Source of the DNA: an uncultured Muribaculaceae bacterium | GTDB lineage: Bacteria > Bacillota_I > Bacilli_A > RF39 > UBA660 | DNA length: 51,022 bases | Assembly: GCA_964454255.1 (NCBI GenBank) | Contig: CAYVSY010000001.1 | Location: 1 to 51,022, forward strand | Reading direction: 5' to 3' | Shown here: positions 1-51,022 of the stretch, one piece after another | Layout of the letters: every line of letters begins with the position of its first letter | Position numbering within the stretch: the first letter of the stretch is position 1 | The notes under the pieces: generated by a model | Databases searched by the model: none | Seen by the model: only the letters and a program-made list of their open reading frames with translations | What the model was told of the DNA's origin: nothing | Translations under genes and position numbers: made by a program

Positions 1-21
1 AATTAAATTTTTATAATTATT

Positions 22-43
22 AGGTGCATTTTAGGTGCATTTT
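22..43 (+). repeat. perfect tandem direct repeat, 2 x 11 bp (AGGTGCATTTT), candidate operator
   Basis: Positions 22-32 and 33-43 are identical. The repeat lies where the -35 element of the downstream extended -10 promoter would be. Confidence 0.6.
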
Positions 44-53
44 TTAATATTCA

Positions 54-62
54 TGGTATAAT
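54..62 (+). promoter_or_regulatory. extended -10 promoter element (TGGTATAAT) for the 87..905 gene
   Basis: TGnTATAAT match about 25 nt upstream of ATG 87. An AGGAGG RBS lies at 72-77. Confidence 0.5.
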
Positions 63-86
63 TAATAACATAGGAGGCCAAAATTA

Positions 87-905
87 ATGATAGAAAAAGG
101 AACTCAATTAAAAGGATATATTCAAAGAGAAACAAAAGCCGTTCCAATGCATTCAAATTATGGATATACATACTATTTTTGTCGAACATTTTTACAAAGA
201 CTGTATAAAGAAAATCCGGATTATTTTATTTTAAGAGGGAGTTATGCTCAATATGCCAATTTAAAAACTATAAACAGACCATTAACAGATATAGACCTTG
301 TTACATTCAAACATATTGAAAGCGCTAAAAACACAATTGAACAGACAATTAAGATTAATGATCAAATTAAATTTGAAATAAAACAAAAATTTGTCACAAC
401 TAATTCAACTATAAATTATCGAATAGGGTGCACTTTTGATAACATACAACATTTAATATCATTAGATTTAAAAAGCGATAATTCTTTTGATTCCCAAATT
501 AATGAATTACCAAAATTATTCAGTCAAGATGAAATATTTAATGTTAATGCTGCTACATTAGAGGAAGGACTAGCTAGTAAAATTTATGTTGTTTTATTAA
601 ATTTATATTTACAGCAAAAATTAGGTAAAGAGTTTCGAAGGTTCAAAGATTTTTATGATATTCAATGTATCTTACAATCAAAGAAATTTGATGAAAATAA
701 AGTTAGAGAAATTTTGGCAAAAAAAATAACGACAGATAATTTTTTAAATAGTTATAATTTAACAGGTAATGTGTTTGATAAACAATTTGTCACACAAAAT
801 ATGGATCAATGGAATCAAGAAAAGAAAAAATACGAATTTAAAAATTCTATTGAATTTGATGATAGTGTTGATTCATTAAATAAATTTATATTTAGAAAAA
901 AATAA
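87..905 (+). CDS. AbiEii/AbiGii-like nucleotidyltransferase (toxin family) protein
   Basis: FILRGSYAQ...RPLTDIDLV resembles the fvLKGGtal...R.T.DIDl NTase motif. FRRFKDFYDIQCIL resembles the C-terminal R.KDlYDl motif. Strong RBS. Confidence 0.5.
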   Translation: MIEKGTQLKGYIQRETKAVPMHSNYGYTYYFCRTFLQRLYKENPDYFILRGSYAQYANLKTINRPLTDIDLVTFKHIESAKNTIEQTIKINDQIKFEIKQKFVTTNSTINYRIGCTFDNIQHLISLDLKSDNSFDSQINELPKLFSQDEIFNVNAATLEEGLASKIYVVLLNLYLQQKLGKEFRRFKDFYDIQCILQSKKFDENKVREILAKKITTDNFLNSYNLTGNVFDKQFVTQNMDQWNQEKKKYEFKNSIEFDDSVDSLNKFIFRKK

Positions 906-936
906 TTACAGTTATATTCAGGGGAGGAAAAGTATA

Positions 937-2331
937 ATGGAAATAAGCATATTAGGAAATACAAGAATTTATGAATTAGAAAAAAGAATAAAAATGGTTG
1001 CGGCTGCCGGTAAATTATCAAGATTCAAAGGCAATGTTTTTGATGTATATGATTCATGTAATAATTATGAAAAAAATTTAAAGTTTATTGAAAAAGTTAT
1101 AGGTATGGGGCATAAATCAATTGTTGAACATGATTATTTAGTAATTGCCTTGAAAAATGTAAGTCCAATTGTCGAACAAACTTTAATTGAAGAAAGATTT
1201 TCATCATTTACTATAAAATCAAGAAGAGAAGTTAACTTTGAAAATGCTGGATATTATACACCAAATTTTTATGATAATGCCGGTAAAATTTTTGAAAACA
1301 ATAAAACTTTACAAGAACAATATAAAAAGCATATGGAATATTTATTTGGAGTATATAAAGAATTAATTGATTTAGAAATACCTAAAGAAGATGCAAGATA
1401 TATATTACCATATTCATTTAATAGTAATATTATTATGGGAGTAGATGCTCACACCTTAAACAGAATGATATTAAAATTAAAAACAAATTCTATTGAAGAA
1501 TTAAGAATAGTTGGTAATCAGTTAGCTAATATAGTAAGCAATGAAGTGCCATATCTTTCAAATGAGTTATATAAAGATTATAATACTATTGAAAGTATTG
1601 AATCACTTATACCAAAAAAAGTAAAACAAAACAAAGTAGATATTAAATCAATTAATAATGTTAAATTGTTATCAGCTACCGACAATATTGATGAAACAAT
1701 TATTGCATCATTGTTATGCGAATTGTATGGAATTGATTATAATAAAGCAAAAGAAATATATAATAACGAATTTAAAAATAATTCTGAACTTACTGATAGT
1801 ATTATTAAGAAATTATATACTACAATTGATAAAAATGCTTTAAAACAAGTTAATTTTAGATTTCAAATTCCAATTTCTTTAGCTGCTTTAACTCATATCA
1901 CTAGACATAGAACTCATGATATGATCATCCCTAGTTTTGTGCCTAACAATAATCTTTTAGATTATGTTGAACCACAAACAATTCATTGTCTTAATCCTAA
2001 ATTATGTAGAAATGTTTTTAAGCACAATTATAGCGTATATAAATCATTTAAAAATCAAGGGATAAGTGAAACTAATTTACCATATTTTCATTTAGCTGGT
2101 AATAAAATAAATATAATTACTTCTATGTCAGGTGAAACGTTAGCACATATATTACATTTAAGAACATGTAATAAAGCTCAGTGGGAAATTAAAAATATAG
2201 CTCAACAAATGCAAAATTTAGTTTCAAATAGATGTAACAGTTTTTCAAAAATATTAGGACCTGATTGCGAAGTATTAGGCATATGTCCTGAAAAAGGTGA
2301 AAGTTGCAAATTGAAAAAAATTAAAAAATAA
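937..2331 (+). CDS. thyX: FAD-dependent thymidylate synthase ThyX, tandem two-domain form
   Basis: First half has GHKSIVEH, EDARYILPYS and a degenerate EERFSSFTIKSRR. Second half has ITRHRTHDMIIPS and NKAQWEIKNIAQQM. Lies next to glyA. Confidence 0.75.
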   Translation: MEISILGNTRIYELEKRIKMVAAAGKLSRFKGNVFDVYDSCNNYEKNLKFIEKVIGMGHKSIVEHDYLVIALKNVSPIVEQTLIEERFSSFTIKSRREVNFENAGYYTPNFYDNAGKIFENNKTLQEQYKKHMEYLFGVYKELIDLEIPKEDARYILPYSFNSNIIMGVDAHTLNRMILKLKTNSIEELRIVGNQLANIVSNEVPYLSNELYKDYNTIESIESLIPKKVKQNKVDIKSINNVKLLSATDNIDETIIASLLCELYGIDYNKAKEIYNNEFKNNSELTDSIIKKLYTTIDKNALKQVNFRFQIPISLAALTHITRHRTHDMIIPSFVPNNNLLDYVEPQTIHCLNPKLCRNVFKHNYSVYKSFKNQGISETNLPYFHLAGNKINIITSMSGETLAHILHLRTCNKAQWEIKNIAQQMQNLVSNRCNSFSKILGPDCEVLGICPEKGESCKLKKIKK

Positions 2332-2343
2332 TGAGGTGGAAAT

Positions 2344-3552
2344 ATGGATGATAAAATTTTAAATGCTTTAAAAAAAGAAAAAAAACGTCAAGAAAAAACT
2401 ATCGAATTAATAGCTTCAGAAAATTTTGTTTCTAAAGATATATTAAAATTACAAGGTAGTATTTTTACAAATAAATATGCTGAAGGATATCCAAATAAAA
2501 GATATTATGGTGGCTGTGAAAACGTTGATACCATTGAAACATTAGCAATAGATTATGTCAAAAATTTATTTAAATGTCAATATGCCAATGTTCAACCGCA
2601 TTCTGGTTCAAGTGCCAATATGGCCGTATATAAAGCGTTATTAAATAATAATGATAAAATATTGAGTATGAGTTTAAATGATGGTGGACATTTAACACAT
2701 GGTCATAAAGTAAATTTTAGCGGTAAAGAATATAATATCATTTCATATAACGTTGATCCAATAACGGAAATAATTGATTATAATAAATTAGAAGAACTTG
2801 CTTTAAAAGAAAAACCAAAATTAATAATTGCCGGAGCTAGTGCATATTCTAGACTAATTGATTACAAAAGAATAAAAGAAATATCTACTAAAATAAATGC
2901 AATATTTATGGTAGATATGGCTCATATTGCCGGACTTGTAGCGGCTAATGTCATCCCCAGCCCTATTCAATATGCTGACATAATCACATCAACAACCCAT
3001 AAAACATTACGCGGTCCTCGAGGAGGGTTTATATTAACTAATTCTGAAGAGATAGCTAAAAAAATTGATAAGACTGTATTCCCCGGAATACAAGGTGGAC
3101 CATTAATGCATGTAATAGCGGCCAAAGCAGAATGCTTTTATGAAGCAATGCAACAAGATTTTATTGAATATCAAAAACAAGTTTTAAAAAATGCTAAAGC
3201 ATTATCAAAAGCATTACAAAATGGTGGAATCAGAATAGTTTCAGGTGATACAGAAAATCACTTAATCTTAATTGATGTAAAAAAATCATTAAATATAACT
3301 GGTAAAGATGCTGAAGAAATACTAAATGAAATTGGAATAACGGTAAATAAAAATACTATTCCTTTTGATACATTACCGCCAACCAAGACAAGTGGTATAA
3401 GACTTGGAACACCAGCTATGACAACGAAAGGATTAAAAGAAGAAAATTTTATTGAAATTGGGAATATTATTATCGATGCATTAAAAAAAAATAATGATGT
3501 TAAATCACTTCAAAAAAGAGTAAATTTAATAATTAAAAAATGTATATTATGA
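2344..3552 (+). CDS. glyA: serine hydroxymethyltransferase
   Basis: [23 protein letters not shown] and [14 protein letters not shown] (PLP lysine). 402 aa. Ends in TGA. Confidence 0.97.
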
Positions 3553-3580
3553 TATAATTAAGTATAGGTAGGTGATAAAA

Positions 3581-4402
3581 ATGAACATAATTGAAACAAT
3601 TATTTTAGGAATAATTCAAGGAATAGGAGAGTTTTTACCGATTTCTTCATCAGCGCATTTAATTATTATTCCATATTTATTTAATTTTGCTGATATAGGT
3701 TCAGCCAATTCAAAATTAGCTTTTGATGTAGCTTTACATGCTGGAACATTAATTTCTGTTTTAATAATTTATTATAAAGACTGGATCAATTTATTTAAAG
3801 GAGCATGTAATAAAATATTTAAGAAAAAAGATTCATTTGAAAATAAAATGTTTTGGTATTTAGTTTTAGCAACTATACCAGGAGCAATAATTGGATTTTT
3901 ATTAGAAGATATTATTGAAAGTGCTGTTCGTGGTAATTTATTAATAATTGCGATATGCTTAGCAATAATGGGTGTATTGTTATATTTAGGTGATAAATGG
4001 GCCAAAAAAAAATATACAAATAACCAAACAAATTTTGAAAATCTAACATTAAAACAAACATTCATAATAGGGTTATCTCAAGCTTTAGCCGTCATTCCAG
4101 GTTTTTCTAGATCCGGAACAACAATATTAACAGGAAGGTTATTAGGTGTTTCAAAAACAGCAATAACAAAATTTACCTTTTTATTATCTACACCAATAAT
4201 ATTTGGAGCAGCATTAGTCAATATAAAAGATTTAGTTATAACTAAAGAAGTAATAATTGGAATATTAACATCAGCAATTGTAGGAATAATAACAATTAAA
4301 TTTTTATTAAATTATATTAAAAAACATGATTTTTCAGTATTTGCTGTATATAGAGTTGTTCTTGCTATAATAATAATTATAAAATTAATAATAGTTAAAT
4401 AA
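3581..4402 (+). CDS. uppP: undecaprenyl-diphosphate phosphatase
   Basis: GIIQGIGEFLPISSSAHL and PGFSRSG motifs; multi-TM. ATG 3581 is preferred over GTG 3572 because the RBS TAGGTAGG lies 8 nt upstream. Confidence 0.92.
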   Translation: MNIIETIILGIIQGIGEFLPISSSAHLIIIPYLFNFADIGSANSKLAFDVALHAGTLISVLIIYYKDWINLFKGACNKIFKKKDSFENKMFWYLVLATIPGAIIGFLLEDIIESAVRGNLLIIAICLAIMGVLLYLGDKWAKKKYTNNQTNFENLTLKQTFIIGLSQALAVIPGFSRSGTTILTGRLLGVSKTAITKFTFLLSTPIIFGAALVNIKDLVITKEVIIGILTSAIVGIITIKFLLNYIKKHDFSVFAVYRVVLAIIIIIKLIIVK

Positions 4403-4416
4403 TAACCATTATTAAT

Positions 4417-4490
4417 GCCGTTTTAGTTCAGTGGTAGAATAAAAGCATGGTAAGCTTCAGACGACAGTTCAATTCTGTCAAATGGCACCA
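4417..4490 (+). tRNA. tRNA-Thr (anticodon GGU), CCA encoded
   Basis: Hand-folded cloverleaf. Acceptor GCCGTTT/AAATGGC (one G-U); D arm GTTC/GAAT; anticodon stem AAAGC/GCTTC with loop ATGGTAA; T arm GACAG-TTCAATT-CTGTC; then ACCA. 74 nt. Confidence 0.88.
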
Positions 4491-4501
4491 TTTTGTAAGC
4501 A

Positions 4502-4530
4502 GACTTGTTCTTTTTTATACAAGTTTTTAT
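4502..4530 (+). terminator. possible rho-independent terminator after the tRNA
   Basis: ACTTGT (4503-4508) pairs with ACAAGT (4519-4524), followed by TTTTT. Confidence 0.35.
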
Positions 4531-4580
4531 TTGTATGATATAATTGAATCAATAGATAGTAATTTGAAGAAGTGTTGTGT

Positions 4581-5145
4581 ATGAATCTAAGTAAAGATGA
4601 ATTAGAGCATTTGTGGGAGATTTTTCCAATCATATTTGTTGATAATAATCCAAAATTTGTTGAACAATATTGTGAAGAAGAATTGAAATTAAAGAAGCTA
4701 TTAGGTAATTACATTATAAGAATAAGTCATATTGGAAGTACATCAATAAAAAAAAATTAAGACAAAACCTATAGTAGATATATTGATTGAGATTGGAAAC
4801 ATTCATGAAATTATCAATATAGAAAATATATTAATAAATAATGGATATACACTTATGAATAAAGATTTAAATAAAATTAAAATAAGTTTTAATAAGGGTT
4901 ATACAATGAATGGTTATGCTGATAAAGTTTTTAATATTCATATAAAAAAATATTATGATTGTGATGAACTTTATTTTAGAGATTATTTGAATTGTCATGA
5001 AGAGAAGGCAAAAGAATATGAAAAATTAAAATTAGATTTATATCAAAAATATAAACCAAATAGAGATTTGTATACCGAAGGAAAAAGTGATTTTGTTCAT
5101 TGCATAGTAAAACTAGCAAAAACTGAATATGCAAATAGATATTAA
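4581..5145 (+). pseudogene. GrpB-family protein gene, split by a frameshift in an A9 run
   Basis: ORF 1 ends ...ISHIGSTSIKKN*. The next frame continues KTKPIVDILIEIG...FRDYLNCHEEKAKEYEKLK...YTEGKSDF. This matches the GrpB pattern HIGSTS..AKPIIDI...FRDYLR. The frame change occurs at A9, 4748-4756. Confidence 0.8.
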
Positions 5146-5190
5146 TTAACAAAACAATATTGGATATTAAATTATACAATTTTTAAATTA

Positions 5191-5218
5191 AAATGAATAA
5201 TAAAACGTTCATTTTTTT
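5191..5218 (+). terminator. rho-independent terminator after grpB
   Basis: AAATGAA (5191-5197) pairs with TTCATTT (5208-5214), followed by a T run. Confidence 0.5.
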
Positions 5219-5331
5219 GTCAGGAAATCGACCAGGAATGAGCGTCAAAAATAAATTAGGAAATAATCAGGAATTAAAAAAACAAAAAAATCAAAAATTA
5301 TTAAAACTCTGCAAACCCTTATAAAATCTAG

Positions 5332-5601
5332 AAAATAGATGAGATTGGATATTTACCAGTTGATAAGCAAGGGGCAAATTTGTTATTTCAATTAATAGCA
5401 AAAAGATATGAAAAGCATTTAACAATAATAACTACCAATATGGTATTTAGCAAATGGGGAGAAGTATTTAGTGATAATGTATTAGCTAATGCAATATTAG
5501 ATAGGTTGTTGCATCATTCACATGTAATAAATATTAAGGGAAATTCATATAGAATAAAAAACAAAATTGGTGAACTAGAAATCGATAAAAAAGAACACTA
5601 A
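5332..5601 (+). mobile_element. istB: IS21-family istB (AAA+ helper) 5'-truncated remnant
   Basis: KIDEIGYLPVDKQGANLLFQLIAKRYEKHLTIITTNMVFSKWGEVF...AILDRLLHHSHVINIKGNSYRIKNK is near-collinear with the IS21 IstB C terminus from Walker B onward. There is an in-frame TAG at 5329. No istA and no IstB N terminus are present. Confidence 0.85.
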
Positions 5602-5672
5602 TATTCATATAAAGTGTTCAACTTTGAAAATGACATTTTTGTCCAAATTTTGATTGACATTTACATCTTAAA

Positions 5673-5945
5673 ATGGTAAATATAATAAAACAAGAAATTG
5701 ACATTGAAGAAGCATTAAAAAGGAAAATAGAATTTATTTGTAGTTTTTGTAATACTACTTATGAATTAAGAACAGGAAGTATTAGGACAATAGAACATAC
5801 AAATATCAGCTATGTAGAACCACACAGAATTATTATAAAAGGGATTGTATTTTTTATGTTTAATTATGAAATAGATGTTTATATCAATGACTTAAATACG
5901 AAAATATTATTAAAAGATTTAGAAAAATACATTAAAAAAATATAG
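5673..5945 (+). CDS. hypothetical protein (weak)
   Basis: 90-aa ORF with no recognisable SD. Its start overlaps promoter-like IS-end sequence. Confidence 0.25.
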   Translation: MVNIIKQEIDIEEALKRKIEFICSFCNTTYELRTGSIRTIEHTNISYVEPHRIIIKGIVFFMFNYEIDVYINDLNTKILLKDLEKYIKKI

Positions 5946-5987
5946 AAATATAAGTAAATTCCATTTCAAAATAAGGCAAAATATTTG

Positions 5988-6015
5988 TTGCATTTTAAGA
6001 AAATTATGATAGAAT
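5988..6015 (+). promoter_or_regulatory. sigma-A type promoter TTGCAT-16-TG-n-TAGAAT
   Basis: -35 at 5988-5993; extended -10 TGATAGAAT at 6007-6015; about 17-25 nt upstream of the Fic-like ORF. Confidence 0.5.
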
Positions 6016-6031
6016 ATTAATCGGTGAGATT

Positions 6032-6493
6032 GTGAGAAACATGAAATTTGAAGAAAAATATAATACATTTAATTCTAACATGGTTAATTTTAACGCATAT
6101 GGTTTTACATTAATTGATCAAATACATAATTATTTATTTGATTATAATGAACCTTATTATGATGTTAGAGTTAAATCTGAAATGATAAATAAATTGAGTG
6201 ATGAAATTAATTTAATTATTAATAAAAGATTTAAAGGTATACTTATTGAAGAAATAGATAAATTATTAAAACTTATTGCTGTTATTAGATTATATCAACC
6301 TTTTTATGATGGCAATAGAAGAACTTGCTTTCTTCTATTAAAATATTATTTTGATAGTAACAATATAAAATTTATATTAAAATTAGATGAAAATTATGAT
6401 GATTTTATATACAATTTAATTCCAATAATATATAGCGAGAGTGATGAAATTAATAGTGAGTATAAAAAAAGAATACTTTCTTTGGTAAAATAA
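6032..6493 (+). CDS. Fic/Doc-family domain protein with a degenerate active-site motif
   Basis: YQPFYDGNRRTCFLLLKYYF compared with the Fic motif HPFx(D/E)GNGRxxR. The catalytic His is replaced by Gln. Alternative start at ATG 6041. Confidence 0.5.
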   Translation: MRNMKFEEKYNTFNSNMVNFNAYGFTLIDQIHNYLFDYNEPYYDVRVKSEMINKLSDEINLIINKRFKGILIEEIDKLLKLIAVIRLYQPFYDGNRRTCFLLLKYYFDSNNIKFILKLDENYDDFIYNLIPIIYSESDEINSEYKKRILSLVK

Positions 6494-6516
6494 CCATATA
6501 TTTATGGTTTTTTTCT
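6492..6516 (+). terminator. rho-independent terminator
   Basis: AACCATA-TATT-TATGGTT, followed by TTTTTT. Confidence 0.65.
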
Positions 6517-6572
6517 TGCTAAAAAATGTTATTTAATGTATAATTTATATAGAATAAGTTAGGTGATAATGT

Positions 6573-9521
6573 ATGTATCTTAAAGAAATAAAAACATTTG
6601 GTTTTAAATCATTTGCTGATAAAACTACGTTAGAGTTTTCTCCAAGTATTAATGGTATTGTTGGTCCAAATGGTAGTGGTAAAAGTAATGTTGTTGATGC
6701 GGTAAAATTTGTGTTAGGTGAGCAATCAATTAAAACTCTTCGTGGTGAATCTAATATAATTGACATTATATTTTCTGGAAGTAAATCTAGAAAACCATTA
6801 AATAGTGCTAGTGTTACATTGATTTTTGACAATACCGATCATTTTTTGCCACTTGATTTTAGTGAAGTATCTATTAAGAGGGTTGTATATAAAACCGGTG
6901 ATACTGAATATTTTATTAATAATGAAAGATGTCGTTTAAAAAATATTACTGATTTATTAATAGATTCAGGAGCTTCTAAAGAAAGTTTTAGTATTATTTC
7001 ACAAGGAAAAATATCGGAAATTATATCCTCTAAACCTCATGAGAGAAGAATTGTTTTTGAAGAAGCAGCTGGTGTTTTAAAATATAAAAAAAGAAAAGAA
7101 GAAGCACTTCGTAAATTAGAACGAACTAATGATAACTTGAATCGTATTAACGATATTATTAGTGAATTAAATATTCAAATTGAACCGTTACGTATTCAAA
7201 GTGAAAATGCTAAAATTTATTTAGAAAATAAAGAAAGATTAGAAGAGTTAGAAATTTCTTTAATCATTAATGATATTGAAAAATTTAATTTTGAATTTCA
7301 AGAAATTAAATCACGAATTGAATTAATAAATGATGAAATAATTACAATGGGAACTAATACATCTTCTAATAATGTATATATTTTAGAAAATAAAGAAAAA
7401 CTAAAATTAATTGAAGAAAATATAAGTATTAAGCAAAATAGTCTATTGGAAATGACAGAAAAATTAGAAAATGTTAATACTGAAATTAAATTATTAAAAG
7501 AAAGAGAAAAATACAAAATTAATAAAGATAATTTAAAAGAAAATATTTTAAAATTAAAGGATGAAAAATTAAGTTATAATTCTTTAATTAATTCTTTAAA
7601 TAATGAAATTGAAATTAAAAATAAGGAATTAGAAAATATTGTTGAAAATATTTCTTCAATAGAAAATAAATTAAATATTGAAAAAAATATTTTTAATTCT
7701 TTAAATGATGATACTATTAAAACTAATAGATGTGTAAATGATATTAAATATAAAATTGATTATTTAGAAAATAAAATATTTAATAACAATGGATTACCTA
7801 GTGGTGTTATAAATATTTTAAATAATCCTAAATTAAATGGTGTTCATAATATTATTGGTAAACTAATTGATGTCTCTAAGGAATATGCAGAAGCGATTAA
7901 TACTGCTTTAGGAGTTTCTTCTTCTAATATAGTTGTTGATAATGAAAAAGTTGCGGCTAATTGTATTAAATATTTAAAAGAAAATAAATTGGGTAGAGCT
8001 ACTTTTTATCCAATCAATATTATTAAATCAAGAGAAATTAATATGGATATATTTAATTTAATCTCTTCAAAAGATGGTTTTATAAATTTAGCTAGTTCTT
8101 TAGTTAAATGTGAAGAAAAATATAAAGATATTATTTTAAATTTATTAGGTCCTGTTATAGTTGTTAGAGATATTGAAACAGCTAATAATATTAGTTCAGT
8201 TATTAATCATCGTTATAAAATAGTAACATTAGATGGTCAAATTATTAATATTGGTGGTTCTATAACTGGTGGTGATGCAATCAAAATTAATAGTGTTATT
8301 AAAGATAAATATGATTTAGATAGTTATAATAATGAATTAATTAAATTAAATAATAAAATACTTAATAATGATAAAGTATATAATGAAAAAATAAGGACTA
8401 TAAAAAGTCTAGAAGAAAGTTTATATAATTTAAAATCAAAAAACATGTCTATTAATGATATTATTAATAATAAAAAAGGATTAATTGACGAAACAACTAA
8501 AAAACTTGATAGTATTCATAGTGAACTAGGTGGTTTGAAAAATATAATTGATAATGTTGTTTCAGAAGAAGAAAATAAGTTAATAAACGATTTGGAAAAA
8601 TTAACTTTAGAAAAAGATAATATTAAAAAATCTATAGAGATACAAAGAATGGAAAAAATTAATGTTGAGGAATTAATTGAATCTTTTGAAGAGGAAACAC
8701 GAAAATCTAATACTTATGTTTCAAAACGACAAAAAGAACTTCAAACATTAGAAATTAGAAGTAATAGATTAGATGTTCAGTTGGATAATTTATTATCTAT
8801 TTTAACAAATACTTATAATATGACATATGATAATGCTAAAAGTAAATATAAGTTAGAGATTGATGCCGAATTAGCAAGAGAAAAAGTTAATGAATTTAAA
8901 GAAAAATTACAAAATATCGGAATTGTTAATATTGGCGCAATTGATGAATACGAAAGAATTAATAAAAGATATGAATTCTTAACTACTCAAAAAAATGATC
9001 TTATCCATGCTGAAACATCATTATTAAAGATTATTGAAGAAATGGATAGTGTTATGGAAACATTATTTATTGAGACATTTAAAAAAGTTAAACTAGAATT
9101 TAAAGAAGTATTTAAAAAATTGTTTAAAGGTGGCGATGCAGATTTAATTTTAACTAATCCTGATAATCTTTTAGAAACCGGTATTGAGATCATTGCTCAA
9201 CCGCCTGGTAAGACATTAAAAAGCATTTCAGCTTTGTCAGGTGGTGAAATGACATTTACAGCTATTTCTTTACTATTTTCTATATTAAATGTAAAGCAAT
9301 ATCCTTTCTGTATTTTTGATGAAGTTGAAGCAGCGCTTGATGAAGTGAATGTTGATAGTTTTGGTAAATACTTATCTATGTATAAAGATAAAACACAATT
9401 TATTGTCATTACTCACAAAAAAAAGACAATGGAATATGTTGACGTTTTATATGGTATTACTATGCAAGAATCTGGAGTAAGTAAATTAGTTAGTGTAAAA
9501 CTTGATGAAATAAACAAATAG
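6573..9521 (+). CDS. smc: chromosome segregation protein SMC (short, 982 aa)
   Basis: N-terminal FKSFADKT...GPNGSGKSNVVDA; long coiled coil; hinge; LSGGE; Walker B FCIFDEVEAALD. Confidence 0.95.
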   Translation: MYLKEIKTFGFKSFADKTTLEFSPSINGIVGPNGSGKSNVVDAVKFVLGEQSIKTLRGESNIIDIIFSGSKSRKPLNSASVTLIFDNTDHFLPLDFSEVSIKRVVYKTGDTEYFINNERCRLKNITDLLIDSGASKESFSIISQGKISEIISSKPHERRIVFEEAAGVLKYKKRKEEALRKLERTNDNLNRINDIISELNIQIEPLRIQSENAKIYLENKERLEELEISLIINDIEKFNFEFQEIKSRIELINDEIITMGTNTSSNNVYILENKEKLKLIEENISIKQNSLLEMTEKLENVNTEIKLLKEREKYKINKDNLKENILKLKDEKLSYNSLINSLNNEIEIKNKELENIVENISSIENKLNIEKNIFNSLNDDTIKTNRCVNDIKYKIDYLENKIFNNNGLPSGVINILNNPKLNGVHNIIGKLIDVSKEYAEAINTALGVSSSNIVVDNEKVAANCIKYLKENKLGRATFYPINIIKSREINMDIFNLISSKDGFINLASSLVKCEEKYKDIILNLLGPVIVVRDIETANNISSVINHRYKIVTLDGQIINIGGSITGGDAIKINSVIKDKYDLDSYNNELIKLNNKILNNDKVYNEKIRTIKSLEESLYNLKSKNMSINDIINNKKGLIDETTKKLDSIHSELGGLKNIIDNVVSEEENKLINDLEKLTLEKDNIKKSIEIQRMEKINVEELIESFEEETRKSNTYVSKRQKELQTLEIRSNRLDVQLDNLLSILTNTYNMTYDNAKSKYKLEIDAELAREKVNEFKEKLQNIGIVNIGAIDEYERINKRYEFLTTQKNDLIHAETSLLKIIEEMDSVMETLFIETFKKVKLEFKEVFKKLFKGGDADLILTNPDNLLETGIEIIAQPPGKTLKSISALSGGEMTFTAISLLFSILNVKQYPFCIFDEVEAALDEVNVDSFGKYLSMYKDKTQFIVITHKKKTMEYVDVLYGITMQESGVSKLVSVKLDEINK

Positions 9522-9534
9522 GAGAATGAATATT

Positions 9535-10785
9535 ATGAAAAAGAAAAAATATAAATTAAAATATAAAAGAATTATTGTTTGTTTTATTATAATAATTATT
9601 TTAATAGTATTAATTATGTTTTTGATGAATTTATTTAAACATGAACCTAAAATGGAAAATTTTGTTTATAAAAACATCAATGAAGTTAATCAATTTATTA
9701 CTGAAAATAATATAGAAGTTCATTATACCTATGAATATAATGATAATATTGAAAAAAATGTTGTTATTTCTCAAGATGTTCCAATTGATCGTTTGTTAAA
9801 AGATATAAAAGAAATTAATATGGTTATTTCACTTGGAAAATTAGATAAGGAAAAATTAAAAGAAGATCATATTGATGAATTAGGAAATATTCCTGTTATG
9901 ATGTATCATGGTATTGTTGATATGAAATCCGATGATACAGGACACATTGGTGGTAATGTTGATATAAATGGTTATAATCGAACGACAGAAGCTTTTCACA
10001 ATGATTTAGAGTTTTATTATAAGAATGGTTATCGTATGATAAGATTAATTGATTATATTTCTGGTAAAATTTCGACTGAATATGGTAAAAGTCCTATTGT
10101 GATTACTTTTGATGATGGTAATGAAAATAATATGAAAGTTATTGGTGAAAATGCTGATGGTTCTTTAATAATTGATGAGAATTGTGCAGTTGGTATTTTA
10201 GAAAAATTTAAAAAAAAATATTCTGATTATAATGTAACAGCTACTTTCTTTGTGAATGGTGGTTTGTTTAATCAAAAAAAATATAATAATAAAATATTAA
10301 AATGGCTGGTAGAAAATGGTTATGATATTGGTAATCATACTAAAAGTCATGTTAATTTTAAGACAGCAACTACTTCTAAATCTGAATCGGAAATGGGTTA
10401 TATGTATGAATTATTAGACAGTATTATTCCAAATAAGTATGTAAACATTGTTGCTTTACCTTTTGGATCTCCGGGTAGTAAAACGCATGATAATTTTTCT
10501 CATATTTTAAATGCAACATATAATGGTAAAAACTATGAAACTGTTTCGACTTTGAGAGTAGGTTGGGATGCCGATTTGTCGCCTTTTAATAAACAGTTTG
10601 ATAAAGAATTTATAAAAAGAGTGCGAGCTTATGATAATAATGGAAAAGAATTTGATATTGAAATGTGTTTTAATAATTTAAAAACTAAAAAATATATTTC
10701 TGATGGAAGAGTGGAAACAATTATCGTGCCATCTTCTAAAAGTAATTTACTAATCGATACTGATTTAAAAATAATTAAATATTAG
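9535..10785 (+). CDS. membrane-anchored polysaccharide deacetylase (NodB homology domain)
   Basis: N-terminal TM segment; ITFDDGNENN and GNHTKSH motifs. ATG 9535 has better GGAGA spacing than ATG 9526. Confidence 0.8.
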   Translation: MKKKKYKLKYKRIIVCFIIIIILIVLIMFLMNLFKHEPKMENFVYKNINEVNQFITENNIEVHYTYEYNDNIEKNVVISQDVPIDRLLKDIKEINMVISLGKLDKEKLKEDHIDELGNIPVMMYHGIVDMKSDDTGHIGGNVDINGYNRTTEAFHNDLEFYYKNGYRMIRLIDYISGKISTEYGKSPIVITFDDGNENNMKVIGENADGSLIIDENCAVGILEKFKKKYSDYNVTATFFVNGGLFNQKKYNNKILKWLVENGYDIGNHTKSHVNFKTATTSKSESEMGYMYELLDSIIPNKYVNIVALPFGSPGSKTHDNFSHILNATYNGKNYETVSTLRVGWDADLSPFNKQFDKEFIKRVRAYDNNGKEFDIEMCFNNLKTKKYISDGRVETIIVPSSKSNLLIDTDLKIIKY

Positions 10786-10796
10786 GAGGAAAAAAA

Positions 10797-11243
10797 ATGA
10801 ATAATAAAGGGTTTGCCATTACAGGTATTTTATATGGGGCTATGATAGTGTTTTTTATGGTAGTTGCTTCATTTCTTGGAATATTAAGTAGTAAAAAAAA
10901 ATTATTAGAATCAGCTACTAATGATATTAAAAATTCTATTGAATTAAAATCTTTAGAAATATTGCCACAAACATTAGCTATAAATAATCGTTATATTACA
11001 CCTGTAAGTGGAAAATATTCACTTAGTTTTTCAAATTGTTCAGGTGATATTTTCTTAACTAAAGATACACTTATTATTTTAAAAAGTGCTACTACTATTG
11101 AAATTAATAAATCAGAAATCTTATTATCTAATTTATGTAATACTTCTTATTCTACAGGTAATTATTTATTATATAATATTGGAAATAATAATTCGTCTGC
11201 AAATACATTTAAAATAAATCAAATCTTTTCAGCAAATAATTAA
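10797..11243 (+). CDS. hypothetical protein with a prepilin-like N terminus
   Basis: MNNKGFAITGILYGAMIVFFMVV is a KGF + hydrophobic helix like class III signal peptides, but it lacks Glu at +5. RBS AGGAGG. Confidence 0.4.
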   Translation: MNNKGFAITGILYGAMIVFFMVVASFLGILSSKKKLLESATNDIKNSIELKSLEILPQTLAINNRYITPVSGKYSLSFSNCSGDIFLTKDTLIILKSATTIEINKSEILLSNLCNTSYSTGNYLLYNIGNNNSSANTFKINQIFSANN

Positions 11244-11270
11244 TTTGTGATATAATATTAATCGTTTTGA

Positions 11271-12766
<1,496 letters not shown>

Positions 12767-12834
12767 CTTTATTATATTATACGTTTGTGAATAGAATTTT
12801 ATTCTTTTTCACATAATATATATGGTGATTAAAA

Positions 12835-13476
12835 ATGGATATTTGGATAATTTGTTTTAGAGCAATAATTTTTTATGTATTTATAATATTTATATACCGT
12901 CTTATGGGAAAAAGAGAAGTAGGACAATTAAGTATTGTTGATTTGATTGTATCAATATTAATTGCAGAATTAGCCGCAATGAGTATAGAAAATTTTAATG
13001 ATTCACTATTAAATTCCTTATTACCTATATTAATATTAACTATATTTCAAATAGTTTTAGCATATATTACATTACGTAAACCAGGTATTCGAAATTTTTT
13101 AGATGGCAAACCTTCTGTTATTATTAATAATGGTCTTGTTAATTTTAAAGAAATGACTAGTCAAAAATATAATTTAGATGATTTATTACTTCAAATACGT
13201 GAAAAAGGATATCGCAGTATTGAAGATATTGAATATGCAATTCTAGAAAACAATGGTAAATTATCTGTATTTCCAAAAAAAGTGTTAAAGTCTCCATTAC
13301 CTTTACCATTAATCTTAGATGGTGAAGTTCAAAAAGATACATTAACATTTTTAAATAAAAATCAAGAATGGTTAAATTTGATGTTAGAAAAAAAAGAATT
13401 AATTATTGATGAAATATTTTATGCATTTTTTAAAGATAAAAGTATATATTTTATAAAAAAAGATGAATTAAAATAA
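12835..13476 (+). CDS. DUF421 (YetF/YrbG-like) membrane protein
   Basis: YRLMGKREVGQLSIVDLIVSILIAELAA is typical of the DUF421 N terminus. Confidence 0.75.
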   Translation: MDIWIICFRAIIFYVFIIFIYRLMGKREVGQLSIVDLIVSILIAELAAMSIENFNDSLLNSLLPILILTIFQIVLAYITLRKPGIRNFLDGKPSVIINNGLVNFKEMTSQKYNLDDLLLQIREKGYRSIEDIEYAILENNGKLSVFPKKVLKSPLPLPLILDGEVQKDTLTFLNKNQEWLNLMLEKKELIIDEIFYAFFKDKSIYFIKKDELK

Positions 13477-13499
13477 AGATTTTTATATCTTTATTTTTT
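13472..13499 (+). terminator. rho-independent terminator
   Basis: AATAAAGAT-TTTTAT-ATCTTTATT (9-bp stem), followed by a T run. Confidence 0.5.
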
Positions 13500-13531
13500 A
13501 ATTTGTGATATCATTTATATGGGTGATTTTT

Positions 13532-13942
13532 ATGCAATATAATAGAAGTGAATTAAGAGAAAAAATTATGACTATTTTATATCAAATTGAGTTGTATAAA
13601 AAAAATAATATTAAATATACTTTTGAAGATATTGTAAATGAACAACTTGATATTGAAAATGAATTTGTTGATCAAATTTGTCGTGGTGTTTTAGATAATA
13701 AAAATACTATAAATGAAATGGCTAATAAGTATTTAAATAATTGGAATATTGATAGATTGGGATTAACTGATCAATCTATTTTACGTATGGCAATCTATGA
13801 AATTTTATGGACTGATACACCAGATTTAGTTTGTATTAATGAAGCCATTGAATTAGCTAAAAGATTTTCTGACGATAAGGTTGTTACTATGATTAATGGT
13901 GTTTTAGATAAAATATACCATGATAAGGTTAATAATGAATAA
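13532..13942 (+). CDS. nusB: transcription antitermination factor NusB
   Basis: R.ELREKIM..LYQ...; DRLGLTDQSILRMAIYEI; INEAIELAKRF. ATG 13532 lies after GGGTGA. Confidence 0.9.
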   Translation: MQYNRSELREKIMTILYQIELYKKNNIKYTFEDIVNEQLDIENEFVDQICRGVLDNKNTINEMANKYLNNWNIDRLGLTDQSILRMAIYEILWTDTPDLVCINEAIELAKRFSDDKVVTMINGVLDKIYHDKVNNE

Positions 13943-15200
13943 TAATTATATTAGCGTATCAGAAGTAAATATTTATATTAAAAAATTAATGGAAAATGAT
14001 TTCTTATTAAATAAAATTTTTGTTAAAGGTGAAATATCTAATTTCAAAGCTCATACTAGTGGACATTTTTATTTTACTTTGAAAGATGATAAAAGTAGAA
14101 TTAGTGTCGTAATGTTTTCATCAAATGCTAGTAAGATAAAATGGATGCCAAAAGACGGTATGAAAGTTTTATTAACTGGTAGAATTAGTGTTTATGAAGT
14201 TAATGGTAACTATCAAGTATATGCTGATGATATGTTAGAAGATGGAATAGGTAATTTATATATTGCATATGAAGAATTAAAGAAAAAACTTAGTAAAGAA
14301 GGTTTATTCGATAAAGAACATAAGAAAAAAATTCCACGGATTCCAAAAAAAATTGGAATTATTACGGCACCTACGGGGGCAGCTATTAGAGATATTTTAG
14401 CGACTATTAAAAGACGTTTTCCTATTTGCGAAACAATTTTGTTTCCATCTTTAGTTCAAGGCGATGGTGCTGCTAATGATATTGCTAAAAAAATAAACAT
14501 TGCTAGTAGATATAATATTGATTTACTTATTGTAGGTCGTGGTGGTGGATCTATTGAAGATTTATGGCCTTTTAATGAAGAAATAGTTGCAAGAGCAATT
14601 TATGATTGTTCTGTCCCAGTAATTAGTGCTGTAGGTCATGAAATTGATTTTGTTATTAGTGATTTTGTGGCAGATTTGCGTGCACCTACACCAACTGCAG
14701 CGGCTGAACTTGCTGTTCCTGATATATCTACTATATTAGATTATATTAATAATGCCAAAAATAGGAGCTATACAGCTATTAATAATAATATTTACAATTA
14801 TCAATTAAAATTATTAAAATTAAATGATAGCTATGCGTTAAAAAAACCATTATCAATTTATGAGATTAAAGCTCAAAAATTAGATAATATTGTTGATAGA
14901 TTAAATATTTTTATTAAAAATAATATTGATAAATATCATATTAAATTATTTGAAATAAAAAATAATTATATTTTAAATAATCCTAATTTCTTGTTCAAAT
15001 ATAATGAACAAGAATTAAATAAATTAATTTCTAAATTAGAAGTTTTAAATCCTTTAAATACATTGAAAAGAGGATATTCTATTACTAAAAAAGATAATGA
15101 AATTATTGGAACTATTAAAAATATTAAACTTAATGACAAAGTAACAATTAATTTAAAAGATGGTTCTTTTGAAAGTATTGTTTGTGGAATGGGAGAGTAG
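13935..15200 (+). CDS. xseA: exodeoxyribonuclease VII large subunit
   Basis: ISVSEVN...GEISNFKAHTSGHFYFTLKD; GIITAPTGAAIRDI; GRGGGSIEDLWPFNEE; GHEIDFVISDFVADLRAPTPTAAAE. Overlaps the nusB stop. Confidence 0.93.
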   Translation: MNNNYISVSEVNIYIKKLMENDFLLNKIFVKGEISNFKAHTSGHFYFTLKDDKSRISVVMFSSNASKIKWMPKDGMKVLLTGRISVYEVNGNYQVYADDMLEDGIGNLYIAYEELKKKLSKEGLFDKEHKKKIPRIPKKIGIITAPTGAAIRDILATIKRRFPICETILFPSLVQGDGAANDIAKKINIASRYNIDLLIVGRGGGSIEDLWPFNEEIVARAIYDCSVPVISAVGHEIDFVISDFVADLRAPTPTAAAELAVPDISTILDYINNAKNRSYTAINNNIYNYQLKLLKLNDSYALKKPLSIYEIKAQKLDNIVDRLNIFIKNNIDKYHIKLFEIKNNYILNNPNFLFKYNEQELNKLISKLEVLNPLNTLKRGYSITKKDNEIIGTIKNIKLNDKVTINLKDGSFESIVCGMGE

Positions 15201-15201
15201 T

Positions 15202-15426
15202 ATGAAATTAACATTTGAAGAAAAAATTAAAAAATTAGAAAGTATTGTTTCGGAATTAGAAAACGGTTCAGTGAATTTAGATGATGCCATTAATAAATAT
15301 ACTGAAGCAATGAAATTAGCAAAAGAGTGTAATCAATTTTTATCTGATACGACGGATAAAGTTAATAAAATTTTATTAGAATCAGGTGAATTAAAAGAAT
15401 TTTCAGTAGAAGAAAAGAGTGAATAA
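15202..15426 (+). CDS. xseB: exodeoxyribonuclease VII small subunit
   Basis: MKLTFEEKIKKLESIVSELENGSVNLDDAI. The real start is ATG 15202, not 15160 as in the ORF track. Confidence 0.9.
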   Translation: MKLTFEEKIKKLESIVSELENGSVNLDDAINKYTEAMKLAKECNQFLSDTTDKVNKILLESGELKEFSVEEKSE

Positions 15427-15435
15427 TATCACTCT

Positions 15436-16428
15436 TTAATTTTCCCCTTCTTCTAACATGTTTGTTATAAAAATACCATAGCCTTTAATTGGATTATCTA
15501 CAACTACATGGGTTACGGCCCCTATAATGTAATCATTTTGAATTATTGGACTTCCGCTCATTCCTTGAACAATTCCACCTGTAACACTTAATAATGATTC
15601 GTCAATTATTTCAAATAATATATTTTTATTTCTTTTGTTTTTTTCACTTAAATTAATTATTTTAATATTGAATTCTTCGACTTTTTCATCTTTTAAAACT
15701 GTCATAATTTTAGCTTCCCCTAAATTTATATTTTCATATTTTCCAACTTTATATAATTTTTTATTAGGTATTTCTTTTGTATACTCTCCAAAAACACCAC
15801 TACTAGTATTTTCCTTTATATTTCCATAAGTGTCATTAGAATTATATCTGGCATTTTTTTCTCCTGGGGAACCATTATTACTTTTTTTAATATTAGTAAC
15901 AGTTGAATTATATATTTTTCCATTTTTAATTTCAAATTTTTCACCAGTTGTTTTTTCTAAAATTTCATGACCTAATGCACCATATAATTTAGTATTAGGA
16001 TCAATAAATGTTAGTGTTCCAATTCCGGTAATACTATCTTTAACATATAATCCTGATTTTATTACTTCTTCATCACTTTTTTCTAAAGGTAATTTTGTTT
16101 TTAAAATATTATTTTCTCTTTGATATTCAATATCAATGTATTTATTTTGGTCATTATTTTTAATTGTTTTAACCATTTCTTCAATACTTGATATTTTTAT
16201 ATCATTAATTTTTAATATTCTGTCACCAATTTGTAAATTTGCTTCTTTAGCTGGATATTTGCCATTTACTTCATAAAATCCAACTATTATTACATTTTTG
16301 GAATTGATTTGTAGTCCAATGTTTTCACCACCAGCTATTATGTATTCGGAATACGCAAATACATTTAATGGTATTATTAGTAGAAGAAAAAGGAATATAA
16401 ATTTGTTTTTTATCTTTTTAAAAAACAT
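15436..16428 (-). CDS. spoIVB: SpoIVB peptidase (S55) with PDZ domain
   Basis: PDZ segment GDRILKINDIKI; catalytic region GGIVQGMSGSPIIQNDYIIGAVTHV; signal anchor. ATG 16428 follows AAGGAG. Confidence 0.85.
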   Translation of the reverse strand: MFFKKIKNKFIFLFLLLIIPLNVFAYSEYIIAGGENIGLQINSKNVIIVGFYEVNGKYPAKEANLQIGDRILKINDIKISSIEEMVKTIKNNDQNKYIDIEYQRENNILKTKLPLEKSDEEVIKSGLYVKDSITGIGTLTFIDPNTKLYGALGHEILEKTTGEKFEIKNGKIYNSTVTNIKKSNNGSPGEKNARYNSNDTYGNIKENTSSGVFGEYTKEIPNKKLYKVGKYENINLGEAKIMTVLKDEKVEEFNIKIINLSEKNKRNKNILFEIIDESLLSVTGGIVQGMSGSPIIQNDYIIGAVTHVVVDNPIKGYGIFITNMLEEGEN

Positions 16429-16532
16429 ATATTTCATCTCCTTTTTAAATTTCACAAGCTACATAATTAGTATTAATTAAAATATAAAAGGTATACTAGT
16501 GAATATAAACCAATTTTTTAAAATATTATATA

Positions 16533-17273
16533 TTGGTGATAAAATTGAACTTTGATGTTAGTTTTGGTCTTACAATTATTTCTGGTTTATCCACTATGAT
16601 AGGATTCTTATTAATTTGCTTTTTTAAAAAAAATAAGGATAAGGTTATAATTGCTTCTCTTAGTTTTGCGGCTGGCGTTTTAATAATGGTATCTTTTTCA
16701 GAATTAATATTTGATTCTTTAAAATTTTTTCCTAATAATAAATATATTTATTGTTTTATTTTTTGTATAATTGGAATATTATTTTCGATATTAATTGATA
16801 AAATTGAACCTAAAAAAACCAACTATAATAACAAGAAGTTATATAAAGTTGGTATATTTATGATAATATCTATTTTTATTCATAACATTTTAGAAGGTAT
16901 GATGACTTTTATGACTTCAACATTTGATCTATCATTAGGTGTTTCTCTTACGATCGCGATATGTTTACATAACATTCCAGAAGGAATTTCAATTGCAATT
17001 CCAATTTATTATTCAACATATTCTAAGAAAAAAGCTTTTTTTTGGACTTTGTTTTCTAGTCTTTCTGAACCTATCGGTGGTTTAATTGCTTATTTTTTTT
17101 TAATGCCATATTTATCAAATTTTTTATTAGGAATTATGTTTAGCATAATTGCTGGAATAATGTTATATATTTCAACATTTGAATTATTACCTAATTCTTT
17201 AAACTATAATAATAAATTATTAACATTGTTATTTTTTATTTTAGGCATAATATTTATAGTAGTAAAATTTTAA
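16533..17273 (+). CDS. zupT: ZIP-family zinc transporter
   Basis: HNILEGM and HNIPEGISIA motifs; 7-8 TM segments. Start codon uncertain (TTG 16533, GTG 16536 or TTG 16545). Confidence 0.8.
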   Translation: MVIKLNFDVSFGLTIISGLSTMIGFLLICFFKKNKDKVIIASLSFAAGVLIMVSFSELIFDSLKFFPNNKYIYCFIFCIIGILFSILIDKIEPKKTNYNNKKLYKVGIFMIISIFIHNILEGMMTFMTSTFDLSLGVSLTIAICLHNIPEGISIAIPIYYSTYSKKKAFFWTLFSSLSEPIGGLIAYFFLMPYLSNFLLGIMFSIIAGIMLYISTFELLPNSLNYNNKLLTLLFFILGIIFIVVKF

Positions 17274-17360
17274 ATTTAATAAATTTTAAATTTATTATAT
17301 TATTATAATGACAAATATCAATTTTTTTGATATAATTATCTACGATAGTGAGGTATTAAT

Positions 17361-18074
17361 ATGAATCTTTCAATAATAAGTTCAAATGAAAATTACGATT
17401 TGTGTTTTTTAAGAAAAAATAAATGGTCATATTTTATTTCTATACCTAAGGATAAATATAATAATTTTTCAATATGCGTTAATTTTCGAAATGATACACA
17501 TGAACTAGATATTCTTACTAATGATTTAAGTGATATTAAACAAAAAATATATAATATTTGCAATCCGTTAGAAAAAACAGTATGCATCTTAGTTATTCCT
17601 ATGCTTGAAGAAAAACATATTATTGATTTTAAAAAATTATCGATAGACAATTATGATAGGGTTTTTATTGCCAATGTTATCAATGATGCATATAAATATT
17701 TAATAGGTCGTAATTATAAAATAGATGATGAGGTTATTGTCTTAAATGATAATCAATTTTCTAATTTTGTTCTTGTTTTAGATCAAATGTTTAAAAATAG
17801 TATTTTAGTAAAAACAGTATATGAACTTCAAAAAGAGCATAAATATTATGAAGTAGTTAGAGAACCTTCTGAAATAAAATTAATGGATGCAAATGGTGTA
17901 AATATTGTCGTTGGAACAGAGGGTGTAGTAGAAAAAAAAGAAAGTTCAGGTAAAGTTATTGTAATTGCTCCAGATAAAAATATTAATTATATTACGAGAA
18001 CTGTAGGTCCAACCAAGAGGGAAAAAAAAGACACTGTTGAAAACGAACTAGATGATTTTGATAAAATTAATTAA
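17361..18074 (+). CDS. hypothetical protein
   Basis: 237-aa ORF with RBS GTGAGG. No recognisable motif. Confidence 0.45.
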   Translation: MNLSIISSNENYDLCFLRKNKWSYFISIPKDKYNNFSICVNFRNDTHELDILTNDLSDIKQKIYNICNPLEKTVCILVIPMLEEKHIIDFKKLSIDNYDRVFIANVINDAYKYLIGRNYKIDDEVIVLNDNQFSNFVLVLDQMFKNSILVKTVYELQKEHKYYEVVREPSEIKLMDANGVNIVVGTEGVVEKKESSGKVIVIAPDKNINYITRTVGPTKREKKDTVENELDDFDKIN

Positions 18075-18178
18075 TAAATTAATTTTTAGAATAAAAAACA
18101 GACTTGTGCTATTTTTTTATTTAAAATAATTTAACTGATTAATATTATAAAAAAAAACAAATAATTGTCTTTAATTTT

Positions 18179-18307
18179 TTATAAATAAAAGAAACTTGCA
18201 AAAGTAGTAATTAACAAAGTTAATAATAAGATGACAGCTATTACTCTAGTAATTAAATTTTGTGATTTTACTTTTCTTTTTTTATTTTTTATTTCTTTAT
18301 TTTTCAT
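18179..18307 (-). CDS. possible 42-aa single-pass membrane protein (below the ORF-track cutoff)
   Basis: GGAGAAAG-N7-ATG, then MKNKEIKNKKRKVKSQNLITRVIAVILLLTLLITTFASFFYL*. Divergent from spoIIM. Confidence 0.3.
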   Translation of the reverse strand: MKNKEIKNKKRKVKSQNLITRVIAVILLLTLLITTFASFFYL

Positions 18308-18395
18308 ATAATGATCTTTCTCCTTATCTTTTATTATTATACTAAAAAAGTGTCATAAATTCAACATTAAATTAATATTATTTATTGGTGAAAGA

Positions 18396-19007
18396 ATGAA
18401 AAATAAAATTAATGAACTATTAAAGAAAGTTTTACCCAATAAAAATTTAAATATTTTTATTATTTTAATTGTTATAATTGGCGTCCTATTTGGAACTATT
18501 TTCTTTTTAAATACTACTCCTGATGATAAAAAAAATATTTCTGATTCAATTATTTTGTGGAAACAAGGGATAAATAATACTAATTTTGGACAAGTATTTA
18601 TTAATGCTTTATTTAGTAATTTTTTATATTTGTTTTTAATATATATTTTTGGAATATCATTAATTGGGATTGTTGTTAATATTTTTTTAATCTTTTTTAA
18701 AGGGTTTATTATTGGATTCAACATAGCTACTTTTATTTCTTTATTCAGTTTTAAAGGCATTTTGTATTCTTTTGAATATGTTGTTTTTTCTCAGATTTTA
18801 TTAATTATTGCTATTTCAATTTTAGGAATTTATAGTATTATATTTTCATATGAAGTTCTTAAATCTTTAACTAAAAAAAAGGTATTTGATTTTAAAATAT
18901 TTTTAAAAAAATATAATATAATATTTTTAATATCTTTTGGGTTTATTTTTTTATCATCTTTATTTGAAGCTTTTTTATTTCCAATTTTATTAAAACTAAC
19001 TAGTTAA
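18396..19007 (+). CDS. spoIIM: stage II sporulation protein M-like (DUF95) membrane protein
   Basis: 203 aa with 5 TM segments. FINALFSNFLYLFLIYIFGISLIGIVVNIFLIFFKGFIIGF is typical of SpoIIM. Confidence 0.65.
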   Translation: MKNKINELLKKVLPNKNLNIFIILIVIIGVLFGTIFFLNTTPDDKKNISDSIILWKQGINNTNFGQVFINALFSNFLYLFLIYIFGISLIGIVVNIFLIFFKGFIIGFNIATFISLFSFKGILYSFEYVVFSQILLIIAISILGIYSIIFSYEVLKSLTKKKVFDFKIFLKKYNIIFLISFGFIFLSSLFEAFLFPILLKLTS

Positions 19008-19093
19008 TGTTTATTATTTGTAAATTTTGTGTTAAAATATATTTAGAGTTTTGATATAGTAAACTTATTTTCTATTTTAAAGAAGGTGTAGGT

Positions 19094-20203
19094 ATGGAGA
19101 CAGTTGTTATTGGAATGAGTGGGGGAGTTGATAGTAGTGTAGCCGCCATTCTTTTGAAAGAACAGGGTTATAAAGTTATGGGGTTATTTATGCGTAATTG
19201 GGATAGTTCTATTAATAATGATTTTCTTGGTAATCCAAATTTAAATAATTCTATATGTCCACAAGAACAAGATTATAATGATGCTTTAGAAGTTTGTAAA
19301 AAATTAGGTATTGAATTACATCGGATTGATTTTGTGAAAGAATACTGGGATAATGTTTTTTCATATTTTTTAAGTGAATTAAAAAAAGGTAGGACACCAA
19401 ATCCAGATATTATGTGTAATAAATATATTAAATTTGATTTGTTTATAAAAGAAGCTAAAAAATTAGGTGCTGATTATGTAGCAACTGGTCATTATGCAAA
19501 AACAAAAAATGGATATTTATTTAAAGCATTTGATGATAATAAAGATCAATCATATTTTTTATCTTTTTTATCAAATTTTCAACTTAATAATGTTTTATTT
19601 CCTCTAGGAAATATTAAAAAAGATAAAGTTCGAGAAATAGCTAAAAAATTTGATTTAGTAACAGCCACTAAAAAAGATTCTACGGGCATATGTTTTATTG
19701 GTGAAAGAAATTTTAAACAGTTTTTAAAAAATTATTTACCTAATCAACCTGGATCAATTGTTAATATTGCAAACAAAAAAAATGTTGGAGAACATAATGG
19801 TTTAATGTATTGGACAATTGGACAACGTCGAGGATTAAATATTGGTGGTAATGACGAAAAGATGTTCGTGGTAGGGAAAAATTTAAAAAATAATATTTTG
19901 TATGTTGCCTTTGGTGAAAATAATGAATATTTATATAGTGATTCTGCTATTATAGAAAATTTTAATTGGATTCATAAAAAGGATGTAGATATATATTATG
20001 CAAAATTTAGATATCGTCAAGATGATAATGAAGTTTTAATTGAAGAACTTAGTGATGATGAAATATTAGTTAAATATCCACAAAAAATAAAAGCTGTTAC
20101 ACCTGGACAAGCATGCGTTTTATATGACAAAAATGGTGAATGTCTTGGAGGTGGAATAATTAAACAAGTTTTTAAAAATAATGATAAAATATGGTATCTT
20201 TAA
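19094..20203 (+). CDS. mnmA: tRNA 2-thiouridine(34) synthase
   Basis: VVIGMSGGVDSSVAA, NPDIMCN, ATGHYA, DQSYFL and DSTGICFIGE. Confidence 0.96.
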   Translation: METVVIGMSGGVDSSVAAILLKEQGYKVMGLFMRNWDSSINNDFLGNPNLNNSICPQEQDYNDALEVCKKLGIELHRIDFVKEYWDNVFSYFLSELKKGRTPNPDIMCNKYIKFDLFIKEAKKLGADYVATGHYAKTKNGYLFKAFDDNKDQSYFLSFLSNFQLNNVLFPLGNIKKDKVREIAKKFDLVTATKKDSTGICFIGERNFKQFLKNYLPNQPGSIVNIANKKNVGEHNGLMYWTIGQRRGLNIGGNDEKMFVVGKNLKNNILYVAFGENNEYLYSDSAIIENFNWIHKKDVDIYYAKFRYRQDDNEVLIEELSDDEILVKYPQKIKAVTPGQACVLYDKNGECLGGGIIKQVFKNNDKIWYL

Positions 20204-20216
20204 TTTTGATTTACAC

Positions 20217-20244
20217 TTGACATATTTTGTATAAATGATAAAAT
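20217..20244 (+). promoter_or_regulatory. sigma-A promoter TTGACA-16-TAAAAT
   Basis: -35 at 20217-20222; -10 at 20239-20244; AGGAGG RBS at 20251-20256. Confidence 0.5.
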
Positions 20245-20264
20245 ATTAACAGGAGGTCATGATA

Positions 20265-21044
20265 ATGAAACAAATGGAAAAATTTAACGAAATATTAAAA
20301 AAAACAAATATATCTAAAGTAAATTTGGCTAAATATTTAAATGTTTCTAGACAAATGTTATATAATTATTTAGATTGCGATGATTTAAATAAATTACCAA
20401 AAGAAAAAAAGAATTTAATATTATCTTTACTTGAAGTCGAAACAATTGAACAAATAGATGATATTGTTATAGATGACAAATACATTGAAACAATTGAAAA
20501 TAAATTTTCATATGGAAAAAAGAGTGGAGTTAGAACTGATATTATAATTGAATTAACTAGTTTTAAAAAGGAAGAACAAGATGTTTTAAACGATATTTTC
20601 TTCATTTTAAAAGAAATTTTAAATGAAGACAAAACTAAAAATTCTTATATTAGTTTAAGGTATGTTTATCATTTTTTACAAGCTATGTCTAATACTAAAG
20701 AAATTAAATATATATTGGGATATGTTGCTAAAGCTGCTGGTTTTGTAAAACCAACATCATATGATTTTGATCAAGATCATCAGTTTACTTTTGAAAGCAT
20801 AATGTATTCTGCGATGACTTTATATGCTAATGGTGGTGCATCAAGAACCAAATTAGCTGAGTCTCATAAACGTTGGGAAGCAGAATTAGACCAAAAAAAT
20901 GAAGAAATATTAAGTCGAACTCAGGAATTGAATACTGCCAAAGTTATTGCACTTAAAGAACTTGGATATACTGAAATAAATGAGAAAAATGCTGGAGAAG
21001 TATTTGATAAAATAGCTGAAATTCAAGCAAGAAAAATAGCATAA
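20265..21044 (+). CDS. helix-turn-helix (XRE-like) domain protein, function unknown
   Basis: ISKVNLAKYLNVSRQMLYNYL is an HTH. The remaining 200 aa are unrecognised. ATG 20265 has better RBS spacing than 20259. Confidence 0.5.
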   Translation: MKQMEKFNEILKKTNISKVNLAKYLNVSRQMLYNYLDCDDLNKLPKEKKNLILSLLEVETIEQIDDIVIDDKYIETIENKFSYGKKSGVRTDIIIELTSFKKEEQDVLNDIFFILKEILNEDKTKNSYISLRYVYHFLQAMSNTKEIKYILGYVAKAAGFVKPTSYDFDQDHQFTFESIMYSAMTLYANGGASRTKLAESHKRWEAELDQKNEEILSRTQELNTAKVIALKELGYTEINEKNAGEVFDKIAEIQARKIA

Positions 21045-21060
21045 ATTTTATGCTTTTTTT
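21038..21060 (+). terminator. rho-independent terminator
   Basis: AGCATAA-ATT-TTATGCT, followed by TTTTTT. Confidence 0.5.
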
Positions 21061-21083
21061 GAATAATTAAATTATTTATGTAA

Positions 21084-21947
21084 TGTGCACAATTTGTAGT
21101 AAATGAAAAATGTGTTTCTAAGGCTAATTATTATGCTGAAAAATTTAATTTGTTAAATGATTTTATTAATGTTTCTATAAATAATCTTGAAAATACTATT
21201 AATCAAGATTATTACAATTATGATAAAAACAAAAAAAATTACAAATTTTCTAAAATAGCATTAGAAAAAATATTTTATTATTGTATTAAGCCTGGAAAAT
21301 TAGAATTAAACAAAATGTTAAAACAAATTTTTGGATTTGATATAAAAAAATTAGAAGGATATAGAATTAACAAAAGCGGTAAACCAGAGTTTTCAACAAT
21401 GTCAATATATAGGAGTGTTGTAAATATTGCTAATTCATATAATTATAAATTTGAATGGATAGAAAATGTCAATATATACAATAAAGTTATATACTACATG
21501 ACAATTGTTCCAAGTTACTTAGATTTGATTAATATTATTGAAAATGACATAGATATTTAATACACATTTAATGATATGCTATTAACACAATTAAATTTTA
21601 TGCAAGTAAAGAAAAAATTTGACTATGAAAAAGACACAAGAGAATATTTTATAAAAAAATATGCAATTAAAAATGATGGTTTACCACAAATTAGTTTAGA
21701 ATTTGTTGATGATATTATTAGTTCTCCTCAAGTAAAAAAAACATTAAGACAATCAATAAAAATAATTAATAATATTATAAAAGAAAAAAAACAATTACCT
21801 TCTATTATATCAATTGAATCTACTAAAGAAATGAATAGTAAAAATATGAAAACAATAATAGAATCCACTCAAAAAAAGAAGGAATTTTTAAAAACTACTG
21901 CAAAAAATACCATAGAAAAATTATTTGGTATAGATTATATTGAATAA
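21084..21947 (+). pseudogene. cas9: Cas9 remnant (REC lobe to RuvC-II only), with an in-frame stop and truncated at both ends
   Basis: A single frame, 21084-21947, is interrupted by TAA at 21558. KANYYAEKFNLLNDFINVSI, LEGYRINKSGKPEFSTMSIY and FVDDIISSPQVKKTLRQSIKIINNIIKEKKQLPSIISIESTKEMNSKN are collinear with recalled SaCas9 KYAYNADLYNALNDLNNLVI, IKGYRVTSTGKPEFTNLKVY and LVDDFILSPVVKRSFIQSIKVINAIIKKYGLPNDIIIELAREKNSKD. Confidence 0.75.
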
Positions 21948-22036
21948 ATCAAGATATAAAAAAAGATATTACTATGAATATAATAATATCAATAATTTTA
22001 TATATAATTTATAATCATTTTATAACAAAATTAATT

Positions 22037-22064
22037 GGTTCCTATAATTAATATTATGTTAACT
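22037..22064. other. dif: dif-type Xer recombination site (11-6-11)
   Basis: GGTTCCTATAA-TTAATA-TTATGTTAACT compared with recalled Firmicute dif ACTTCCTA(T/G)AA-TATATA-TTATGTAAACT and the E. coli right arm TTATGTTAAAT. It sits at the convergent switch in gene orientation. Confidence 0.75.
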
Positions 22065-23456
22065 TGTGTTATTTTCATTTAATTTTTGATTGTTAATTTT
22101 AAGTTCCACATCTAATAAATTGTTAAATTCATCACTTATTTCTTTTAATCTTTCGGTAGTTTTTGCTTCATATCTGATAGTAATATTTGGTCCAGTATTT
22201 GATGCTCTAATTAATGCAAAACCATCATCAAAAATAACTTTTATGCCATCTATTGTTAAAATATTATATTTTTTATTAATGGTGTAGTTTTTTATATTTT
22301 CAATTATTTTTTCTTTTATTTCATCTCTTACTTTTATTTTTATTTCTGGAGTATTGTAATAAGTATTAATTCCATCTAATAGTTCTGATATTTTTTTATT
22401 TGTATTGGATAATATTTCTATTATTCTAAGTCCAGCATAAATTCCATCATCATAACCAGGGAATTTATCTTGAAAATATATGTGACCTGATAATTCTCCA
22501 CCAAATGGTAAATTTTCACTAACCATTTTAGCTTTTGTATATGAATTGCCTGTTCTATATTGAATTGGTTCTATATTTAATTTTTTCATTTCATCTTCTA
22601 AACATTTAGAACATTTTACGTCAAATAATCCTCTTTTGTCAGAAATTTTGTTATATATATATCTCCATACTATGATCATTAATTTGTCAATCGGTATCAT
22701 ATTCCCTTTTTCATCTATTACCCCTATTCTATCTCCATCACCGTCAAAACCGATACCTAAATCAGCTTTGTTTTTGATAACTTCTTTTTTAAGGAATGTC
22801 ATATTTTCTTCTTCACATGGATCTGGATGGTGATTTGGAAAATTACCATTTGATATATCAAATAAAGGTATACATTCAATATTTAATTTTGAAAATACCT
22901 GATTAGCTATTATACTTGTTGTTCCATTACCACAATCATAAATTACTTTTAATGGTTTCTTTGTTAGTTTTATTTCTTTTAATAATAAATTAACATATTC
23001 TGAACTAACGTCAACTTCTTTTATACTACCCTTCCCCACACTTGTCCATTTATTGTCAAGTATAATGTCATATATTTCGTATACATCTTTACCATATGCA
23101 TTATGGTTTTTATTATAACAGAATTTAAATCCGTTGTATTCTTTTGGATTATGAGAGGCAGTAATCATTACTCCACAATCAATGTTTAATAAATCTCTGC
23201 CATAATAATACATTGGTGTTGTGACTAAACCTAAACTAGTTATATTGATTCCTGTTTCTAATAATCCTTTTATTATATTATCATATAATGATTTAGATGA
23301 AAGTCTATTATCATAACCAATTAAAGCTTCATTCTTTTCTTGTTCTATTATTTTTTTTCCAAATGCTTTTCCAAATAAATAAGCTGTTTCTTCATTTAAT
23401 TCTGTTGGATATATCCCTCTAATATCATATTCTCTAAATATATTTTTTTTAATCAT
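22059..23456 (-). CDS. phosphomannomutase/phosphoglucomutase (alpha-D-phosphohexomutase)
   Basis: ITASHNPKEYNGFKF (phosphoserine loop), GFDGDGDR (metal loop) and GELSGH. Confidence 0.9.
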   Translation of the reverse strand: MIKKNIFREYDIRGIYPTELNEETAYLFGKAFGKKIIEQEKNEALIGYDNRLSSKSLYDNIIKGLLETGINITSLGLVTTPMYYYGRDLLNIDCGVMITASHNPKEYNGFKFCYNKNHNAYGKDVYEIYDIILDNKWTSVGKGSIKEVDVSSEYVNLLLKEIKLTKKPLKVIYDCGNGTTSIIANQVFSKLNIECIPLFDISNGNFPNHHPDPCEEENMTFLKKEVIKNKADLGIGFDGDGDRIGVIDEKGNMIPIDKLMIIVWRYIYNKISDKRGLFDVKCSKCLEDEMKKLNIEPIQYRTGNSYTKAKMVSENLPFGGELSGHIYFQDKFPGYDDGIYAGLRIIEILSNTNKKISELLDGINTYYNTPEIKIKVRDEIKEKIIENIKNYTINKKYNILTIDGIKVIFDDGFALIRASNTGPNITIRYEAKTTERLKEISDEFNNLLDVELKINNQKLNENNTS

Positions 23457-23469
23457 TATTTCCTTCTTT

Positions 23470-24351
23470 CTAACTTCTTGGATGAAAAGTATTGTAATTA
23501 TTTTGTAGTTCTTTATTTTCTATGTGCAAGTATATTCCTGTAGTCGTTATATTATTATGACCTAACATTTCTTGAACGCTTCTTAAGTCAGCTCCATTTT
23601 GAACTAAATGAGTGGCAAATGAATGTCTTAAAGTGTGTGGAGTAATATTCTTTTTTATATTTGTATGAGAAGTAATTTCTTTTAATATTTTAAAAAAGCC
23701 TTGTCTAGTGATACATTCACCGCGATTATTTAAAAATATTGCATCCGTTTTATAATCTTTTTTTAAATTATCACGATATTTATCAATATATATTTTTAAC
23801 CATTTTATAGCGATATCTCCAATTGGAATAATTCTTTCCTTCATCCCTTTTCCATAGCATCTAACAGTTTCTCTATCAATATCAATATTATTTAATGCAA
23901 GATTACATAACTCGCTTACTCTTAATCCAGTGGCATACATCAGTTCTAGCATTGCTTTATTGCGATAATCGTAAGCCGTTTTTATTTTAAAATTTAATAA
24001 TTCATTTATTTCTTCAATATTTAAATACGTTGGTAAAGTTTTAATATGTCGTGGTATTTCAATATCTTTTCCAATATTATTAACGTAATATTTTTTTGAA
24101 TAAAATAAACAAAAGTTTCTTAAGGCAGATATTTTTCTTTCTATACTATTTACTCTATAATTATTATTTTTTAAGTATTTTACATAATTATTAATATTTT
24201 CAATATTATATATTTCTTTTATTTTCTTTTCAGTTAAATATTTTAAGTAATATTTAATATCATTTGTATATCCTTCTTTTGAATTATCATATAGATGTCT
24301 GTCAACTAATAAAAAATTATTAAAATCGTCTAATACTTTTTTTTTATTCAT
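23470..24351 (-). CDS. XerC/XerD-type site-specific tyrosine recombinase
   Basis: ATGLRVSEL, HTLRHSFATHL and LGHNNITTTGIYLH give the R..HxxR..H..Y tetrad. 293 aa. Confidence 0.85.
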   Translation of the reverse strand: MNKKKVLDDFNNFLLVDRHLYDNSKEGYTNDIKYYLKYLTEKKIKEIYNIENINNYVKYLKNNNYRVNSIERKISALRNFCLFYSKKYYVNNIGKDIEIPRHIKTLPTYLNIEEINELLNFKIKTAYDYRNKAMLELMYATGLRVSELCNLALNNIDIDRETVRCYGKGMKERIIPIGDIAIKWLKIYIDKYRDNLKKDYKTDAIFLNNRGECITRQGFFKILKEITSHTNIKKNITPHTLRHSFATHLVQNGADLRSVQEMLGHNNITTTGIYLHIENKELQNNYNTFHPRS

Positions 24352-24479
24352 ATTATCACCTTATTATATTTTACATTATATCATTTGTTTTAAACATTAT
24401 CAATTATTTTTATTATTTTATTGTGTATTTCTTTGTTTTTAAAGCTATTTCATGATAAAATAATATTGGAAGTGAAGAT

Positions 24480-25688
24480 ATGGAAGATTTATTAGCTATT
24501 AAACTTAGACCTAAGAAAATGTCTGATGTAATTGGTCAAGAACATTTATTAGGAACGGGTAAAGTTTTAAATAATTTGATTAAAAATAAAAAACTTTTTT
24601 CTATGATTTTATATGGTCCGCCCGGTATTGGTAAAACTACAATTGCGACTGTTTTAGTTCAAGAATTAAATTTAAAATATCGTCAATTAAATGCGGTTAT
24701 TAATAATAAAAAAGATTTTGATGTTGTTGTTGAAGAAGCTAAAATGAATAATGGTATGATTCTTATAATGGATGAAATACATCGCTTAAATAAAGATAAA
24801 CAAGATTTATTATTACCATTTTTAGAAAGCGGTTTGATTACTTTGATTGGTCTTACAACTTCTAATCCATATCATAGTATTAATCCAGCGATTAGAAGTC
24901 GTTGTCAAATATATGAATTAAAATGTTTAAGTTCAGAAAATATAAAGTTGGCTTTAGAAAAGGCTGTTAATTCTAGTGTATTATCGGGTTTATCAATCGA
25001 TGATGATGCTATTAAATATATTGTTCAGATGGCAAATTCGGACTTAAGATATGCATATAATTTATTAGAAGTTGCATATTATTCATGCAATGATAAAAAA
25101 ATTTCTTTTAATTTTATTAAAGAAATTGCAAATAATCCTAATACTTTTTATGATAAAAATGGTGATGGCTATTATGATACAATTAGTGCTTTTCAAAAAT
25201 CAATTCGCGGAAGTGATGTTAATGCTTCTCTACACTATCTTGCAAAGTTGCTTGAATTTGGTGATTTAGATATCATTTTAAGACGATTACAAGTAATTGC
25301 ATATGAAGATATTGGTTTAGCCAATTCATCGATAGGCCCTAAATTAATGGCTGTAATTAACGCCTCAGAAAGAGTCGGAATTCCTGAATGTCAAATTCCC
25401 TTAGCTAATATTGTTATTGAAATGGCTTTATCACCTAAATCTAATAGTGCATGTTTAGCTATCGCTGTAGCACTTGATGATATAAGAAAAAATAATTGTG
25501 ATTCTGTTCCTTCCCATTTAAAGACTACTTCTCCGCTTTATAAATATCCTCATAAATTTCCTAATCATTATGTTCATCAACAATATTTGCCTAATAATTT
25601 AATTAATAGAAAATATTATCTACCACAAGATAATAAAAATGAGTTTGTTTTTAAAAGCATATTAGAAAAATTAGAAAAATTGAAATAA
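24480..25688 (+). CDS. rarA: replication-associated recombination protein A (AAA+)
   Basis: LRPKKMSDVIGQEHLLG, LYGPPGIGKTT, MDEIHRLNK and the C-terminal MgsA domain YDTISAFQKSIRGSD. Confidence 0.93.
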   Translation: MEDLLAIKLRPKKMSDVIGQEHLLGTGKVLNNLIKNKKLFSMILYGPPGIGKTTIATVLVQELNLKYRQLNAVINNKKDFDVVVEEAKMNNGMILIMDEIHRLNKDKQDLLLPFLESGLITLIGLTTSNPYHSINPAIRSRCQIYELKCLSSENIKLALEKAVNSSVLSGLSIDDDAIKYIVQMANSDLRYAYNLLEVAYYSCNDKKISFNFIKEIANNPNTFYDKNGDGYYDTISAFQKSIRGSDVNASLHYLAKLLEFGDLDIILRRLQVIAYEDIGLANSSIGPKLMAVINASERVGIPECQIPLANIVIEMALSPKSNSACLAIAVALDDIRKNNCDSVPSHLKTTSPLYKYPHKFPNHYVHQQYLPNNLINRKYYLPQDNKNEFVFKSILEKLEKLK

Positions 25689-25696
25689 TATATTTA

Positions 25697-25725
25697 AAAT
25701 AGTGTTTTATTTGAACACTATTTTT
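25697..25725. terminator. bidirectional hairpin between rarA and tcdA
   Basis: AAATAGTGTT-TTATTTG-AACACTATTT (10-bp stem), followed by T's. The right arm overlaps the last tcdA codons. Confidence 0.55.
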
Positions 25726-26401
25726 CTTTAATAATATCATTTATTATATAACTTGCACATAACATACCTGCAATACTTGGAACAAAACTAGTTGATCCTA
25801 GCGAACCAATTTTTATACATTCTTCAGTAGAAGATACAACGGGAATTTTTTCTTTTATTTTTTCATCAACAACCCATTTCCTTATTACTTTAGCCAATTT
25901 ATCATATTTAGTTTTTCTAATGTCAGTGATATTTAATAATTCGGGATTTAATTTATTAGCTGTTCCCATACAACTTACAAATTTTATTTTGTTTTTTATA
26001 GAATATAATATTATTTCTTTTTTGGTTGAAACAGTATCACAAGCATCAATAATATAATCAATTTTATGTTTATTTAATATATCAGTAATATTATTTTTTG
26101 TTAAAAATACATCATATATTTGAATATTACAATTTGAATTAATATCTAATATTCTTTTTTTAGCAATAATAACTTTTTTTTTACCTATGTTTTTTTCATT
26201 ACTTATTATTTGTCTATTTATATTTGTTTCATCAATAATATCATGATCAATTATAATTATGTTATTTATTCCACTTCTTACTATTCCTTCTAGTGCATAG
26301 CCACCTACTCCGCCTATTCCAACAATTAAAACAGTTTTGTTTTGTAAGTTATTAAATGAATTATTATTAATAATTTTTATAAATCTTTCAAATTTTTTCA
26401 T
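25718..26401 (-). CDS. tcdA: tRNA threonylcarbamoyladenosine dehydratase (ThiF/E1-like)
   Basis: VLIVGIGGVGGYALEGIVRSG...IIDHDIIDETNINRQ...IDACD. Its position after aspS matches B. subtilis yrvM. Confidence 0.85.
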   Translation of the reverse strand: MKKFERFIKIINNNSFNNLQNKTVLIVGIGGVGGYALEGIVRSGINNIIIIDHDIIDETNINRQIISNEKNIGKKKVIIAKKRILDINSNCNIQIYDVFLTKNNITDILNKHKIDYIIDACDTVSTKKEIILYSIKNKIKFVSCMGTANKLNPELLNITDIRKTKYDKLAKVIRKWVVDEKIKEKIPVVSSTEECIKIGSLGSTSFVPSIAGMLCASYIINDIIKEK

Positions 26402-26591
26402 ATTTACTCCATAATAAAACCCAAAGGATTGAAATCTTTGATAAAAACCCGCGCTTTAACACAGGGTGGTGTTCACAACATATTTATAAGGATTCTTAAT
26501 CTGTGACTAAGCATTCAACACAAAATACGTATTAGAACCCAGATTTATCATATTAGTCGGTTTTATAATAAGAAATCAATATCCTTCAGGT
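26402..26591 (-). promoter_or_regulatory. candidate structured 5' leader / ncRNA of unknown class upstream of tcdA
   Basis: Perfect extended -10 TGATATAAT (minus strand, 26598-26606). The downstream stretch is locally GC-enriched (e.g. GAACACCACCCTGTGTTAAAGCGCGGG) and contains several complementary 6-mers. No credible ORF. Confidence 0.3.
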
Positions 26592-26665
26592 AATATAATT
26601 ATATCATATAAATTACAAATATATTAATTTTTTTGTTATTATTTTAATTTTTTTTATTGTGTCAA

Positions 26666-27100
26666 TTACCTTCTTTTATGTGTTGTCTTTTGATTTTTAA
26701 TATTTATACGCATTATTTCTTCATATACTATATTTTTAATATTTTTAAATATTTCATTATTATTATTTTTTACATGATATTGATAAAAAGATAATAATAA
26801 ATTATATAAATCATTTTCATCAATGTCATCTTTTACATAATAACCACATATTTTTTTAGAATAAATATTATTGAAATTAACATATTCATCTTTATTATTA
26901 TCAATATATTTAGATGGTATTTTATATTTACAATTCGAATTACATTTGGCATAGCTACTAGAAATAGGTAAAAAGTATACATTTTCTTTATCTTCACCAA
27001 TGACAATACATGGTCTATGTTTCGCATGATCAATATTTTTTCCTTGTGTGTTGTCAAATATAAAATATGTTATTAAAATTATGCTCCCTATATTATACAT
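26666..27100 (-). CDS. PemK/MazF-like (SH3-barrel toxin fold) protein with a C-terminal extension
   Basis: GSIILITYF.F.NTQGKNIDHAKHRPCIVIGEDKENVYFLPISS compared with the MazF pattern GD+....F.P..G.E..G.RP.+V+..D......+..PIT. Strong GGAGGA RBS. Confidence 0.5.
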   Translation of the reverse strand: MYNIGSIILITYFIFDNTQGKNIDHAKHRPCIVIGEDKENVYFLPISSSYAKCNSNCKYKIPSKYIDNNKDEYVNFNNIYSKKICGYYVKDDIDENDLYNLLLSFYQYHVKNNNNEIFKNIKNIVYEEIMRINIKNQKTTHKRR

Positions 27101-27112
27101 ACATCCTCCAAA

Positions 27113-27880
27113 TTAATTATTATATTTACCTAAAATAGTAGCCATATTAACATTTTTAGTCGAATTAAATATATTAATATCGGCATTTTCATTTTTTTCT
27201 AATAATTTATTTATTAATTCTTTTATTTTTTTTCTTGAACCAATATTTTTTTTAGTTAGGTTGCAAGCACAATCAATGAATTCTAAATTATTATTTTTAG
27301 TCCATTTAATTATGTCTTTTTCTTTAATAAAATATAACGGTCTAATCAATTTCATATTTTTAAAGTGATCACTATTTAAAATAGGTAGCATACTACTGAA
27401 ATGTCCATTGTATAGCATATTTAAAAGAACCGTTTCAATAACATCATTAAAATGATGGCCCAAAGCTATTTTATTACATCCTAATTCTTGAGCTTTTGAA
27501 TATAAACTTCCTCTTCGCATTCTAGCACATAAATAGCAAGGATTTCCATTATTATTTAGAGTAGATATTTTAAATATATCAGTTTTAAAAATAGTTATTT
27601 GAATATTTAATGTTTTAGCATTACTATTAATTTTTTTAATAATTTCTTTTTTATATCCTGGATCCATTACAATAAAAGAAAGGGAAAAATTAAATTTATT
27701 ATGTTTTAGTAATTCTTGCATACATTTTGCAAGTAAAAAACTATCTTTTCCACCACTAATGCATACTGCTATTTTATCGTTTTCTTCAATTAAGTTATAT
27801 TCTTTTATTGCTTTAATGAAGGGCGACCATATTTCTTTTCTATATTTTTTTATTATTGATCTTTGAATCGTGTCTACCAT
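27113..27880 (-). CDS. ttcA: TtcA-family PP-loop ATPase (tRNA 2-thiocytidine synthase-like)
   Basis: IAVCISGGKDSFLLA, CYLCARMRRG and ALGHHFNDVIETVLLNMLYNG. Confidence 0.8.
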   Translation of the reverse strand: MVDTIQRSIIKKYRKEIWSPFIKAIKEYNLIEENDKIAVCISGGKDSFLLAKCMQELLKHNKFNFSLSFIVMDPGYKKEIIKKINSNAKTLNIQITIFKTDIFKISTLNNNGNPCYLCARMRRGSLYSKAQELGCNKIALGHHFNDVIETVLLNMLYNGHFSSMLPILNSDHFKNMKLIRPLYFIKEKDIIKWTKNNNLEFIDCACNLTKKNIGSRKKIKELINKLLEKNENADINIFNSTKNVNMATILGKYNN

Positions 27881-29619
27881 TATTTATCAATTTTTATTCC
27901 TAATTCTTTTAATTGTTTATTATCTACTACATTTGGACATTCACTCATTAAACAAGAAGCAGAAGCAGTCTTTGGAAACGCAATAACATCTCTAATGTTT
28001 TCTGTATTGGTAAGTAACATAGTTAATCTATCTAATCCAAACGCAATACCACCATGCGGAGGTGTTCCGTATTTTAATGCATTAACAAAATATCCAAATT
28101 TTTCAGTTATTTGTTTTTCCGTTAATTCTAAAGCTTCAAACATTTTTTGTTGAATTTCTTGATTATGAATACGAATTGATCCTCCACCAGCTTCATAACC
28201 ATTAATTACTATATCATAAGCTTTTGAATAACAATTTTCTTTATCAGTTAGTAATCTGTCTACATCACTATCTTTTGGTGCCGTAAATGGATGATGACAA
28301 GCTACAAATCGATGTTCTTCTTCACTATATTCAAATGATGGAAAATCAACTACCCATAACATTTTATATTCGTTATTATTTATTAGATTTAATTCTTTAC
28401 CTAATTTACATCTTAATGCACCTAAAGATTGTTTTACTATATTATATTTACCGCCTAATATTAATACTAAATCATTATTAGAAATATTTAAATTATCTTT
28501 TAACTTAGATAATTCATTATCACTTATATTTTTAAAAATACTTCCACTAATTTCTTCATTAAATTTAATATATGTTAAATTAGAATTTGTATAAGTGTGA
28601 ATAAAATCATTTAATTTGTCTAATTCTTTTCTAGAATATTTATTTGCTTTATTTTTTATAATTAATGCATTAATTATTCCAGAATCATTAATTATTTCTT
28701 TAAACATGCTAAATTCTGTATTTTTAAATACATCTGTTATATCTTTTATCTTCATGTCAAATCTTAAATCCGGTTTATCAGAACCATAATCTTTAATTGC
28801 ATCAATATATTTCATCTTTTGTAGCGGTCTTTGTATATCAATATTTTTAATTTTTTTAAAGATGTAGGCAATCATTCCTTCGGCTATATCCATGACGTCA
28901 TTTTCTGAAACAAAACTCATTTCAACGTCAATTTGTGTAAATTCTGGTTGTCTATCTGCTCTTAAATCTTCATCTCTAAAACACTTGGCAATTTGAAAAT
29001 ATTTTTCTAATCCACCAATCATAAGAAGTTGTTTAAATAATTGAGGAGATTGTGGTAATGCATAAAATTTACCAAAATTAGCTCTACTAGGAACTAAATA
29101 GTCTCTTGCGCCTTCTGGAGTAGATTTACATAGAATTGGTGTTTCTATTTCTAAAAATCCATTAGAATTAAAATATTCTCTAGCAGCAAAAGTAATTTCA
29201 TGTCTTTTAATTAATTTTTCTTTTAAGTTGTTTTTTCTTAATTCTAAATATCTGTATTTTAATCTAGTATCTTCTAAAGCTGTTGTATTATTTAAATCAA
29301 AGGGTAAATCTATTGAAGTATTTAATATTTCTAATTCTTCAACATCTATTTCAATATCTCCAGTTGGAATATTTTTATTCTTATTATTTCTTTCAATTAT
29401 TGTTCCTTTAATTTTTAATACATATTCATTTTTAATACTTTCAGCTAATTTATAATTCTTATTTGATGGATTTAATATTAATTGAATTATTCCTGATCTA
29501 TCTCTTAAGTCTATAAATATTATTCCACCTAAATTTCTTGTTTTAGCTACCCAACCATATAATTCTACTGATTCGTTTATATTTTTAATATTTAAATCGT
29601 TATTATTGTATTTTTTCAT
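27880..29619 (-). CDS. aspS: aspartate--tRNA ligase
   Basis: GWV...RNLGGIIFIDLRDRSG, FRDEDLRADRQPEFTQID and GGGSIRIH...GTPPHGGIAFGLDR. Confidence 0.97.
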   Translation of the reverse strand: MKKYNNNDLNIKNINESVELYGWVAKTRNLGGIIFIDLRDRSGIIQLILNPSNKNYKLAESIKNEYVLKIKGTIIERNNKNKNIPTGDIEIDVEELEILNTSIDLPFDLNNTTALEDTRLKYRYLELRKNNLKEKLIKRHEITFAAREYFNSNGFLEIETPILCKSTPEGARDYLVPSRANFGKFYALPQSPQLFKQLLMIGGLEKYFQIAKCFRDEDLRADRQPEFTQIDVEMSFVSENDVMDIAEGMIAYIFKKIKNIDIQRPLQKMKYIDAIKDYGSDKPDLRFDMKIKDITDVFKNTEFSMFKEIINDSGIINALIIKNKANKYSRKELDKLNDFIHTYTNSNLTYIKFNEEISGSIFKNISDNELSKLKDNLNISNNDLVLILGGKYNIVKQSLGALRCKLGKELNLINNNEYKMLWVVDFPSFEYSEEEHRFVACHHPFTAPKDSDVDRLLTDKENCYSKAYDIVINGYEAGGGSIRIHNQEIQQKMFEALELTEKQITEKFGYFVNALKYGTPPHGGIAFGLDRLTMLLTNTENIRDVIAFPKTASASCLMSECPNVVDNKQLKELGIKIDK

Positions 29620-29623
29620 AATT

Positions 29624-30889
29624 TCATCTACTTTCTAAAAATTCTATTATTTCATCTAGTTTTATTTCTTTTTCTTCATTTAAATCAATATCTTTTATCT
29701 TAGCTATGTTACTATTTAATTCTGTATCACCTATAATAACTAAATATTTAGGATTAAGTCTATCAATTGATTTGAATTGGGCCTTTAAATTTCTTTCTAA
29801 CAAATCAGTTTCTACTTTAAATCCATTTAATCTAATTAAGGTTATTAAATTTAAACAATCACTTTTATCTTCACATAAATTAATAACATATAAATCAAGG
29901 CGATCATTTTTAGTTAAATCTATTTCTTCTTTATCAAGAGCTATCATTAATCTTTCAAGTCCCATTCCAAAACCAATAGCTGGTGTATTAGGGCCATTCA
30001 ACGATTCTATTAATCCGTTATATCTACCGCCACCACAAAGAGCAGTTTGCGAACCAAATCCTTCTATATCCGCTACTACTTCAAATACAGTATGATTATA
30101 ATAATCCAATCCTCTAACTAAATTAGTATCTATTTCATATTTTATTTCCAAATTATCTAAGCATTTTTTTAATTTTTCAAATCTTTCTAAACTTTCATTA
30201 TTTAAAAAGTTAATTGTTTTTGGAGCTTCTTTCATAAAATCTTTGTTAAAATCAATCTTACAATCTAAAATTCGTAACGGATTTTTTTCTAATCTGTTTT
30301 TACAATCTAAACATAATTCATTAACATAAGGTTTAAAATATTCAATTAATTTATTTTTATAGTTTAATCTGGATCCTGTGTCACCTAAGGTATTTATTTT
30401 TACTTTAATTCCTTTTAAACCAATTAATGTTAATAGATTAACAGCAATACTAATTACTTCAGCATCGGCTAAAACACTATCACTTCCAATTAATTCTATA
30501 CCAAATTGAGTATGTTCTCTTAATCTTCCAGCTTGTGGTCGTTCATATCTAAAATTTGGTGAAATATAGTAAAATTTTAGTGGTTGATTAGGTTCATTAT
30601 TTAATTTATTTTCTATATAACATCTAGCAACTCCAGCTGTTCCTTCTGGTCGTAAAGTAATATTTCTGTTTCCTCTATCAACAAAATCATATGTTTCTTT
30701 AGTAACAATATCAGTTGTATCGCCTACACCTCTATGATAAAGTTCACTGTTTTCAAACATTGGTGTTTTAATATATTGATAATTATAATTTTGCATTAAT
30801 TCATATATAATTGTTTTTAAATATATATATGTTTTACCTTGTTTTCCATACAAATCTAATGTTCCTTTTGGTTTTTGAATTATTTCCAT
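29624..30889 (-). CDS. hisS: histidine--tRNA ligase
   Basis: PKGTLD, LRPEGTAGVAR, FRYERPQAGRLREHTQFG and GGGRYNGL. Confidence 0.97.
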   Translation of the reverse strand: MEIIQKPKGTLDLYGKQGKTYIYLKTIIYELMQNYNYQYIKTPMFENSELYHRGVGDTTDIVTKETYDFVDRGNRNITLRPEGTAGVARCYIENKLNNEPNQPLKFYYISPNFRYERPQAGRLREHTQFGIELIGSDSVLADAEVISIAVNLLTLIGLKGIKVKINTLGDTGSRLNYKNKLIEYFKPYVNELCLDCKNRLEKNPLRILDCKIDFNKDFMKEAPKTINFLNNESLERFEKLKKCLDNLEIKYEIDTNLVRGLDYYNHTVFEVVADIEGFGSQTALCGGGRYNGLIESLNGPNTPAIGFGMGLERLMIALDKEEIDLTKNDRLDLYVINLCEDKSDCLNLITLIRLNGFKVETDLLERNLKAQFKSIDRLNPKYLVIIGDTELNSNIAKIKDIDLNEEKEIKLDEIIEFLESR

Positions 30890-30903
30890 TTTTTCCTCCT
30901 ATT

Positions 30904-31043
30904 AAAATAAAACACCTTAAATATCATAAGGGCGATAATTATCGCGGTGCCACCTTATTTCACTTAACGTGCTCTTTATTCTGTAACGTAGAAATACGTT
31001 TTCTTAAAATAATTTTATGTGTCACTTCATAAATAAGAAATCT
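30904..31043 (-). promoter_or_regulatory. T-box leader (His specifier CAC) for hisS-aspS
   Basis: The minus strand has AAATAAGGTGGCACCGCGATAA (T-box), followed by a hairpin and TTTTATTTT. GAAGTGACACATAA is the candidate specifier loop. Confidence 0.85.
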
Positions 31044-31049
31044 AATATT

Positions 31050-31078
31050 ATTTTACAATTTTTTAATAATATTATCAA
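31050..31078 (-). promoter_or_regulatory. sigma-A promoter TTGATA-17-TAAAAT for the hisS leader
   Basis: Minus strand: -35 at 31073-31078 and -10 at 31050-31055. Confidence 0.55.
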
Positions 31079-31100
31079 TAGTTTTTGCCACTTTTTTTAT

Positions 31101-32153
31101 TTATTTATTATTTTTAATGTTATAAATTTTTTTATCTATGTCATTTTTAAAATACTTATATGTTGTAATAACAATAATAGCAACTGGTAAAGCAATTAAT
31201 ATTCCCCAAAAGCCCAATAATATGCCACCTGCAAAGACAGCAAATATGTTAATAATTGGATGAATATTGTTAGTTTTACCATATATTTTTGGAGCTATTA
31301 TATAGGTGTCTAATTGTGGACATATTAAACAAACTATTAGTGTTAAAATAGTTAATTCTCTACTAATAACTGACGAAATAATTAAAGCTAATATATTTAC
31401 AATAAACCCTCCAAAGTAAGGAATAATATTAGATACTGATGCTAGAATACCTAATATTAGAAAATTAGGATGTCCAATTATACAAAAAATAGTTGTATAT
31501 TCTATAAATTGAATTAGCATATTTTTAAAAAAACCTATAAAATAATTACTAACTTCATAATCCAATTTTTTTATATAATTATATAATTTTTTCTTTTTAA
31601 TATGTTTTTTTATATTTGATCTAATTTCTTCCATATCGATTAATAAATATATTGATACAAATATTATTACTACTAATGTAGCAATAACACTAAATGAGGC
31701 AGTTATTATAGTGATTGCACCAGATGATATATATTTTCCTAAATTTCTTATTATATCAGATGATATATTTGCTATTGTTTCTTGAATAACCTTGAGATTT
31801 ACTTCATATTTTAATCCGATATCTGAAATAAAAGTTGAGATACTTGATAAGAATAACAACCCTTGTTCATATATTAATGGTCCTACTACGATAAGTAATA
31901 CAATAATTAATCCAATTGAACATAATATAACAATTAATGTTGATAACCATGATGGCATTCCTTTATCTTCTAATTTTTTTTTATATGGATATAAAGCGTA
32001 TGCTATCGCGAAAGCTACTATAAATGGCCAAATAATGGTAAGTATCTTTTTAACTATTTCTACCCATACATCTTTTATTAAAAATAACAAACATACAATC
32101 GATATTATTAATAAAATATTTAGTAATTTATAATTTACTTTATCTTTTTTCAA
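31101..32153 (-). CDS. AI-2E family transporter (UPF0118/YtvI-like permease)
   Basis: 350 aa, about 8 TM segments. Typical family architecture, including the ...IPYFGGFI... segment. Confidence 0.8.
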   Translation of the reverse strand: MKKDKVNYKLLNILLIISIVCLLFLIKDVWVEIVKKILTIIWPFIVAFAIAYALYPYKKKLEDKGMPSWLSTLIVILCSIGLIIVLLIVVGPLIYEQGLLFLSSISTFISDIGLKYEVNLKVIQETIANISSDIIRNLGKYISSGAITIITASFSVIATLVVIIFVSIYLLIDMEEIRSNIKKHIKKKKLYNYIKKLDYEVSNYFIGFFKNMLIQFIEYTTIFCIIGHPNFLILGILASVSNIIPYFGGFIVNILALIISSVISRELTILTLIVCLICPQLDTYIIAPKIYGKTNNIHPIINIFAVFAGGILLGFWGILIALPVAIIVITTYKYFKNDIDKKIYNIKNNK

Positions 32154-32158
32154 TTAAA

Positions 32159-32596
32159 TCACCTTTCCATTAAAATTGTAACTGGTCCATTATTTTCAAT
32201 ATTAACTGTCATGTCAGCACCAAATATTCCTGTTTCTACTTTAATGTTTTCTTTTTTTAATTCTTCATTAAAAACTTCATATAATTTAATTGCTTCTACA
32301 CCATTTAAAGCATTTATATAACTGGGTCTATTTCCTTTTGATGTATCACAATATAAAGTAAATTGTGATATTGAAAGTATAGCTCCATTTATATCTTTTA
32401 TTGATAGATTCATTATTCCATTAGAATCATCAAATATTCTTAAATTAATTACTTTATTAACTAAATATTTGATTGTTTCTATATTATCAGTTTTGGTAAT
32501 ACCAACTAATATTACCATTCCTAAATCAATACTTCCGACTGTTTTTTTATCTACAATGACGCTCGATTTATTTACTCTTTGAATAACTAATTTCAT
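32159..32596 (-). CDS. dtd: D-aminoacyl-tRNA deacylase
   Basis: MKLVIQRV, SQFTLY, GNRPS and NNGPVT. Confidence 0.95.
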   Translation of the reverse strand: MKLVIQRVNKSSVIVDKKTVGSIDLGMVILVGITKTDNIETIKYLVNKVINLRIFDDSNGIMNLSIKDINGAILSISQFTLYCDTSKGNRPSYINALNGVEAIKLYEVFNEELKKENIKVETGIFGADMTVNIENNGPVTILMER

Positions 32597-34767
32597 TAAT
32601 TCATCATCCTTTCAACTTTATATATATATGGAATATTAGTTATATCAGTTAAAAACTTTTCTAGTTTTTCTAGTTTTTCTACTTGAATAGTTAAACTATA
32701 AACCTTGTATTCACTACTATTTAACGTTGAAATACTATATACAACAATGTTACTTGCAGATGCTTTTGTGAGAATATCTATTAAATTATCCATGTTATTA
32801 TTGGCATATATAATGATATCTGTTTGATATTTTTTTTCAATATTATCATTCCATCTAACATTTATTAACCGTTCATCAATATCAATGATATTTTTACAAT
32901 TTACTCTATGAATAGTTATACCATTTCCTTTTGTAATATATCCTATTATACTATCACCCGGAACAGGTTTACAACATGCTGAAACGGTTACTTTTATTTC
33001 ACCTATTCCTTCAACTAAAACATCATTTTTAACGACATTATTTTTATTATCATTTTTTATATTTTTCTTTTCTAATGATTCTTCAATAGAAATTTCCGGT
33101 TTATATAACATTTTTAAAATGGAATTAGGTGTATATTTATTTGTTGCAATACCAATATATAATTCATTAATATTTTTTATTTTTAAATTGTCTAATAATA
33201 TATCAATATTCTTTTGACTTAATGTTTCATAAATGGAATAATCATTTTTTCTGATTTCTTTTTCTAATATTTCTAATCCTTTTTCTTGAAAATCATCTTT
33301 TTCTAGTTTACTGTGAAAACTCTTTATTCTATTTCTTGCTTGGGCAGTAGTGACAATATTTAACCAATCTTTATTTGGTCCTTTTGAATTTTTACTGGTA
33401 TTTATTTTTACAATATCACCAGTTTTTAATTTGTAATCTAATGAAACTATATTGTCGTTTACGATTGCACCAATCATTTTATCGCCCACCTCGCTATGAA
33501 CTTTATATGCAAAATCTATTGGGGTAGAATTATCTGGTAATTCTAATACATCACCTTTTGGTGTATAAACATATATACTTTCGTTTGGAAGTATATCATG
33601 ACGAATATCATTAATAAATTCTTCATTAGTGGATGCATCTTCATTTAATTCAATTATGCTTCTAAATATTTGAAGTTTTTGTTCTATTGCATCTTTAACA
33701 GCTTTAGTTCCGTCACTATGTTCTTTATAAGACCAATGTGATGCAATTCCATATTCAGCTATTTCATTCATATCATATGTTCTAATTTGAATTTCATATA
33801 ATTGTCCATTTAAACCAAAAACAGTTGTATGTAGTGATTGATATAAATTAGTTTTTGGCATCGCAATATAGTCTTTAAATCGCTTTGGAACGGGTTTATA
33901 TTTTGAATGTATTAAACCTAACGCAAGATAACATTCTTCTTCAGTATTTACTAAAATACGTAGAGCTAATAAATCATAAATGTCATTGAAGTTTCTACCT
34001 TTAGCAAGTTTTGAATAAATGCTATATATATTTTTAGAACGACCTTTTATTTCATGCTTAATATTATGTTCTAATAGTAAACTTGATACTTCTAATTGCA
34101 TTTTATTTACGGCATCGTCTCGTTCAACTTTTTTTAAATTTAATTTTTCAACGACATCAAAATATGCTTCGGGTTTTAAATAACGAAGAGACAAATCTTC
34201 TAATTCGCTTTTTAATTTGTATATACCTAGTCGATGAGCTACAGGTGTTAATATTTCTAATGTTTCTCTAGCTTTTCTTTTTTGTTTTTCTTCTGGTAAA
34301 ACATATAATGTTCTCATATTATGAAGCCTATCAGCCAATTTTATTAAGATAACACGAACATCTTCAGATAAACCAACTAAAATTTTTCTTTGATTAGCGG
34401 CCATTTGTTCATTAACATTATTAAATTTTATTTTATTTATTTTAGTAACACCATCAACTAACAATGAAACTTCTGCCCCAAATAATTTTTCAATTTCTTC
34501 AATTGAACTATCTGAATCTTCAACGGTATCATGCAATAATGCAGCAATCAATGTTTTTGAATCGGCATTAGTATCTGTTAAAATATATGCAACGTTTAAT
34601 GGATGAGTAATATATTCATCCCCAGTTATTCTAAATTGACCGAAATGTTTTTCAGCAGCATAATTATATGCTCTTTTTATTTCTTTTAGTTCTTCTTTAT
34701 TATTGTTATATTTTTTAATGTTTTTTAACAAGTCATCAATAGTTATAATAGCAATTTTACTATTCAT
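32596..34767 (-). CDS. relA: bifunctional (p)ppGpp synthetase/hydrolase (Rel)
   Basis: HD domain HPLNVA...LLHDTVEDS; synthetase domain YQSLHTTV...EIQIRT; TGS and ACT domains. Confidence 0.96.
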   Translation of the reverse strand: MNSKIAIITIDDLLKNIKKYNNNKEELKEIKRAYNYAAEKHFGQFRITGDEYITHPLNVAYILTDTNADSKTLIAALLHDTVEDSDSSIEEIEKLFGAEVSLLVDGVTKINKIKFNNVNEQMAANQRKILVGLSEDVRVILIKLADRLHNMRTLYVLPEEKQKRKARETLEILTPVAHRLGIYKLKSELEDLSLRYLKPEAYFDVVEKLNLKKVERDDAVNKMQLEVSSLLLEHNIKHEIKGRSKNIYSIYSKLAKGRNFNDIYDLLALRILVNTEEECYLALGLIHSKYKPVPKRFKDYIAMPKTNLYQSLHTTVFGLNGQLYEIQIRTYDMNEIAEYGIASHWSYKEHSDGTKAVKDAIEQKLQIFRSIIELNEDASTNEEFINDIRHDILPNESIYVYTPKGDVLELPDNSTPIDFAYKVHSEVGDKMIGAIVNDNIVSLDYKLKTGDIVKINTSKNSKGPNKDWLNIVTTAQARNRIKSFHSKLEKDDFQEKGLEILEKEIRKNDYSIYETLSQKNIDILLDNLKIKNINELYIGIATNKYTPNSILKMLYKPEISIEESLEKKNIKNDNKNNVVKNDVLVEGIGEIKVTVSACCKPVPGDSIIGYITKGNGITIHRVNCKNIIDIDERLINVRWNDNIEKKYQTDIIIYANNNMDNLIDILTKASASNIVVYSISTLNSSEYKVYSLTIQVEKLEKLEKFLTDITNIPYIYKVERMMN

Positions 34768-34784
34768 AATGGTTCACTTCCCTT

Positions 34785-37100
34785 TTATGAGTTTATTCCT
34801 TTTATACTAAATTCTTCTGGGCCATCATTATATTTTGTTTCTTTTTTTGGTTTATTAATTTTTTTTAATTCAAATATTAACCATAATTGATTGGAAACAT
34901 ATATAGATGAATATACACCTGCAATAAAACCTATTAATAATGCAAAATTAAAATTTATTATTTCAAATGCTCCAAAAATCATTAAGCATATAACTGGAAT
35001 AATGGTTGTTAGAGTAGTTAATATGGAACGATATATTGTTTCACGAATACTTTCGTTTACAATTTTTTCTAATTGATCAAAAGTTACAATTTGTTTCAAT
35101 TTATTATAATTTTCTCTAATTCTATCAAATGTAACAATTGTATCATTTATTGAATAACCAATTATAGTAAGTAAAGCAGCTATAAAAGTTGTTTCTACTT
35201 GGATTTTTAAAATAGCAAATATGCTTATGGTAATTAAAATATCATGAAGTAGAGCTGCAATACCACTTATTGCATAATTAAATTTAAAACGAATACTTAC
35301 ATAAATAATTATACCAATAAATGATAATAATACGGATGTTATAGCATTTTTAGCTAATTCTTTTTTTACTGTTTGACTTACAACATATATTTCAGTATGA
35401 GCATTATATTCCGTATTAATATGATTGGTTATTTCATTAATTTTTTCTTTATTTAATTGTTCAGTTACTATGATACTTAATGTTTTATCGTTTTCTTCAA
35501 TTTTATTTATGATTAAGTTTTCATTAGTAATATATTCTATTGCTTTTTCATTAGTTATATTTTCGTTAAGGTTAATAGTAATATCAGATCCACCTGAAAA
35601 ATCTACACCCAAATTCATACCATTTTTAAATATGAAGATAAACCCAATTATTAATATTATTATTGTTCCAATAAAGAAAATCTTTCTATTTTTAACAAAT
35701 TCTAATTTTTTAAAACGTTCTTTATCGTGAACACTATTTTTTTTATATCCTATAAATAATCTTAATTTATTTTCAAACATTTTATTATTAGCAAATATTT
35801 TTAATATCAATCTAACTAGTATAATCATTACAAAAACTGTTACAATAATACTAATTATTAACATAGTAGCAAATCCTTTTATACTGCTTTCTCCAAAAAT
35901 AAATAATATTATAGCAACTATGATAGTTGTGATATTAGCATCAATTATACTCCTTAATGATTCACTATTTCCTATTTTAAAAGCATTATTTAATTGCTTT
36001 TTATTTCGTAATTCTTCTTTTATTCTTTCAAAGCTAATAACGATAGCATCAACCGACATTCCAACACCAAGTAACATTGCGGCAATTCCTGGTAATGTTA
36101 ATACACCATTTATTAAATAAAAGAGTCCAAAAGTTAAAACTGTGTATAAAATAATTCCTATTGATGCAATTAGTCCACTAAAATGATATATAATTGTCAT
36201 TAATATAATCACTAGTATAATACCTAATATTCCAGCAAATACTGTTTTACTTAAGGAATTTTCTCCAAATGATGCTTGAACTGTTCGAGAAGATAATTCT
36301 TCCAATTTAGAAGGCATTGAACCAGAATTTATTAAATCAACTAAATTTTTTGCTTGTTCATCGGTAAAATTACCTTGAATAATTACATCAGATGAAAAGG
36401 CTTGACTAACATGAGCAGCTGATAGACAATTAGATTCATTTAAATTTCCACATTTATTTCCATTAATATGATAACTATCTTTTTTGGCATCATAATCTAA
36501 CCATATAACTATTATGTTTTCGTCCATATCTTTTACTTTATTAGTAACATTATAAAACGTTTCTACGTCTTTGATAGGTAACGCAATTGCGGGTTTTAAA
36601 TTATTATCAGTTGTTTTTTTTACACTTCCTCCTAATACATCAGATGTCATTAATAATTTATCATAAGCATCACGAAAAGTTATAGATGCAGTAGTTGATA
36701 ATATTTGTCGAGCTTCATCTTGATTTTTAATACCAGCTAAACGAACACGAATTCTATTTTCACCTTCAATTGTTATTTCTGGTTCTGATACGCCTAATAC
36801 ATCTATTCTATTTAACAATGTTTTATATGTTCGATATACCATATCACTATTTACTTTTTCATTTTCGTTTAGTGATTCTACTTGATATAACACTTCAAAA
36901 CCACCTTTTAAATCCAAACCAAAATTAACACTATTAAATAATGGTCTAATTACAGACAATGATAAACTAACAATAAAAATGCATAATATTATTCCAAATA
37001 TATTTTTTGTTTTTTCTTTTTTCTTTTTAATTATAATAATTATACTTAATATAATCATTATTGCTGAGATAATGCTAATTATTTTTTCTAAATTATTCAT
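34785..37100 (-). CDS. secDF: protein translocase subunit SecDF (fused)
   Basis: 771 aa with 12 TM segments. Has both SecD (LGLDLKGG) and SecF (GVDFSGG) signatures. Confidence 0.95.
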   Translation of the reverse strand: MNNLEKIISIISAIMIILSIIIIIKKKKEKTKNIFGIILCIFIVSLSLSVIRPLFNSVNFGLDLKGGFEVLYQVESLNENEKVNSDMVYRTYKTLLNRIDVLGVSEPEITIEGENRIRVRLAGIKNQDEARQILSTTASITFRDAYDKLLMTSDVLGGSVKKTTDNNLKPAIALPIKDVETFYNVTNKVKDMDENIIVIWLDYDAKKDSYHINGNKCGNLNESNCLSAAHVSQAFSSDVIIQGNFTDEQAKNLVDLINSGSMPSKLEELSSRTVQASFGENSLSKTVFAGILGIILVIILMTIIYHFSGLIASIGIILYTVLTFGLFYLINGVLTLPGIAAMLLGVGMSVDAIVISFERIKEELRNKKQLNNAFKIGNSESLRSIIDANITTIIVAIILFIFGESSIKGFATMLIISIIVTVFVMIILVRLILKIFANNKMFENKLRLFIGYKKNSVHDKERFKKLEFVKNRKIFFIGTIIILIIGFIFIFKNGMNLGVDFSGGSDITINLNENITNEKAIEYITNENLIINKIEENDKTLSIIVTEQLNKEKINEITNHINTEYNAHTEIYVVSQTVKKELAKNAITSVLLSFIGIIIYVSIRFKFNYAISGIAALLHDILITISIFAILKIQVETTFIAALLTIIGYSINDTIVTFDRIRENYNKLKQIVTFDQLEKIVNESIRETIYRSILTTLTTIIPVICLMIFGAFEIINFNFALLIGFIAGVYSSIYVSNQLWLIFELKKINKPKKETKYNDGPEEFSIKGINS

Positions 37101-37105
37101 TTTAC

Positions 37106-37369
37106 TTACCTATTAAAATATTCCCTTTCTTTTTCTAGTTTTCCTTTTAAGTAATGGTCTAAAGTAATATTATTACAATGAATAATATCATTTACCATTT
37201 CGGCTATAGATAAATTATTAGTATTAATCCATTTACTATCTTTTAGATAATTCCATATATCTTCTATTTTTATATAATAAAAATGATTATTTTTTAATAA
37301 TCTGATTTTAACTAAAAAAGCTGGTCTTAATGTTTTATATAATTTTTCTATAGAATAAATTTCTTCCAT
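37106..37369 (-). CDS. post-transcriptional regulator, ComN/YrzD-like
   Basis: IKIEDIWNYLKDSKWINTNNLSIAEMVNDII matches the family core. Its position immediately upstream of secDF matches B. subtilis. Confidence 0.6.
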   Translation of the reverse strand: MEEIYSIEKLYKTLRPAFLVKIRLLKNNHFYYIKIEDIWNYLKDSKWINTNNLSIAEMVNDIIHCNNITLDHYLKGKLEKEREYFNR

Positions 37370-37474
37370 AATCCCACCTAAATTCTATATAAAATATTAT
37401 ATAACAATTAATGATAAAAATCTAGTAATATATATAATTTATTTTATTTTTCATATATTTAATTAGGTGAAAAA

Positions 37475-38791
37475 ATGATTAAGAATAAATTTATTAAAGC
37501 AACTTTTATATTAATTATAGGTGGATTTATTTCCAAATTACTAGCAATGTTTATTAGAATAACTTTGTCACGAAAAATTGGCCCATCAGGAATTGGATTA
37601 TATATGCTTATTTTACCAACATTTCAGTTGTTTATTATATTAGGTAATTTAGGTTTTCCTGTTTCTATTTCTAAATTAGTTAGCGAACAAAGAAAAAATA
37701 ACAAGAAATTAGTTTTATCTATTATTCCTTTTATTATAATATATAATTTATTATTAATGCTTATATTACTTTTTATTTCACCATTAATTTCTAATTTATT
37801 ATTAAAAAATTTGGATACACTTTATCCTTTAATGGCCATTGGATTAACTTTGCCATGTATTACTATTTCAGATGTAATGAGAGGTTATTTTTTTGGAAAA
37901 CAAAAATCTTTTCCTTATGTTTTTTCTAATATTATTGAACAATTAGTTAGATTATTTTTAACAATATTTTTTATTCCTAATTTACTTAAATTTTCAATTC
38001 CTATAGCAGTTACTGGGGTTGTTTTAATAAATATTGTAAGTGAATTTTCTTCAATATTAATGTTATTAGTCTTTATTCCTAAAGATGTTACTATAAAGGT
38101 TCAGGATTTTAAAAAAGATATTCCTTATTTAAAAGATAATTTAGCAATTGGTATTCCTACTACTTCATCTAAATTAGTAAGTTCAATTGGAAATTTTTTT
38201 GAACCTATTATAATAACCTCAATATGTCTTTTTTTAGGATATAATAACAATTATATTACATATGAATATGGAATTATAAATGGTTATGTTTTACCTTTAC
38301 TTTTATTACCATCATTTTTTTCGTCAGCTATTTCTAATGCGTTGTTACCGGTAATAAGTAATAATTTTTCTAATAATAAAATTTCTGAAGTAAAACGCAA
38401 AATTAAGCAAGCAATTATTTTAGCTTTATCTGTTGGAGGACCAGCTACTTTATTTTTAACTTTTTTCCCTGATATTCTATTAAATTTATTATATGGCACA
38501 ACAATTGGTAGTTCATATATTAAAATGATTGCACCGTTTTTTATTTTTCATTATATTCAAGCACCTTTAACTTCTACCCTTCAAGGAATGGGCAAAGCTA
38601 AATGTGCTATGAAAGGTTCTATTGGTGGAACGATTCTTAGAATTATTACTTTATTATTATGCTTACTTTTAGGATTTAAGTTTTGGAGTGTTTTAATATC
38701 ATTGATTATTAGCATTGTATATGTAACTGGGCATAATATTTATTATGTTCAATTATATTTAAAAGAAAAAACAAAGATTTTCTTTGTTTAA
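37475..38791 (+). CDS. spoVB: SpoVB/MurJ-type MOP-superfamily flippase
   Basis: 438 aa, about 12 TM segments. N terminus KATFILIIGGFISKLLAMFIRITLSRKIGPSGIGLY. Synteny with comN-secDF. Confidence 0.7.
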   Translation: MIKNKFIKATFILIIGGFISKLLAMFIRITLSRKIGPSGIGLYMLILPTFQLFIILGNLGFPVSISKLVSEQRKNNKKLVLSIIPFIIIYNLLLMLILLFISPLISNLLLKNLDTLYPLMAIGLTLPCITISDVMRGYFFGKQKSFPYVFSNIIEQLVRLFLTIFFIPNLLKFSIPIAVTGVVLINIVSEFSSILMLLVFIPKDVTIKVQDFKKDIPYLKDNLAIGIPTTSSKLVSSIGNFFEPIIITSICLFLGYNNNYITYEYGIINGYVLPLLLLPSFFSSAISNALLPVISNNFSNNKISEVKRKIKQAIILALSVGGPATLFLTFFPDILLNLLYGTTIGSSYIKMIAPFFIFHYIQAPLTSTLQGMGKAKCAMKGSIGGTILRIITLLLCLLLGFKFWSVLISLIISIVYVTGHNIYYVQLYLKEKTKIFFV

Positions 38792-41157
38792 TTATTTCGT
38801 AATTTACCATTATATTTTTTAGATATTTCTAGAATTATTTTGTCTAACAAAATGTTAACTTCTTCATCAGTTAATGTTTTATCATAATTTTCAAATAATA
38901 AATTAAAAGCAATTGATTTTGAACTTTCACCAATTTTTGTTCCAGTATATATATCAAATATTTTTATATTTGTTAGTAATTTGCCACCAATTGTTTTAAT
39001 TGTATCAATTATTATATTGGCAGTTATATTTTTATCTAATATAAAAGCAATATCTTTACTTATACTTGGATATTTATTAATTTCTTTGTATTTTATTTGA
39101 CTAGTTTTAAAATCAAATAATGAATCTAAATCTATTTCAATAACATATACTTCATTTGGTTCAAGACTAGGAATAATTCTTCCTATGTTACCTATGCTTT
39201 TTTTATTTACTATTATTTCAGCTGATTGATATGGATGAAACTCTTTTGGGATAGTGTTGCTTGCTTTTATTTCATATCGATTATTATAACCTAAATAATT
39301 TAATAATTCTTCAATTATCATTTTTGCAATATAAAAGTCAACATTTTTTTTATATTCTAAACTATCATAATATAAACCTGTCATTAGAATAGACAAAGTA
39401 TTTTTTTCTAAATAATCATTATCTTTCTTGTAAAATGAATGCCCTATTTCAAATATACATACATCTTTTATATTTCTAGCTGTGTTATATTTATATACTT
39501 TGTATAATGATGGAATTAAACTATATCTTAAGGTTGTTTTTTCTTCTGTCATTGGATCTAATATTTTTATTTCATCATATTTATCATTAGTCCATTTATG
39601 ATTATTTTCAAAGCTTTCTAAAGAATAAGTTAATGTTTCATTTAAACCAAGCGATGCTAATTTTTCTTTTATATTTCTTATTTTTTTGTTTATGTATCCA
39701 GGAATTATATTTAATTTTGGTAGTTTACCAACAATATTATCAACTCCATATATTCGTCCAACTTCTTCAATTAAATCACATTCCATATTAATGTCAATTC
39801 TTCTTTGAGGAACACTAACGGTCATATTTCCATTATTATTTTTAACTTTAAATCCTAAACGTTCAAAAACATCAATAATGCTCTTATCGTTTATTTCTAA
39901 ACCTAATGTTTCATTAATTTTTTTAAAAGTAATATTAATTTGTTTGTCTTCTTTTATGGTAATATCATGAGCAATTATATCGGAATTTATCTTACCATTA
40001 GCATATTTTTCTAACAAGTGACATGCTCTTTCAATGGCAAGATATGTTCTATTGGCGTCAAGACCTTTTTCAAAACGGATACTTGCTTCAGAGCGAAGAA
40101 ATTTGTTAGATGTTTTTCTCACTTTGTATGAATCAAATATAGCTGATTCAATAATTATATTTTTAGTGTTAATATCTATTTCAGTTTCAAAGCCACCCAT
40201 AACACCAGCAAGTCCAACTGTATTTTTTTTATTTGCAATAACAATATCTTCAGGATCTAATTTACGAATTATCCCATCAATTGTTTTTAATTGTTCATTT
40301 TCTTTGGCATTTCTAACAATAATTTGATTGCCTAATTTATCAGCATCATAAAAGTGTAAAGGTTGACCTGTTTCTAACATCACATAATTACTTATATCAA
40401 CAATATTATTTATTGGTCTAATGCCAGAGGCAATTAATCGATTTTTTATTATTTCAGGGCTTTCATTAATTGTTATATTAGTTACTTTTTTTACTAAAAA
40501 AATTGGACAATCATTAGTTTCAATACTTAAGTCAAAGTTATTTTTAATTGATTCATTTATTTGGTTATAGGTTGTATCAATATTTTTAATTTTGGTATTA
40601 TATATAGCTCCTATTTCGTATGCCATTCCTAATATGCTTAATAAATCACCTCTATTTGCCGTTAATTCAAAATCAATTATTTCATCATCGAATTGTTCAT
40701 ATTTTATTGGTTCTTCACCTATTTTGGCGTTGTTTGAAAGAATATGAATTCCGTTTTTTTCATCTTCGCTGATATATTTATTATCTAATCCTAATTCATT
40801 TAATGAGCATATCATACCGTTTGATTCTATACCTCGAATAATTGATTTTTTAATTTTTCCACCAATTAATTCAGCTCCATTTTGAGCTACGATAACATTA
40901 ATTCCTTCACGGACGTTTGGTGCACCACACACTATAGTTAATATTTCTTTACCAATATCAACCATACATACATGCAAATGATCACTATTAGGATGATTTT
41001 CACATTTAATTACTTTACCAATTATTAAATTAGTTCCAGTAATTAGTTTACTAAGGTTATTATATTCATTCCCTACTCTAGTCATATCATCGGCTAAAGT
41101 TTTTGTATCAGTTGGAATATCGATATAGTCGCTAACAAATTTTCTACTTAATTTCAT
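38788..41157 (-). CDS. pheT: phenylalanine--tRNA ligase beta subunit
   Basis: tRNA-binding domain, B3/4, B5 and FDX-ACB domains. 789 aa. Overlaps pheS. Confidence 0.97.
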   Translation of the reverse strand: MKLSRKFVSDYIDIPTDTKTLADDMTRVGNEYNNLSKLITGTNLIIGKVIKCENHPNSDHLHVCMVDIGKEILTIVCGAPNVREGINVIVAQNGAELIGGKIKKSIIRGIESNGMICSLNELGLDNKYISEDEKNGIHILSNNAKIGEEPIKYEQFDDEIIDFELTANRGDLLSILGMAYEIGAIYNTKIKNIDTTYNQINESIKNNFDLSIETNDCPIFLVKKVTNITINESPEIIKNRLIASGIRPINNIVDISNYVMLETGQPLHFYDADKLGNQIIVRNAKENEQLKTIDGIIRKLDPEDIVIANKKNTVGLAGVMGGFETEIDINTKNIIIESAIFDSYKVRKTSNKFLRSEASIRFEKGLDANRTYLAIERACHLLEKYANGKINSDIIAHDITIKEDKQINITFKKINETLGLEINDKSIIDVFERLGFKVKNNNGNMTVSVPQRRIDINMECDLIEEVGRIYGVDNIVGKLPKLNIIPGYINKKIRNIKEKLASLGLNETLTYSLESFENNHKWTNDKYDEIKILDPMTEEKTTLRYSLIPSLYKVYKYNTARNIKDVCIFEIGHSFYKKDNDYLEKNTLSILMTGLYYDSLEYKKNVDFYIAKMIIEELLNYLGYNNRYEIKASNTIPKEFHPYQSAEIIVNKKSIGNIGRIIPSLEPNEVYVIEIDLDSLFDFKTSQIKYKEINKYPSISKDIAFILDKNITANIIIDTIKTIGGKLLTNIKIFDIYTGTKIGESSKSIAFNLLFENYDKTLTDEEVNILLDKIILEISKKYNGKLRNN

Positions 41158-42184
41158 CTGTATCTTCCTTTCTACTAAAGTTATTCAAAAATCTTATATC
41201 ATTTGCATATAAATATCTTATATCAGGAATTTGGTATTTTAACATGGCTACTCTTTCAATTCCTATTCCAAATGCGAAACCACTATATATTTCTGGATTA
41301 TAGCCATTCATTTTTAATACATTAGGATGAACCATACCAGAACCTAGTATTTCTATCCAACCAGTATTTTTACATAATGAGCATCCTGTTCCATTACATT
41401 TAAAACAACTTATATCAACTTCATATGATGGCTCAGTAAACGGAAAATAACTTGCTCTAAAACGAATCTTTGTATTTTTTCCAAATAAATGTTTTAATAA
41501 TTTTTCTAATGTCCCTTTTAAATCAGCTAAACTTATATTTTTATCTATTAATAGCCCCTCAATTTGAGTAAATTGGTGAGAATGTGTTGCATCATCATCA
41601 CGGCGATATGTTTTACCAGGACAAATTATTCTGATTGGCGTTTTTTTTAAATTTTCTTGCATAGTTCTAGCTTGCATTGGTGAAGTATGAGTTCTTAATA
41701 ACATTTCATCATTAATGTAGAATGTGTCTTGAGCATCTCTAGCTGGATGACCTTTTGGTAAATTTAATAATTCAAAATTAAAATAATCACTTTCTACTTC
41801 CGGACCTTGAATGACACTATATCCCATTGATACAAATAAATCTTCAATATCTTCGATAATTATTGTATTAGGATGCAGACTGCCTTGCCTAATTTTTATA
41901 GATGGTTCTGAAACATCTATACGATCATTTTCTAATTTTTTATTTAATTCTTCCTTTTCAAATTTATTTAATAACAATTCATAATTGTCATTAAATAAAT
42001 TTCTTAATTCCTGAAGTTTTATTCCATATTCTTTTTTTTCGTCTTTTGGAATATCAATCATTTTAGAACTTTGTTCAGTAATTATTCCTTTTTTCCCATT
42101 ATATTTAATTTTTAAATCGTTTAAATCATTTAAATTGTTTACATTTTTTAAATCTTCTTGTAATAATTCTTTAATATTTTCCAT
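41144..42184 (-). CDS. pheS: phenylalanine--tRNA ligase alpha subunit
   Basis: HPARDAQDTFY, LRTHTSP, FRASYFPFTEPS and GFAFGIGIERVAML. Confidence 0.97.
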   Translation of the reverse strand: MENIKELLQEDLKNVNNLNDLNDLKIKYNGKKGIITEQSSKMIDIPKDEKKEYGIKLQELRNLFNDNYELLLNKFEKEELNKKLENDRIDVSEPSIKIRQGSLHPNTIIIEDIEDLFVSMGYSVIQGPEVESDYFNFELLNLPKGHPARDAQDTFYINDEMLLRTHTSPMQARTMQENLKKTPIRIICPGKTYRRDDDATHSHQFTQIEGLLIDKNISLADLKGTLEKLLKHLFGKNTKIRFRASYFPFTEPSYEVDISCFKCNGTGCSLCKNTGWIEILGSGMVHPNVLKMNGYNPEIYSGFAFGIGIERVAMLKYQIPDIRYLYANDIRFLNNFSRKEDTDEIK

Positions 42185-42204
42185 TTCTTTCTCCTTCTTA
42201 TTTT

Positions 42205-42365
42205 AAAAAAAAGATAGCACCACTTAAGGACGAGAATTCCCGTGGTACCACCTTATTTTATAACATTGTTATACACTTAATTTATAACGCTTTTTAGCGA
42301 TAAAACTAAAGAGTGAATTCATACTTTTTATTTATTAGTTTCCATCAGCCACTAACTTTCTATAA
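42205..42365 (-). promoter_or_regulatory. T-box leader (Phe specifier UUC) for pheST
   Basis: The minus strand has ATGAATTCACTC (GAA-UUC-A specifier), AATAAGGTGGTACCACGGG (T-box) and a terminator ending in T8. Confidence 0.9.
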
Positions 42366-42403
42366 AATAATTGAAGTATTACTATTTTCTTATTATTGTT
42401 TTA

Positions 42404-43141
42404 TTAATTGTTTTTATTTTCTTGTAAAAATCTGACTAATTTTTTTTGTTTTACTTCTTTTTCTTCACTATTTTCGTAAGTATTATGTATACCATATCTA
42501 GATGAATAAGAGTGAATTGCATTGGCAAAAGTATTTGCTTGTCTTAATTTTGTAATTTCATCATTGGTATAATATGTATTATTAAAATTATTCTTGTCTA
42601 TATCTAAAATATAAGCCGGTTCGATTTTTAATAGTTGCTGGTAATTAGGACTATTAATATGTTCTTTTGATAATTGTTTTAAAAATATATTGTTTAGTAT
42701 AATTGAATCAGCATATTCAAATCGATATTCATTATTAAGCATCAAAGTTTTTAAAAGTGCATCTATAACATCTTTAATAAAAACATTTTCGTTCAATAAT
42801 TTTGGAGATAAAAATTGGACATTATCTAATCCAAATTTATATTGTGTTTTATTATTAAAAATTATTTCTTTAGCAATGTAAATGTCATTATTGTATGGTG
42901 TGCACCATATATCACTTGGATAATATTTAATTACACTCTTAACAATTGTGTAATCTTCTTTTTCTTCTTGTCCAAAATGTTCTAGTCCACCACAGGCTAA
43001 AATAATTTCTATTTTTTTAGCTAAACAATAACTATATAAATCAAAATTATTATTAGTGCTAATAATATTGCTGTTTGATATTATCTTTTCTAATTCTTCT
43101 AATTCTTCAATACTTGGAATATATACCTTCTTATTTTCCAT
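42404..43141 (-). CDS. hypothetical protein
   Basis: 245-aa ORF with a GGGGA RBS. No confident motif. Confidence 0.45.
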   Translation of the reverse strand: MENKKVYIPSIEELEELEKIISNSNIISTNNNFDLYSYCLAKKIEIILACGGLEHFGQEEKEDYTIVKSVIKYYPSDIWCTPYNNDIYIAKEIIFNNKTQYKFGLDNVQFLSPKLLNENVFIKDVIDALLKTLMLNNEYRFEYADSIILNNIFLKQLSKEHINSPNYQQLLKIEPAYILDIDKNNFNNTYYTNDEITKLRQANTFANAIHSYSSRYGIHNTYENSEEKEVKQKKLVRFLQENKNN

Positions 43142-43159
43142 GTTTTCCCCATTCTTGTT

Positions 43160-43702
43160 TTAGATACTCATTAATTCATTTTCTTTTTCTTTTAATTTTT
43201 CATCAATTATTTTATTAAATTTATTGATTAATTCTTGGATTTCATTTTCTCTATTTTTTTGTTCATCTTCTGGACATTTTGTATTTTTTATATTATTGTT
43301 AGCATCTTGTCTAATATTTCTTAAGGCAATTTTACCTTCTTCAGAAATGATTTTGACTTGTTTAACAAATTCTCTTCTTCTTTCCTCTGTTAATGCAGGT
43401 ATTACAAGAAATATTGACTCACCATTATTATTAGGTGTTAATCCTAAATTAGCTTCATAAATAGATTTTTCAATTAATCCTAAACAATTTTTATCAAATG
43501 GTTTAATCATTAATTGTCTAGCTTCAGGAACTGAAATATTTGATAGTTGTTTTATTGGTGTTAATGTTCCATAATATTCTATATTAAGTCCATCTAGCAT
43601 ATTAGGATTTGCACGACCAGCTCTAACGTTTGTCCATCGACTTTCAATATTTTCAATTGCTTTTTTCATTTTTTCTTCGGTATTTAAAATAATATCATCC
43701 AT
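43160..43702 (-). CDS. frr: ribosome recycling factor
   Basis: MDDIILNTEEKMKKAIENIESRWTNVRAGRANPNMLD...LTEERRRE. ATG 43702 follows AAGGAG; the ORF-track start at 43735 is too long. Confidence 0.95.
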   Translation of the reverse strand: MDDIILNTEEKMKKAIENIESRWTNVRAGRANPNMLDGLNIEYYGTLTPIKQLSNISVPEARQLMIKPFDKNCLGLIEKSIYEANLGLTPNNNGESIFLVIPALTEERRREFVKQVKIISEEGKIALRNIRQDANNNIKNTKCPEDEQKNRENEIQELINKFNKIIDEKLKEKENELMSI

Positions 43703-43756
43703 AATATTCTCCTTTTTACAAATATATTCTATCATATAATTATTTATTTTACTAGA

Positions 43757-44995
43757 CTAATTATTTAATTTTTGTATGTAATTTTTTTCTACTATTTCTA
43801 TATCAGATGTAGCTTTTAATGGCCCAAATTCATTACTTTCAACACTATATACTAACATATTATCGTCATTATAAAATGCTTCATAAATATATTGTTCAAA
43901 TTTACATGAATTTGGTTTATTTGGAAAAATTGTATTTCCCGATAAGTTCATAAAGGAAGTCTTTCTTTTAGCATCGTGGTATATTAATTTCATATTGGCA
44001 TATTCTTGTAATTTTGAAATATTGATAATATGATTTAAAATATTTTTTTCACGATATATATATTTGTTATTTACTTTTTTATTAGTTAATTCGGGATTAA
44101 TTTTACTACTTTCTAACATATATATTTTATTATCTCTTTTACAAAAAATATAGTTCTTATCTAATTCATCAGTTTTAGAAATAGATTTTGATGCAATCAT
44201 ATTATTTGTATCTATCGTTAATCCTAAAAAAATTGGATCAATTGGAATATTTAAAACATTATCTATTCCACTAAAAAAAATCCATTTTATATTATTTTTT
44301 TTCATAAAAGTAATTAAATTATAATCTTTTAATTTTTTAAATACACAACCATTTCCATTTGATTCAAATAATACTTTATCTTTACTTTTAAGAAGTATTT
44401 TACCAGTTAAATCACATACGGCTTCTTCATCTTGAATAAAGAAAATAATTTTATTTTTTGGATAATTAAAATATTTTTTTTCTTTAAAAAACTTTTTAGT
44501 TTCTTTTATATTATTAGAACTACACATTATAAACCAATATGGTGTAATATTATATTTATTTTTAATATCTTTTAAGTTATTTATAATTATTTCAAACAAA
44601 CTAATTTTTTTAAAATTAATACTTAATTCAAATGTTCCTTTTGGTCCATTATGACCTAATCTACTTCCCATTCCACCTGCTAATGTCACAAGTGCTACTT
44701 CATTATTTTTAATACTTTTTTCACCAATATTAATAATTTTATTAATATCTTTTAATTCATCTTTTTTATAGTATGTTAATGGTGATATATTATAAATTGT
44801 ATTTTTCCTTATTATTTCATTTTGACTTTCATTTAATATTAATCTTGTAAAATTATCATTAATTAGTTTTAAATCTATTTTATTAATATCATTAATTAGT
44901 TTTCTTTTTTTATAAAAACTTAATTCATTATAAAATGTTAATAATTGATTTTGATTATATTTTTTTAATTTATCTTTTATCTTCGAACTTTCCAT
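43757..44995 (-). CDS. UDPGP-family (eukaryotic-type) UDP-sugar / UDP-GlcNAc pyrophosphorylase
   Basis: VALVTLAGGMGSRLGHNGPKGTFEL resembles the LAGGQGTRLG..PKG signature. Confidence 0.7.
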   Translation of the reverse strand: MESSKIKDKLKKYNQNQLLTFYNELSFYKKRKLINDINKIDLKLINDNFTRLILNESQNEIIRKNTIYNISPLTYYKKDELKDINKIINIGEKSIKNNEVALVTLAGGMGSRLGHNGPKGTFELSINFKKISLFEIIINNLKDIKNKYNITPYWFIMCSSNNIKETKKFFKEKKYFNYPKNKIIFFIQDEEAVCDLTGKILLKSKDKVLFESNGNGCVFKKLKDYNLITFMKKNNIKWIFFSGIDNVLNIPIDPIFLGLTIDTNNMIASKSISKTDELDKNYIFCKRDNKIYMLESSKINPELTNKKVNNKYIYREKNILNHIINISKLQEYANMKLIYHDAKRKTSFMNLSGNTIFPNKPNSCKFEQYIYEAFYNDDNMLVYSVESNEFGPLKATSDIEIVEKNYIQKLNN

Positions 44996-45888
44996 GTTTC
45001 ATTACCTTTTAGAGGGATTTTTTTATTATTTACATAATCATTAGAGTCATTAATTTTGTTTTTATTCATATTAGAAACTAATTTACTATTTAAGACTCTT
45101 TCTTTCACTTTTTTTAATAAATCAACATATGGTATTCTAATTAATTCAAAATTTAATTCATCTTTTTTAGATGGATTATCATCAACTATTAAATAAGATA
45201 TTTCTTTTTCTAATACAGGAACATCTTCAAAAATAAATTTTCCATCTTCATTCGTAATAGGATTATTAAATTTATCTAATTTTGCTTTTTTTCTAAAATG
45301 ACTAAATGGATCACCAACACTACCTGGATTAATTAAATATTTTGATTCAATTTTTTCAAAGGTTGGAACATGGGTATGACCAAAAATAACAATGTCTGGA
45401 CAACCATCTTCTTTTTTTACAAATTTTTCTATTTCACATGTATGTTCAAAAAATTCATTTGTATCAGTAATTATTTTATCTTTATAAGTATTGGTTGAGT
45501 TATCAGTTTTTGGATTATATAATCTATCAAAACTACGTGGAGATGCATGAAGCAATCTAATATGAAAACCATTTAAAAATATATCTTTAGCAAATGGTAA
45601 TTCTCTTAAATAACGGAGATTTTCTTCCCCACAATATTTTTTGTTGAGAGGTAAAATATCTTTTCCTACTTCACGAATTTGAGCAAAGTGATTATCAACA
45701 TTACCTTGAATAACACTTTTACATTCTGATCTAATTACATCTGTTGTATCTTTTGGATCAACATATTTTAAAGCTATATCACCTAAACAATGTATTTCCG
45801 TTACTCCTCTTTTTTCTATATCATTTAATACTTCTAACAATGCTAGATAATTTCCATGAATATCTGAAATAAATGCAATTTTTGACAT
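44977..45888 (-). CDS. metallophosphoesterase (calcineurin-like) family protein
   Basis: IAFISDIHGN, CLGDI, GNVD and VIFGHTHVP. Its 3' end overlaps the next gene by 19 nt. Confidence 0.8.
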   Translation of the reverse strand: MSKIAFISDIHGNYLALLEVLNDIEKRGVTEIHCLGDIALKYVDPKDTTDVIRSECKSVIQGNVDNHFAQIREVGKDILPLNKKYCGEENLRYLRELPFAKDIFLNGFHIRLLHASPRSFDRLYNPKTDNSTNTYKDKIITDTNEFFEHTCEIEKFVKKEDGCPDIVIFGHTHVPTFEKIESKYLINPGSVGDPFSHFRKKAKLDKFNNPITNEDGKFIFEDVPVLEKEISYLIVDDNPSKKDELNFELIRIPYVDLLKKVKERVLNSKLVSNMNKNKINDSNDYVNNKKIPLKGNETWKVRR

Positions 45889-45904
45889 TTTTTATCATCT
45901 CTTT

Positions 45905-47191
45905 CTATTTTGTAATCTTATTCATTCCACCCATATACATTTGAAGTGGTTTTGGAATATTAATGCTTCCGTCTTCGTTATAATTATTTTCTAAAAAAGC
46001 AATTAACATTCTTGGTGGGGCAACAACAGTATTATTTAATGTGTGAGGATAATATTTTGAACCATCTTCACTTTTTATTCGAATACTTAATCTTCTTGAT
46101 TGAGCATCACCTAATGTTGAACAACTTCCTAATTCTCCAAAATAAGTTTTTTGTCTTGGGCTCCATGCTTCAACATCGGCACTTTTAACTTTTAAATCGG
46201 CTAAATCACCGCTACAACATTCAATTATTCTAACTGGTATATCTAATGTTCTAAAAAATTCTACGGAATAATTTAACATTTTTTGATACCATTCTATGCT
46301 TTCGTCTGGTTTTGAAATAACAACCATTTCTTGTTTTTCAAATTGATGAACGCGATATACACCTCGTTCTTCTATTCCATGTGCACCTACTTCTTTTCTA
46401 AAACATGGTGAATAACTAGTTAAGCATATTGGTAATTTATTTTCATCAATTATTGAATCAATAAATCGTCCAATCATGGAGTGTTCACTTGTCCCAATTA
46501 AGTATAGGTCTTCATCTTGAATTTTATACATCATATTTTCCATTTCATTAAAACTCATAACACCGGTTACAACATTACTTCTAATCATAAATGGTGGAAT
46601 ACAATATATGAATCCTTTATCTATCATAAAATCTCTAGCATAACTTAAAATAGCTGATTGAAGTCTAGCAATCGAACCAGTTAAATAATAGAATCCGTTA
46701 CCACTTGTCTTCCTTGCATTATCTAAGTCGAGTCCAAATAAACTTTCCATAATATCAGCGTGATATGGAATTTCGTAATTAAATAATTTGGGTTCACCTA
46801 TTGTTTTAATTTGAATATTTTCTTTATCTGATGCTCCAATAGGAACGGAACTATCAATAATATTTGGAATTATTAACATTCTTTTTTTTATTTCATCTTG
46901 AATAACTTCTTCTTCTTTTTCTAAATTAATTAATTTATTATTAATATTGGAAACTTCTTCTTTTTTTAGATTAGCTTCATCTATCTTTTTATCTTTCATT
47001 AATAATCCAATTTTATTAGATATGATATTTCTTTTATTACGAAGTTCATCTCCTTCTAATTTCATAGTTCTATTTTTTTTATCTAATTCTAAAACTTCAT
47101 CTACTAATATAATTTTTTCATCTTGAAATTTTTTTTTGATATTTTCTTTAACTAAATCACTATTTTCTCTTATTAATTTAATATCTATCAT
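45905..47191 (-). CDS. serS: serine--tRNA ligase
   Basis: MIDIKLIREN; coiled-coil arm; FRKEVGAHG; TLNNTVVA.PRMLIAFLEN. Confidence 0.97.
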   Translation of the reverse strand: MIDIKLIRENSDLVKENIKKKFQDEKIILVDEVLELDKKNRTMKLEGDELRNKRNIISNKIGLLMKDKKIDEANLKKEEVSNINNKLINLEKEEEVIQDEIKKRMLIIPNIIDSSVPIGASDKENIQIKTIGEPKLFNYEIPYHADIMESLFGLDLDNARKTSGNGFYYLTGSIARLQSAILSYARDFMIDKGFIYCIPPFMIRSNVVTGVMSFNEMENMMYKIQDEDLYLIGTSEHSMIGRFIDSIIDENKLPICLTSYSPCFRKEVGAHGIEERGVYRVHQFEKQEMVVISKPDESIEWYQKMLNYSVEFFRTLDIPVRIIECCSGDLADLKVKSADVEAWSPRQKTYFGELGSCSTLGDAQSRRLSIRIKSEDGSKYYPHTLNNTVVAPPRMLIAFLENNYNEDGSINIPKPLQMYMGGMNKITK

Positions 47192-47289
47192 GTTTCCTCC
47201 ATAATTTTGAAATGATTACTTTAAGAATCATCTTTTATTATAAAATTCATCCTAAAATACTTATAAATATATTTATTTGTTTTTATTTA

Positions 47290-48477
47290 TTATATCATAT
47301 ATTTTTTCTTTTTAACATAATTTTTAAATTTTAAAATACTTAATAATAAGATACATACTGTAGCAATTGCAATAATATAAATATTATCTATTTTAGTATC
47401 AATTTTTAATTCATTTATTACTTTATTAGGTGCTGTTTTATTTAATATTGGAACATTATCATTATTAGTTATTTCTGGGTTTAATTCTAATATTTCTGAT
47501 GTTCTTATTTGATTTGAATTTATATCCATTACCTCTGGTAACTCCAATTGATTTAAATTATTATTTGTTGATTGTTGATCGGTATTTAACATTAAATTTT
47601 TTGTCTCAATTGGTATTGAATTATCTTTTTTTGTGTATTTGTAATAAATTTTATAATTATTTTCATCTTTAATATAATTATCTATATAAGTATAATAATT
47701 ATTATCATAATATACTTTATTAATATTGTAATAATATTGATATTTTGGACGATAACGACATAAGTTTTCTTGATTATATATTTTTATCCATTTGATCTTT
47801 TGAATATCATTAATGTTATCATCATAATTTATTTTGTTTGAATAATCATCTGTTAATAATGAAACAGCAGTTACTTCTATATTATCACGAAAGTGTGATA
47901 AAAATAATTTTTTATTATCAATTGTAAAAAAAGATACCGTTACTATATCAGTAAATGGGTTATTAATTGATGATTCCATTAATATTTTAATACTTTCAGC
48001 ATCATATTCTTCATTAAAGTAATATTCTATTAAACTACTATTATAATATAATGTTGCGTTTGTATATGTTGTATAATAATTATTAATTTCTATGTCATTG
48101 ATAAATATTTTAATATTACTTATATATATTGGATTTCTTGTTACATTAAATTGTATATATTTTATTTTATTTATTTTTTTATATGGATATAATAATTTAT
48201 TTTCTATTTCATAATATGATTCATTTGGGCATTCTTTTATCCATTCGGAAAATTCGCCATATTTTATATTATTTTCTTCTTTTAATTGATAATTATGATT
48301 TTCGTTTGTTAATAAATATTCTCCTACTTTTTCTTCTTTATACCATTTATATTTTATTTCCATTTCTTCATTTAATTTTGGATCATTAATTTTTTCTTCT
48401 TGCCAAGTATTTAAATTGTTAGCATATACGTTATTATTTATTATAAATAATAAAAGTATAAAAATTGTTTTTTTCAT
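47290..48477 (-). CDS. hypothetical N/Y-rich secreted protein with a C-terminal membrane anchor
   Basis: Signal peptide MKKTIFILLLFIINNNVYA. C-terminal TM segment IYIIAIATVCILLLSIL followed by a basic tail. Confidence 0.5.
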   Translation of the reverse strand: MKKTIFILLLFIINNNVYANNLNTWQEEKINDPKLNEEMEIKYKWYKEEKVGEYLLTNENHNYQLKEENNIKYGEFSEWIKECPNESYYEIENKLLYPYKKINKIKYIQFNVTRNPIYISNIKIFINDIEINNYYTTYTNATLYYNSSLIEYYFNEEYDAESIKILMESSINNPFTDIVTVSFFTIDNKKLFLSHFRDNIEVTAVSLLTDDYSNKINYDDNINDIQKIKWIKIYNQENLCRYRPKYQYYYNINKVYYDNNYYTYIDNYIKDENNYKIYYKYTKKDNSIPIETKNLMLNTDQQSTNNNLNQLELPEVMDINSNQIRTSEILELNPEITNNDNVPILNKTAPNKVINELKIDTKIDNIYIIAIATVCILLLSILKFKNYVKKKKYMI

Positions 48478-48561
48478 TTTTTCCTTTCTTATGTGACCTA
48501 CTTATATTATTATTATAATTTGTTTCTATTACTTCTTTATAAAAAAAATAACTAATTATAG

Positions 48562-50871
48562 TTATTTTTTAAATAATTTATTATATATTTCTTCATAATA
48601 ATCAACATAATAAATTTTAATATTATCTTTTATGTAGTTATCTAATTTAAATACATCCGATTTATTTTCAAGTGGTAAATATACTTCTTTTATGTTATTT
48701 GATATAGCCGCAATTAATTTTTCTTTAACGCCACCTATTGGTAATATTTTACCTCTTAAAGTAATTTCACCAGTCATACTTATAGATGATTTAATTTTTA
48801 TATTTTTAATTAAACTTAATATAGCAGTTGTAATAGTTATACCAGCTGATGGTCCATCTTTGGGAATTGCACCTTCTTCAAAATGAATATGATAATTTTT
48901 CGTTTTAAATTCGTTTATATCAATATTAAATGTTTTATAATTACTTTTGATATAACTTAATGCTATTTTTATACTTTCTTTCATAATATCACCCAAAGAA
49001 CCTGTCATTTCAAATTCTCCAGTTCCTGGATATGAAGCGATGCTTATTTTTAATGTTGTGCCTCCGACAGATGTCCATGCTAGTCCATTAATTGTTCCTG
49101 TTTTTTCATTTGTTTCTTTTTGATCCGTTTTATATTTAATTTCTCCTAAATATTCTTTTATTTTTTTATCAGTAAGCATTAATTCGTTGGTATTTTGTAG
49201 GCTTTCCATAATTATTTTTCTAATTATTTTAGTAAAAATTCTTTCTAATTCACGAACACCGGCTTCTTTTGTCCAACCTTTAATTATATTAATAATAATA
49301 TCATCTGAAATAATTATTTTAGTTTTAATATTATATTGTTTGATTAATTTAGGTAATAAATAATTTTTTAAAATATTTACTTTTTCAAATAATGTATAGC
49401 TTGATAATTCTATTATTTCTAATCGATCTTTTAAGGGATCAGGAATAGTATCTAAAGTATTAGCAGTTAATATAAACATAACATTTGATAAATCAACTTC
49501 TTCTTCTATAAAATTATCTACAAATAATGAATTTTGTTCTTTATCCAAAACATCTAATAAAGCACTTGCGGGATCACCACGATAGTCTTTTGTCATTTTA
49601 TCTATTTCGTCTATTAAAAATACGGGATTGTTTGATTCAGCTTTTTTTAAACCTTGAATTATTTTTCCGGGATTAGCTCCAATATATGTTCGTCTATGAC
49701 CTACTATTTCTGCTTCGTCACAAATACCACCAACATTAATTTTAACAAATTTTTTTTGAAGTGCTTCGGCAATAGACATAGCTAATGTTGTTTTACCAAC
49801 ACCGGGTGGACCAACTAAACAAATTATAGGACTTTTAATGTTTTTAGTATGTTTTGAAACAGCAATATGTTCTATAATTCTTGTTTTTATATCTTTTAAA
49901 TCATAGTGATTTTTATCTAATTTATTTTGAATATCTATTAAATCGCTATTATCTAATGTAGTATCGCACCATGGTATATTTAACAACCAATCTATATAAC
50001 TTCTAACAATTGTGATTTCTGGTGATGCTGAAGACATTAATTCATATTTATTTAATTCATTTATTAATCTAGTTTTAATATTATCAGGAGCTATAAGTTC
50101 ATCTATTTTTATTTTTAATTTATTTATATCAGTTTCTTTTAAATCAATATCGCCTAATTCTTCTTTAATTATTTTTATTTTTTCTCTTAAAACATATTCT
50201 TTTTGACTATCTTCTAAACTTTTTTTAAGACTAGATTCGATTGAATTTTCTAATTTTATCGTTTCTAATTCTTTGTTTAAATCTTCTATAATCATTCTAG
50301 TTCTAATCATTGGATTAGGATTTTCAATGTATTTTATTTTTTCTTTATATGAAAGTGGTAATTCATTTGCAATTAAATCACTTAATATACTTATGTTTTT
50401 TATTCCTTCTATGCGACCTAATATACTATTACTCATATAAGGTGATATTTCAATGAAATTATTTATATCTCTAAATAATATTCTTTTTAAAGCTGATGCT
50501 TCAAATTCATCATATTCATAATTATTCGTTGATATTATAAATGCTTCAATATTTTGATGTTCATTATTTTCAATATAATTTAATATTTCTACTCTATCTA
50601 TGCAAATGAATACTAATCTAATAATGCCGTTAGGTAATTCAATTTTAGTTTTAATTTTAGCTAGTATAGCCATTTTAGGTAATTCACTTAATAATGGTTC
50701 TTCTTCCTTCGGATTTTTAAGATTGACCAACAAAATATGATTATCATGATACATTTCGGATAATCCAAGCACCATTTTTTCATTTTCACTGTGTAATTCT
50801 ATTCTTAGTTCGTTATTAGGAAGCCCTACAACATCTTTTAAAAATATGACTGGTAAATTAGTTTTAACCAT
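48562..50871 (-). CDS. lon: ATP-dependent Lon protease (LonA)
   Basis: LON N domain; GPPGVGKTT; FLIDEIDK; protease site PKDGPSAGITI. Confidence 0.97.
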   Translation of the reverse strand: MVKTNLPVIFLKDVVGLPNNELRIELHSENEKMVLGLSEMYHDNHILLVNLKNPKEEEPLLSELPKMAILAKIKTKIELPNGIIRLVFICIDRVEILNYIENNEHQNIEAFIISTNNYEYDEFEASALKRILFRDINNFIEISPYMSNSILGRIEGIKNISILSDLIANELPLSYKEKIKYIENPNPMIRTRMIIEDLNKELETIKLENSIESSLKKSLEDSQKEYVLREKIKIIKEELGDIDLKETDINKLKIKIDELIAPDNIKTRLINELNKYELMSSASPEITIVRSYIDWLLNIPWCDTTLDNSDLIDIQNKLDKNHYDLKDIKTRIIEHIAVSKHTKNIKSPIICLVGPPGVGKTTLAMSIAEALQKKFVKINVGGICDEAEIVGHRRTYIGANPGKIIQGLKKAESNNPVFLIDEIDKMTKDYRGDPASALLDVLDKEQNSLFVDNFIEEEVDLSNVMFILTANTLDTIPDPLKDRLEIIELSSYTLFEKVNILKNYLLPKLIKQYNIKTKIIISDDIIINIIKGWTKEAGVRELERIFTKIIRKIIMESLQNTNELMLTDKKIKEYLGEIKYKTDQKETNEKTGTINGLAWTSVGGTTLKISIASYPGTGEFEMTGSLGDIMKESIKIALSYIKSNYKTFNIDINEFKTKNYHIHFEEGAIPKDGPSAGITITTAILSLIKNIKIKSSISMTGEITLRGKILPIGGVKEKLIAAISNNIKEVYLPLENKSDVFKLDNYIKDNIKIYYVDYYEEIYNKLFKK

Positions 50872-50900
50872 TATTGTTTCACCACCTGTAAAAAATAAGA

Positions 50901-50941
50901 AGTAATTGATTTTAAACTACTAATATTTAAAATCAATCACT
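50901..50941. promoter_or_regulatory. 16-bp inverted repeat with a 9-nt spacer between the lon promoter and RBS
   Basis: AGTAATTGATTTTAAA-CTACTAATA-TTTAAAATCAATCACT (15/16 complementary), just downstream of the minus-strand TTGTATAAT at 50959-50967. Confidence 0.45.
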
Positions 50942-51022
50942 TCCTTTCATGGTTATTTATTATACAATAAAAAAAAAATATATCAAGTAATTTTTGAAAT
51001 ATTTTTTCATTTGTTAATAATT

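Follow-up and report, generated by a model that had tools for sequence, protein, structure and literature searches.

The window, as we call the whole 51,022-nt stretch of DNA analyzed here, carries between the gene ORF261 and a dif-like XerCD site (GGTTCCTATAATTAATATTATGTTAACT) an 864-nt segment that reads, on the plus strand, as a single frame of 288 codons interrupted by one TAA codon (Table 1). A TAA at 21081-21083 stands just before the first codon of this frame, the TGT at 21084, and the frame ends in a TAA at 21945-21947; for a sequence of this composition (~23% GC), ~25 stops per 288 codons would be expected by chance in a random frame. Two ORFs, 21150-21560 and 21576-21947, both lie in the frame, and the initial annotation of this DNA, which had described one frame from 21084 to 21947 in which these two ORFs are split by the TAA at 21558, was exact in its coordinates.

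On the left flank, ORF261 has a weak N-terminal helix-turn-helix signature (below threshold in Pfam) and the JGI label XRE-family regulator; we assigned it to no family. On the right, an AT-rich spacer leads to the dif-like site, which is unique in the window, is adjacent to xerD, and extends over the final codons of the convergent gene of the phosphoglucosamine/phosphomannomutase (PGM/PMM) family; the B. subtilis dif sequence used for the comparison is confirmed in PMC3025954. Both GC skew and gene orientation switch at 21 to 22 kb, and the skew reaches its maximum there. Judged by its sequence, the site is the predicted chromosomal dif site marking the terminus. The spacer contains an imperfect 22-nt tandem duplication (21978-22024; ATATAATAATATCAATAATTTTAT, two copies) that has no detectable relation to CRISPR repeats. 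Elsewhere in the window, we noted two features of an ordinary kind, a T-box leader (42223-42405, minus strand; 106 bits) upstream of the gene at 41144-42184 (minus strand) and a single tRNA gene (4417-4487, plus strand).

Table 1. Features of the region between ORF261 and xerD, in window coordinates
Feature	Position	Strand	Remarks
ORF261, HTH-containing gene, left flank	20259-21044	+	Synteny SpoIIM-MnmA-ORF261 conserved
Terminator-like hairpin and T-run after ORF261	~21037-21061	+	Also in L021, with compensating changes; read from sequence
5' deletion junction	21075-21093	+	~750 nt gone relative to L021 (blastn)
Cas9 fossil, piece A	21084-21557	+	158 codons; L008 Cas9 ~240-395; SaCas9 ~237-370; C-terminal half of REC
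In-frame TAA nonsense codon	21558-21560	+	Opposite the Glu of 'IEY' in the family
Cas9 fossil, piece B	21561-21947	+	128 codons and stop; end of REC, linker, RuvC-II, start of L1
Internal in-frame deletion junction	21570-21575	+	~35 codons gone between 'YTFN' and 'DMLL'
RuvC-II catalytic Glu codon, GAA	21816-21818	+	Codon 245; SaCas9 E477 in the HMMER alignment
3' truncation junction	21935-21950	+	Nothing from HNH onward
AT-rich spacer, fossil to dif	21948-22036	.	89 nt; no leader, repeat, or anti-repeat remnant detected
dif-like XerCD site	22037-22064	+	22/28 identical to B. subtilis dif; 89 nt past the fossil
PGM/PMM-family gene, right flank	22059-23456	-	Pfam PGM_PMM I-IV on the identical L003 gene
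xerD	23470-24351	-	TIGR02225, E=1.7e-96

The segment (hereafter the fossil) is recognizable as a piece of cas9. The NCBIfam Cas9 profile TIGR01865, which the initial annotation had named for this purpose, matched it with E=6.7e-19 in two collinear stretches (profile positions 270-396 and 439-552 of 1070), the score of 67.7 bits lying under the cutoff of 100 bits for full-length matches, as a fragment should. PADLOC Cas9 models matched it with E=4.7e-14 and 8.6e-13, and a HMMER comparison with the SaCas9 and St1Cas9 chains in the PDB gave E values of ~1e-9 to 5e-10, with SaCas9 residues of about 235-369 and 435-499 aligned. Pfam returned no Cas9 domain, only weak, spurious matches to DUF5405 and TcdA_TcdB. 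Intact Cas9s of the compact family described below matched the window by tblastn with E=1.5e-67; they are 37-45% identical to the fossil, which keeps the family motifs 'FNLLNDFIN', 'KKFDY', and 'SPQVKKTLRQ'. In blastp against an intact family member, the fossil scored 265 bits, whereas the maximum over 100 shuffles of its residues was 29.6 bits, and the match is therefore not an effect of composition, which disposes of the low-complexity K/N/I explanation that the initial annotation had raised against itself.

We give next to no credence to the fossil being an assembly or sequencing artifact or a chance low-complexity resemblance. Its sequence is indeed very AT-rich and its translation rich in K, N, and I, and its nearest database relatives (L001 and L002) are likewise frameshifted, possibly through errors. 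However, the same sequence recurs in two assemblies from different sequencing runs, one of them 100% identical to the window over 5305 nt, with the same stop and both ORFs (L003), and the other 99.93% identical, with the same stop and structure (L004), so that window, L003, and L004 represent effectively one strain; and neither the margin over the shuffled sequences nor the HMM E values of 1e-13 to 1e-19 in three libraries fits a chance resemblance. L001 and L002 were the sole matches of the first protein search, and both are on short contigs. In L001 (1-1842), cas9 is broken by two frameshifts, and in L002 (1591-3340) it has one frameshift and a deletion of ~15 codons; these lesions mark either further pseudogenes of the family or assembly errors.

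On reference Cas9s, the fossil spans residues ~240-561 of the 1092-aa protein of family locus L008 and residues ~237-518 of SaCas9, and ~26% of the gene survives in it. According to the multiple alignment of the family, and with domains named after the SaCas9 structure, it runs from the C-terminal half of REC through the linker and RuvC-II into the beginning of L1. The collinearity with SaCas9 proposed in the initial annotation was thus sound (PDB E ~6e-10), but the proposed span of ~180-520 was not; likewise, 288 codons of REC and RuvC-II with one stop was a correct description, but it had passed over an in-frame internal deletion of ~35 codons. Taken alone, piece A matched its stretch of TIGR01865 (270-396) with E=5.8e-07 and is 40-47% identical to family Cas9s, and piece B (439-552; SaCas9 435-499 aligned) did so with E=3.2e-15 and 50-57% identity. 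The RuvC-II Glu, previously reported as retained, is indeed present, and its column is invariant in the family alignments, the fossil included. The position of the nonsense codon in the alignment suggests that it arose through a change of GAA to TAA. The internal deletion adjoins this stop, and both lesions cut through the REC lobe; the missing segment of ~35 residues ('YxF' to 'DM..Q.NFMQ') occurs in SaCas9, L001, and L002 as well as in every one of the 13 intact members, and only the window is without it.

Both ends of the gene are gone, as had been claimed for RuvC-I and the bridge helix on the N-terminal side and for HNH, RuvC-III, and PI on the C-terminal side, and the alignments agree. 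RuvC-I with its catalytic Asp and the arginine-rich bridge helix are absent from the window, and tblastn with full-length family Cas9s found no further segment there corresponding to HNH, RuvC-III, or WED/PI. The fossil ends in 'LFGIDYIE*', ~20 residues short of the HNH CxxC motif, where family members continue with 'LYGDENVTEVNIEK...CPYC' into HNH. The native start codon and ribosome-binding site have been deleted, and there is no Shine-Dalgarno sequence, such as most real genes in the window have, at either fossil ORF, one of which would need a TTG start; promoter-like matches at the fossil were no more frequent than in shuffles. Because RuvC-I, the bridge helix, HNH, RuvC-III, and PI are absent, the frame is broken, and partner genes and RNAs are missing, we conclude that the segment is a cas9 pseudogene, lacking most of what characterizes a functional Cas9. 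For annotation, its two ORFs are one cas9 pseudogene and not hypothetical proteins.

What a complete locus of this kind looks like can be seen in 16 loci (L005-L020) found by scanning one genome per species, in a collection that does not include the window's own species. They come from MAGs of uncultured gut 'Bacilli'/'Tenericutes' in rabbit, chicken, mouse, and human samples, and cas9 is complete in 13 of them (1078-1109 aa, with start codons assigned in this analysis). Where the contig is long enough, the order is cas9, a tracrRNA anti-repeat, cas1 (TIGR03639, E=3.5e-85), cas2 (TIGR01573), a fourth gene, and an array of 36-nt repeats (GTTTTAGGATCCTGTRTAATTT..., up to 59 copies); the anti-repeat, on the strand of cas9 and immediately behind its stop codon, stands at the tracrRNA position. 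The fourth gene encodes ~298 aa and occupies the csn2 position (L008, 13884-14777; L016, 13866-14753; L013, 10474-11337; L006, 4789-5679). Pfam, NCBIfam, and PADLOC gave no match for it, and its best PDB match (E=0.036) was an unrelated designed binder; it may encode an uncharacterized Csn2-like adaptation protein. Neither the 16 family loci nor 10 metagenome loci have flanks in common with the window, and dif was not found near the family CRISPR loci in other genomes.

None of these partners was found anywhere in the 51 kb, in keeping with the earlier statement that cas1, cas2, an array, and an anti-repeat are missing. Searches with the Cas1, Cas2, and fourth-gene proteins of the family gave no tblastn match with E<0.09 across the 51 kb, no array-like repeats were present in the window, the repeat and anti-repeat patterns of the family had 0 matches in it at three or fewer mismatches, and anti-repeat duplex and alignment scans of the window stayed at background level. 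Local alignment of the 111-nt interval that separates the fossil from the PGM/PMM gene with the leader, repeat, and trailer of the family likewise gave background scores. A candidate leader/repeat remnant in 21948-22058 ('TATGAATATAATAATATCAATAA', set against the family leader end 'TATGATATAATATCTATAG') did not rise above background and was rejected, and the single high score obtained in this interval, with the L015 trailer, came from a low-complexity AT match that falls on the wrong strand.

The loss at the 5' end can be mapped against L021, a 2305-nt Logan contig that comes from a close relative and whose ORF261 homologue is 90% identical to that of the window at the amino acid level and is the closest to it among 4601 homologues. 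In L021, cas9 starts ('MNNYTIGLDLGINNVGWS...') 63 nt after ORF261, carries the RuvC-I motif, and runs for 293 uninterrupted codons to the end of the contig, with 59-60% identity to the proteins of L008 and L014. In blastn, L021 2-1401 aligned with window 19685-21081 (86.8%) and L021 2152-2305 with window 21094-21247 (84.4%; 154 nt), and from these two collinear blocks it follows that the window is without ~750 nt. That stretch contains the ribosome-binding site and, from the start codon onward, ~238 codons for RuvC-I, the bridge helix, and the beginning of REC, all present in L021; the junction left by its loss directly follows the terminator-like hairpin of ORF261.

The same contig bears on the idea that a cas9 fragment is all that was ever present, for example delivered by a mobile element or through illegitimate recombination in the dif-proximal variable region, and that no complete system was lost. 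We regard this as very unlikely, even though what lies downstream of ORF261 varies greatly among relatives (IS elements, a dif-flanked inovirus-like prophage, tRNAs, and an unrelated SpCas9-like locus) and we found no close relative in which the locus next to ORF261 is demonstrably complete; a search with the right-flank PGM/PMM protein for the right flank of L021 gave nothing closer than 66% identity. Against the idea, L021 has the start of cas9 and 293 intact codons at exactly the same site, with collinear flanks and clean breakpoints. Moreover, since the 154 nt of cas9 shared by the two are 84% identical, similar to the 87% of the flanks, the two sequences point to vertical descent from a longer gene and not to separate insertions of fragments. 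The earlier expectation that relatives might keep the locus at this position was thus borne out for the front of cas9, and not for a complete locus.

The examined homologues of ORF261 that are 66-70% identical to it mostly keep parts of the order SpoIIM-MnmA-ORF261...PGM/PMM(-)-XerD(-)-RarA(+), and in most relatives examined ORF261 lies just before a dif-proximal variable region. The gap that follows it is empty (426 nt) in L032-L034, holds two small ORFs in L029, contains DUF2726, IS elements, or prophage in L026-L028 and L047-L049, and carries tRNAs, a class II aminoacyl-tRNA synthetase, and an unrelated SpCas9-like locus in L022-L025. There were no cas remnants in the empty-site relatives, and the next-closest ORF261 homologues (P0004 and P0009) are followed by tRNAs or DUF2726, not by cas9. 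The dif motif is also found downstream of ORF261 in L026-L029; its match is weaker in L033 and L034 (four mismatches to the consensus), and in L032 it was recognized by eye.

The SpCas9-like locus of L022-L025 (~13643-19484) is of type II-A, with a cas9 of 1330 aa, cas1, cas2, and csn2, and lies a few kilobases downstream of the ORF261 homologue. In L027, an inovirus-like prophage (12445-18990; Zot and a Rep of the ORF2-G2P type) lies between dif-like copies at 12445 and 18963, and flanking by two such copies, as read from the sequence, is the pattern of a putative Xer-integrated (IMEX) element. With the compact Cas9 of the window and L021, the 1330-aa SpCas9-like II-A locus, and the dif-flanked filamentous prophage as its occupants, the dif-proximal gap between ORF261 and PGM/PMM might be thought of as a terminus 'island' in which defense loci are recurrently gained and lost in these gut Bacilli, which seems to us doubtful; were it so, Xer/dif-linked integration or recombination in the terminus region may drive CRISPR-Cas turnover. 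In our data there were no signs of the CRISPR-Cas locus itself moving by Xer recombination.

The comparison with L021 also allowed the age of the inactivation to be estimated. dS between the two is about 0.53-0.66, and dN/dS is 0.16 for MnmA, 0.08 for ORF261, and 0.20 for cas9, the last over 48 shared codons only; the value for cas9, set against 0.08-0.16 in the flanks, indicates that the gene was constrained for most of the divergence. Stop-creating changes make up 6.5-9.2% of the possible substitutions in the fossil, and one stop with no frameshift in 286 codons corresponds to ~0.013-0.018 neutral substitutions per site (95% upper bound, ~0.06-0.09). Since neutral decay would account for only a small fraction of the branch, these figures suggest that the inactivation was recent, although open frames of 158 and 128 codons could also reflect selection.

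Such selection would be expected if the truncated protein had been domesticated for some function, for example if the REC/RuvC-II piece bound guide RNA or interfered with incoming Cas9 systems. We consider domestication highly improbable. In its favor, two frames of 136 and 123 aa, counted from possible starts, are open in a stretch where chance would put ~25 stops, the structure is identical in three assemblies, and dN/dS is 0.20 in the overlap with L021; but a low dN/dS is expected if inactivation was recent, since the gene would then have been functional along most of the branch, and three assemblies that are effectively one strain are uninformative on selection. The putative protein would, moreover, have to be made from ORFs without a Shine-Dalgarno sequence, one of them from TTG, after loss of the native ribosome-binding site and start, and its REC lobe is cut through by the stop and the 35-codon deletion.

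On all of this evidence, we consider it about 90% probable that the 864-nt segment is the non-functional last remnant of a type II CRISPR-Cas locus between ORF261 and dif in an uncultured low-GC (23%) gut bacterium of Bacilli/Mollicutes-like type. The initial annotation had likewise read it as what is left of a type II system that the lineage once carried and then lost almost completely next to the terminus, a view now supported by L021, by the intact family loci, and by the GC skew together with the dif-like site. The source gene encoded a compact Cas9 of ~1090 aa. With the site empty in the more distant relatives, it was probably the common ancestor of the window organism and L021 that acquired the compact type II locus. 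The window lineage would then have eroded it through the 5' loss of ~750 nt, the loss of ~35 internal codons, and one nonsense codon. A 3' deletion of at least ~5 kb, whose size and content we infer from family members that are 37-45% identical and in other genomic contexts, would have taken everything from HNH to the array inclusive and ended before dif, which probably set the right-hand limit of deletable DNA. The fragment presumably does nothing and would be in the course of removal by the deletion bias of a reduced genome.

Loss of CRISPR-Cas in this manner is an ordinary, well-documented phenomenon, of which the fossil is a new and well-resolved example, distinguished by deletion steps that can be mapped against L021 and the empty-site relatives and by its site beside dif. 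It adds a data point on the gain and loss dynamics of type II systems and brings no new mechanism and no new question.

Among known systems, the fossil is collinear with the compact Cas9s that TIGR01865 describes, in the size class of SaCas9 and the S. thermophilus CRISPR1 Cas9; unlike them, it has one nonsense codon and a 35-codon deletion, and the window has no tracrRNA, cas1, cas2, or array to accompany it. It resembles IMEX and other dif-proximal variable regions in lying 89 nt from a dif-like site and by xerD, whereas the window, unlike an IMEX, has no second copy of dif. The closest parallel lies in the type II loci of Mollicutes, which are degraded in 8 of 21 CRISPR-bearing species (Ipoutcha et al. 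2019, PMC6882279) and share with the family described here the ancestral order cas9, tracrRNA, cas1, cas2, fourth gene, and array. In both cases, the genomes are small and AT-rich, with frequent inactivation and erosion. Compared with the Mollicutes loci (PMC6882279), however, the host of the window belongs to an uncultured gut lineage and, to judge from the window, uses standard stop codons, the erosion in the window is more advanced, having left a single internal piece of cas9 and no array, and the steps by which the deletions proceeded can be mapped against a close relative.

Follow-up and report, generated by a model that had tools for sequence, protein, structure and literature searches.

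The window analysed here (the whole stretch of 51,022 nucleotides; G+C content of 23.5%, 76% A+T) carries ordinary chromosomal genes on both sides of a 28-bp dif-like sequence, those for SMC, Tgt, XseA, SpoIVB, SpoIIM and MnmA lying to its left and those for TcdA, AspS, HisS, RelA, SecDF, PheST, SerS and Lon to its right. All genes to the left are on the plus strand except that for SpoIVB (15436-16455), and all genes to the right are on the minus strand except rarA and a SpoVB-like gene (37475-38791). The 111-nt gap at this strand switch, reported in an earlier note on the same DNA, is bounded by the ORF of a Cas9 relic on one side and by a phosphohexomutase gene on the other (Table 1). A gene for a 293-aa Xer protein and an adjacent rarA had also been reported, and both were found, with the Xer ORF 1406 nt from the 28-bp site.

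Table 1. Positions in the window of the probable dif site and of the genes and skew signal around it
Feature	Position	Strand	Evidence or remark
dif, left (XerC-type) arm, GGTTCCTATAA	22037-22047	+	sequence read directly
dif, 6-bp central region, TTAATA	22048-22053	+	sequence read directly
dif, right (XerD-type) arm, TTATGTTAACT	22054-22064	+	last 6 nt inside the end of the phosphohexomutase gene
261-aa protein gene, N-terminal XRE-type HTH, function unassigned	20259-21044	+	conserved flank on the other side of dif
Cas9 relic ORF	21576-21947	+	TIGR01865 positions 446-552, E = 7e-15
Plateau of the cumulative G-C maximum	21663-22106	.	peak and maximum-likelihood change point at 21721; contains dif
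Phosphohexomutase (PgmG/GlmM-like) gene	22059-23456	-	between xer and dif
XerD-type tyrosine recombinase gene (xer), 293 aa	23470-24351	-	transcribed toward dif; NCBIfam, Pfam and 1A0P alignment
RarA-like AAA+ ATPase gene	24480-25688	+	divergent from xer

The 28-bp site and the skew switch around it

The site at 22037-22064, GGTTCCTATAA-TTAATA-TTATGTTAACT on the plus strand, consists of two 11-bp arms in imperfect inverted arrangement around a 6-bp centre, which is the 11-6-11 architecture of dif attributed to it in the earlier note. The reverse complement of the right arm, AGTTAACATAA, agrees with the left arm at 7/11 positions, and the inner ATAA/TTAT is perfectly symmetric. Recounting by hand gave the same matches to the S. 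aureus-type dif as before (9/11, 4/6 and 10/11), as well as the same 10/11 match of the right arm to the right arm of E. coli dif. The overlap of the right arm with the stop codon of the phosphohexomutase gene, part of the original description, amounts to 6 shared nucleotides: bases 22059-22064 (TTAACT, or AGT TAA on the minus strand) form the final Ser codon and the stop of this minus-strand ORF, with the stop codon itself at 22059-22061.

The 28-mer occurs only once in the 51-kb window, even when 3 mismatches are allowed, and none of 100 shuffled sequences contained a match. The best Hamming matches in the window to the dif sites of both B. subtilis (ACTTCCTAGAATATATATTATGTAAACT, quoted in PMC3025954) and E. 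coli fall at this same position, with 6 mismatches each (22/28 identity in either case). An equally good match arose in 3/200 dinucleotide shuffles for the B. subtilis sequence and in 0/200 for that of E. coli, and the similarity to these two sites would, taken alone, be of modest significance. When scored with a position weight matrix, the site reaches 36.0 bits, compared to 10.0 bits for the runner-up in the 51 kb (16.7 kb off), a score which is partly circular because the matrix was built from the sites of relatives together with the window's own.

The GC skew amounts to +0.204 in the 22 kb that precede the site and to -0.171 in the 29 kb that follow it. A skew extremum at about 22 kb had been predicted, and the cumulative G-C, as computed within the 51-kb window, did peak there, on a plateau (Table 1) which is the replichore junction within the window. 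The skew maximum, the gene switch and the orthologous sites in 46 relatives (see below) agree with one another, and they bear out the proposal that a dif at a convergent gene switch marks a likely replication terminus.

Polar motifs of the KOPS/SRS type add little to this picture. Counted toward versus away from dif, GAAGAAG gave 21:4 in the window, where all G3A4 heptamers pooled gave 178:38, GAGTAGG was found 4:0 in the window and 104:4 in the relatives, and GAGTAGGG gave 55:0, while the GGGNAGGG KOPS motifs of E. coli were absent. Neither in the window nor in the relatives could any such motif be told apart from the general purine skew: other G-rich words are equally skewed, GAGTAGG may code for Gly-Val-Gly, and homologous genes recur among the loci, which makes the counts non-independent and the test non-discriminating.

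Related loci and the neighbourhood of the site

The Xer protein was scanned against one genome per GTDB species, which yielded 80 loci of ~20 kb each. These come from gut and rumen MAGs labelled as uncultured Bacilli, Tenericutes, Mollicutes and the like, including UBA660 and Clostridium sp. CAG:914, and their Xer proteins are 43-55% identical to that of the window (65% over one truncated match). Loci were taken as informative (n=65) if at least 3 kb of DNA was available downstream of xer or if a site was detected; of the 34 loci with no site, 15 had <3 kb downstream of xer and were left out as uninformative. Among the 65 informative loci, 46 contain a dif-like site, always a single one per ~20-kb locus and always downstream of xer, at a distance of 0.57-9.2 kb (median 1.84 kb). 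The site is strong (≤4 mismatches to the lineage consensus over the 22 arm positions) in 41 of these loci, with scores of 27-41 bits, and five others (L007, L054, L057, L069 and L072) retain ATAAT-NNNNA-TTATGTTAAC with a diverged outer left arm. Every other match in the ~1.2 Mb of related DNA scored ≤12.6 bits.

ORFs converge on dif at all 42 sites analysed in this respect (41 relatives and the window). The GC skew on the far (right) side is negative in 41/42 of them, the exception being L075, where the contig ends 26 nt past dif. On the near side, which holds the opposite-strand rarA, the skew is positive or close to zero at all sites but L080 (-0.23). Therefore, dif appears to mark the replichore junction lineage-wide. 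At the same time, the 10 nt on either side of dif are unrelated among relatives, and the intergenic flanks are otherwise unalignable. We regard this comparative evidence as decisive for reading the sequence as a dif.

A comparison of 34 distinct sites, 33 of them from relatives and one from the window, shows which positions are conserved. The right arm, TTATGTTAACT, hardly varies: G22 is present in 34/34 and C27 in 30/34 of the sequences. Positions 8-11 of the left arm (ATAA) are invariant, while its positions 1-7 vary (ACTTCC, ATTTCA, GGTTCC, GTTTCG and others) and are fully diverged in 5 loci. Within the central region T12 and T16 never change, A17 hardly does, and positions 13-14 are free. 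The commonest sequence among relatives, ACTTCCTATAATATATATTATGTTAACT, matches B. subtilis dif at 26/28 positions. An invariant XerD-side arm paired with a variable XerC-side arm is characteristic of classical dif sites served by the two recombinases of XerCD systems, and the same pattern in this lineage is weak evidence that two different proteins bind the arms.

The orientation of the site is less stable than its position. In 9 loci dif is inverted relative to both conserved flanks; six of these (L015, L049, L052, L055, L058 and L073) form one clade by Xer similarity, and in the other three (L050, L078 and L081) the nearest Xer neighbours have dif in the usual orientation, which implies at least four independent flips. 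The dif of E. coli works in either orientation at its normal locus, and the finding of an identical 28-mer in opposite orientations in L076 and L078 fits such orientation-independence.

The gene order around the site in the lineage is tcdA, rarA (on the opposite strand), xer, zero to three variable genes, dif, a convergent gene for the 261-aa HTH protein, and mnmA, with the rarA-xer pair kept in nearly all related loci. What lies between xer and dif varies in relatives, being a phosphohexomutase gene or others: a 389-aa ORF in L049 which we take, by eye, to be phosphopentomutase (DeoB)-like, and in L045 genes for a 250-aa membrane protein and a 208-aa protein, presumably a ZIP transporter and an amidotransferase as read by eye. 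The phosphohexomutase gene of the window is a neighbour and no functional part of the Xer/dif system. A SpoIIM gene lies 4.5 kb away from xer in the window. In B. subtilis the neighbours of ripX (xerD) are drm (deoB), fur and spoIIM, and yrvM (tcdA) and yrvN (rarA) precede the mnmA region. If this map is right, the Xer gene described here would be the positional orthologue of XerD/RipX, and the terminus of this lineage would happen to fall in an ancient gene neighbourhood.

The linkage of xerD and dif is not obligatory, since 19 informative relatives keep xer without a nearby dif. In one clade (L010, L012-L014, L016, L022, L029 and L034) the order is xer-pgm-tcdA with no dif nearby, and in another (L024, L025, L027, L036, L039 and L047) dif is likewise missing from the vicinity. 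As the losses are grouped by clade, the linkage looks ancestral, with few losses by rearrangement. According to Kono et al. (PMC3025954), most xerD genes lie close to the origin and it is mostly xerC that is found in the vicinity of dif, which makes a conserved xerD-dif pair somewhat unusual.

On the other side of the site, the 261-aa HTH protein has 4601 homologues and falls into no Pfam or NCBIfam family, with PHROGs returning weak HTH matches only. Its AlphaFold model has a mean pLDDT of 68.6 and a pTM of 0.33, with the N-terminal 85 residues confidently predicted, and Foldseek against the PDB gave nothing at E ≤ 0.001 and returned only XRE-type HTH domains. The distance from the stop of the HTH gene to dif has a median of 471 bp and a range of 6-4637 bp in 41 related loci; it is 992 bp in the window and <100 bp (6-97 bp) in eleven relatives. 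The HTH gene stays with mnmA even where the pair is away from dif (L026), and since the two travel together, the proximity of the HTH gene to dif may be plain synteny.

The neighbouring recombinase and known Xer systems

As judged from its sequence, the gene next to the site is that of a full-length, catalytically intact XerD-type recombinase. The top-scoring NCBIfam model for the 293-aa protein is XerD (TIGR02225), at 323.0 bits just below the equivalog cutoff of 329.6, compared to 279 bits for the XerC model, and the tyrosine recombinase model NF001399 is passed with 302 bits at a cutoff of 279. Pfam recognises a SAM-like N-terminal domain (Phage_int_SAM_1) and a catalytic domain (Phage_integrase). 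An alignment with E. coli XerD (1A0P, E = 1.7e-46) covers the whole length of the protein, with XerA and XerH matching far more weakly, and the window protein and its 80 orthologues all share the catalytic residues R144, K171, H239, R242, H265 and Y274. The residues aligned to E183/E184 of E. coli XerD are D179/I180, position 180 being hydrophobic in most of the 81 proteins. In E. coli, E184 forms a critical salt bridge with FtsK-gamma (PMC5052618), and because its equivalent here is Ile, the sequence lends no support to an activation contact of the E. coli FtsK-gamma type. The E183/E184 contact belongs to the E. coli interaction, however, and is not known to be a defining trait of Firmicutes XerD.

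The 28-bp sequence, which sits at the skew and gene switch, is conserved in 46 related genomes and has an intact XerD-type gene adjacent to it, is very probably the chromosomal dif at the replichore junction of a very low-GC uncultured gut bacterium. By the mechanism we envisage, homologous recombination would give rise to a sister-chromosome dimer, and Xer tyrosine recombinases would bind both arms of each copy of dif. Of these arms, the nearly invariant TTATGTTAACT most probably belongs to the XerD-type enzyme whose gene lies 1.4 kb away, and the variable one most probably to a XerC/CodV-type partner with its gene elsewhere. The dif pair would be synapsed at the division septum and, after activation, probably by a FtsK/SpoIIIE-type translocase, strands would be exchanged across the 6-bp centre to yield two monomers. 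We infer the assignment of arms to proteins, the partner recombinase, the dependence on a translocase and recombination itself from the homologous systems of E. coli and B. subtilis.

One close parallel is RipX (XerD)/CodV (XerC) of B. subtilis, which shares the 28-bp 11-6-11 site at the terminus and skew switch and a XerD-type enzyme of ~295 aa with the full R-K-H-R-H-Y set. It differs in the placing of the recombinase gene: most of the present lineage has its xerD-type gene at 0.6-9 kb from dif, whereas ripX of B. subtilis is not known to adjoin dif. With XerCD/dif/FtsK of E. coli the system has in common the right arm, the full-length alignment of Xer with XerD and a nearby rarA, a gene which in E. 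coli is found beside ftsK. Unlike in E. coli, the left arm is GGTTCCTATAA rather than GGTGCGCATAA, and, as described above, the residue corresponding to E184 is Ile and the KOPS motifs of E. coli are absent.

The earlier note had likened the close linkage of recombinase and site to single-recombinase systems. This resemblance is fair in so far as the linkage is conserved in the lineage, as it is for XerS/difSL of streptococci and lactococci and XerH/difH of Helicobacter and Campylobacter, but it does not extend to the site and the protein, which are both of the classical XerCD/dif type. XerS and XerH are divergent recombinases of ~355 aa, in contrast to the 293-aa XerD-like protein described here, which scores 108 bits against the XerS model NF003462 (cutoff 267) and matches XerH (5JJV) with E = 3e-18. 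Further to that, difSL is 31 bp long with an 11-bp centre, as opposed to a classical 28-mer with a 6-bp centre here, where one to three unrelated genes also lie between the Xer gene and dif. XerL/dif of Legionellales is similar in having an AT-rich, partly palindromic site of ~30 bp at the cumulative GC-skew maximum (PMC9765430); XerL, however, is divergent, with its catalytic tyrosine at position 387 and a site missed by homology searches, whereas both protein and site are easily recognised as classical here.

These comparisons bear on the possibility that the adjacent XerD-type enzyme is the only Xer of the genome and acts on both classical-looking arms, in a module resembling XerS/difSL, XerH/difH or XerL/dif but built from an ordinary 293-aa protein and a 28-bp site. 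Linkage of gene and site has been described as a possible hallmark of XerS/difSL and XerH/difH (PMC5357621), and in the present lineage it is kept in 46/65 informative relatives across 43-55% Xer identity. No second Xer-like gene was seen among the screened ORFs of the window, nor in any of the 80 loci up to 10 kb from xer, and the small genome size that we assume for this lineage would favour gene loss; the surveyed DNA, however, makes up only ~1-2% of each genome, and the absence of xerC from it is therefore uninformative. Against a single enzyme, two binding proteins are the simplest explanation for an invariant XerD arm together with a XerC arm that varies freely, the protein itself is far from XerS and XerH by the scores given above (E = 2e-46 for XerD), and linkage was lost in 19 informative relatives without loss of xer. 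On balance, we consider a one-recombinase module unlikely. We are equally doubtful of the more far-reaching view that a lineage-wide single XerD-type recombinase forms with a classical dif a fourth independent one-recombinase Xer system, after XerS, XerH and XerL, in which the flanking HTH protein would have a role at the terminus, such as that of an accessory or fork-arrest factor.

The insert beside the site, and what a dif in this lineage means

The stretch between the HTH gene and dif is ~1 kb of degraded DNA. The Cas9 relic in it shares 35% identity with residues 516-600 of an intact Cas9 of 1156 aa found in L007 (pairwise BLASTP), and its RuvC-II IEMAR motif is degraded. A tblastn search of the window with the intact L007 Cas9 gave nothing significant, the relic being seen only by the Cas9 profile and pairwise BLASTP, and the ORF at 21150-21560 has no detectable similarity to Cas9. 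A corresponding gap of 6-40 bp in several relatives might suggest that the site is an attachment site or scar of an Xer-exploiting mobile element (IMEX), or the target of an integrase, with the Cas9 fragments as remnants of cargo. Indeed, a scan of IMG/VR viral contigs returned classical dif-like sites in at least 120 of them. The matches listed, however, come mostly from contigs of 31-49% GC (for example, ATGTCCGATAATGTATATTATGTTAACT in 14 contigs), and the only one among them with >30 bits and <30% GC is L145 (28% GC, 30.5 bits, in a 2.7-kb locus), so that no high-scoring match listed comes from viral DNA of comparable GC; among those listed none was tied to the lineage of the window, and no link to an IMEX was established. 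No second dif-like repeat flanks the insert (none above 10 bits in the window and none in 20.9-22.0 kb), no integrase, phage or plasmid genes were found near dif, and the site occupies the same chromosomal junction, with housekeeping flanks, in 46 relatives. The lack of a second repeat and of any CRISPR array, none having been found, makes an integrated IMEX unlikely, and we give the mobile-element origin of the site very little credence. The insert beside dif looks like decay in a plastic terminus region.

Least probable of all, and effectively refuted by the conserved sites of relatives at a convergent skew switch, is a functionless chance occurrence in AT-rich intergenic DNA: the motif is mostly A/T in a genome of 76% A+T, and B. 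subtilis dif is matched equally well in a few shuffles, but the site keeps its orthologous position in 46 genomes amid unalignable flanks, three of its G and C positions are retained at 23% GC (G22 without exception, C5 and C27 almost so), and in the window as in relatives it falls exactly where skew and strand switch.

A chromosomal dif is thus the reading we prefer, with the site as a new member of the classical dif family and its conserved linkage to xerD as a mildly unusual feature. We found no earlier description of dif in this group in the literature that could be searched, and nothing relevant on Xer in RF39. The site pins down the replication terminus in a genome of a poorly known, uncultured gut lineage, which is of use for finishing MAGs, for growth-rate (peak-to-trough) estimates and for replichore-aware analyses, and it brings this lineage under the classical dif consensus; mechanistic novelty would arise only if xerC were absent from the genome. 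Finally, the lineage offers two natural experiments: the proximity of xerD and dif allows one to ask whether linkage of gene and site predicts one-recombinase systems, and the repeated inversion of dif between fixed flanks bears on the orientation-independence of dif.

The conserved flanks of dif and its inversion in relatives

Among the related gut and rumen MAG loci recovered through the Xer protein, the dif flank opposite xer is occupied by a conserved gene, with a median stop-to-dif distance of 471 bp, whose 261-aa product carries an XRE-type HTH at its N-terminus and a strongly conserved helical C-terminus. At 65-70% identity among relatives this protein is better conserved than Xer itself. 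Its homologues in the database number 4601, and none of the Pfam or NCBIfam families matches it. A search with its structure model, which is of moderate confidence only, returned no fold match beyond the HTH. In one relative (L026) the HTH gene and its neighbour mnmA are still paired, though the pair lies away from dif.

In nine of the loci (L015, L049, L050, L052, L055, L058, L073, L078 and L081) dif, at ~12.4-14.9 kb within each locus, is reversed when compared with its two conserved flanks, which are xer and, across from it, the HTH gene with mnmA. Xer similarity implies that the site has flipped at least four times independently. The loci L076 and L078 carry an identical dif 28-mer in opposite orientations.

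The gap between the HTH gene and dif is 6-40 bp in some relatives and ~1 kb longer in the window; measured against these relatives, the additional DNA has been either inserted or retained. It includes an ORF with no detectable similarity to anything searched and, directly adjoining dif, a Cas9 relic, which covers positions 446-552 of the Cas9 profile (E = 7e-15), corresponds to residues 516-600 of the intact Cas9 of the related locus L007 and has a decayed RuvC-II motif. Neither cas1, cas2 nor a CRISPR array was found in the window.

Features of the window considered here
Feature	Position	Strand	Remark
ThyX-containing protein (464 aa)	937-2331	+	FAD-dependent thymidylate synthase match, NCBIfam
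GAGTAGG	10556, 12019	+	toward dif (4/4 with those on the minus strand)
GAGTAGG	26304, 41072	-	toward dif
SpoIVB peptidase	15436-16455	-	
SpoIIM	18396-19007	+	
HTH protein (261 aa)	20259-21044	+	homologues in L004-L081
ORF with no detectable similarity	21150-21560	+	between HTH gene and Cas9 relic
Cas9 relic	21576-21947	+	matches Cas9 profile and intact Cas9 of L007; adjoins dif
YtvI-like protein	31101-32153	-	below curated cutoff
SpoVB-like protein	37475-38791	+	below curated cutoff
Weak second dif-like sequence, ACTGGGCATAATATTTATTATGTTCAAT	38726-38753	+	10 bits vs 36 for the real site

Other dif-like sequences and a G-rich word

The weak second sequence matches E. coli dif at 22/28 positions by hand count. 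It falls within the terminal 3' part of the SpoVB-like gene, at another convergent junction, the one between this gene and pheT; it is probably a chance match, as its score falls within the background range of the relatives. In roughly half of the 42 dif sites of the relatives' set the right arm is followed by the three bases TCT (TTATGTTAACTtct), so the conserved stretch may reach a little past the 28-mer.

Classical dif-like sites also occur in at least 120 IMG/VR viral contigs (L108-L227). Among the matches listed, ATGTCCGATAATGTATATTATGTTAACT is shared by 14 contigs of 41-46% GC, and several matches lie at contig ends. These sites may belong to Xer-exploiting elements or to host flanks of prophage calls, and appear unconnected to the lineage of the window.

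The word GAGTAGG, which resembles the SRS (GAGAAGGG) and KOPS (GGGNAGGG) motifs, points toward dif in 104 of 108 copies pooled from the relatives, and GAGTAGGG does so with a toward:away ratio of 55:0, but the GAGTAGG counts are confounded by G-richness, possible Gly-Val-Gly coding and homologous genes common to the loci, so that on these data the word does not qualify as a polar guide motif.

ThyX and sporulation-type genes

The ThyX model spans only residues 21-209 of its protein, and the C-terminal half had no match in NCBIfam, the one collection searched, at an E-value threshold of 1e-10. The MAGs related to the window genome carry the labels Tenericutes, Mollicutes or Bacilli in their deposited records. 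The presence of SpoIVB, SpoIIM, SpoVB-like and YtvI-like genes suggests, from gene content, that this genome has kept a capacity for sporulation, or remnants of one.
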